From Ministeria vibrans ATCC 50519 (Eukaryota > Protista > Filasterea): a stretch of DNA of 52,557 bases. A program made the translations under genes and the position numbers. Location: NCBI GenBank assembly GCA_943704425.1, contig CALSCP010001883.1, positions 1 through 52,557 of the forward strand, in the 5' to 3' direction. Below, in pieces: positions 1 through 52,557 of this stretch (position 1 is its first letter; each line of letters opens with the position of its first letter). The notes below the pieces were generated by a model. That model was not told the DNA's origin and did not search any database. It was given only the letters and a program-made list of their open reading frames with translations.

Positions 1-928
1 GATTTGGTGCTGGTCAACGAACTCGTGCTGAACCTTGGTAAGGATGAAAAGTGTGTGTGCGTGTGTGTATGTGCATTGCGTTGACACACGAGTACATGGT
101 GATACGTAGGATTGGCTGCACTGGGCGTGTTTGTTGTGGGTCTGCTGTTTCTGGTCCATCCCTTTTCTGCGCTCATTATGGTGGGTGCGGTGGCTCTTGT
201 CGATGCATATCTGCTCAGTGTGTTCTACCTTGATGGAATGCGCATCAACAGTGTCGGTGTGGTCAATCTGGTCATGAGTGTGGGCATTTCTGTCGATTTT
301 AGTCTCCACGTCGCCCATGCCTTCCATTTGGCCCCTGGCACGCGCACCGAACGTGTGACGGTACGCCGTCGTGTGTCCTATGGAGCAGCATGAACCTTGA
401 TTGAATCGATTTGTCGTAGATTGCTCTCATTCGCATGGGCTCGCCTGTCCTCCTTGCCGGTGCAACAACCTTTTTTGCCACCATTCCCATTGGTACGTTT
501 GTTTGATGTTCTTGTGGTTTCGAGTAGCTTTCGTGTACTGTTTGTTGGGACACGTATGTGCGCTTTGTTGTGTACGCACGTCTGATCTTTCTTGTTTCGT
601 CTTTCCTCCTTTTCGTTTCTTTTCACACTCTTTGTCATTATTAGCCTTCTCGTCGTCGGTTATCTTCCGAACCTTCTTCAAGCTGATTATCAGCACGGTG
701 TCGTTTGGTGTGCTGGTTGGTCTGGTTTTCATTCCGGTCGTCCTGTCGCTCGTTGGACCCGGGCAGTTGCCGTTGGACGACGCAGTGCACAAACGCAATG
801 CTGATGGTGCAGCTGAAAGCATTCCGATGGAGAACATGTCAAAGAGCACAGTGGTGCCGGAACAGCAGCAGGGGTCCTCCGTCGATGCAAGCTTGTATCG
901 TCGCGCCTCACTGGTGACAGGCGTGTAA
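1..928 (+). CDS. 3' part of an NPC1/Patched-family (RND-type) membrane protein; exons <1-37, 110-360, 420-492, 645-928
   Basis: GT-AG splicing gives DLVLVNELVLNLG-LAALGVFVVGLLFL...INSVGVVNLVMSVGISVDFSLHVAHAF...ALIRMGSPVLLAGATTF...AFSSSVIFRTFFK...GLVFIPVVLSLVGP, matching the C-terminal TM block of Patched/NPC1 proteins (GxxVDF motif). Confidence 0.88.
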
Positions 929-1166
929 CAACGCGTTTCTTATGTATTTCAGTCGTAAATTCATATGAAATTAATATAATACACTTTCATTCAGGTGACT
1001 TTCATTGGTACAAGCTGTAACATGACGCGACTACAACATTGTGTATCAGATTAATAATAATAATAGCAGCATTGTGACTGAGACAAGGGCACCCATTCCT
1101 CTCGCGCCACAACCCGCACTGGGACAATTCTACATAAATTCTTTTTTATCCTCTGTTTCTCTCTAT

Positions 1167-1223
1167 ATCACTTCTATGAAGCTTTTGCCCTAGGACTTCC
1201 AAAAAAAAAAATCACTTCTATGA
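1167..1223 (+). mobile_element. Very short poly(A)-tailed retroposed insertion (copy 1) with 13-bp target-site duplication
   Basis: ATCACTTCTATGA at 1167-1179 and 1211-1223 flanks AGCTTTTGCCCTAGGACTTCC plus A10 (1180-1210). Confidence 0.8.
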
Positions 1224-1400
1224 CACGGTCTGTCGCTCACCGTCCAGTGCGCTTGTGCACGCGTCTGCGGGGTGGGTGGCGTCTGAGTTGCTGCCGTCTC
1301 ATATGGGATGTAGACGGCTGCGCTGCCGGATGCGTGGGCTGTCTCAAACGCACCGTCCGTCGCCACCGTTAGGCTATCTCCTCTCGCGCTTGGGCTGTTT

Positions 1401-1477
1401 TCTTAGGCTCTTCTTTTTTTTTTTTTTGAAAACCTAGGATGAAAGCTTCATTGTACAAGACAATCTTAGGCTCTTCT
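1401..1477 (-). mobile_element. Short poly(A)-tailed retroposed insertion (copy 2, diverged) with 14-bp TSD
   Basis: TCTTAGGCTCTTCT at 1401-1414 and 1464-1477 flanks a poly-T run plus GAAAACCTAGGATGAAAGCTTCATTGTACAAGACAA, which is homologous to copies 1 and 3. Confidence 0.8.
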
Positions 1478-1883
1478 GCCTGCTGAAAACCCCGCCAGCA
1501 CAGCATAGCGTGACGTGCCGTTGCATCCGACTTGTTCTTTTCCGCCGTGCTAGCGCGGCTAATCGACTGCGGTCTGTGCTGCCTGTACTCATGGAACGCA
1601 AACCGTGGACATATTTTTCAAAAAATTAAACTTTCAGGTGATTTTCATTGATATAAGCCAACATAAGACTCTCAGGTTCTGTTGTCTCCAACAAACCATC
1701 AAGGCATATCGTTAGATAAATTTTTGCGTTTGAAAATAAATTATTTAGCCGTGTCAAACTGTATTAAACTAAGTTAGCAAAATATTTTCCTCATATTTTC
1801 GCCTTACAGACAGTTTCAGTGCTTACACACAATTTACATTTGACGTCGTGCGAAAATAGATACTAAATATTTAAATTAGAAAT

Positions 1884-2275
1884 TTATATGCAATGAATTA
1901 TGCAAACAAATTTTCAAAGGTTCACGGTATCTTAGGAGCTCACGTTTTTGAAAGCGCGCCGGGGGATGAAAGTGAGCCAGACTGGCGTGAGCNNNNNNNN
2001 NNNNNNNNNNNNNNNNNNNNNNNNNNNNNNNNNNNNNNNNNNNNNNNNNNNNNNNNNNNNNNNNNNNNNNNNNNNNNNNNNNNNNNNNNNNNNNNNNNNN
2101 NNNNNNNNNNNNNNNNNNNNNNNNNNNNNNNNNNNNNNNNNNNNNNNNNNNNNNNNNNNNNNNNNACTTATATGCAATGAATTATGCAAACAAATTTTCA
2201 AAGGTTCACGGTATCTTAGGAGCTCACGTTTTTGAAAGCGCGCCGGGGGATGAAAGTGAGCCAGACTGGCGTGAG
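1884..2275. repeat. ~108-bp direct duplication on both sides of an N gap (probable unmerged contig overlap)
   Basis: 1884-1992 is identical to 2168-2275, separated by the N run at 1993-2165. Confidence 0.8.
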
Positions 2276-2528
2276 CGAGTGAGGACGGGTAAGTAATGAG
2301 AGAACCTCTTGTACGAGTGAGAGAGAATTGGGAGTGGAGAGTTAGAGAGGAGAGAGCGCGACGTATTCTGAGTGGCCTCATAAGCTGCTTGAGTATGTGT
2401 TCTTAAGAACGTCTGAATACAATCGTAAAGTTCATGTTTCGGTACAACGACGGCAGTGGACGACACCGGCAAATTGCGCACGAAATGCGATGAGGGACTG
2501 GTGGATCTAGATGACAGAGGACGTGTTC

Positions 2529-2576
2529 TTTTTTTTGGAAGTCCTAGGGCAAAAGCTTCATTGTACAAGACAATCT
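2529..2576 (-). mobile_element. Copy 3 of the same poly(A)-tailed element; it may extend further to the right (5' boundary unknown)
   Basis: T8-GGAAGTCCTAGGGCAAAAGCTTCATTGTACAAGACAATCT is the exact reverse complement of copy 1 over 33 bp and shares AAAGCTTCATTGTACAAGACAATCT with copy 2. No TSD found. Confidence 0.7.
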
Positions 2577-2910
2577 AACCATCCGAAGCGGCTGCTTCAC
2601 CCCCGCATGGGCCGAAACGGACATTCCGAGAGACTTGCATGCAAAGCCATTCACCCAAGCAAGTAAACCGCTTAGCAGCTGAAGACGCCTCATGATTTTA
2701 ATATAAGCATCTCGCATGGAAAAAGGGAGAAGAAAAAGGGAAGAAGGAAAACGCAAAAAGGGGAAAGGAAGAAAAGAAAGAAAAAGGTAAAATGGGAAAA
2801 ACAAACACCAACAGCAACAAACTAGGACTACAATTGCAAAAAAAAAACTCGATAATCGCTTGTGTAACCCACACGTGTCCCATATGAATCCCACATTGCG
2901 GTGCCTATCG

Positions 2911-5199
2911 TTATTGATTCATTTTGGTCTCATTGCACACACTTTCTCGATGGGCCATCATTAGTTTCGGTGCTACAAAACAACACAAAAAAGTAAAAAA
3001 GCAAAAACAAACAAACAAGAAAACATATCTTTTGACCTACCTTTTGCTGTGACAATCTGTGAAAAGGACACAAATTCAGTCTGAGGTGGCAAAGTGGGCT
3101 GGGGAGCACTCAGTTTGGCCGACAGTCCATTGAGAAGCCATAATGACCATTCCACTATGTGCGCGTGAAGAATCAGTTAATTGAAATACTTCTTCTTTGA
3201 TGTACCGGATAATTCCATTGAATCACACACAGGGAACAATTGAGCAAGATAGAGAGCACATTTAGACTGAGAGCGATCGATTCCAACAAACAAAGAATCT
3301 AAAGGAAGAAGGTGAGAAAAAGTAGTGACAGAAAGAGAAAAAGTGACAAAAAGAGAAAGAACAATGGGACAGAAAAAGAAAGAACAATGCGATAAAAAGA
3401 AAAAGTACAAAGTAAAAAAAAAACAAAGTGACAGAAGGAGAAAAAACATGCGATAGAACAAAGTAGAACAAAGTAAAAGAAACAAAGTGATAGAGGGAAA
3501 GAACAAAAGAACCAAGAGAGAATACCGATCGAACGAGCAGTGAGCTGTGCGTAATGTGAGAGAGTGGAAGCACAAAAGGGCAGATTGTCTGGATGAGACC
3601 AGTCACAAGCGCCCTTGAGAGACTCGCGGATGTGGAAGACGAGGGTGACGTATGCGCCGGTGGGATGGCAAGGAGTGCGAGTGGCGGCGGTGTGGAGAAA
3701 GGAGTAGGGGGGAAGGGAGGCGTTGGGAGGTAGAGTGGTTGAGCTGACGAGCGAGTGGGCGTGGATAGTCGCGGGGCCTGTCAGACGCGTGTATTCGAGA
3801 ACGACAGTGGACAAGGGCGTAGCAAGAGGCCCTGGGCCGCACACGTGCATGAAGCACGAAGCGTTGCTCTCCTTATGAGGTGTGAGCTGCGTGCGCGTGG
3901 AGACGTGGCGGGTGCGCTCGAGGGAAACTTCGTGATGGAAAACCGGGGAGCAGCACAGGTGATGAATGTACTCAGTGAGAGTGCCAAAGTGGTAGAAGCG
4001 AGAAGGATTGAGTAGCAGGACGTGCATAGGGGTGCCGCGCAGTGCATCGTACACGGCCCGGCGGGTCTGAGCCAGGGCGCTGTCGGAGGGGTCCACGACG
4101 TTGGCCGAGACCCCGCAGTAATCGGGCGTGCTGCGCGTACCGAGCGCTTGAAGGAAGTCACCGTACGCGTCGACCTCGCTGGTGATGGGCGCGAGTTTGT
4201 CATAAAGGGCAAGAAGAGTGCGTGCGGTAGTGCGATCCAGCGAGAAGGCACTGTCTGTGTACACAAAGGGCTCTTCGTCTTCCCCCCCAGCCACCACTGC
4301 CCCTTCACTGTGCATCTTCTCACGCGTTTCCTTGTGCAAGAATAGCTGGCATTCGGCCATTTGCGCGGGCAGATCGGCTTGTGGGGTCTCAGCAAGCACA
4401 AAGACGCCGTGGGTCGTGCCAATCTCGAGGGAACTCGGATGGCCCAGTGCAGTGACGCCTGGACGCGACAGGGACCACGCTGCCTCGTCAGTGCCCAAGT
4501 CAAACAGCTCAAAAGTGTCGCCGGCACAGCAAAAGACCGCACCGGCCGGAAGCGCCCGTGGGAAGTCGATGAACGACGCGAGTTTCATCTCGAGAACATG
4601 AAACATAGGATCACCGAGAGGAAGTGCTGTAAACACCTTGCCCATGACACTCGCATTGGGAAGTCTAATAAACACAGTGAGATGAGAGGAGGAGATGGAA
4701 GAGAGCGTGGCGGGCGGTACCGTTGGCTGTAGCCGCCCGCATGACACACAAACACTCTGCCTGCGTCCATGTTGGCGGTGCCGTGCCGCTCTTCAAGATA
4801 GCGCAGCAGAAACAGCGTGGATCCACCGCAGCCAATCTTGTAGCCGGGGGGATCCGGAACAACGTGGTATTGGCAGCCTCTGGGGAGCTAGTGCGGCACG
4901 GGGCAATGGGAGGGGCAGGGGGAGGGGGAGTCAAAACAGAAAGCAAATACACAATGTCCTTTCACCTCGCCCGACTGCAGCTTGGCGTCGATTTGAAGAC
5001 GAAAGGCCTCAGCCTGATCTTCGTCGCCTGCCGTCACCACCACATAGTCCCAGAAGACCTCACCAGCGGCGGTTTCGTCGGCAAGCCGAGTGCGACGGAA
5101 TACATCGAAGCGACGCCAGCGATCGGCCGTGACTTGACGCAGCCGATCAGACTGGGCGGAGAAGGAGGGCGCCGATGGATCGGATTCAGACTTGGACAT
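2911..5199 (-). CDS. FPGT: Fucose-1-phosphate guanylyltransferase (GDP-L-fucose pyrophosphorylase), multi-exon
   Basis: Spliced motifs FWDYVVVTAGDEDQAEAFRLQI, DPPGYKIGCGGSTL, HAGGYSQR/LPNASVMGKVFTALP, CCAGDT, ALGHPSSLEIGTTHGVFVL, FLHK, VDAYGDFLQALG, FYHFGTLTEY. Last exons approximate. Confidence 0.9.
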
Positions 5200-5662
5200 G
5201 AGAAAAACTTTGACAATTTGAATATTGACTTTTGAGGTGAGCAATCGTCAAACGAGTGATTCGATTGAATCTGTCGATAGATCAATCCTAGTACACAAAC
5301 CGTTCTTCTTTCCCTCTTTTTCTAGTGAAGTGCCCCGGGCTCTGCATCACCACTTCACCAGCAAGTATACGTCATTTCCCTCACCCGGCGGGTTTGCGGG
5401 GGCAGTCGTTCGATGGAGCGGCCCATGCAAGGAGGACATGTTTGTACTGTTCTAGCGAGAACACCAAGAAACCCGGGCTGAACGCCTGCAAAAGAACGAC
5501 CCATGCATGCGCAGTCTGTGGAAGAAGTGAATTGATGAGACGAAATTCACACGGAGGAAGTACAATGTGTTGAGATTGTTGATAAGTTGAGAGCGATTGT
5601 GTTTGCATTGCAGTTCACTTCAAAAGCCNNNNNNNCAGGTGCGCACCATTATGGGATGGATG

Positions 5663-7058
5663 CTACTGGCCCATGAGCCGATCGATGAGAGCCTTGACAA
5701 AAGCCATCTGCTTGCCTGTGCGGTACGCATACGCCTTGTCGCCGTCATATCCCCACCAGTTGAAGCACGCATTGGGGTTGCTGAGCATCAACGACGTCAC
5801 CTGCGGGTACAACACGATAATGGCGTTGCTCTCCGCCCACTCGTTGAGTCCCGTGTGCTGCACAAATGTCTCTCCAATCTTCTTGATGTTCTGTTCGCAT
5901 CCATGAAACACCACATGGAGCTTGCACGCCGTGCTGTTGCTCTGGCACACACTGGGCACATACACATAGCCAGTGGGACCCACGCTGGAGCCCTTGATGA
6001 ACTGGCTCTGATCAAACGTCATCAAGTTGGCAGCAACCGCACTTGTCTGTGGCTTCAAGTTCCCATAGAGCGCACTCAACGACGCATTTGCCCCCGAATA
6101 CTCACACTTGCCAAGAAACGGCGTGCCCAACCGACCGCACGTCTCTCCTACGTGCACACAGAACAATGAGGTGACAAGAGAAAGAGAAAGAGAGAGAGAA
6201 AGAGAGTGTGTGAGAGAAAGAAAGAATGAAAGAGAAGAGAGTTTGAGAAAAAGAAAGAGAGAGAGAAAGTTTGAGAGAGGGGGAGAGAAAAAAGAGGTAA
6301 GACACAAAGTGATAGAGAAACAAAGTGACACACAGAGAGAAACAAAATGATAGAGAAAGAAAGGACAAGTAAAGTTACCGTAGTCCATCGTTGGGTAGCA
6401 GTGTTGCGAGGGCACGTCAAAGTGAGAGACAATGTTGGTGACATTGAGGTCCTGGTAGAAAGTGACCGTATCCTTGTTAACAAGGGGCTTGACAATGGTG
6501 TCGCGCGTGCCACTGTAGACGTAGACTAGAGGAGAGGAGTGGGAACGCAGTGAAAAATGCTTCTGGGCTGTTGTGCATCAGTACCTTTTGATCCAGCCAA
6601 ATTCTCAACCGCATCAATGTGGCCCTGCCTCGCAAAGGTGCGGGCTGTCTCGGCAAGCTTTGACGGGTTGGGCTTGTTGATGAGGGCAGTCATGCAGGTC
6701 GTCTGCGCAGTCAGTTGCGACCCTACGCAGTACCGCAAGAAATGTTCAAGAAATGTTACGGTCTCGCCACGCACCGCCACCGCCAATCTTACCCTCGGCA
6801 CAGTAGTATGGCCCGCCGGCAAACACAGCAGCCCCCTTGACAAGCGACGAGAAGGCCGTGTGGAACTGTACAGGACGGAGAGAGTTTCAGACACGCACAC
6901 ACAATAAAAAAAAAATAACAAACCTGAACGGCAAAGAAACCACCCGCGCTGAGGCCACTGACCGTAACACCATTAGGATCAATGTTGTACGGACCAAGGC
7001 TATCGGCATGGGCGAGCGTGCCCAGCAGAGCGACAGAAAGCAAAACAAAAAGTTTCAT
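5663..7058 (-). CDS. Secreted PHB-depolymerase-like serine esterase, multi-exon
   Basis: Signal peptide MKLFVLLSVALLGTLAHA; NIDPNGVTVSGLSAGGFFAVQ (GxSxG nucleophile); GYVYVPSVC...CKLHVVFHGCEQ; WAESNAIIVLYPQ; NPNACFNWWGY. Confidence 0.85.
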
Positions 7059-7761
7059 TGACAAACAAACGAGATTTGAGCAAGAAAGACAGCAATACAG
7101 TCTACGGCGCAACGCACTCCAGCAAATACAGAAAGGAGTAGGCGATGAAACCAAAGAAAGCACGAAAGAAAGTGCGCAAAGTCCGCAAAGTGAGTTTAGT
7201 CATACTTCAAAAGTCAGTGAGGGAAAATTACTTTCCTTCTACGTTCCTCTCATAGGGGACTCAGCCTAGCACAAGCCCTAGGATGAGCGAGATACTGTCA
7301 TCCTGGGGCAATACGTAATAACATGTACAATTACGGAGGCGGTATCATCTCCACCATTATGTATTAATCAAGAGTATCGACAGTGTTGTCGTGTGAATGC
7401 AAAGCCTTATCCCTTCACCTTATGTCTCTCCGGAGGCCCACCTCTACGACCATCCCGACCGGGATGCATCTGGTGTCTATCGCGCCACGTGTCTGGCTAG
7501 CCCCTCCCCCCCTCCTCCCTCGATGCTTCTGAGCAGTTTGTGTTGTCGCTTTCCCTTTGTAATTTCGTCTTCTTCAGTTCTTCTTTCACTTTCTTCGTCA
7601 ATATTATAATATTAATATTCCTATTCTTCTTCTACATAGTCGTACTATGAAATATGAATTTAAGATTGAGTTAAACGAGTTTGCAACGGGGTCTGACTGG
7701 GATTTGCGTGGTGACTGTAATAAAATTGAAGGATCACAAAGATATGCGTTGACACAGTTTC

Positions 7762-8365
7762 TCAAACGGCGGTGAACTTGACCGCCAGCACAGTGCAAAT
7801 GGCGTCAGTATCCGTGTCGTCAACGTTCGCCTCGCCGACCACAATCGGATCGCCTGAGCCCGATTGATCGATGACAGTGCAGTCGGTGGCAGTCAAACTG
7901 ATCTTGATAATGTCACTGCTATCGCCCTCCTGTAAGACGTTTCTATATTAGTGTTGCGCCTATTCAAGCCACGCCGTCCTCCTCACCTCAACAAAGATAG
8001 ATTGGTCGTTTGCAGCGTCAATCTTGTAGGTATCGATGGACATGTAATAAAAATCGCCCGACAGGTTTGGCGCCGAGAAGCGCTTGTAGACGAAGGTGTT
8101 GGCGTTCGGAGCGCTTTCCACTTTCATGGGCGAGTTTCCGTGCGTATTGCAGTAGAGCTCAACAGCACACTAAGTATCAACGACTTAAACACCAACTCTC
8201 CATATTTGCGTTCCTTCCGTTGCCATGGGCATGGGCAGGAAATGGGCAGGGCACACGAAGGGAACTCTTCACACAGTTTGCGTCGCGCTCACTTACCCGC
8301 GAGAAGACGGCGTGGGCGGACTGGATCACAAAAGCCAAAAGTGAAAGGGCAACGAGAAGGCGCAT
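7762..8365 (-). CDS. Small secreted protein of unknown function (3 exons, ~140 aa)
   Basis: MRLLVALSLLAFVIQSAHAVFSR | CAVELYCNTHGNSPMKVESAP...QSIFVE | EGDSSDIIKISLTATDCTV...CTVLAVKFTAV*; two phase-0 GT-AG introns keep the frame. Confidence 0.65.
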
Positions 8366-9200
8366 CTAGGAGACGGGTGGCGAGAAAGAGCAAGAGAACA
8401 AGGGAAGAGAAAGGAAAGGGTGCGAGATTTCTTCAGAACGTCACACATATTTTCTTTTAAAGATCCAGTCTCCCCTGACCATTACAGCCGCCGCCAGACG
8501 CCAGTCCACCACCCAGCAAATACACTTCGTGTTACCATCACCATCATCCAAAGAAGAGTGTCACACTCGCGATTTTGCAACACACCAAAAACACAAAAAT
8601 TTATAAAAATGGTTTTCACACCCCCGACGCAAACTTCACATAAACAGGTGTCAAGGGCCCTCTATCGCCTCTCCAGTGGTCGGCCCCACGCACCATCGTC
8701 CCTGCCAAGCCCCCCCGGCCCATCCCGCACCCCATACACCGCCCCAAGACCCTGAATGACGGTGATACCTCCGTGATACCCTTTTTTTCTTCTTTTTCGC
8801 GATTTTACTGAAAAGGAAGTGAAGAATTCGCGAAGAACCCCTCAAGAGGGCCGTCTCCTCTCTCTCCCCCTCTGTCTGACGGGTTCTCTCTCTCTCTCTA
8901 CCTCTCTCTCTCTCTTATACGTTGATGGTGAGGTGTGTGTATTTGGGTTTAGAAAAGAGAGTATAGAAAAATAAATGAAAAAAATTCCCAAAAAAACTGT
9001 GTCAAACTGCAAAACAAAACTGTGCGAAACCAACCTTCAACCTCAAAGTCTTCTTACGCAGTTAGGCCGACTGCAAGAGCGCACTTGTACGACTTGACTA
9101 CTTGTGCGCGTCTATGGGCGCCTCATCCTCTTGGTTGGGGTTAGCCATTGAAGCATTCAATTTTGAGTGTTGATTATTATTTTGTTTTTTCAAATTTTTC

Positions 9201-12200
9201 ATGATCTCCAAATCCCTGACGGCATTCCTGACTGTTCTGCCACTCGTGGCATGCCTCGTCTGCACAGCGGATGCTGCGACGAGTGCGGCGTTTGCGCTGG
9301 CCGGCAGCCGCTTCCGCGTCCAGGCCCTCTCGCCCTCTCTTGTCCGCCTCGAGCGCGAAGGCCCCGCCGGCTTCTCCGACAACGTGACGTTTCTCGTGCG
9401 CGAGCGTTCGTGGGCAGGTGTCGAGTTGAGTGTCATTTCGCAAACGACCAGTGCGGTTGTGCTGCAGACGGCGGCGTTGGAGTTGCGCGTCGCGTCGCCC
9501 TCTCCCGCCCTCCGCATCGACGCCTGCGCCAACTCTCTCTCGCACACGGACGCCCTCTCGCCCACGCGGACGCCCGCTTGCCCCGACGGCCTTTCGGGCC
9601 AAACGCGTGATTCGTGCTGTGCTGCCTGCAACAAGGTTTGGGGTTGTGCCGGGGGTTTGTGTCAACAACATCACACACACTCGCCACTCTGCGTAGGATG
9701 ACAAGTGCTTCAGCTGGGTCTTTGTCAGCAGCCAAGAAGAAGAAGAAGAGAACGACGCCAAGAGCGACATCGCTTCTGCTAACTGCTGGCTGCTTGCTTC
9801 GTCGGGCGGCTCCAAGTCGGCGTCGAACCGGATTTTGGGCTCCAAGGCAACACCTGATGTGACCCTGACAGTCATCGACCGATCCTCGAGCAAGACCCTC
9901 TTCTCCCAGCCCGTTCCCTCTTCCATTTCACCCAATCCAACCTTCCCAGCGCCCTCCGACCTCAACAACGGACCTGTGGTCTTCACAGTGCGGTACAGAT
10001 GGGGTTGTCCCGTCCACGAAAACTAAAACACACCGCACTGCTCTTTCTCTTTAGGGACGGCCCTCGCTTTGCGACCCCACCCTGGGGTGCCACACCCGCC
10101 CCCAATCCCCACACACTCGGTCCTCTGACCAACACAAGCGGCTTTGACCTGCGCATTGGCGCTCAGAATGCTTCGGACGTGTACTTGTTTGTGGTGCACT
10201 CTCTTTCTGACTTTCGCATCGAGTATCTTCGTCTTGCCGGACCCATTCCAGTGCTTCCTGACTTTGCAATGGGTCTGTGGTTCTGCTGGTACCACGCATA
10301 CTCACAGCAAGAGAAAACAGACGAAATCAATCGGTATGTGCAGAGAGAAAGGGTTTGAGAGAGAGATCGAGGAGGGAGAAAGAAACATGGTGATAGTGAG
10401 AAAGGAGAGAGAAAGAAACAAGACGAGAGAGAAAAAGACAATGCGATAGAGAAAGAGACAAAATAATGGAGAAAGAAGCAAAGTGATAGAGAAAGAGACA
10501 GAGCAATAGAAAGAGAGAGAGAGGGGGGGTAATAATGGGAGCGAAAGAGTGTGAGAGACATCCACACGCACCCACCCGCAGCCGCACAGTCACTCACCCA
10601 TTTGCAAACGCTCATGACACTCCGCTTTCAGGTTCATCTCGGACGCCATTCCACTTGACGTGGCCTCCCTTGACATGGACTGGCGCGACCACTCTACTTT
10701 GGCCCTTGAGCAGCAATACATTGTCAACTCTCAGCTCTTCCCGAACATGACCCAATTCATTGCATGGGTTCATCAACAAAACCTCTCCATCTACTTCAGT
10801 CAGTCAATCCAGCATTCTCTCTGTTTGTCCCTTACCCAACTTTGTTTTCCGCTAGACGATCATCCTATGCCACAGGGACCCCAAATGTCTCCCCATGAAA
10901 TTCAGTATCGGTTTGATGGACTCTCGAAGATTCTCGATTTGGGCTTGGATTTTTGGTGGTATGTTATTTGGAAAGATCATACGAGAGACAAAGAGAATAG
11001 AGAGAGGAGAGAAAACAACAAACTGAGTGTGGGTGTGTGTGCGTGAAGGAGGGAGGGAGAGAGATTGAGAAAGAAAACGAAAAAGAGGGTGTGTGTGTAT
11101 TGGCGAGTGTGATGAGGGAGGGAGAGAATTGAGAAAGAAAACGAAAAAGAGGGTGTGTGTGTATTGGCGAGTGTGATGAGGGAGGGAGAGAGATTGAGAA
11201 AGAAAAGGAAACGAGGGTGTGTGTGTATTCGCGAGAGTGATTGGTTTGGGTTTGTAGGTATGACTGTCACTGGAAGGACACTATACCCGGAATCAACATT
11301 GCAGGTGACTCACTGGACTACATGGCATGGGGGCAGTACATTTATCAGGTGAGGGCAGCACGTATGGGCGTGTGAGTGTCGTAGTGTGCTGTACTCCTCT
11401 TTCACACTCTCTTACTCACTTACTCCACACAGACACACACATACACATTCAACACCCCCTCATACCCCCCCACATACCCACACATACATACCACACACAC
11501 CCGACGTCTTTCTTTTGTAACGGAAGACTGTTTACGCTTACTACATCTATCTTCTCTATTAGGATGTACAAACGCGGTACGCGCGTGAGAAGCGACCAAG
11601 CGGCGTTGGGCCGCTTCTGGGATGCTCGAACAGTAACCACGGCGGAAACCACCGTACTCCTGTGTGGTGGACAGGCGACATTGAATACACCGCACTCATG
11701 CAGGCAGTCAAGGTACATGTTACTCAAACCACTCTTATATACCCAACTTTGCTCTCTCGTGCTTGTTTTCGACCAAACTCTGCAAAACGCTGATACTACA
11801 TTGTTTTGCATTGGCTTCATTTTGCGCTACATATTGTTCGTGTCTATCAAAATTGAGAAGCAGTAAAACTGTTCGGCACTTTGCCAAGATTTTCAGGTTT
11901 TTTTTTTCAAGCAAGATAATGAAATAATAATAATAATAATTATTATTATTATTAAATATTTTTAATCTGATGTGAAAACGTGACTTGCCTTCTTTAGGAC
12001 GAAGTAAACTACGGGATTCAGATGAAGCCGTTTGTGCATCCGGACTGCAGCGGACACCACGGGCCCGAGGACCACGGCGGCAAGTACCCGCCGGAGGTGT
12101 ACGTGCGCTGGCTTGCCTTCTGCGCGCACGGGACGATCATGCGCATCCACTCGGATAACAAGAGCGATGGACGTCAGCCGTGGATCTTTGGCGAGGCCAT

Positions 12201-12996
12201 TGAAAACATTGCGAGGGAGTTTATCCGTCAGCGCTACGCTCTGCTGCCTACTCTGACGGCTTTAGCACATCGCGCGAGCACTGAGGGACTCCCGCTCGTC
12301 CGTCGCTGTGACTACCAGTGGCCCACCCACCCAGAAGCGACCGTCTCCGATCAGTTTATGCTTGGCGAGGACATCTTTGTGGCGCCCATTGATCCCTTTG
12401 CTGTGGGACCTGATGTGATCGACATGGATCGCGATGGGTTTGCCGACTCCCGTTCGTTCTGGTTGCCTCCAGGCGAGTGGCACAACACGACGTCGGGTGA
12501 GGTGCTGACGGGCGGGCGTCGCATGACTGCAGCTGTGCCGCTTGACCAGATGATTGTGTACCATCGTGCGGGTGGACTGATTGCGACAATGGAGGTGAAG
12601 CAGAACACGCGCGCCATGGACTGGTCGCGCATCACGTTTGATGCGTACCCGACGTTTGACTCGCGTCTTGACACAGTGCGCTCGCTCGTTGACCGTTCCT
12701 CTCGTCCCTCTGCAATCTGCCAGCTGGGCGTGTCCATGACACATCCGGAGCGCAATATCACACATTTTTCATTCTCGCGTGTTGCCTGCGACGTCGACTA
12801 CGACACAACGCTCTTGCGTGTTTTCACTGTGCGCGTCCATCTCCCACCCGCTCTTTCAGTGGAGCGTGCCACTCTTGACAATATCCGCTCAGTCCCCTTC
12901 TCCATTCACCAGCAACACAGGCGCAACACTATCGTGTTTACACTGCCACCGCTTGATGACCGCGACGAGCATACTCTCGCAGTTGCCGTCGAATAA
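9201..12996 (+). CDS. Secreted glycoside hydrolase family 31 with an embedded PAN/Apple-like module, multi-exon
   Basis: Signal peptide; GLWFCWYHAYSQ; IPLDVASLDMDW; FPNMTQFIAWVH; GLDFWWYD; HRTPVWWTGD; PEVYVRWLAF; MRIHS; RQPW; RYALLP; DQFMLGEDIFVAP; WLPPGEW. Confidence 0.9.
11048..11230. repeat. Intronic minisatellite, ~64-bp unit x ~3
   Basis: ATTGAGAAAGAAAA...GAGGGTGTGTGTGTATT recurs at about 11064, 11128 and 11193. Confidence 0.7.
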
Positions 12997-13102
12997 AGGA
13001 AAGCGGCGAATAACTGAAAGACGAAGAAGAACACATTTCGGCAAATATTTTGGTTTCAATCAATCGAGAGCCACTTTAATATAAATCTATAGTAATCAAT
13101 TT

Positions 13103-14449
13103 TTACGCTTTGGAAAAGAGAAACGAGCGCCAACGACCAAACACACGCCAAATGTCATGGTGATGAGTGCTGTGTTGCTTTTTGGCCGGCCCAATGTTAA
13201 GTATAAGGGCTGACTCGACAGCGTTGTCGTCGGGCACAAACTCGGCAAAACGCACGGCGGGCCAGGGCTCGCGCTTGTGATTGACAAAGGGTGTGCGTCT
13301 CTCGAGGGACATGAGACGCACGTGTTCCTGGTCAGCGGCACGCCTCAGCAGGATCAAACCAAAGTGTAGGCTGCGCATAGCACTTCGCTGACGCTCGCTG
13401 TTGCCGTTGCCCTCCCTGTCCTTATCGCTGAGCACCTCGACGAGCGACGCGCTACACACACTGTAAGAATACACCCTCTTTTTTTTTCCCTCTCACGTAC
13501 ACATCTTCGCGAAGTCGCGACCGAATAGGTCCATGAAGAGTCGAGTAGGCGGCGTGGGAGATGTCAAGAAGACCGAGCTCAACAAGGAGCTGGTGGGCAC
13601 AGAGGCGAGCAAGAAGGCGAGAGGCACTGACGAGCAGCTGGAGCGAATTGAAGGAGACGAGTCCCTCATACTGGACACCGGGTGGTTGTCGTGCAAGGCC
13701 CGCCAAGTCACCCTCCCACTTGGCCGTGGCAGCATATTGCCGCGACATCTCACGCATAAGCTCACCCGCCATGTCCAGGTCGAGCGCAGAGATGTTGTTT
13801 ACCAGAGCGCACTCATACACAAGCGTCTCCAATTGCCTGTTGATTCGCAGCTTCTCTCGTGCCGCTGTCTGATCACTCTTGAACGCAAACACCTATAAAA
13901 CAAGAAAAAGAAATCAAGGAAGGTGAAGGCGTATATGCAGTGTCTAAACTTATTGTTATCAAATGATTATTAATGATTGTTATTGTTTCTTATGCTCTTA
14001 CTCTTTGGTAGTCTCTGGTCTTTCGCAGAGCACGCCACTCCTCAAAAGACGGTACAGCGGCACTGGTTCCAACACGAGCTTGCTCGGCTGCCAGCCAGGT
14101 CTCATAGCGCGACTGTGAGAAGGCGTCCTCGGACTGTGTCTCGGGCGCGAGTCCTCCCCTGCCGCCGCACACACAGCCGGGTGTGCCCATGCAGCACCAG
14201 TAGAAGTTGCACGCACACCGTCGGCACCGCATATGGTTGCATCCGCCGTTTTTTTCCACTGGCATTAAGCACTGCGGACAATCTTTGGTGCGCTCTGCAA
14301 GGAATCGTGCTAGAAAAACAATTAGAAACAACCCATTTATGAGAAAAACAATTAGAAGAAGAAGAATACAACCTATTTATTAGAAAACAATTCGAAGAAG
14401 AATACATTTAATGATGCAGAAAAACAATAATGATTATTATTAATAAAAA

Positions 14450-14480
<31 letters not shown>

Positions 14481-15832
14481 TTAACTAATATTTTATTGTT
14501 CATACCTGTTGCTACGTCAGCGGCACTATGACCAATTAGAGAGACGGTTCCTACGGCCGAGTCTAGAATGGGTTTAAGGGCGGCAGAGACGACTCGCCAG
14601 AGAGCACAGGTGAGCGGAGCATGAGCCTGCTGACGACAGTGCACGCAAAAGGCATAGGCACAGGCAGCACAAGTTGCTGTGCTGCGGCCTTCGTCAAGAC
14701 CCACCAGTGCGCTACACCTAGGATAGGCACAGGGAACCACGTCACAGTTGCGGATCGCCGTGGCGCTCAGCTCGTCCACCATGGCGTCGTACTGGACAAC
14801 AGGGTCGGGGGCACCTTTGGCGTTGTCAGTTCCCCGCGTGAGCACGGCAACGACAAGGTCGCGTGGAAGGTACTCGCCACCCTTGGTGCAGGCGGGGCAT
14901 GCAAACGGAGGCCGCAAGGACACGTCGCCGACGGCATCGCGCATGGCCGAGCCCACATAGCCCGCAAGACACGACTGGTGTATCTGATGTTGGCAAAACG
15001 GCACGGTGAGCACTGGGTCGTCATCGTCGGTCACGTCGCCGTCGCCGTCCGTCTCGTCAAAGCACACGGGACACACGTGGACCGGATGATCGCCGGTGTT
15101 CTCGGGGGGCGATGCCAGGACACTCTCGACTGTGGCGAGTGCATCGTAGTGATGTTGTTGAAGAAAAGTGCGCGCGCGATACACACTCATTTTCAGGCAG
15201 TCTTGTGAGAGAATCATACCGTTAAACACAAGGCACCACAACACAATAGGTAGAGCGCATACCTGCCACTTGCTGTTCTTTGTGTCGCCGCAGAAGACGC
15301 GCTTCGTTGGGCGGGACCACTTCGTTGAGCGGCTGAAGCATAATGCGCGGTTCGATTCGACCAGTCTCTGTGTCGCCTGTGGCGGCGTCGTCGTCGTCCA
15401 ACGCAAAGTCGCCGTACACGTCATCATCAATGTCGTCGCCTAACAGGTCGCTGGGATCGACAGCATTTGAGTTGGCGACCTTTAGTCATAAAGAAAACAC
15501 AAAATTTTTTAATAGTTATTATGAACTCTTTGACGCGAAAGCAAGTCAGAGAGAACACAAGCGTCGCCGAAAGAGCAACAAGGCACATTATAATAGAGCG
15601 TTGAATGTGACGAGGGCAAACGAAGCAGAGACGGGGGTCTTGGGGTGCGGGAGACGACAGTCGTGGCAGAATACACGTCGACGTTTCATCGACCTACTCG
15701 CTTCGACTGCTTTGGGCAGAGACAGATCTGAAGCGATCTTTTTGCTTTCCTCTGCAACGGCAAGCACACCATTCAACTGCAGCATGCAAGGCAGATCAGC
15801 AACGAATCAAGGGGTCTTACCAAGAAGTTCAT
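13103..15832 (-). CDS. Ariadne-like RBR (RING1-IBR-RING2) E3 ubiquitin ligase, multi-exon; 5' end uncertain
   Basis: Acidic N-terminal region; RING1 CPVC...CQHQIHQSC...CPAC; IBR CAYPRC...CAACAYAFCVHCRQQAHAPLTC; RING2 TKDCPQCLMPVEKNGGCNHMRC with the catalytic Cys; helical C-terminus. Confidence 0.82.
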
Positions 15833-16037
15833 GGTAGATAAGAAAAAAGTGATCGTTCCATTGATGATTCGCCTCCAATAGTAGTTTGACGATGGGCAAA
15901 GACTTAGCTTCACTGCGGAGTCAGTATGTAGGACACAGGAGCGAGAGCTGTTAGCTGAGGAATGAGGAGACGCCGCGGAGCCAGAAGAACGAATCAAGTA
16001 TCAATCAAGTATCAGTGATCACTCATTTTCTTTTGCG

Positions 16038-16927
16038 ATGTGGCAAATATACGCAGCCGTCGCAACAGTGCTGGCGATGATATTGGCAGCGATGAGGCTG
16101 TTTGGTGGAGGAAAGGGAGCGGTTGCGGAAGCGACACGCAACGATGATGTTGGGACAGGCGAACTTCCACGAAGACTACGAGAGGAGGCTGTGCGACCCG
16201 GACGGGCGCGCGGGAACCCTCAGGGAGTAGCAGCAGCAGCAGAAGAGAGCGACAGCGAGGGAGAGGGCGGTGCGGTGGCCGAAGACGACGAGATTGACTA
16301 CACGAAGATGGGAAAGAAGAAGGCGATGAAGATGCAGGCCAAGGCGGAGCGCAAGGCCGCCCACGAGGCCATGCTGGCGCAGCAGGAAGACCGGAGGGCG
16401 CGCGAAGAGCTGCGTGAGGAGGAGCGCAAGACACGCGAGGCTGAGGAGGCGGCCGAGGCGGCGCGCGAAGCCGAAGAGGAGCGCAAGCGACTGGAGGAGA
16501 TTGCACGACAGGAAGAAGAGCTGTACCAGTCGCTCAAAGGGGAGTTCTCCGTCGAAGAGAGCGGTACAATCGAAGACGAGAATACTGAAGAGAAACTCGA
16601 GCAGTTTATTGAGTATGTCGAATCCGAAAAAGTAAGAAAGAAGAAACAATGTGCGCCAAGGGAGATGATTGTGTTTTTCAGGTGGTGTACGTCGAGCAAT
16701 TGGCGGCGAAATTTCGTCTGACGTCGACAGCAGTTGTGGCACGACTGCGCGAACTTGAAGAAATGGGGCGGATCACAGGGATTCTGGACGACCGAGGCAA
16801 GTTTGTGTTCATCTCGCGCGCTGAGCTGGACGCAGTGGTGCGGTTTGTGCGTCAGAGAGGGCGCGTGTCCATTGCGGACCTTGCCGCCGAGAGCAACCGC
16901 CTCATCAAGCTGGAAGGGGTTGCGTAG
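16038..16927 (+). CDS. DDRGK1: DDRGK domain-containing protein 1 (UFBP1, UFM1 pathway); intron 16632-16681
   Basis: N-terminal TM anchor, coiled coil, FSVEESG, FIEYVESEK|VVYVEQLAAKF, GILDDRGKFVFIS, GRVSIADLAAESN. Confidence 0.95.
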
Positions 16928-16958
16928 GACACACGTGCAGAAAGAGAGAAGAGAAGAG

Positions 16959-16993
<35 letters not shown>

Positions 16994-17058
16994 AGAAGAA
17001 GATGAAGAAGAGACAGTGTAGATTGAAATCGGTCAGGTTTATTACAAAGGCGTTTGGG

Positions 17059-18054
17059 TTAAGGTGTGAAGAAGAGCGACGGCTGCTGTTGCTGCAGCTG
17101 GCGCACTGCCTCGTCTGCCCGTGACCGCAGCACATTGATCGATGCGCGAAACCGCTCAGCGCGACGACGGCTGTCCTCGAGCCAACTGTAGCAAAATCGG
17201 TGTCAGACACACACAAACGCACACACACACACTCTCTCTCTCCTCTCATACATTTTGTCACAATCGCGCCAATGCAGGACATTGTCGCGTAGAAGCGCAT
17301 CGTGGTTTGCAGTTTGCGGTGCAACAGCGGCATCAAAACGGGCAGCGTCAAAGGAGGGTGTTGGCGGGACAGATAGTGGCGGAGGTGTCGGGCTGGTCGG
17401 CCGCGGAAGCTCAAACTCCGCCTCTTGTGGCTCGGGACTCGGTGTCTACACCAATGGTTTAGCACGACATTGCTTATCGGTTGCATCGTCGTACCCGGTG
17501 TGTGTCAGTGTTGCTGTTTTTCATCCAACTGCGTGCCAGGGTGTACACAGTCGCATCTGCCAAAGGGTGCATCAGGGGTTCATTTCAATTGTTTTAGCTC
17601 CCTTACCTGCACTAAACTTGACCAGATTGATACTTCTGTCAAAGTAGGTCACTGTCGTCTCGGTCGCACCGTTTTCTAATACAAACGCACACACTGTAAG
17701 AAGTCCGAACCCTTCGACGTTCGCTCGAGAGTACGTCTTCGGATCATCGACGTGACCTTGCGCTTGCGTCGCCCCACGGCCGACGGCGATCTTCCGTCAG
17801 AGCCCTTTAATGGTGACGACGACGCTCGTCGACCCGATGCACTTGCTGCAGCCTCGGAGGCTTCGCGGCGGGCGCTAACAAGAAGAGTTTTGAAAAGTAT
17901 CGTTTGAAACATTGGACTGTTCTCACCCTTCGAGGACTTTCTCCTCTCCCTGGCGAATCTCCGCATCCACTCGTTGTCTTAGTGCTCCTGCAATCACACC
18001 GTTGGAAAGGTTAGCCAGACGGCTCAGAGACATTGAAAGAATCGTACTTGACAT
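17059..18054 (-). CDS. LIN37: LIN37-like (MuvB/DREAM subunit), ~6 small exons
   Basis: Spliced TYFDRSINLVKFSADATVYTLARSWMKN matches the LIN37 core (LFDRSVDLAQF..TPLYPICRAWMRN); C-terminal LLRDNVLHWRDCDKIWLEDSRRRAERFRASINVLR matches the LIN37 terminal helix. Confidence 0.8.
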
Positions 18055-18372
18055 GATGGTTATTTCGAAGGTTGAAGAAGTTGAGAATCGAGAGCACACG
18101 AGAGAGAACTGTCAAGAAAAGCCAGAACCTTCAACCTTGAGCTGAAAGCGCAAAATTTCAACAAGAAGAGACGAAATTGATCACAAAATACAAATTGATC
18201 ACCCTAGTTGATCTTCGTTTATTGTTGAACTTGAAAATTGAAATTAAAATTTCTGCTCTCTACGCTTCAGTCTTCACAGATACATACATCATCACACACA
18301 CGCACACACGCACACCGTCAGCCACACACCCCAGCAGCCTCCGCCGCCATCCGCCCCTCCGCCATTTCCGAC

Positions 18373-18658
18373 ATGAGTTCGGCAGCCGTTACATCGCCCG
18401 CCGCGCCAACGTAAGCGTTTTACACGTTTCCCAAGTCGCAATCGTCACCGCACACCCCTAATGTTGGCGGAGAACCCAACTTGCCCCCGACAATGAGGCG
18501 CCATTTTTGAAAAAGAAGCAGAAAAAATGTCTTGATGATCTTCCTTGTCCGTTAGACTCTCTTGCGAAGGGTGTCGGACGCCCCTGTCACGCGGCAAGAG
18601 GCGCTTCTGCTCGAGGTCGTGCGCAGGACGCTCGGCGACCACTCCTAAGCACCCGACC

Positions 18659-18708
<50 letters not shown>

Positions 18709-21700
18709 GACAGCAACGGCAGCAACGACATCAACAGAAGATTTACCAGCAGATTTGGCCGACCTCTCCATGGAACTTGCGCTTGCCACCAGCATTCCCT
18801 TGGGCGACTTTAGCTCCAACGAAGTCAGCACCACCACCTTGCCCTTCTCGCTGTCTCCATCGCTGGTGGCGCTCACCAAACGCGACTCCCCCGATCGCCG
18901 TTCGCGCAGCAGTCTCAACGCCAGCGCGCTCTTGAGTGCCAACCTGCCCGCTCTGGTCCTGTCCGCCTCCAACACCACCAATGCGACTACCACAACGGCC
19001 ACCAGCAATGGCTCTCTAGATGCCGCTCCCGAGAGTTCCATGGCAGCAACCGCCACAGCCGCCGCCGCTGCCTCAACTCCGGCCAAGCGAGCGCCTCCGA
19101 CCATTGGCAGTGGCGCTCTCAAGCCGATCACTGCCTCGCCCAAGAAACGTCCGCCACCCCCTCGCCCACGGCTCGTCTCTCTCTCTACCCAACAGCCAAG
19201 TACAGTTGTAGCACCGCCGACACCAAATCTTCTGGAAGAACACAAGGAGGAAGTTGAAGGTGAAGAAGGAGACAACGATAGCGAAGCACCGCGCAGTCTG
19301 CGCCAACGGCACGGCGGCAAAGCAGTCACGGGGTTTGGGCGTCAAATCACTTCTCACGTTGGCGAGCAAGTTCTCATTACCACCACCACCGTCGCCACTA
19401 CCAATAGTACAGGCACAAGAACCAGCACCAGCACAGGATCGTCTCTCAAAGGCTCCTCCTCTTCCTGGCGCAGCAGCAACGGCACACGCCACACCGAACA
19501 CAAAGAGACCTTTAGCATTCAGCCCATCACAGCCATGCATGCCAACGACATGGACTTCTTTGAGGACGCCCGCCGCATCACCGACCCATGGCGCGCCGAG
19601 TGGGACCGTGCCATCCAGGTGCCCGACAACGAGTTCGCTCCGCCCCTCACCAAGCTGCGTCGTCTCGAGGAGCCATTGCCCTCCAAAACTCCCACCGGCA
19701 CACTGCCACCACCACCACCACCGCAACAACAACAGCAACAATCCTTTGAGCTGCCACAGACGTACATTCGCTTTAAGGAACCCGAAGTAGACGATGCCGT
19801 TGACGACGACGACACCAGCGACCCACCACCACCACAGAGCGACAACAACAACAACAACAACAATGCCACAGCGACGACGACAACGACTACCACTACTATC
19901 ACTGTTCCTGTCGTTGCTGCTGTAGCCATCGAGGGCCCTGCTGTTGTCGAACGATACGATCTGGACGAGCTCGACGAGTGTTGGCTGGACGAGTACAATG
20001 CACATGTGGTCACCGACGACCTTCGCATTGACGCAGCGACTCTCGAGAACACACTGCTGGCCTTTGAGACGACCATGCACGTGTTTGTCACTGATCAACT
20101 CAAGAAAGAGCCGTCGCCCGAAGAACTGAGACGCTCGGCGGACGCCTCACTTGCCACAGTCTGTCATGTGTGTCATCAGACGGACTACGATCACATGTAT
20201 GTAACATGATTAGTATGCTGTAGACTCAATTTTAAATCTTTTCGCGTAGCGTTGAAGTGCTGTTTTGTGACATGTGCAATGTGGCGGTGCACACGACGTG
20301 CTATGGGGTGGTGAATGCGCCGGAGGGGCGGTGGCTGTGCTTCCGGTGCACTGTGGGCGAGACAGACGCAACATGTGTGTTGTGTGGGGAGCAAGGGGGT
20401 GCGATGAAGGTATGCGAGGGGCCCGGGTGCCAGTGGGCGCACCTGTGCTGTGCGCTGTGGGTGCCTGAGACGGGAGTGGGCAATGTGTCTAGCATGGAGC
20501 CAGTGGTGGGCGTGGGGTTGGTGCCCGAGGACCGGTGGCTGCTCGAGTGTGATGTGTGTGGCGGGTCTGGCGCGTGCATTCAGTGCCAGGCGCCCGGTTG
20601 TGTCACCGCCTTTCACGTCACGTGCGGCTACAGCGCATGTAACCACATGAAGATGAAGGAGGGCTCTTCTAACACGGTCATTCACGAGGCCTTTTGTGCG
20701 TTCCACTCGACGCGTGCTCAGCAGGCGTTTCTGCGCAAGAGCACCCACAAGACCCCGTCCAAGGCTCAGGCACGTCTCGCTGCCATCTCAGCCGCGGCAT
20801 CGGCGGCCGCTGCAGATCCCTTTGAGCCGGGATCGCCGCCCAAGAAGAAGCGCGGACGCCCGCGTCTGCACCCACTATCGCCGGAAGAAGAGGCGGCGCG
20901 CCTGATTGCAGCAGAGGCCAAGGCAGAGGCCAAGCGACAGGCGGCTGAGGCGGCGGCGGCAGTTGCCGCCGCCGCTGACAAGAACGACGACCCGTCAACG
21001 CGTGCCGCCACGTCGCCCCTGGTCACGCAACTGGCGCGTGCGCGGCTGCTGCAGCAGACCTTTAGCGATATTGTTAATGTCCAACATGCTCCTGCGGGGG
21101 TGCCGCGTCTGGCTGCGCGTGCCATACTTGCGTACTGGGCGTGTCGGCGAGCGGAGCGCGGGGGACGGCCGCTCATGCGCGAATATGCGCTGCGCGACCA
21201 AGTCTCATCGGTGCGCTCGAGCTTGCAGCGTCTCCCACCCGCCGCTCAGTACGCCGTTCTCAGGCGCATTCGTCAAAGTCTTGAGTTTATACGGTCGCTG
21301 GTGGTGCTGGTGCAGCGACGCGAGCGGATCAAGATGTCGCTGTCGCGGACAATGCATGAGCTGTGGAGGGCGCAGTTGCTGGCACGGGCGGGGGTTGTGA
21401 TTGAGGGGGAAGAAAAGAAGGAGGGGAAGGAAACAACGGAGACGAAGCAGGAAGTGGAAGAGAAGGAGAAGGAGAAGGAGAAGGAGAAGGAGGAGGAGAA
21501 TAAAGCGGAGGAGAAGAAAGTGGAGGAGAAGGAGGAGGTCGTCGTGGTGGTGGTTGAAGAGGGCACACCGTCGCCAAGGAAGCGAGGACGACCGCGTAAA
21601 ATTGATGGAGGAGGAGGAGAGAAGAAGGGAAAGACGAAAAAGACGAAGAAGGCAAAGGTAGAGGAGGAAGAGGAAGAAAGGGAAAAGGAGGAGGAGTCAA

Positions 21701-21984
21701 AAGGCAAGAAGAAAGCAGGTCAAAAACGTAAGGTAGAGGAGGAGGAAGTGACGAAGGGGAAGAAGGAGGCGGGTAAGAAACGCAAGAACGAGGAGGAGGA
21801 GGAGGAGGAGGAGGAGGAGACGCCAAGGGCCAAGAGAACGCGCACAGAGACCGCCGACAAGACTTCGGAGCGCATGGGAGGCAGCGCTAAGGCAAAGACG
21901 AAGAAGAGCAAGACGCCCCTGTCGATCAAGGTGCGTCCTCTGGAGGCGTACTTTCAAAAGAATAAAAACAATGATGTAAATTAA
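18373..21984 (+). CDS. JADE/BRPF/Nto1-like MYST-complex scaffold (EPL1 + PHD-Zn knuckle-PHD) with N-terminal FCS-like zinc finger and two AT-hooks
   Basis: YDLDELDECWL (EPL1); CHVC..LFCDMCNVAVHTTCYG..WLCFRC; CVLC..GGAMK..WAHLCCALWVPE; CDVC..GACIQC..CVTAFHVTC..FCAFH; YWACRR..LRRIRQSLEFIRSL..RRERIK; KRGRPR twice. Introns about 18411-18555 and 20199-20249. Confidence 0.88.
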
Positions 21985-22303
21985 ATTTTCATTACTATAC
22001 CGATTCATTCAGTATATCTTCGGAAACAGTACACCAGAAGTTGGTCTCTGGCGGAAGCATTGTGCATTACTGTTTTTTTTTTCTACGTGCTGAGTCTTGT
22101 TCCTAATACGGAGTACACTTTTACACACACTTTTAACTTCATCCGAATCAAAAGAATAACATCATTATTAGAAAAAATAGAAAACAATTAATAGTGAATG
22201 TTAATCGAGAGCTGTACTCAATAAAATAATAATAATGGAAAAAAGAAAGGTACAAAATTGTGACATGTAATCGGAGTAGTGAAAACAATTAGTTGTAAGA
22301 GCG

Positions 22304-22799
22304 TTAGCCGATTGCAACACCGTTGAAGCAGAAGGAGGAGGCACTGCAGGCAACGCAAAAGGCACAGTTGGCAGAGGCAACGGAGAAGACGGAGTTGATG
22401 GAGAAGAGGGCGCAGAAGCTGTTGATGGAGAAGAAGGAGAAGAAGGCGTTGACGGCAAAGATGGAAAAGAGGGCGTTGACGCCGACGAGGACGAGGAAGG
22501 CGTTGATGCCGAAGATGGAGAACATGGCGTTGCGACTGCGGTACGAGTACAGGGTGCGCGTGCGGCTCTTGAGGCACAGTGCGCGCGAAATGTCAAGGCT
22601 GTGGTCATTGTGGCTACCACTGGCGCACCCTGCGCTGTACACGGGAGCCTTTTCGCTGTCGAAGCTCTAGATGAGAAGGATCGAATGAATGGGGGCGAGC
22701 AGGGGTGGATAGGCGGAAAGGGGAGGGCGTCAGGGGCCAGAGCGAAGGGGGACTTCCCCGGCGTTGTTTGTATTACACGAGACGTACTTCAGAGGTCAT
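22304..22799 (-). CDS. Small protein with hydrophobic 9-residue tandem repeats (2 exons)
   Basis: ATG ACC TCT GAA|gtacgt...ctag|AGC TTC gives MTSE-SFDSEKAPVY...NAMFSIFGI-NAFLVLVGV-NALFSIFAV-NAFFSFFSI-NSFCALFSI-NSVFSVASA-NCAFCVACS-ASSFCFNGVAIG*; strong C-ending codon bias on this strand. Confidence 0.7.
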
Positions 22800-23796
22800 T
22801 TTGGGCTCACAAGTCACAAAGTCACAATAATTGCTTTATTTGCTGGGAAAGTAGGAATTATTATTATTATTATTATTATTAATAATTAGAAGAAGAAGAA
22901 TACAACCCATTTATTGATGATACAGTCACCACGCGAAGACACAGCCAGACCGCCTTGCAAACTCGACCGAAACTCTAGAGGTAACATGGGAGAACAGTGG
23001 CAGGTCATAGTGCTGTGTCGACGCTATCCAGTGAGGCAATCGCAATGGTACGCCATACCCCCAGAGGAGGCTTAGGGCTCTGACACCATGAAGGTGTCTG
23101 TCGGCAAGGAGTGTAAAGTCGAAGTCGTGGTTGAGGCAATCGGATCGGTGGTCGGCGGCGGCAAGTCCANNNNNNNNNNNNNNNNNNNNNNNNNNNNNNN
23201 NNNNNNNNNNNNNNNNNNNNNNNNNNNNNNNNNNNNNNNNNNNNNNNNNNNNNNNNNNNNNNNNNNNNNNNNNNNNNNNNNNNNNNNNNNNNNNNNNNNN
23301 NNNNNNNNNNNNNNNNNNNNNNNNNNNNNNNNNNNNNNNNNNNNNNNNNNNNNNNNNNNNNNNNNNNNNNNNNNNNNNNNNNNNNNNNNNNNNNNNNNNN
23401 NNNNNNNNNNNNNNNNNNNNNNNNNNNNNNNNNNNNNNNNNNNNNNNNNNNNNNNNNNNNNNNNNNNNNNNNNNNNNNNNNNNNNNNNNNNNNNNNNNNN
23501 NNNNNNNNNNNNNNNNNNNNNNNNNNNNNNNNNNNNNNNNNNNNNNNNNNNNNNNNNNNNNNNNNNNNNNNNNNNNNNNNNNNNNNNNNNNNNNNNNNNN
23601 NNNNNNNNNNNNNNNNNNNNNNNNNNNNNNNNNNNNNNNNNNNNNNNNNNNNNNNNNNNNNNNNNNNNNNNNNNNNNNNNNNNNNNNNNNNNNNNNNNNN
23701 NNNNNNNNNNNNNNNNNNNNNNNNNNNNNNNNNNNNNNNNNNNNNNNNNNNNNNNNNNNNNNNNNNNNNNNNNNNNNNNNNNNNNNNNNNNNNNNN

Positions 23797-23904
<108 letters not shown>

Positions 23905-23919
23905 GCAAATCCGTCCATC

Positions 23920-24296
23920 TCACACCAGGTCACCCTTGCTAGTGTCAACAACCCCTCTCCCTCTGAGCCCAAAACGGAGCCCCTCTCTTCTCTGTTTCGT
24001 GAAAAAAGTTCACACTCAAAGTCGATTCGTACCCAAAGTCGCTTGCACTCCTTGTAATCGTCAAACAGATGCTGGCAGTGGTCATCCCCATAGCCGTATT
24101 TCTAGATGAGCCGCAGCAAACAAGGGTAAGCAGCCAAAGGAAGCGGAGAAGAGGCAACACAAACCTCAAGGCATCGCATTGATCGTTTCTTTTCGTCGCG
24201 ACAGAAGACTCCCAGGTTTAACGGGTCTTCAAGGTGGTTCGATCGAAAGGGGCCCTTTGCTCTGGGAGGCTGGTCGTCGCTTTCAGAAGTCGGCAT
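23920..24296 (-). CDS. COX23: Twin CX9C mitochondrial intermembrane-space protein, COX23/CHCHD7-like; last exon uncertain
   Basis: Spliced FC-RDEKKRSMR-C-LE|KYGYGDDH-C-QHLFDDYKE-C-KRLW, i.e. CX9C-X10-CX9C ending in CK..W as in Cox23/CHCHD7. Confidence 0.75.
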
Positions 24297-24538
24297 GAAT
24301 AAATTGTGTGAAATAAAGACTGAATGACTGATCACTAAAGTCTGTCAATTTGTTTTTAGGTCTCTCTCTTGATCTCCATTTTCCAGATCAAGCTTAAGGA
24401 GGACGATAAACAAATGGGTTGGCCAGAGTAAAGATTTCGGGAAAAAAAGAAAAAGAAAAGAGTCACGAGAAAATCTTTGTGAAATCTGTGAATCCAGAGA
24501 TGTTCCTGAACCAGAGATGTTTCATTCAAAGGAGGTTG

Positions 24539-26011
24539 TTATTCCTTGAGCTTGACGAGGCCAAAGTGCTCAAGGGCATGGCCCATGTCGACAAGTGCCT
24601 TGCTGACCGGAGTGAACTCAATGCCAAGGACAGTGCGTGCCTTGGCATTGCTCATGTGCGGACGGAAAGCAATGGGCGCCTTCTCCGTCGTGGGCAGGAG
24701 GTCATTGTTGAACTGCACGAGAGAGAGAGAGAGAGGAGAGAGGAAGGAGGGAGAGAGGGAGGGAGAGAGAAAAACAAAGAGATAAGAAGAAAAAGACAAA
24801 GTGATAGGGAGGGAGAGAGAGAGAGAGAGAGAGAGAGAAGGAAGAGAGAGAGAGAGAGAGAGAGTGATAGAAAGTAATACAAAAAAAAACAAGACTCAAG
24901 TCTCGATGGGTGTTTGTCTCTCTCGTTCGTACTTCACCCGAATTGGCCAAATGCTGACAAATCTCAAGCTGGGAGACACCATCCTCGGAGGAGAGGATGA
25001 AGCGGCCCTGAGCCTCATCGATCTCAAGGGCGCGGAGGTGGGCCAGTGCGACGTCACGGACGTCCACAACGCCAAAGCAGGACGGAGCACAACCACCTGC
25101 CTCCTTGATGGCCCCTGACAGCGCACGCGTCACTAGACGCACTGACTCGCTGTCCGAGCGTGACGACTGCGGTGGACCCGCCACAAACGCAGGGTTGATG
25201 ACACGCAGCTCAGGGCCTAAGTACAACAGTCATGTACACACAGTGAATGAGTGCATCAGATAGACACTTCAGCTGACCTGTGCCCGGGTCCGATTCGAGC
25301 TTTCCCTCCACAAAGTTCCAGGCAGTTCGCTCCGCAAGGCTCTTGCTCAGACGGTACGCTCCGTTCTCGAGGGTCGAGTCGGTGTTCCAGTCGTCTTCAG
25401 CGTGAATCTAAGTCGTGCATGGTACACAGTGTGTGAGTGGCACAGTGCGCACAATCATCGCATTGAAGCGTTACCTTGTCGGCCGGCGGAGTCGCTTGGC
25501 CAACAACGGCGGCAACACTCGAGGTGAGGACAACGCGCTGGTGGACACAAGGGCGTCACGAGACACTATAAGGGGCGTTAGGGGTCGTCGTACCTTGACG
25601 CCCGCGCGACGTGCCGCGCGCAGGACATTGAGCGTGCCGTTCACTGCGGGGTCCACAAGATCACGCTGCGGATCTTCAACGGAGAGCTACGTGGCCGCGG
25701 GTGCCAGCAGGAGAGACGCATAAGAGTTTGCCGGCGGTTTTTCTTGTGTTGGGTCATGTGTCAAAAACCTGAAAAGGAGATGCGGTGTGGAAAACGTAGT
25801 CACAGCCCTCGAAGCACTTGTCGAAGCTGCCGGGCTTCATGAGGTCCGCCTCGTACAGCTCGACATTGGGGAAATCCGCCTGGAGATGGGCGACTTTGGT
25901 GGGATTGGAGAGAGAGCGGACAGTGCCGCGCACAGTGTAGTCCGTGAGGATCTTGATCAGCGAGCCCGCAATGTAGCCACTGGCTCCCGTAACTGCAACA
26001 ACACCCTTCAT
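24539..26011 (-). CDS. NAD(P)-dependent epimerase/dehydratase, dihydroflavonol/cinnamoyl-CoA reductase-like, multi-exon
   Basis: VAVTGASGYIA, VRGTVR, FHTASP, DPAVNGTLNVL, VINPAFVAGP, VVDVRDVALAHLRALE..GRFIL, NAKARTVLG. Confidence 0.9.
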
Positions 26012-26297
26012 TTGTATTGCTAATTATTGATCTGAGTTCAAATAATTCACTATAATTGTGGAAAAAATTGGAAACAAAATATCAAAACAATCATCAAATT
26101 TATCTAGGAAAATAATCACAAATTAATCCAGAAAAAGAACTTGATTCTTGACTATAAAAACAAAATCCAGAAAGATAAAATGCAGACTTTTTCTGGATTT
26201 TGTGATTATTGTCCCTGGATGAGTTTTTTTTTTTAAGATTTCACAGATTTGTTACAATACAATTACAGATGTAGTTGAATCGCCTGCATGGTTCATC

Positions 26298-27174
26298 CTA
26301 CTCAACCTTGAGATCAAGACCAAGCTGGGGTGACTGAGGAGCAGCGGCAGAGGCAAGGACAGGAACAGCAACGGCCGCTTGGACAGTGACACGGCCCACA
26401 CGACCCTCGGCACGCACAGCGAACCCTTGCTTGGTGTCGAAACGCACACGGATGCGGTAGTTGTCGTTGGCCGTGAGGGGCTTGTGGTCCAGGCCCACGG
26501 CAAACTCGGCTTCGTTGCTGTGCATGTTGAACTCATAGCGGGTCGAGGCAGTCGTGCAGGGAGTCACGAGAGTCGTCAGGGAGCCCGTCACATGGCCACT
26601 GATAGGTGAAATGGAGAGTGTCAGCCACGAAAGCGGACCGACACCGCCGGGCAGACGCGATTCATGCTCGTATCGTCGTCGTCCGCCAATGGACAGTCCT
26701 GGCGCCTCTTGCACTCCCGAGTAGAGCAGTTCTCCGCCTATTGAGTATTCAGGCATGCTCGTGAGCGTACGCATCCCACTCACACCAAACACTTGGTCAT
26801 GGCTCTGCCAGAAGAACCGCGATTGCCAGGTTGAGCGCTCCACAGCAACCTCCACACCACCCGTGCTCGACTTGTGCTCCAATGCACTCACACCACTCAC
26901 TCGCAGACGCACCGACTCGCTCATTTGTTGCTCGTACAGCGCCTCCATTGCACTGTCACTGGCACTTACACACGCTGCAAGCTGGTACGCTCCCACAGGC
27001 CACTTGCCGCGCGCAAATCGATCGTCCACTGTGTCCTCCACCAGACGACCGGCACTCCCGCGTCGTTGCACTGTCTCTCGCCATCTTGTCGTCAGGTTCT
27101 CCTCAATGGCCTCCTGAAGGTTGGTTTCAGTGCTGGCGGTGGAGGAAGTTGTCGGTGGCGTGAGGCGACCGGCG

Positions 27175-27254
<80 letters not shown>

Positions 27255-27630
27255 NNNNNNNNNNNNNNNNNNNNNNNNNNNNNNNNNNNNNNNNNNNNNN
27301 NNNNNNNNNNNNNNNNNNNNNNNNNNNNNNNNNNNNNNNNNNNNNNNNNNNNNNNNNNNNNNNNNNNNNNNNNNNNNNNNNNNNNNNNNNNNNNNNNNNN
27401 NNNNNNNNNNNNNNNNNNNNNNNNNNNNNNNNNNNNNNNNNNNNNNNNNNNNNNNNNNNNNNNNNNNNNNNNNNNNNNNNNNNNNNNNNNNNNNNNNNNN
27501 NNNNNNNNNNNNNNNNNNNNNNNNNNNNNNNNNNNNNNNNNNNNNNNNNNNNNNNNNNNNNNNNNNNNNNNNNNNNNNNNNNNNNNNNNNNNNNNNNNNN
27601 NNNNNNNNNNNNNNNNNNNNNNNNNNNNNN

Positions 27631-27681
<51 letters not shown>

Positions 27682-27961
27682 GAATGTGAGTTTGGGGGTT
27701 GTCTGAAAAAAAAAGACTTTCTCTCTCACCTGTCAAAAACAAAGGAAAGTGCCAATGAATCACGATCAGTCGACGCGTATACGGTGCGTGTAAAGTATGG
27801 ACTCATGACATTGACAAGGGCGGCGCGCCATGGCGACGAGGGGACTCCGAATGAGAGGCACTACAGAATTCAGAATTTGGTGAGTTGATAGAGCGTTGAT
27901 TGCAGAGTTGTACGTCGTCGGCGCCCGCGGAGAGGTCAGTGTAATCGCCGCAAGAGCTCAT
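26298..27961 (-). CDS. MDM10: Mdm10-like mitochondrial outer-membrane beta-barrel (ERMES/SAM); spans an assembly gap
   Basis: N-terminal exons MSSCGDYTDLSAGADD|CLSFGVPSSPWRAALVNVMSPYF resemble Mdm10 (SYSSLTATA..LLDF..P); C-terminal half SIGGELLYS...GLSIGGR, LTLSISPISGHVTGS, STRYEFNMHSNEAEFAVG resembles Mdm10 TLNPLMGH and SRFDFNVYSYES. Confidence 0.75.
27176..27680. repeat. Intronic (GT)n/(GA)n microsatellites flanking an N gap
   Basis: (GT)n at about 27176-27230, (GA)n to 27254, N run, (GA)n 27631-27680. Confidence 0.9.
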
Positions 27962-28788
27962 ATATAGAATACGTACGACAATTTGTGTGTGTGTGCAGTG
28001 CTATTCAGTGTTTCACTTGGAACTGATTACTGATCTTCATTTTTTTCGCATTCATTCACTCTATATGTCGTCTCTGTATTGTAAAATTGAAGATAGAGCT
28101 CAAAGGGGATTCATTGCGTTGAATGCTTGTGATGTTACTGATGTAGCGGACGCGAAATTCGAATGTTTTATGATGGTCGTTGTGGCACCGGTAGATGTGT
28201 CAAAGTTTAAGGGGCAGTCGACAACGTCGCTGGCTCCTCATGCTGAGCTGTTTGTGCCGCGACTAATGGAAGTGGTGCGTTGACGTGTGTATCGACGACA
28301 TGGTTGTCTGTGCCAGAGTGAGTGCTGCAAACAATGATAAAGCGTGTGCATGACTCCCGCCAAAAACTGCCGACCAAACCGGTGTACATCAATTGCACCT
28401 GAGCAGGTACCGGAACCGTGATCTTGATCGTTTTGCTCGTTCAACGCTGACAACGTTAATTTCCGCACGGGGTCGTTGGCGCGCAATCGACTGCTAGCCG
28501 TGGCGTCGGTCTGAACAGGCTCTGCATACCGCGGCACGGCACGTCGTCGTGTGTGGAAGATGGCTAACGTCCCCTCGCCAAGGATGAGCGTGTGCTGAGA
28601 TCCTTCGCCGAGACGGCACACGAGTCGGAGGTGGCGCACATCATTGTTACTGTGCTTCAGCCGCTTGTCACCAGATCGCAACACGTACACAGCGTCCAAG
28701 TCACCCTTCAAAGGCACACTGAGACAACAAATGCCGTGCTGACGGCCGAGGTAGCTTTTCGTTCACTGCGGTCTCCCAACGGACTCCC

Positions 28789-29050
28789 AACATGGCCAAT
28801 GTGTTCAAGGCACAAGGAGACTACAGTCGTGCTCTTGAGTACTATGAGCGTGCTCTGACCATCTGTGAGAAGTCTGTTGGTCCCGACCACCCATCCACAG
28901 GCGGCACATTGAACATGTAACATGGCCAATGTGTTCAAGGCACAAGGAGACTACAGTCGTGCTCTTGAGTACTATGAGCGTGCTCTGACCATCCGTGAGA
29001 AGTCTGTTGGTCCCGACCACCCATCCACAGGCAACACTTTAAAAAACTTT
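28789..29050 (+). pseudogene. Degenerate kinesin-light-chain-type TPR (42-aa) repeat fragment, two near-identical copies
   Basis: NMANVFKAQGDYSRALEYYERALTI(C/R)EKSVGPDHPSTG(G/N)TL twice; the period is 130 bp instead of 126, giving TAA at 28918-28920 and a frameshift. Confidence 0.8.
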
Positions 29051-29415
29051 ACTGGCCGTCTTCGTAGAAACTTTGCGGAGTAGAAATATTCTTCGCATGG
29101 TAGCAGGAGCAACTTGGCCTGTAAATCGTTCGCAGCAAACTCGTGCAGACGGAGTCACAGTCGCGTATCACCACGCACATCAATAGCCGGTTAATTTTGA
29201 ATAAATCCCTATCGCACGCTCCGCATGATTGCTTAATTCATTGTCGTCTGTGTCATGCGAGGAATTAGAGCCGCTTGACCTGCGTGTGATGAAACAGTAA
29301 GCAGTGACAAAGTTGAGGGTGCTTAATGTCAGATAAATATAACCAATCTCAACGCAAATGAACCAATCGCCACCATTCCTTCATACTGTACACTCGTTCC
29401 TCCCCACTTTGCACT

Positions 29416-29896
29416 TCAACGGGCCGAATGGATCTCGAGCCGACGGAATCCCGCATACTGCGGGTTCCCCAGGACCAGTCCCTTGGGTCGGTATACTCGC
29501 TCGTTCTCCACCGACACAAAGTTGGCCAGTTCTCTCATTCTCTATCAAGAACACACCCAGTCAGTCAACCCTAACCCTAACCCCAACTCGCTTCCGTTGC
29601 TTGTTTTACCTTTGCATAGTTTGTCTCAATGCACAAGTATGTCAGATAGCCCGTCACACATCCAAAGAACCCTTCCAACAGCACTCCAAGGTCTGTCGTC
29701 TCCGCCTAATAAATGCACACGGCGTCTCAATAACGAGTCACTGCCGTTCACGCTACTCAAATACAAACCTTGGCCATTATTGAGTTGATTTCGCGCACTG
29801 TCTTCTTAAAGTCGCTCTCTGGTAACTACAAAGAGAAAAGAAACTTAACCATCATCCACCCACCCTGCCTTGTGTGTGTGTGTGTGTGTGTATGTG

Positions 29897-29937
<41 letters not shown>

Positions 29938-30469
29938 GGGGCTCACACACCATTGCTGCCAGTTGTGGCGGATAGCTGGGATCAAAGCGGACGCCCATTC
30001 CAACTGCATAGTCTCGTTCGACGAACACATGAACGGGTTCGGGCCCATCGTCCGTCTAAGCAGACACACGTTACAAAGAGCACTCCCCCCACCCACCACG
30101 CACACACAGGCCCCACCTCGACTTCTCTCGGGGCCTCTGCCGTTCTGTTGCTGTCCAGAGAGACCTGTATGCCGCCCGACAGACTGCGCGGTTGAGGTCA
30201 GGCCAATCGCGCTCCTCTTTCGATATCTTACCTCGCGCCGCAGTACTGGCAAAAGCTATCATTCATGCTACTCATTTTCTGGCATGATGGGCATTGTACC
30301 TCCGACTGAGGTCGTTGACAAAGCGGGAGAGGGGAGAGAAACGGGAGAAAAAGGGGTTAGGACGGTCCTTTGCTGTTTCCAGCCTTACCCGCATGTCGTG
30401 TTCAGCACCTGGTGGTGCAGAGTCAAGGTCACCAACGACTGCAACAAGGTCCAAGTCGTCGTCGCTCAT
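29416..30469 (-). CDS. GOLGA7: Golgin A7/ERF4 (GCP16), DHHC palmitoyltransferase cofactor, multi-exon
   Basis: Spliced VHVFVERDYAVGMGVRFDPSYPPQLAAM | LPESDFKKTVREINSIMAK | AE...LLEGFFGCVTGYLTYLCIETNYAK | RMRELANFVSVENERVYRPKGLVLGNP...RRLEI. Confidence 0.88.
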
Positions 30470-30917
30470 TTTCGTTGTGTGTCAAAAGAGAGTCTCTCGC
30501 AAGTGCAGATGAAATAAAACAGCCCCTCAAGTACGATCAGTTGATTATGATTCACGGGTTTCTTAGAAGTTAGAGACTTAGAGTAAGAAAAGAGTGCTGA
30601 GTAACAACTGAAATGATATTGATTTACAATTAATAAATTCAATTATTGAGTAGACTATTGAGTCAAGAGTTCGTCAAGAGCTTATGATTGATATCTAACC
30701 GAGAGGCATCAATAAAGCCCTAACCAGCGCCACACTGCCCACTGGGCGAATTTATTATCTTTCTGCTGACCACAAAGGGCCCTAAGCTCAGTCTAAGGCA
30801 CTGGAGCGTTGACAGGGAGCATTGTTTTTGTAGAGTTCGCAAAATGCAAAGTATCAAAATTCAAATTGAATAAGATAAAATAAATTATCTTTTCTCTGCT
30901 CCTCCTCGCGTCTCATC

Positions 30918-33059
30918 ATGCCGATGGTCATTCGCACCGTGGTCACTAAAAGTGACGCGGTCATGGGCCTCGCTGCACCCGGACAAGTCAAGGTAGTCCC
31001 CACAGCCCATCTCCCGTTCATTTCTCACCTCTCCACCACCCGCCCGCCCCCTCCCTGTGCTGCAGTCAAGCGAAGAGATGCTCCAGGCGTGTGTGGTCGG
31101 CAGCCTGGCCGACTCCATCCACGAACTTGGCCAGATTGCTGCGTATGCGGCTGAGGTCTTTGACGGTCTGCTCTCCACGACCACCGACATGTTCTCACGC
31201 ACCGTGGCCTTGGGCCACCGCATTGACAAGGTCACTTGCTTCCCTCCTTCTTCTCCTATTTGACTTTCTCTCTCTCTCTCTCTTTCTCTCTTTTTTTTTT
31301 CTTTTTTTTTTTCCGTTTTTTGTTTTTTTCGCATTCGTTTTTGGTTCGACCAAGCTGACGCCATCCATGAAGCACCCCATCCCCCTGCCCTCTCCCAGCA
31401 CGTTCTCAATCCCTTCCTCTCTCCCTATTTCGCTCTTCTACTCCAGTTTTTCGTTTTGCTGTTTCGACCGCACTCTCTCATATCCCCACTGATTTCCTGT
31501 GCGCAGCTCCCTCCTACTCAGCAGACACCTTCTTGTGCAGACTGCTGTCTTATCCAAATATCAGATCTCTCAAGATCTTCTCAGTCTTTCTCCTTCTCAA
31601 TGAATCTTTTTTAACTCTCTCTCTCTGTGTCTGTTCCCTTTCGTAGATCGAGACCCAGCTGCCGCAAATGCAAGAGCAGGCGGAGCGAAACGAGTTTAGC
31701 TTTGCGGTGGAGCGCGACGACTGGAGAAACAAGCTGAAGCCAGACCAGACACAGATTCTGACAGTCGGCTCGCGAATGGCTCCCATTGCTCGCGTCTACA
31801 CGGGCGTCAGTCCCAACCCGCCCATGAAGCAGCTCGACTCGTTCCGCGAAGATGGCATGCCATGCATGAAGCTCTACTCGTACCCACAGTTTTTCCAAGA
31901 GGAATGGATTCGTCTGCGTCAAAAGGAGGCGTCGGAGCGCGACAACCGTCGCAAGAAGAAGAAGAAGTTGCAGGTGCGTCCGAGCATTGCCGAGCGACCG
32001 CGCGCCAACGTGCGCGTCAAGGAAGTCGCCGTGAAGAAGTACGACTCGCATGGCAACGTTGTGGCCGAGGAGAAGAGCGGCGGCGGCGGTGGCGGTGCCA
32101 CTGCTCGTCCCGCCGGTCCCCCGCCACCACGACCCGGTAATGCCGCTGCCAAACTCGGTGCACCTCCTCCACCCCCACCTGGTGGCAAGCGACCCCAAGG
32201 CAAGCCCCAAGCAGCGCCCCCACCGCCACCACCGGGTGCCAAGGCCATTGCCAAGCCAGGCCAGCCTCCACCACCCGCCCCCAGCACCACCACCAACAAC
32301 ACCAACGCCGTCGCTGCAGCTGCCGCCGCATCTGCACCGTCATCCTCACTTCCCTCGTCCGCCCCACCCGCAGCACCCCCGTCGTCGTCTGCTCCGCCTG
32401 CACCCACACACTCTAAGAAGGCATCCATTGTCCCTGCCGAGGCAACCCCTTCGCCGCCCCCACCGCCGCCTCCCATGGATGATCTCATTCCGCCCCCACC
32501 GCCACCTCCGGAAGAGGAAGAGTTTGATCTGGGCATTGGCACCGACACCTTTGACCAGTCAGTCGCCGCTGCCAACGTCGCAGCAGACGCAGGTGCGCCC
32601 CCTGCACCACCACCGCCCATGGACGAGTACTCGGGCGTCCTCGAGGGCATGGAGCTGCCTCCGCCGCCTCCGAGCGACCCCCCGCCGCCCCTTGTCTTCA
32701 ACGCCCCCTCCTCCGGTGCCGACGGTGCTGCCTCGGCGCGCCCCAAGTCCTCCATGGTTGCCGCCAAGCCCGTGGTTGACCCTCGCAACAACCTCCTTGA
32801 TCAAATTCGCGCGGGTCGTACCCTGCGCAAGGTCGAGAACGACGACGAAGGCGGTGACACGATCGGCGGACTCAAGCGCGACAGCAGTGCCCTTAGCGGT
32901 GGCGTCCGTCGCAACCCGTCGAGTGCGTCGCGTGCCGGTGCGCCTCCTCGCATGGACTTCCAGAGCGAACTCACCTCCATTCTCGCCCGTCGCATGGCCA
33001 TGGAAGTGTCCGAGTCCGAATCGTCCAGCGACGAAGAGGACAACGAAGATTGGGATTAA
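30918..33059 (+). CDS. WAVE/SCAR Arp2/3 activator (WASF family); exons about 30918-30992, 31066-31230, 31647-33059
   Basis: SCAR-homology domain (ELGQIAAYAAEVFDGL; PPMKQLDSFREDGMPCMKLYSYPQFFQEEW), basic RRKKKKK, polyproline, WH2 RNNLLDQIRAGRTLRKV, central ILARRMAME, acidic DEEDNEDWD. Confidence 0.93.
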
Positions 33060-33317
33060 GTAGAAGTTTTTTTTTAAAATGAAGTTCATACATATTATTA
33101 TTACAAAACTATCACAAATTATTGAGTTGTCTTGTGAGCTATTACTATTCTCTGTCACTGAAGGAGTGGCTGTCGATTGAATGAGTCGAGAAGAGAGTCA
33201 CAACTCACAAGACGCTCACTGACACTGGGTCATTAGTTCACTTCATTCATGTCTGATAAATCACTAAAAAGTATTTCGGCTCAAAATCATTTATTAGTGA
33301 TTTATAATTATAATAAT

Positions 33318-36300
33318 GAGTAAAAGTCAGAACCCACCCATTTCAAAATTGAAAAGTCAGAACCCACCCATTTTCAAATCCTTGCTCAGAACCCACCCAT
33401 TTTCAAATCCTTGCTCAGAACCCACCCATTTTCAAATCCTTGCTCAGAACCCACCCACAGACCCACTTTCAAATCCTTGCTCAGAACCCACCCATTCCAA
33501 TTTCCAGATAGGCGAATTGGCGACATCAGATTTCCGTCATTCCATGCATTCGCATGCAAGCTTGCCTGTTGCTTGGTACGTTTGGTGTTTCTTATTATCT
33601 CTAAAGTTGGTATGTTTGGTGTTTCTTATTATCTCTAAAGCATCATTGTTGAATGATCACTATCTGCACTGATCACTCTTTTTGTTACGCCGTTGTCTTC
33701 TTCTTTTGCCATGGAGGGCGACACAGTGGATGCCGCGATGCTTGGGGACGATAGCGATGCTGGAGGCGTGCCTCGCACAGTCAGGAGCACGCGATTGATT
33801 TTGGCGCGCAAACGCTAAATCTCTCTGCTTCCTCCCTGCAGACACGCGATTTCATCGCCCTGGGCGACACTGTCCCACAGGCCGAGTACAAGGATACTTT
33901 CAAGCCTGGGAGTGCATTTCCATCAAAATCCGCTCTAAACGACGGACGCTACCGACTCGAGGCGCTCACGAATCTGCAGTCGCGCTGCCTGCAGAACAAC
34001 AACTCGATGCGCTTCACGTTTGTGTGTTCGACGGCGCCCAAGGAGTCTACGCGCGTGCCCGAAGCCGGCTGCACGTTCCACGTACGCGCGCGCGCCCGTG
34101 GCAGCGAATTTGTTGTCCTCTCCTCCAACCTCGTCCACACATGCGACTCACTCGCCAACCGCAGCAGCGTCCGCCGCAACCCGTCGCTGTCGGTCAGCGC
34201 CGTGGCCAACGCCGCCCGCTCGGTCGTGCCGACGACTCTTTCCGGCAAACGCGGCGATGCGACGAAAGCAATGCTCGCCAAAACCGGAGACGGCGCCGCC
34301 GCGAGCGCGTCGGCGCTGCGTCGCGGGGTTACTGTCGCGTCATCCGAATTCGCGGCGACTACGCACGCTGAGCCGTGGGGCGCTCTCGTTGCCTACATCG
34401 ACGCCTTTGACAAGGCCGACACGCTCAACTTGGGCGTGTTCGAAGTGGACGCCGACGTTTCGCCAGACGGCTGCGCTACATTCAAGCGCGCGATCTTGTG
34501 CCCTGGATCTACTGTCAGAATGCTGACCAGCGGCCTCGTCAGCGACATTGTCTGCATTGACTTCGGTCATCTCGGCGGGCGCGTCCGCAGCGTCGAATCG
34601 TTTCTTCATGCTCACATTGAAGGTGCGTACGGGCGCATGCTGGCCCGGCCGTGGAGCGACGTGGACACGACGATGATGCGGACGAGGACGACGAGGAGAA
34701 CGAGAGTGGTGCAGGCGAGGACGAAGCGGCGAGCCGTGCTGGCGTCGGTGGCCAAGCTGAACGGAAGCGCGCGGCAACAGAGCTAGAGGAGAGTACCGGC
34801 GACACGATGGCCAAGCGCCGTCGATGCATGGGACGACCGGCGGCGACCACATCTGGCTTTGGCAGCCTCGCGGTCGTCACAGCGCGCACGTTCACGCAGT
34901 CGCGCGTATTGCTCGCTGTGGGTGTGGTGGAGAAGGAGAGCGCTGAGGAAGCCAAATGGGTGCTCGAGACGATGGAAGCACATGTGCGATTCACACAGCA
35001 CCACGGCGGCATCAAAGTGATCTGCGATCGTGGCATCGCACTCAACAGTGCGATTGGCCAAGTGTACGGAGAGCTCGCCGACGTCGTCCACTGCATAATC
35101 CACTTCAAGCGCAATCTTTGCGGATTCCTGGCGACGTGCGACGACCTCACCAGCAAGGCTGACCGAATCGTCATCATGCAACATTTCGAGGTCGCCGCCA
35201 ACACCCCAGACACGCTCGTCTTCGAGGACGCCATGGCTGCTATCGAGCGACTGAGCAAGAAGAGCTTCAAGTACATCACCGACGGTCATCCGCCGCGCGA
35301 GTGGGCTGCGAGCGTGATCGGACAACGCTTTAATCCGTTCGGCAACACAACGAGCAACGACGCTGAGACAGTGTTTGCGGCCGCGAGCGAGGAGAAGCGG
35401 CAGAGTGGCCCACTCGAGACTGTGCGAAAGGTGGTGGCCGACGCAGCGGCGCGCATCTACCAGGCGAAATCATTCTCGCGCCGGCCGGGCAACTTCTTGG
35501 CATCAGCTGCAATGAATAAGGAGTTCAACAGCCGTGCGCAATGGGGTGCCAGCAACCTCCGACTGGTCGTGCAACTGGACAACGAGCGTGTCCACGTCGC
35601 CAGCCACGACTGCCCCAGGCGCACTCTTGAAGTGGATCTGGCTGAGGCCACGCCGCGATCGTCTTGGTGCTCCTGTGGTCGCAACGCAGTCGATATTCTC
35701 CCGTGTGTACACGTGATTTGGGCTGTGAAGATCTTTAAGCTGCGCGGCGGCGACGAGGCCTCGATTGTCCTCCCCGAGTCAACAGCGGCGTTCGTTTCCG
35801 AGCGCCTCCGAAACATCACAATGTACGTGCCGCCGACCAGCAACCTGCGCGCTGCGCCGAACATCAAGGCGCCGGTGTGGATCACGGTGGAGGTGCCGCG
35901 TTCCTACATTTTGCAGTCACCAACCCTTGTCAACATTGTGGAGCGCTCGGCCCCCGTGGCGCTCACGTCCAAGCAAGCTTTTCTTGCAATCACCGGGGCG
36001 CAAGCTCGGACTGGCGCACGCCATTCATCGTTCGGCGAGATCGACGTGAACGAAATGGCCGCGAAGCGCATCGCCGGCAACGAGATGCGCAAGAAGGTGA
36101 AGGTGACTTTGGGCGACGTGGCCGAGGCGCTGGGCAAGATCAACAAGCAGAGCAGCTCCGCAACAACTACAACGTCTACAGCAACAGCTACAACAACTAC
36201 AACCACCTCAACGACACCCACAACCCCCGCGTCGGCTGCGCCCAACCCACCGACGGGCGACGCAGGCGATGAGGGGAAAACCAAGAAGAGCCGCGGCCGG

Positions 36301-36620
36301 CGCCCATGCCAGGCTTGCGGCCAGCTTGGACATTACAAAAAGACGTGTCCAAAGCGCGAAATGAGCACGCCAGTTGAGCTTGGCGAGAATCAAGAGAACG
36401 AAGAGTGAAGCGAAATGAGTGAAAGAATTAAGAAAGAAAGTTTGTGGAAAATGGGTGGGTTCTGATCAAGGATTTGAAAATGGGTGGGTTCTGAGCAAGG
36501 ATTTGAAAATGGGTGGGTTCTGAGCAAGGATTTGAAAATGGGTGGGTTCTGAGCAAGGATTTGAAAATGGGTGGGTTCTGACTTTTCAATTTTGAAATGG
36601 GTGGGTTCTGACTTTCACTC
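33318..36620 (+). mobile_element. Complete Mutator-like (MULE) DNA transposon with foldback-type tandem-repeat TIRs and 9-bp TSD
   Basis: TATAATAAT at 33309-33317 and 36621-36629; ends GAGTAAAAGTCAGAACCCACCC... and ...GGGTGGGTTCTGACTTTCACTC; six CAGAACCCACCCA cores (~29-bp period) on each side. Confidence 0.95.
33711..36408 (+). CDS. MULE (MuDR-type) DDE transposase with SWIM and C-terminal CCHC knuckle; needs an intron or frameshift near 34621-34786
   Basis: N-terminal C..C..HxC DNA-binding motif; VCIDFGHL (D1), VICDRG (D2), HCIIHFKRN (CxxH), TTSNDAET (E), SWIM CSC..PCVH, CQACGQLGHYKKTC. Start and first intron approximate. Confidence 0.85.
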
Positions 36621-36662
36621 TATAATAATTATGATTAATTTATAATGGTTAATTATTTTCAC

Positions 36663-39616
36663 ATGTCACTGTTGCGAACTGTCGTCGCAGCGTGCTTGTT
36701 GAGCATGGCTCTGGGAGCGGCATCGCCCGTCTCGTGGACCGTGGGCTCTCACGAGTTTCGTCGGAGCGGGCCGTTAACGTCGGCGCTGCGAGCCGACGTG
36801 ACGTTGGCGCTCCATCCGCGCGACATGGCCGCAACCATTGAGCGCATCCACTGCCATCTCAACGTCACGTACCGTGGCGAGGAGGCCACGCAGCGAATGT
36901 GCCCGCCGTTGACCCGCGACGAGCTGTACGGCGCAAAACATGCATCGACCAAGGAGACGGTGGACCGCGTCACTCGCCTCTTGCACGACGCCGGCGCAAC
37001 GCACATCCGCCTGCACGGATCCAACGACGCCATTGTTGCCAACATGGACACTGGTACTTGTGCATATTGCAGTCACCTATCCTTTTTTTTTGTGGGGTTT
37101 TTTTCCTATCTCAATTTTCTCTTTTGTACTTTCTAGCGACTTTCAACCGTCTTTTTGAGACTACTGCGCACGTGTTTGTGCACAGCGTCACGGGCGAGCG
37201 TGTAGGACGACCCACGCAGCACGGAGGGCCTGTGGACTTGGCGAAGCTGGCTCAATGGCGAAACCTGGCACAACTCATTGTGCCTGGTTCGCCGTTCCAC
37301 CAAATGCCGCGCGCTCTCCTGCACCATTCAGCTCAGAAACAGCCGCAGCAAGGGCAGGAGGTGAGCGGCAAGGGCGAGTACGGCTGGTCCGTGGTCGGCA
37401 ACAAGCGCAAGGAGGGCGCAGACGCAGACAGCGCTAAGAAGAGCGAGTACGGTTGGTCTGTCGAGACCATTCAGCCCGGTAGCGGCCCGACTCCCGTCGT
37501 CATTCCCTCGCTGCTCCACTCCCTCTACAACGTACCCCCGTCGCCCACCAACGCGTCTGACAACGGCTACAACGCCCAGGCGGTGCTCAGCATGGGACCG
37601 CGCCAGTTCAACTCCGTTGACTACGAAGTCTTCATGACACGTCTCGCCAACGCGTCCCTCAGCGACATGAGCGGCGCCGAAATCATCTTCGACGACGTTT
37701 CGCTTCCCACAGGCACAGTCGAGTGCGACACAGAATTCACCGAACAGACGCTGGACATTGAGTACATCAGTGCGCTCAATCCGTACACGGAGAACCAAGT
37801 GTGGGTTTCAGGGGACTTTCTTCAGCATGCGCTGCTTGTCATGAAGCTCACTGACTCCATTTTTGGTCCGTGGGTGCAAAGCATGTCGTACGGCCAGACG
37901 GAGCAATCGGCAGCGCAAATTGCGGGCGTCGAATACCTCACACGTCTCAACTACGAATACTCCAAGATTGTTGCGATTGGCATCACCCTTGTCGCGTCCA
38001 GTGGCGATGCCGGTGCCACCGGCTACGCCCAGGTCAACAATGACCTCTCTGCCCCGTGCGACGCCGCCGTGCCCCTCTCCCCCTTTATCCCCGCTTCCTC
38101 TCCCTACGTCGTTGCCGTCGGCGCAACAATGCTCGTGGACAACCCAAACTCGCCCGGTCAATACGAACAGGTCACCGAAAAGCAAAAAAAAAAAAAAAAA
38201 AAAATCAAANNNNNNNNNNTACACTACAACAAGTGGCTGCTCAGCATCCGTGCGTGCGATGGAAAAGAGTCACTTGTAACTGAACAGTTTGTTTTTTTCT
38301 TTTATAGGTGACATGCCAAACACGACCAGCCATCCAGAATGTGACGTCGCGCATCACCTCGGGCGGTGGCTTTTCCCTCTACTTCCGGGCTCTCTCGTAC
38401 CAGTCGGCGGCCGTCTCTCACTACACAAATTCCTCCAAAATGCCCTCCGCTTCTCTTTATTCTCCACTCAACCGTGGCTACCCCGACATTTCTGTGCTCG
38501 GCAACAAATATCAAGTAACACGCTACCATTTCAGTCGTGATTTTATTTTTTCTCAACAATTTCTTTTGTTAGATCTGCAAGAGCAACAGTGCAAACTGCC
38601 TCGAGTGCGGCGCCGACGACGAGGACACGGCGCCCAACATGGACGAGAACTACAAGAATCTTGTTGACTGTACGGGGGAGTATGTGTTTGGCACGAGTGC
38701 TAGTGCGCCCGTCTTTGCCAGTATGATTTCGCGAATCAACGGAGAGCGACGCTTGAAGGGCCAGTCCTCACTGGGCTTCATCCACCCCTACCTGTACGCG
38801 GCGGGGGCCGATGCCATTGTGGATGTGACGCAGGGGAACAATCTGGCAGACGAGTCTATCAACTACCCGGATCCCTGCTGGAATGTCAACAATGTGTACA
38901 AGTGCGACGCGTGTCTTTCGCAGACACTGCCCAATGCCACTTGTGCCTGGTGCTCAGCCCTTGGCACCTGCATGAGTGTGCAACTCTTGTCGCAGCTGTG
39001 TCCCGCACCTGCCCTCACGTCGGTTGCCGAATGTCCCGCCAAGGGCTCCTGTGGCGACATTGCCAGTTGTGACCTGTGTCATGTCAAGGCGGGCTGTGGC
39101 TGGTGCGCTACCACGACAACGTGCATGTCGGGCAACGCCACGGGACCCACGGGTGCCGGCGAGACGTGTCCGACCCTGGCCGAACTGGCGGGCAACACAA
39201 ACCTTCCTTTGATTACCATGACCTCCTGGGCCTACGGCACTAACGGTTGCTCCTCTTGCTACGGCGCCACGCTGCCCACCGATTTCTATGCCAGTGCTGC
39301 ACGCTACTGCGTCAACGGCTTCTACGCTGCGTCCGGCTGGGACGCCGTCACAGGCCTGGGCACTCCCGACTACGCCGGCCTCCACGCGCTTCTTATCAAC
39401 GCCTCACAAGCACCCGTTCCCCCCGCCAGCGACCCCTTCACCGGCTTCAACTACGAAGGGCTTGAAATTGCCTTGGGCGCTATTGCGGGTGTTGCGCTCC
39501 TCATTGCGGCAGTTTTGGGCGTGCGCCATGTCCGCTCAGCAAACCGCGCTAAAAAGTACGGCCAACTCGCGTCGCCAGCAAATGTATCTCTCCTCAACAA
39601 CAGCTCTGTTGCATAA
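36663..39616 (+). CDS. S53 (sedolisin/tripeptidyl-peptidase I-like) peptidase with prodomain, PSI-like Cys-rich insert and C-terminal TM helix, multi-exon
   Basis: Signal peptide; EQTLDIEY (E-x3-D), SMSYG, ASSGDAG (oxyanion Asp), PASSPYVVAVGAT, SGGGFS, RGYPDIS, GTSASAP (Ser), GWDAVTGLGTP; TM IALGAIAGVALLIAAVLGV. Confidence 0.9.
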
Positions 39617-39732
39617 AGCACAATGATTTTGATTTCAATCCATCGCCTCGAAGGAAATGCAACTCAATGACGTTAATATAGTTACTATTAGTATTAATAT
39701 AATTATAGTGTACATGAGAGGGAGGGGTTCGG

Positions 39733-40549
39733 TTACAGGAAGGAAAGGTCGGCCATGTCGCGCGACGCCTCTTCGGCGGGATTGAAGCGTCTGCGTCGTT
39801 GCTGGGGCGAATGGAATGTGAGTGCGTCGTTGATAATGTCGATGCAGAGACCGGTGGCGCGGGCAAGAGCGGCAGGCGTAGACCCACTGCGGGTGGTAGC
39901 GATGAGGTCTGCGCCTGAGCCGATGAGCCAGCGCACACACGTGGCCTTCTCCGAGGTGACTGCGACGTGAAGGGGCGTAAGTCCATCGTTGGTGCGCACT
40001 TCGAGATGTTTGGTGTGCGAGTCGGCGTCACAGAGAGCAGCGAGGGTCGACGGGCGTCCACTGGCCGCAGCAAAGTGGGCTGCCTGAAAGCCCGACGCGG
40101 CCACGGCACTCGTGTCGACACCCTGGCTAACGAGCCAGCGCACAGCCGTATGGCGCCCGTTGATGCACGCCACATGCAATGGAGTGTGCTGCTTGTTGTC
40201 GCGTGTCTCGAGGGCTTGCACCCCATGCATCTTGACCAAGCGGCGCAAGACATGGACACTGCCCACCTGTGCCGCCGCATGAACGCTGCTGCTTCCCGGC
40301 GAGCCCGGTGTGCTCGCCCGTGCACTCGATGCGTCGCAGCTTTCGTGCGTCGACACTGGTGAGCGCACCACCACCTGTTGCACCCGTCCGTTGTCATCAC
40401 CGTGCTGTTCCTGATGGTGGTGATGGTGGTCATCATCTTCCTCTGACGATGACGAAAAGTCGACAATGTCTGAATGGGTGGATTTGTGGGTGCGCTCATC
40501 GCGTTCCCCTCGAAAGAAACTCGTGTCCAAATCCTTGCTCCTCTCCTGC

Positions 40550-40581
<32 letters not shown>

Positions 40582-42014
40582 TTCGAGTTCCAATGCCTCT
40601 GGGGCGCGTGCGGGACGACCTCGTTTGTTCATAGACGCAGCAACACGCGGGCGGCCTGGCAGAGTGGGCGGCACGACAGGCAGTTCATCGTCATCAGTAT
40701 CGTCGTGTTGTCGTCGTGTCCGCTGCGCTCCATCCCCATCCTGCTGTGCGTCCATCATTACCTCGTCATTGTCGTCGTCTTCGATGAAAGAATCGTCTGC
40801 ATAGTCGTCGTCTTCGTCTTCGTGGATGAGAAACGCTGGCGATGCAGACTGTGCACGCTCACCACGCTCGCTCCCACTTGTGCTACCACCCTCAGTCTCC
40901 TCCTTCTCCTCTTCCTTGTCAGTCTCTTCTTCTCCGCTTTCTTCTTCGCCCTCTTTTTCTCCTTCACTCTCAGCTTCTTCACTCTCTTCCTCTTCGTCAT
41001 CACTACTCGTAGTCTCACCATCATCATCATCATCAAAAATTTCGTCGTCGTACAAATCGGCACCGTCGGGCTCTTCCTCCTCTTCCTCCTCCTTCTGCTC
41101 TCGCTGCTGCACCACCACTCGTTGCATGGGCTCTGAACGGCGGGATTCTTTTCGGGGTGGCTCGACTCGACGGGCTGGGCGTGCCTCCCGTTGCGCGAGG
41201 GACGACGCCACCAAAGGCGACTTGGCCAAGGGCTGATCTGGTTTGCGTCGTCGCGCACTGCTCGCTGCACTTCGCGTCTCAGTCGCTTGCCCTGCGCTTC
41301 GCTGAGGTTTGCGATACGGCGACACGTAGTGCCGGCGCGGATCGCTGGCGCATAGAATGCGTGCTGCAGCAAGTGTAACAATGGCGTCTGAGGCGCCGCC
41401 GCTGCTCACGACTGGTGGTCGTGCCGTCCCAGCGCTTTTTGCACGTTTCTTGCGCGGCTGGCCGGTGTGCGTGGGAGCGCTCGACTCAAGAGCCACAATC
41501 TCTTGCACGATATGGTGTGCCAGCTGAGCCCGTTCGCTTTGACGGCGCGCGCGTTCTCGCTCGCGATGCGACAACATGTCTTCGTCGAGTCGTCGGCCGT
41601 ACACGTCGACAAGACCCGCTCGACGAATGTGTGCTCTCATGCGAGGCTTGGCAAAGTATGATTGTAATGCCTCGTCCTAGAAGCGAAGCGAGAGCACATT
41701 GAGGCGTTTGTGTGTGTGTATTTTTTTTTTAAACGATTGCCATGACGACCAGTAAATAAAAAACAAATAAATGCTTGCGCTTGCTGTCATACCCTGGTGG
41801 GATCGTAATCGAGAATTGAAGGGCCTCGCGTACTAGCGGGGGGTCTCCAGGGACTGGTGTCGAACTGTGCTTCGCGACGGCGGATCGTGAGCTGATCCTG
41901 CAAGTTGCGCGCCAGTGCCTGAATGGCCGCCGGCGATCGACCCGCCGACGCATGGCTCAAGTCAATTTGAGTTGGTTCAGGACGATGGCCGGCCGACTTT
42001 GAACGGCGGCTCAT
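39733..42014 (-). CDS. Protein with ERICH3/FSIP2-like N-terminal motif, long acidic linker and C-terminal ankyrin repeats (2 exons)
   Basis: Spliced LDYDPTR|DEALQSYFAKPRMRAHIRRAGLVD; Glu/Asp-rich tract; ankyrin motifs TPLHVACINGR, AAHFAAASGR, GLTPLHVAV, GSTPAALA. Confidence 0.78.
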
Positions 42015-42482
42015 TAGTAAAAAAGAAGTATTTAGTTTAATTATTTTAGTTATCCATGAGATTTAGTATCAGTGGGTCTATGGGCTAATCACGGGCTAAT
42101 TGGGCTTTTGGGACATTCTCGTCTAGAAGTCTACACTCTACAGTGGAAGTTTTATCATTTGTGCTGCTCTTTGTTTTGCTATTTGTATATAGTCTTGAGG
42201 GTCCGTCTTGGGTTTGAAATCAAGTACACCTCTCGTTTCTTTATTTATTTTTGCGCAATGGGAGTGTTGTGCAGTGGCTGCATCATATGGGTAGGAACGG
42301 GTGCCGTCGTTGTTCTCTGGTTGGCTGTCACGTACGCAGAAGTGGGTGTGGTGTGGTGGATCTCGATGCTTCATTTGAGCGACTGTCCAGTGGGCAGTTC
42401 AAATATTTAAATGCGACCAGCAACGGGGACAACTCACTCACCGGACAAGACTATTATTATTAATTTTGAATTTTCACTTTTT

Positions 42483-45400
42483 TCACCACTCGTCCACTTG
42501 GAAGTTCCGTAACAGCACACCAGACTCGGGCTGATCTCCACGCGCCACACTCTTATACCCGTCAAGAACTGGGTCAAGGACGCGTGCTGCTCCATCTTCG
42601 TTGCTCAGTGGCGGTGTCTTGGACCAACGTGTGGGCACACCGGGCCGCTGCCGACTCACCCAGCCTGTGTCGACTGCGGTGACAAAGACACCCGCTGGGG
42701 CAAGCTGCGTTGCCGTTGAGCGCGTCAGCTGGTTCAGTGCCGACTTGGCCATGTTGGTGTGCACATGCTCGCCCGTCTTTTCCGCTCCCGCACGTCCGCC
42801 AAAGGAACCCTCGGGCGACGTCACATTGACAACGAAACCCGGCTCGGCGCGGCCCATCATGCGCGGCACAAGTGTCTCCATGAGCATGGTGGGCGCAATC
42901 ACATTGATTAACTGCACCTCAAGCATCTCAGTAAACGACACCTGTTCGCGCCCAAACAGACCTCGATTCCAGCTCGTCTCGCGCCTCAAGTCCACGGGAA
43001 CACCGTCACGGTCCACACGTCCCGCGGGAAACCACTGCGTGTGATTGTGCTTCTCCAGCGATGCGTAATCTTCGTCGCACAGTGGCATCGTTGCTAGTTG
43101 TGCCGCGCTGTGTTGCGTGAGTGCCATTGAATTTGATGTGAACGACCGCGTCGGGTGTCCTGACGTCGAGGTCAGAGCATCGTCACAATCAACCATCTCC
43201 CATGAAGACGACGACGACGACGAAGAGCTGTCACCATCGTCGTCGTTGCCGTTCTTCTCCGTGAGTGGCGGTACACATCTCCCTCCCGGCAATGCCGACA
43301 CTGGTACGTAGCCTTCTTCGCGTGCCGCCTGCTCCAGGTAGTAGCCGGCCGGGCGTCGAATGGTCTGCGCTGCGTTGTTGATGAGAATGTCGACACGGCC
43401 CGACACCCCGAGCGCGTCCACAATACGACCAATGCTCACCTCGACAAAGCGAAAGTCCACTTCAACGAGTGCAAGGCGATCGGCCCAGTCGGCGTAGTCG
43501 GGTTCGTTGCGGTAGCGTGTGCGTGCGTCCGTCGGGAACCGTGTCGTTGCAATCACTTGGGCACCCAGGCGCAGCAAGCGCACTGCAATAGCGTAGCCAA
43601 TTTTAATGCGTGCGCCCGTCACCACCGCTGTTTTCCCATGCAGATCCACCTTTTGGTTGCGCTTGTGAGCGTTCAACGCAGCGCACTCGTGGCACACCGG
43701 CACCTGCATTGGACTGAGCGTGTCGCCATCTTCGGCGTACGTCTGATGCGGGACGCACTCGGGCGTCACGCGCTTCATGCACATGTAGCATGACGGCAAG
43801 TAGACACTGGCGTCGCCCGTGCCCACCAGTCGATTCCATTTGAAGGTACTTCCGCGCCACACCTCGCCCACGTCGTCGCCCACCGCAAAGCCATGGCGTC
43901 GATTGAGTACGTTCACAATTCGATGGGTGTCACGCTCAAAGCGTAAATGAGGTCCAAACGCATACTCGAGCTCGAGGTCATCTTCGTCGGGCACATGCCG
44001 TTGGCCCGCCAACTTTGAAGCGTCAAGAACCACCTCAGGTGTGTCGGCCCAGTAGCGTCGCAGGCGTACATGCCAGTCGCGAATGACCCGCTGGGCGATG
44101 GTGGCGGCCAAGACGCTTGTCGAGGAGTACACCTCGTTCATCGCTCTGTACGACTCGCTCAACAGTCCCAAATCCACTGCTTCACGGCACACTACATCGC
44201 AGCGCGGCTCATGCTTGCAAACCTATAATAATAATAATAATAAAATTAAAAAACCAATACAAAACTTTTGGTTTAGTTTGAAAAATAGCTGAGCAATATT
44301 AAATCACCTCAAAGCAAAGCGACGAGAAGCCTCGATTGGCGTACTTGATGAGACGGTGCGCTTGACGAGGACGACGTAATACACCGGGCTCAACCAGATT
44401 GCTATGCGTGTTTACAGCGCGCACCGCTCGCTGAGTCGCAAATACCTTAAAAAGGAATAAGTTTTATTGTTCTTGTTCTCGAATGAATTCAAGGTATTAC
44501 CTCAGAGCCGTCGTAGGCAAAAGCAGTGCAATCCAGGTCGCAAAAAGTCAAGAGCTCGTCGAGGGAGCGACTGACTAGCAGAACCATCTGAACGGGGCGA
44601 TAGGGTGCGCCCGCAATGAGCGTGACTGTGTTTGGTGTGGCCACCAACTTGACGGAGCCAATGTGTCCTTGAGCCTCCAATTGCGCCTTCACTTGCGCCA
44701 CCACTGTTTCCACCTGTGATCGAACCTTATTATTATTATCCAAAAAGACGTATTAATATTATTGTTTGTCATTGATTAATATTAGCAAAAAAACAAACAA
44801 ACAAATATTATATACCTTTTCGAGTGAATCTCCAATGAGGAACAAATCTATGTCCGCGTCGCCAAATGGCCCCTCGTCGTAATGCTTTCTCAGCTACGAA
44901 TAATAATAATAATAAAAAATAATTATATTAATTATTATTATTATATAATAAAACTAATATTATAATTATTATAAATTATAATTATATCAATTATTAATTT
45001 TATTATTATTATTGTTATTGTTATTAAGAACACTAAATTCTCCCTTTTGTCTTACTTGAGCTTCGTAGGCTTGTAGGGGCTGCGAGAAGACATTGCCCAC
45101 ACGTTCTATGTGGTCAATGAGCTCCGGTGGCAAACGTAGCTGCCACACAGCACGATTGTAATCGCAGAGCTCGCGACGCATCTGCGCGAGCTCCTTTGGT
45201 AAAGGCAGCAGAGCAGCGAGCACGACACTGCCTGCAAGCACAAGTGAGGTGCAATCGAGTTGCACACGATCGAGCATGCCGTGGGTGAGGACATGAAGAT
45301 TGTGCTTGAAGACTGCTAGCGAGTCGACAACACTACACTCATTTTGTGTTGGACGCGCGTCAGCACCCTTGCCAACCAACATGGGGTGGCTGCGCTCGCT

Positions 45401-46269
45401 GCGGTTGAGACTACGTCGTTCAACAACGACCGCGTGGCTGTGCAGTGGGTAAAGCGGAAACGGTTTGCAGGCGGAGTGGGCGGGAAGCTCGAGCTGGAGC
45501 ACACTTGTTGTGGGAGTTGCATTGTCGTTGGGTTCTTCGACGGGGCGCTGTCCAATGAAGCGCTTGCGAGCGGCAAATATTTCACGCGAGAGGCTCTCAT
45601 TGAGCATGTCTCCTGTAATCACCTCGCTCCAGGCGACATTGTACGCCTGTGTGTGGTAGAGATGACGGTCGAGCTCGCACGCAAGTGTGTACAGCAGGTG
45701 ACTCACGAGCAGTTGACCATAGCGAAGTGACCCGGAGTTGATCGCCCTCGCAAAAGACACGATTTTGATGCGACCGTTCTCGACACAGGCGCGTGACTCG
45801 ACACCAGCCTGAGAAAAAATTTAGTGTGGAGCAAACAACAGTAGATAAATTTTAATGTTACGGCTCGCGCAAGGGTGCCAAAGTCCTCAACGTCTGCGAG
45901 GGAAGGAGGCGCCCGAGACACCTTTTCCGCTGACGAAGAGGAATGTTCTATTGATCTTGTGGCTGTTGTCGAAGAGCTGCTGCGTGCTGCCACTGCCGTC
46001 CAGGGGGTGCGGGTGTTGTTTGCGCGCGAAAAGTTCGACCGAGCGGAACCGGGAGCGCCACGTCTGCTCGACGCGTTGTTGGTGGGCAAGAAAAAGCGAC
46101 CTTTGTGCTTAAAATCACGCTCGTAGGCAAGCTGGGTCTGACGCGACCGCTCACTTGCAGACCGGCGACTGGATATGTACTCTTTGCGAGTTCGATGGTC
46201 GCATCGAGTGGCGTACGAAATGCGCGCTTGACGACGCGCACTGCGGGCCAGGTAGACGTAGTCGTCCAT
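42483..46269 (-). CDS. ~1113-aa fusion of a Pol-beta-superfamily nucleotidyltransferase-like domain and a Cys-motif atypical SDR; exons 46269-45862, 45808-45056, 44893-44816, 44725-44501, 44445-44308, 44222-42483
   Basis: Five phase-0 GT-AG introns give one open frame. NTase-like: LVLAGSVV..DADIDLFLIG..TVTL..PVQMVL..DLDCTAFAYDG..RAVRA..RLIKYANRGF. SDR: CYMC..CHEC, VVTGARIKIG, TTRFP, LINNAAQT, HTNMAKSALN, AVDTGW, DGAARVLDP. Confidence 0.8.
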
Positions 46270-46588
46270 GGGGGGAAGCAAGCGCAATCAATGAGAACAG
46301 CAAACGAAGAAGAAAGAGTGAGTGGTGAGAGGTGGAAGAACGAGCGTCTGTCATTGTTTTTGTTGATGATGCAACAGAGGAAGTGTCTGGAACAAAAAAG
46401 AGCGCATCATCATCATGATGGTTGCTTTGTTTGTGTGTGCAGCCAACAAAACAAACTCAGCTGGCTCTGTGAGCTCTGTGCAAAATGCGAGGATTTAACA
46501 TAGAGAGAGAGAGAGAGAGAGAAAGGAGGAGGATCAATAGTTTCAATACTTATTTTCTCTATTTATTTTTCTTTTTTGGCGTTTGGGA

Positions 46589-47707
46589 ATGACAAGTGCG
46601 CCTAACGATGGTGTCCGAATGGCATCGGATTACGCCAGCAGATCGGATTTGCAGTCAATGGTCGCCAAGGCACTGAGCGAGGTTCTTCGCGAAGCTGTTC
46701 AAGAACACTCTCTCCCGTCGCCTTATGCGGCGCTCGACTGCGGCGTTGCGACCGGATTGCAGTCGTCTGAGTTGTGCAAGGTTGTGCTAGAGTCGCTGCC
46801 GGCCTCCGATGACGAGGTGCGCGAGGAATGAGCCGACGAGTTAGTTTTGTACGTCACCTTGTTTATTGTCTGTCCCCAGATTCACTGGGTGCTTAACGAC
46901 ACTCCCTCCAACGACTGGAACACCTTATTTGGTACCGTTGCGGCGTCGCTGAAGGAGACGGGCCGAGCCTTCTTCTCCGGTGTGGGCAAGTCGATGTACG
47001 GCCCGCTGATGCCGTCGTCGTCGCTGTCGCTGGTCGTCTCGTCCACCGCTTTGCATTGGTACGGCGGCCACTCGCTTCCCTTGTCGGGCGATCACTTCTT
47101 TAGCTTCTGCGAGGAATCACCCGCTGCCACCACCGACTTTCTTGCGCTCTGGTCGTGCTTTTTGCACGAGCGTCTGCGCGAGCTCAAGTCTGGCGGTCTC
47201 TTTGTTGCGTCCATTCCCACCGCGTTTGATCGCACGTCGTTCATTTATGCACTCACTGAGGAGACCTCCAAATGCATTATGAGCTCACCCGAGCTACAAG
47301 ATGCGCACGGTGTGCGTCTGCCCTTCACACGCGGCCCAATCCACCTGGTGTCGCTCGAGGAGCGTCTCGCAACCATCACGGACACGCCAAGGCTGGCCGC
47401 TGGCTTCCGTGTGCTCCTGGCACGCGACAACGACGACCCCATCACGCCATGGTACCAGAACTACCTTCAAGCTGACGACAAGGCGGCCGCAGCACAGACC
47501 TTTGTCACCACTGCCGTGTCCAACCTAATGATGGGCGTTGCGGCGGGCGTACTCACCGACGCTCTCGAGCACGCCAACTGTCCCGACATCCCCGCCCGCC
47601 TTGCCCGCCTCCAACACGCCATTGTTGATGCCGCCTTGTCCCGCTTTCAGGCCGCTCCTTCCGACGTCATTTATCCTTCATGCACCATTGTCCTGCAGAA
47701 AGTGTAA
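46589..47707 (+). CDS. SABATH-family SAM-dependent carboxyl methyltransferase; intron about 46817-46879
   Basis: LDCGVATG, LNDTPSNDWNTLF, GVGKSMYGPLMP..SLSLVVSSTALHW, FLHERLRELKSGG. Confidence 0.85.
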
Positions 47708-47990
47708 TAATAATAAAATTAATTATTTTTATTATATTATTATAATAATAACAATCATTATAATTATTCATAATAATTAACAAATGGGTTGTATTCTTCT
47801 TCTTCTAATTAATAATATTTTAGTATTGGCGTACCATTGCAATTATCTCACTGAATAGCGATTGCACTCGTGCTTTTGTTGTTGATCCTGTGATGTATTC
47901 TTCTTCTTCTTTCCTTCTTCTTCTTCTTCTTATTATTATTTTTGTTATTATTTCTGTATGATTTCTTTGGGAGAATGTGAAAGGAGACCA

Positions 47991-49196
47991 ATGTCAGTGG
48001 ACGAAGGTGCGCGGCTTGTACATCTCATGATTGGTGACAAAGACGGACCGTTGAATGGAAAGTTTGCATCGCGGTTTCCTCTGCTTGATTCAACTCTTGT
48101 AATGAACGTGCCTGCGACAATCGAGGCGCACTTCAGGCGTGGCGAGCCAGACACACACACGCTTGCGTCTCAGCTGGACGCAACGCATCCAGTGGCGTCG
48201 CGGCTGCTCTTAGCGTCCGTCGAAGAGTACACCACTCGACACGCATTACGCGCGCAGCGACACAGAGTGGCGCGCGGCGCATTTGGCGCTGTGTTTGCCT
48301 TTGGTGGGGCGACTGCAGTCAAAGAGATCCCAGCCTTCTCTCACGATGGACGGTGTGTCTTTGTAGACGTGTACAACGAAGTCCGGTACTTTGACTCATG
48401 GGATCAGACCTTGTTTTGATACGTTGAATTTTTGTAACTGGCAGGATTTTGAGCAAACTTGTGGATGTGGAAGGAGTGATCAAGTTGCTCGATTATGGAC
48501 GCGATCCATACGTCTTTTGGTTGTGTATGCCGCTGTTTGAGCAAAATGCAAGAGAGGTAAGTAAATCAGTTTCATTTTTAAGCACCGAGTCGGTTTGAGC
48601 CGTTCTTTGTGAATTGCTTTCTTCAGTGGCGCCACGAAAAGGGACTTCAGCTGGACAAAGCAATGCATATTCTGGAGCGAGTGGCGACGACTCTTGCTGA
48701 AATTCACGGGCAGCATGGAATTAGCCACTGTGACGTGCGCGGTGCAAATGTACTACTGAGGCCGTTGGGTGAGTCACCTTCGGACATGTCAGTGGTGTTG
48801 GCTGACTTTGGAAGTGCCGTGGAATCACAAGGATCGTATGAGTGCACATGGGGTCGTGGGGGTGTGGATGGGCTGAGTGCACCCGAGTCACGCGCAGCAG
48901 AAGCAGACGAAGTGGGAGTACCTATTGGCTGTGCGGATGTCTGGTCGCTTGGCTGTCTCCTTTTTGAATTGCTCACCGATGCCTTTTTACTGCTCACCAG
49001 CGATGACACTCCGGACTGGTCCGCTACCGGTCTACAGCTCGAGAATGCTCTCGAGATGAACCAACCAAATTCAAAGAAGCGTGAGTGTGCGGCTTTTCGG
49101 ACACTCATTGACACACTCGTGTGTCCCCAGTGGGCCTTGCGACCTTCAAGCACGGACGCAATGCATCTGATCAAACGAATGTATCATATAGAATAG
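47991..49196 (+). CDS. Divergent non-RD protein kinase (3 exons)
   Basis: ARGAFGAV, AVKEI, NE, LLDYG, HCDVRGANVLL, ADFGSA, SAPE, ADVWSLGCLLFEL, LRPS. Start could be 47958. Confidence 0.82.
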
Positions 49197-49235
49197 AGAG
49201 GTTTGTACAATGCAATACACACAAAAAAGAGACAG

Positions 49236-49974
49236 CTAGACCTTCTTCTGAACTGTCTGGGGCACGCGCCCGTCAAACTGCTCGATGCGGCTGAGAAAAG
49301 GCCCCGCACCCACCTGCTCAATGTCCACCATGAAATCCTTGCCGTTGGCCGAAAAGATCGAAAAGGGGCGGTAGGGGTTGCCCGGCTGGACGTCGCTCAG
49401 GTCGAAATGGTGCGGGGTGAGATGGCCACGAAGGGTGAGCGTTTCGGCACGAAGCGACTGTGTTGCAGGAAGGTAGACGAGGTTGCACACGAAAGGTTTG
49501 GTGATCCAATGCAGCAGAGCGGTGGTACCAACGCCCACAAGGCTCATCGACGCGATAATGACCGACTGGATGAGCAATGGCATTTCGTAGACGGACGTGA
49601 CTACAGGTGCGCCAAGAACGGTGGCAGCGCAAGACGCGATAGAAAGAAGCTAGCAGTTGGGTGAAAGGGAGATGTGAGTGGGTATGGAGCGTGTGGGGTG
49701 TGTGGGTATGCGTAAGACGTACTTTGAGCTTGCGCAGAGCCGGTGCGAGATGCGAATTGTATATCTCAATCTCGTGCATCGATGAAGTTGACGTTTTTGC
49801 GACATCTTGAGGCTTCAATGGCGGCGGACTACTCAACGGAGCAGCATCGACCGTGGAGGTGCTCTCAACGGGCGCGCGTTTGGTCGCGGAGCGTACCACT
49901 TTGGAGCTCATAGGACGCAAAGCCGAACACTGTCGCATTGCAACTGAACCTCGCGCAATGACCAAACGAAGCAT
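49236..49974 (-). CDS. TMEM70: TMEM70-family mitochondrial inner-membrane protein (2 exons)
   Basis: Arg/Ser-rich presequence; IYNSHLAPALRKLK|LLSIAS..., two TM helices, TTALLHWITKPFV, AETLTL, PFSIF. Confidence 0.78.
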
Positions 49975-50252
49975 GGTATCAAGTTTAAAAACTCAAGCAA
50001 GCACGCAAACAAGACAATCGAATTGATAAATTTAATCAGAACTGATATTAATTTTTTAATCTATCATTTTTGTATGACTGGTGCTGGGCGTAGCCCAGCT
50101 TGTGACCTCCTTGGAGTGCCAGCCGTTGATCGTCACCACTTTTTTTTGGTTGATAGTGTTGACACTTCACACATCTTGACAGAGCAGTCCTCCCACCCCC
50201 TCTGAACACTGGGATCTCTACCGATATTCTATCGATTCCTTGGTCCTTTCAG

Positions 50253-51853
50253 ATGAAGCTCGCTCTGTTCTCCTGCCTGGCTACTCTTGCGGTTGCCGCT
50301 ACAAACGACCGCCAGAACTTCATTTTCGTCCTTATGGACGACTGGGGCATCGGAGATGTGAATGCGTATGGCGGTGGGAAGGCTCCCGGAGTGACGACGA
50401 GAGGTATGCGTCATTTGTGGTTTCGTAAAAGTCAACAATGCTTTTCCGTGCGTCCCATTTGTACACACCCAGAGTGCCTATTTTGACCCTTGACCCTTGA
50501 ATTGCAGTGCAAACGCCAAACATCGATGCTCTCGCCAGTGCGGGCACCTTGTTCACTGACTTCCACGGCAGCAATCCGGTGTGCAGTCCGTCCCGTGCCT
50601 CCTTCATGACGTCGCGCTACCCATCTGAGCTCAAGATTCACACGGCGCTCAGCACAAACCCAAAGAACAACGAGAAGGTCGGCTGCACCAACTTCTTGCC
50701 GCCCAGCACGCCCACTGTGACACAGTTTATGCAATCGAATGGCTACTTCGTGGGCCACTACGGCAAGTGGCATCTTGGGGGCACGCCCGACGCACCACCA
50801 CCGCGCGCCTACGGCATTAACGACAGCGCTACGTTCAACAGTCACGGTGACACACCACTTGGCAATACGTCGGAGGCGTACTGGGCAGGCAAGTCATCGA
50901 CAATCATCATTGACCATGCGATTGACGCAATGCGAAATGCCTCTGCTCTCGGCGTGCCCTTCTACCTCAACCTCTGGTTCCACATCTCGCACGCTCAACT
51001 TGATCCTACACCCGAACAACTCGCCGTGTACAAATCTGTCTGTCGGAAGATGTCATCTCTGCAGCCCATCTGTAATCAACAAATCTTCTGGGCGTCTCAG
51101 ACGGATGCAGACACACAAGTCGGGCGTCTTATGGCTGCACTGCACGAACTCAATCTGGCCAAGTCGACCCTTGTCGCTCTCAGTGCCGACAACGGACCCG
51201 AAGAGCCCATGGTGTTTTCTAATGCGATGGGCTCGACGGGCCCGTTCCGCGGACGCAAGCGCAGTTTGTACGAAGGGGGAACGCGTCTCCCTTTCATTGT
51301 GTCGCAGCCAGGCACTGTTCCCGAGGGGCGGGTGGACCGTGATTCACTCTTGGGTGCCGTCGATTGGTTTCCGACTGTGGCCGCCATGGCTAATCTCACG
51401 CTGCCCTCGTCTGTCACTGAGACACTCGATGGAGTGGACATGAGTGCTGCGTTGCGCGGGGAAGGGTTTACCCGCACTCAGCCACTGCTGAGCGAGTGGC
51501 GTTTTGGCGTTGCAGGACCATGTTGGAATGCGGCACCGCAGCTGTCCGCTCGCTTGGGTGACTACAAACTGCTTATGAATGTTGATGAGTCGCGTGTTGA
51601 GCTGTACAACATGAGCCGTGTCTATGCGGGTTGGTCGGGATTCCTTTTGGAGACTCGCGACATTGCTTCTGCCAATCCTGAGATTGTTGCCTCGCTGCGC
51701 ACTCCCTTGCTTGCTTGGCAGAAGACACTGCCCTCGGGCCACTATGCCGGCGTCGAGGCGTGCGACGCAAGCTTCTTCAACCCGGCCCATGCCAGTCTGG
51801 CGATGGGGGTTGCTTTGAACGATGACATAGAAGACGCCGAGCTTGTGTTTTGA
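50253..51853 (+). CDS. Secreted formylglycine-dependent (S1) sulfatase; intron about 50404-50507
   Basis: Signal peptide, NFIFVLMDDWGIGD, TPNIDALA, CSPSRASFMTSRYP, GKWHLG, ADNG, GRKRSLYEGGTRLP. Confidence 0.93.
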
Positions 51854-51972
51854 TCAGTTCAACAATGAAAATGTTTATTTACTTTGGCGATGGGGGTTGC
51901 TTTTAACGATGACATTGAAGACGCCGAGCTTATGTTTTGATCAGTTCAACAATGAAAATGTTTATTTACTTT
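51799..51972 (+). repeat. 87-bp tandem duplication of the sulfatase 3' end
   Basis: GGCGATGGGGGTTGCTTT...GTTTATTTACTTT at 51799-51885 and 51886-51972, with 3 substitutions. Confidence 0.9.
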
Positions 51973-52519
51973 GATCACAAAGGGAAAGCAAGGTCGAGCA
52001 ATCGACGGCGCCTGCGCCATATAGCTCGAGAAATGATCGGTCAGCTTGCTGTTTACAGCAGTCCTATTATCATTCTTGGAATCCATGTAGTCGTTGAACT
52101 GATTGAACTTCGATTGAACTCAGTTTTCACTCAGTTGTGTAGAAGCCGCTCAAGGTCTCAACCAAAACAATGTCGAAGACACCGTCTACTGAGATGACCA
52201 CTTTACCGAATCACCAAATCACAAATTGAGAACGCCATGTTTGCACTCTGCAAGATTGTATATGTGTGAAGAACGGTACGGAGAAGTGAGTTCCTGGTAA
52301 TTTTTTTTCTTTTTCTTTGTGGCGCGCGTAAAGTTCGGCTTCCACCGTTCTCGGCGACCGGCGGCCGAACATATCACATGGCCCACCCGTATGTCACAAC
52401 ATGGGACTGGGGTCCAGACAGACACCGGGTCCTCGAGTGAGTCGAGTGCTCCAGTCTCCATGAGAGTTATTGAAATTTGGAGTGGGTAATTGTCGTCATA
52501 GTCACGAAATCATCACATT

Positions 52520-52552
52520 CACATCGTCACATCGTCACATCGTCACATCGTC
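52520..52552. repeat. (CACATCGT)n 8-bp tandem repeat, about 4 units
   Basis: Read directly at the end of the window. Confidence 0.8.
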
Positions 52553-52557
52553 AAAGT

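Follow-up and report, generated by a model that had tools for sequence, protein, structure and literature searches.

A Gad2-type nucleotidyltransferase fused to a tyrosine-less Zn-ribbon SDR in Ministeria vibrans and other eukaryotes

Introduction

Gad2 (Gabija anti-defence 2) of the Bacillus phage SPbetaL7 (WIT28108.1) blocks Gabija and is toxic in bacteria, as stated in 10.1101/2023.05.01.538930. Classical SDRs are defined by TGxxx[AG]xG and YxxxK, and divergent SDRs (enoyl reductases) by GxxxxxSxA and YxxMxxxK (PMC2792337). In the literature searched, we found no report of a substrate for Gad2 itself or for Gad2-type nucleotidyltransferases (NTases) at large, no known reaction for the Zn-ribbon SDRs marked by HxHTNMAK (>1200 relatives) and no characterisation of their stand-alone members. 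Here we describe a gene in a 52,557-nt stretch (the window) of Ministeria vibrans ATCC 50519 (GCA_943704425.1, contig CALSCP010001883.1) that joins the two, an uncharacterised variant built from two known domain families. In agreement with the sequence-only reading, neither a characterised protein with the NTase-SDR architecture nor a paper on it was found in the searched text, outside which most subscription papers lie. The 2016 NAR survey of RNA repair systems by Burroughs and Aravind reportedly may mention such an architecture.

Results

One spliced gene encodes the fusion

The sequence-only reading had joined four open reading frames and two mini-exons into one frame through five phase-0 GT-AG introns, and the gene model (Table 1) bears this out: six exons and five introns, all GT-AG and in phase 0, give a product of 1113 aa with a single terminal stop. 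The introns are markedly poorer in GC than the exons (0.10-0.28 vs 0.49-0.60); intron 1 holds no in-frame stop, and its retention would shift the frame. All the motifs cited in that reading are located in the spliced product (LAGS at residue 327, DADIDLF at 399, DLDC at 476, AYDG at 483, KYANRGF at 522, CxxC at 679 and 711, TGARIKIG at 736 and HTNMAK at 1022). In the model of a homolog, the N-terminus is disordered.

Table 1. Features of the fusion gene in the window
Feature	Position	Strand	Remarks
5' UTR	46270..46305	-	contig 5' ends 46285-46305; no upstream ATG
exon 1, aa 1-136	45862..46269	-	Arg-rich start, then Ser-rich low-complexity stretch
intron 1, 53 nt, GT-AG, phase 0	45809..45861	-	spliced contigs
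exon 2, aa 137-387	45056..45808	-	helical N-domain 137-294, NTase start, LAGS (45238-45227), helical insert with F-box-like LPPELI (45136-45110)
intron 2, 162 nt, GT-AG	44894..45055	-	net 162-nt skip in X1, X3 and X7 contigs
exon 3, aa 388-413	44816..44893	-	predicted catalytic D401-x-D403 (44854-44846)
intron 3, 90 nt, GT-AG	44726..44815	-	spliced contigs
exon 4, aa 414-488	44501..44725	-	R456-x-x-Q459; D476-L-D-C...YDG, motif B equivalent
intron 4, 55 nt, GT-AG	44446..44500	-	spliced contigs
exon 5, aa 489-534	44308..44445	-	R519-x-x-K522-Y-x-x-R526-G-F
intron 5, 85 nt, GT-AG; fusion-making junction	44223..44307	-	joined in X1, X2, X3, X7, X17; kept in X15
exon 6, whole	42483..44222	-	NTase tail, linker, Zn ribbon, SDR
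exon 6 start, aa 535-678	43791..44222	-	C-x-H-x-P-R-C-D tail, as usual in fused members; linker carrying the conserved W663 strand
predicted Zn ribbon, C679-x2-C682...C711-x2-C714	43683..43790	-	motif; in 46/46 long fused proteins
SDR domain, aa 730-1113	42483..43637	-	TGARIKIG, R762, NNAAQT, ~140-aa insert, N974, S1003-x-E1005, H1020-x-H1022-T-N-M-A-K1027
stop codon	42483-42485	-	
3' UTR	42253..42482	-	poly(A) at 42454 in X1; contig ends 42253-42380 in X2, X3, X6, X17

Transcript assemblies confirm that the gene is one spliced unit, as had been proposed, with a single transcript and a single open reading frame. Two contigs, contig 1 of run X1 (3407 nt, with a 20-T tail at 42454) and contig 14 of run X3 (3478 nt), cross all five introns and have exactly the lengths that the gene model predicts. 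The 44308/44222 junction, the check suggested for the fusion, is joined in five of the eight runs examined, spread over three studies (X1, X2 and X3 of study P1, X7 of P4, X17 of P9); no piece spanning it was among those listed for X5 and X6. A single colinear contig of the DNA-type run X15 (43069-44889) retains introns 3-5. The RNA type of the runs is a guess, none being on record as RNA, and the contigs are assemblies rather than single molecules; genomic DNA would, however, hardly yield contigs that are both spliced and poly(A)-ended.

A class II NTase of the Gad2 family forms the N-terminal part

The N-terminal half belongs to the class II (CCA/PAP-fold) NTases of Pfam PF26128 'Gad2', so that the group, called uncharacterised in the sequence-only reading, does carry a name. 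The label reaches the window protein through its homologs: it is precomputed on 21 of 42 long homologs, and all 30 Atlas matches for residues 95-520 of homolog P0003 are Gad2 (best score 0.95), while the window gene model aligns to the homolog profile at 239 bits, unbroken at the exon joints. The fold evidence likewise comes from a model of P0003, not of the window's own protein. The modelled NTase core (pLDDT 90.7) matches class II enzymes, best 3wfo (VIA Z 12.1, rmsd 5.1, 169 aligned), followed by 4wby, 3h37, 9kma and 3aql (Z 10.7-10.8), the best structural matches being RNA 3'-end enzymes; Foldseek returned 3h3a (E 2.9e-4). The top BFVD match is Fadolivirus A0A7D3QUG1 (E 3.8e-14, TM 0.72), and the suspected CCA/poly(A)-polymerase-type fold, shared with giant-virus proteins, is supported.

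The Pol-beta superfamily motif A, hG[GS]...DhD, is present on a Pol-beta fold, which places the domain in that superfamily, and D401, D403, Q459, D476, K522 and R526 are invariant in 55/55 fused homologs. The GS-to-DxD spacer spans 70 aa instead of the usual 9-13. Q459 occupies the place of the third carboxylate (Gln in 153/153 homologs), an equivalence that follows 10.1101/2023.12.02.569716 rather than a superposition. Motif B RRD is replaced by FCDLDC (474-479) and the templating motif EDxxR by QAH-R519, with no conserved E or D there in fused members; together with the 70-residue gap, these absences rule out a CCA-adding enzyme. No helical body or tail domains for tRNA binding, as in CCA enzymes, were listed for the full homolog model, for which SDR matches filled the lists. 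A C-x-H-x-x-R-C motif marks 51/55 fused NTases and few others (motif counts exclude NTase domains spanning <150 or >360 aa).

The Gad2-type family is large (5686 representatives at E<=0.001), and 55 of the top 150 NTase-profile matches carry any SDR match. Further searches gave little: there was no stand-alone short relative of P0003 240-520 among 505 candidates, no match of the NTase profile to PDB sequences, only weak PHROGs matches (phrog_1614 nucleotidyltransferase, E 0.12, 2/14) and, by tblastn with the NTase part of P0003, no match among the 20 of 24 matching phage records that were listed.

A Zn-ribbon SDR lacking the catalytic Tyr makes up the C-terminal part

The SDR half matches adh_short (E 5.4e-17), and in the homolog model it is a Rossmann-fold SDR (Z 23.9, rmsd 2.3, 229 aligned), preceded by a Cys motif that probably binds Zn. 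E1005, H1020, H1022, N1024 and K1027 are invariant in 182/182 SDRs compared. The sequence-only reading had seen HTNMAK in place of YxxxK; the domain is indeed atypical and lacks the Tyr, although the residue at the Tyr position is Thr1023, not His. In TGARIKIG, a Lys takes a Gly position of the classical TGxxx[AG]xG (Lys in 174/182 relatives). A classical SDR is excluded by TGARIKIG and Thr1023, and a divergent SDR by mismatch to both of its motifs, with His1020 standing at the Tyr place seven residues before Lys1027. The basic residues R739 and R762 suggest NADP(H) as the cofactor by the usual SDR rule, and a basic residue replacing the second Gly of the TG motif resembles pteridine reductases.

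The HxHTNMAK family has at least 1254 matches at E<=1e-30 (~1200 stored stretches estimated), some labelled 'Uncharacterized protein R665', which we take to be mimivirus R665. As the sequence-only reading had supposed, it is mostly stand-alone in bacteria: no NTase match was seen in 80 genome loci, 86 viral/metagenome loci or 5 genomes, and bacterial loci shared no metabolic neighbours beyond close kin. Elsewhere, the same SDR has as its fusion partner a NucC-like nuclease domain (PADLOC E 4.5e-9 to 1.7e-5, one protein scanned) or P-loop domains with weak EF-Tu matches, partners that hint at nucleic-acid or translation contexts. A PD-(D/E)xK pattern was found in 0/6 DUF6602-SDR proteins, and PADLOC gave no match for the four fusion-type queries among ten in all.

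The two halves are predicted to pack together

Structure prediction with P0003, whose single chain was cut and folded as two pieces, suggests that the NTase and SDR parts pack together (interface score 0.77, against 0.00 for the best of three controls; contact agreement between runs of 64% or more; partner pLDDT no lower than 78). The same interface mark was reached by 116/157 solved complexes vs 2/215 mismatched pairs (39/65 vs 2/126 for eukaryotes). The conserved W663 strand, just N-terminal of the Zn ribbon, is predicted to pair with the NTase sheet. The modelled interface lies in the linker and Zn ribbon (P0003 560-616) and does not involve the Rossmann core, and hence lends no support to channelling between the active sites.

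The fusion is old and widespread in eukaryotes

The fusion is an old, widespread eukaryotic family, not a local accident. The architecture occurs in dictyostelids, Physarum, chytrids, dinoflagellates and one choanoflagellate, and there are full-length homologs collinear with the window protein. The Dictyostelium discoideum AX4 protein Q55C33 / XP_646648.2 (997 aa, 30% identity over 870 aa, pairwise E 2e-110) is annotated for the SDR only ('short-chain dehydrogenase/reductase family protein'), and no literature naming any of the three D. discoideum accessions was found. The full fusion was absent from the viral and metagenome contigs searched; the matches at two viral loci seem, judging by L081, to be fortuitous and to fall on an unrelated dehydrogenase-like ORF. 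The homologs P0003, P0170 and P0177, on ENA contigs of 0.11, 1.07 and 2.07 Mb, might be giant-virus genes. The giant-virus SDRs L087, L089 and L090 align with the NTase at an hhalign score of 28 over 33 columns (maximum 23.6 in 40 shuffles), a lead only, from sequence comparison, to a possible decayed NTase.

The fused SDRs, the window's included, form one branch (SH-aLRT 99). The trees of this analysis comprised 89, 47 and 95 hand-picked rows out of 182 SDR and 154 NTase domains. Grouping the window SDR with seven myxobacterial-type stand-alone SDRs was rejected (AU test, p 0.0007), and with it a recent pickup from the sampled SDRs of this type; its placement beside all 18 stand-alone SDRs sampled was not (p 0.26 and p 0.46). 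The SDR does sit in an exon unbroken by introns, as had been observed, but exon 6 also carries most of the conserved NTase tail E-x-C-x-H-x-P-R-C (residues 534-542, spanning intron 5) and a 136-aa linker. Because exon 6 begins inside the NTase tail, the argument from an intronless exon to a later acquired SDR is weak, and the tree and AU results weaken it further. Across 48 proteins, the identity matrix of one domain correlates with that of the other (Spearman 0.47; 999 permutations reached at most 0.19), for which kinship alone suffices. The SDR has decayed in some fused paralogs (P0180, P0183, P0189, P0192 and P0202). A basic N-tail, a possible RNA-binding cue, occurs in 9/38 full-length fused proteins and is thus no family trait.

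Discussion

We assign a probability of about 0.4 to the reading that the fusion works as a two-step enzyme, adding an NMP and then transferring a hydride on the same acceptor. The Gad2-family NTase, with D401/D403 holding Mg2+, would add an NMP, without a template, to an acceptor hydroxyl, most probably an RNA 3' end or a free nucleotide; Q459 stands in for the third carboxylate and neither RRD nor EDxxR is present, which leaves no CCA-type amino-acid template. The Zn-ribbon SDR would move a hydride to or from NADP(H), the cofactor suggested by R739 and R762, on the acceptor of the NTase. With Thr in place of Tyr, the domain is unlikely to reduce carbonyls in the ordinary way, and E1005/H1020/H1022 probably act in acid-base catalysis or bind a metal, serving C=C or C=N reduction or a transient oxidation. 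The two halves would form one rigid unit, given the strand predicted to pair with the NTase sheet. Against a two-step enzyme stand the SDR working without the NTase in most bacteria, the NTase occurring without the SDR, the rarity of the basic N-tail and the SDR decay in paralogs. A bolder version, which we consider doubtful, is that a Gad2 relative became a bifunctional editor of RNA ends or nucleotides, the Tyr-less Glu/His/His (possibly metal) SDR acting on the nucleotidylated RNA terminus or a signalling nucleotide, with giant viruses perhaps carrying decayed copies as decoys. We know of no SDR that performs redox chemistry directly on either of these.

A protein-modifying or conflict enzyme is possible, yet on balance unlikely: the NTase would nucleotidylate a protein target, as Gad2 may do to Gabija, an F-box-like helical insert would bring the NTase to its targets, and the SDR would sense redox state through NADP(H). 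The activity and toxicity of Gad2 are consistent with it, as are the sister NTases fused to BTB, ankyrin, PARP, ubiquitin, WWE and PBZ domains, which are frequent in giant viruses, and a redox-sensor role is possible for Tyr-less SDRs (PMC2792337). The pattern LPxE[IL]xxxI recurs in the insert of 21/48 fused proteins (mean 1.0 and maximum 5 in 500 shuffles), but it was picked after the alignment was seen and occurs in 14/106 other NTases, and a Pfam F-box match was found in 0/14 proteins scanned. The invariance of Glu/His/His would hardly be expected of a pure sensor, and neither the blank PADLOC result nor the search for Gad2 substrates, which turned up no report, favours this reading.

Next comes a small-molecule or cofactor pathway, also unlikely, in which the NTase makes an NMP adduct of a metabolite and the SDR reduces the adduct (for example a pterin, nucleobase, enone or acyl compound). 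The prevalence of the SDR as a mainly stand-alone bacterial enzyme and its pteridine-reductase-like Lys are compatible with such a role. Tyr-less or divergent SDRs do reduce C=C bonds (PMC2792337), but in structure the NTase comes closest to RNA-end enzymes, and the bacterial SDR loci offer neither shared metabolic neighbours beyond close kin nor an NTase. That the domains have unrelated jobs and are joined only by history is improbable: each has other partners and SDR motifs are lost in some paralogs, but the fusion has been kept in amoebozoans, chytrids, dinoflagellates and a choanoflagellate, and both C-x-H-x-x-R-C and the predicted shared sheet speak against it. An erroneous joining of two neighbouring genes, for which the guessed run types and assembled contigs could be invoked, is largely refuted by the exact-length spliced contigs, the junction joined in three studies, the unspliced DNA and the collinear full-length homologs.

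The stable fusion links both families, so solving one function suggests the other, which could show how Gad2 disables Gabija. The D. discoideum ortholog makes the fusion directly testable by knockout and biochemistry. If the SDR uses the invariant Glu-His-His for Ser-Tyr, this active-site variant would be new.

Comparison with known systems

Gad2 and the fusion NTase share the PF26128 label, common to the fused homologs, and the order of their motifs, G-[GS]...DxD...Q...D-[LF]-[DT]...R-x-x-K-Y. Once the insert is masked, the profile aligns colinearly with Gad2 at 11.9-15.9 bits (500 shuffles reached at most 5.3), whereas the unmasked alignment, at 5.2 bits, is not above shuffles (hhalign 2.3%). 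The phage protein itself has 400 aa, a short GG-to-DxD spacer and no SDR; as it is a distant relative, the anti-Gabija function is not transferable. Being intron-containing and eukaryotic, the gene does not fit Gad2 in the functional sense of a phage-encoded Gabija inhibitor. Class II CCA- and A-adding enzymes and bacterial PAP (3wfo, 4wby, 3h37, 9kma, 3aql) resemble the fusion NTase in head-domain fold (Z 10.7-12.1) and motif A carboxylates, but the latter has a 70-aa insert in motif A, Gln for the third carboxylate, neither RRD nor EDxxR, and an SDR attached. In Pandoravirus BTB-NTase cluster 7 and its kin, as described in 10.1101/2023.12.02.569716, a Gln is conserved in place of the third carboxylate, DFD stands where RRD would be and EDxxR is absent, much as in the fusion. 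The Ank/BTB/PARP-fused NTases of giant viruses and protists differ from it in their partner domains, and matches of this type form a separate branch (31 rows, SH-aLRT 99) in a tree without Pandoravirus proteins. Stand-alone HxHTNMAK Zn-ribbon SDRs of bacteria (e.g. Cystobacter, Myxococcus), oomycetes and giant viruses are 33-54% identical over the best local segments and share the TGxRxKxG, NNAAQT, ExG and HxHTNMAK motifs with the fused SDRs; they differ in having no NTase, mostly Ala at the Ser1003 position (111/128) and a branch apart from the fused SDRs. D. discoideum Q55C33 has the whole fusion, as in the window.

Gene structure and splicing

The fusion gene, on the minus strand at 42483-46269, comprises six GC-rich exons and five AT-rich introns, all GT-AG and phase 0, and its spliced frame runs for 1113 codons to a stop. 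Twenty public sequencing runs, none recorded as RNA, cover part of the window, and eight of the 20 were compared with the gene model. A single 3407-nt contig of run X1 starts at 46285 and ends in a 20-T tail at 42454; one of 3478 nt in run X3 spans 46287 to 42365. Neither contains any of the five introns, and each length is exactly that of the genomic span less the 445 intron bases (with the tail added), so that the six-exon, five-intron model of the sequence-only reading is correct. Introns of 53, 55 and 90 nt are listed directly as CT..AC skips in the contig alignments; the skipping of those of 85 and 162 nt, located in masked repeats, was derived from the table of aligned pieces. The predicted transcript junction that creates the fusion (44308/44222) is joined in X1, X2, X3, X7 and X17 (three studies) among the eight runs compared, bearing out the prediction. 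A colinear contig of run X15 (43069-44889) retains introns 3-5. Single-base differences from the window recur in several runs (43276 C>A, 43944 T>C and 45950 A>G, plus strand) and are likely alleles or strains.

Around the fusion gene, no gene cluster is evident among the neighbouring window frames, the context being ordinary eukaryotic. The methyltransferase gene, with a 63-nt intron spliced in the run contigs, is arranged head to head with the fusion gene; ~240 nt lie between it and the fusion gene's 5' end, and the two possibly have a common promoter.

Features neighbouring the fusion gene in the window
Feature	Position	Strand	Match
Fucose pyrophosphorylase match	3299-4792	-	
MULE transposase match (weak)	34621-36408	+	
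Ankyrin repeats	39733-41676	-	
SAM-dependent carboxyl methyltransferase gene	46543-47742	+	Methyltransf_7, E 2.9e-15
Protein kinase match	48582-49196	+	
Sulfatase match	50501-51853	+	

A family of fused proteins

The NTase-SDR fusion is a family that extends beyond the window's own gene. Searching with exon 6 for longer relatives yielded 42 proteins, 21 of them carrying both PF26128 and adh_short. Named fused members belong to dictyostelids, Physarum, Protostelium, chytrids, dinoflagellates and the choanoflagellate Didymoeca, and include D. discoideum AX4 Q55C33 (30% identity to the window protein over 870 residues); searches of full-text literature turned up no account of either the fusion or the Dictyostelium protein. 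A profile built from the NTase cores of 14 homologs, excluding the window protein, matched the spliced window protein at residues 295-542 (239 bits), unbroken across exon joints, and 5686 of 1.84 billion representatives at E ≤ 0.001. Among the best 150 of these, 55 have SDR profile matches, some weak, and most of the remainder are ankyrin proteins (one 59-member group) or other domain fusions, the partners in 30 proteins scanned including BTB, PARP, ubiquitin, WWE, PBZ, SAM and TPR.

ADP-ribose-related partners of the Gad2-type NTase recur: PARP and ubiquitin in P0237 (1.25-Mb ENA contig), PARP in P0261, BTB and WWE in P0284 (Naegleria), ankyrin and PBZ in P0214 (Gefionella). The full fusions P0003, P0170 and P0177 lie on ENA/Logan contigs of 0.11, 1.07 and 2.07 Mb, from a cell or a giant virus. 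Five paralogs (P0180, P0202, P0183, P0189 and P0192; dictyostelid and chytrid where named) have an intact NTase and an SDR from which HxHTNMAK has been lost.

The trees are quick ones with no true root. An 89-row tree unites all 51 fused SDRs in one branch (SH-aLRT 99), together with four shorter and two GTPase-fused proteins, the 26 fused SDRs form one side of a branch (99) in a 47-row tree, and the Ank/BTB/PARP group is a separate branch (99) of the NTase tree. NTase and SDR pairwise identities correlate at 0.47 (permutation maximum 0.19). Grouping the window SDR with seven myxobacterial-type SDRs was rejected (AU p 0.0007); placing it beside all 18 stand-alone SDRs, with or without the fungal group, was not (p 0.26, 0.46). 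The surroundings of the SDR contained no Gad2-type NTase in the 80 bacterial loci, 86 viral or metagenomic loci and five genomes searched. Most simply, the family would descend from a single old fusion passed on whole, though this is not proven.

The NTase domain

All 30 ESM Atlas matches of residues 95-520 of P0003, a fused homolog, were to Gad2, the name given there to PF26128. Gad2, a phage protein of 400 aa, blocks Gabija and is a predicted nucleotidyltransferase (10.1101/2023.05.01.538930); a passage of a 2026 review discusses it with no substrate named (PMC13670838), and a Pseudomonas phage homolog annotated Gad2 is reported to slow growth of the host (10.64898/2026.09.15.751885). The plain NTase profile did not detect the Gad2 sequence; with the insert masked, the two aligned motif by motif (11.9-15.9 bits in five maskings; 500 shuffles, ≤5.3).

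In structure comparisons, the AlphaFold model built for the P0003 core (pLDDT 90.7, 14 rows) resembles poly(A) polymerase and class II CCA/A-adding enzymes (Z 12.1 to 10.7; E 2.9e-4), and giant-virus proteins are much closer (E 3.8e-14). A CCA-type identity was rejected, as RRD and EDxxR are both missing. D401, D403, Q459, D476, K522 and R526 are invariant in 55/55 fused proteins, and a conserved Gln occupies the third-carboxylate place; given these motifs, the fused NTase is likely an active, non-CCA NMP transferase. The GS-to-DxD distance of 70 residues is helical in the model. This insert carries an F-box-like LPxE[IL]xxxI in 21 of 48 proteins (shuffles ≤5), but Pfam F-box matched 0/14 scanned, so the apparent F-box likeness is a lead only.

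The SDR domain

For exon 6 the match is to adh_short (E 5.4e-17); a standard SDR fold (Z 23.9) is seen in the model of full P0003 (pLDDT 79.9, pTM 0.73). As the sequence-only reading held, the SDR is mostly known as a stand-alone protein: this applies to most named relatives, bacterial and oomycete, among at least 1254 at E ≤ 1e-30. Invariant in the 54 fused and 128 other SDRs alike are T736, G737, R739, G743, R762, W952, E1005, H1020, H1022, N1024 and K1027. HTNMAK had been taken to replace YxxxK; the Tyr is indeed absent, but alignment with solved SDRs puts Thr1023, not His, in its position. The catalytic-Ser position holds Ser in 51/54 fused SDRs and Ala in 111/128 others. With Thr for Tyr, and Ala in most non-fused members, the classical Ser-Tyr-Lys mechanism (PMC2792337) is unlikely. 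Glu-His-His may provide acid-base groups or metal ligands. In SDRs, basic residues mark a preference for NADP(H), and by this rule the fused SDR would prefer NADP(H).

The Zn-ribbon SDR also occurs with other partners. A second fusion family (P0028, P0031-33, P0035-37 and P0039-42; 11 proteins, 1015-1128 aa; named members from Xylariaceae, Diaporthe, Colletotrichum and Cladochytrium) has before the SDR a conserved ~600-aa region, which starts with F-box-like LPxELVEPIL and has a Pfam match in 0/8 scanned. DUF6602 precedes a bacterial-type Zn-SDR in P0073, P0076, P0092, P0097, P0107 and P0111, possibly defence-type nuclease-reductases; P0073 matches PD-(D/E)xK and NucC nuclease profiles. A P-loop domain precedes the Zn-SDR in P0026, P0034 and P0038 (weak GTP_EFTU matches, E 5e-5 to 1.3e-3). 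In viral contigs (L087:9002-11071, L089:9002-11059 and L090:9017-11140; 530 kb, 624 kb and a GVMAG), this SDR follows a ~300-aa region weakly like a decayed NTase. The L087 frame is broken by a stop, and aminoacyl-tRNA synthetase genes lie ~2-5 kb away in L087 and L089.

Contact between the halves and possible activity

Folding P0003 97-520 with 560-1019, two parts of a single chain, gave an interface score of 0.77 (best control 0.00), with at least 64% of contacts common to runs and partner pLDDT of at least 78; the interface mark was reached by 116/157 solved complexes versus 2/215 mismatched pairs. The best predicted contacts join the window 462-465 strand, after the invariant Gln, to the strand at 661-665, which holds the conserved Trp and precedes the Zn ribbon, with the Rossmann core outside. 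The prediction supports one structural unit.

Our preferred reading, with a probability of roughly 40%, is that the NTase would add an NMP, untemplated, to an RNA end or nucleotide, and that a coupled redox step by the SDR, dependent on NADP(H), would act on this same acceptor. The reading draws on the RNA-end enzyme fold of the NTase and on the other SDR partners, the NucC-like nuclease and P-loop domains (weak EF-Tu). Against it count the rarity of a basic N-tail, present in only 9/38 fused proteins, and the existence of each domain without the other. It is doubtful, though conceivable, that the NTase nucleotidylates a protein with the SDR as sensor; some SDRs without Tyr act as redox sensors (PMC2792337). 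Slightly less plausible is a small molecule activated by the NTase and then reduced by the SDR; divergent SDRs are described in the same review as reducing C=C with a proton from solvent. Independent functions, set beside the predicted contact, appear improbable. That the fusion is an artefact is scarcely credible, given the spliced contigs.

The fusion is not a categorically new system, since Pfam includes both domains and automatic annotation reveals the architecture. Its NTases resemble those of Pandoravirus, described with a conserved Gln as third carboxylate and without RRD and EDxxR (10.1101/2023.12.02.569716).
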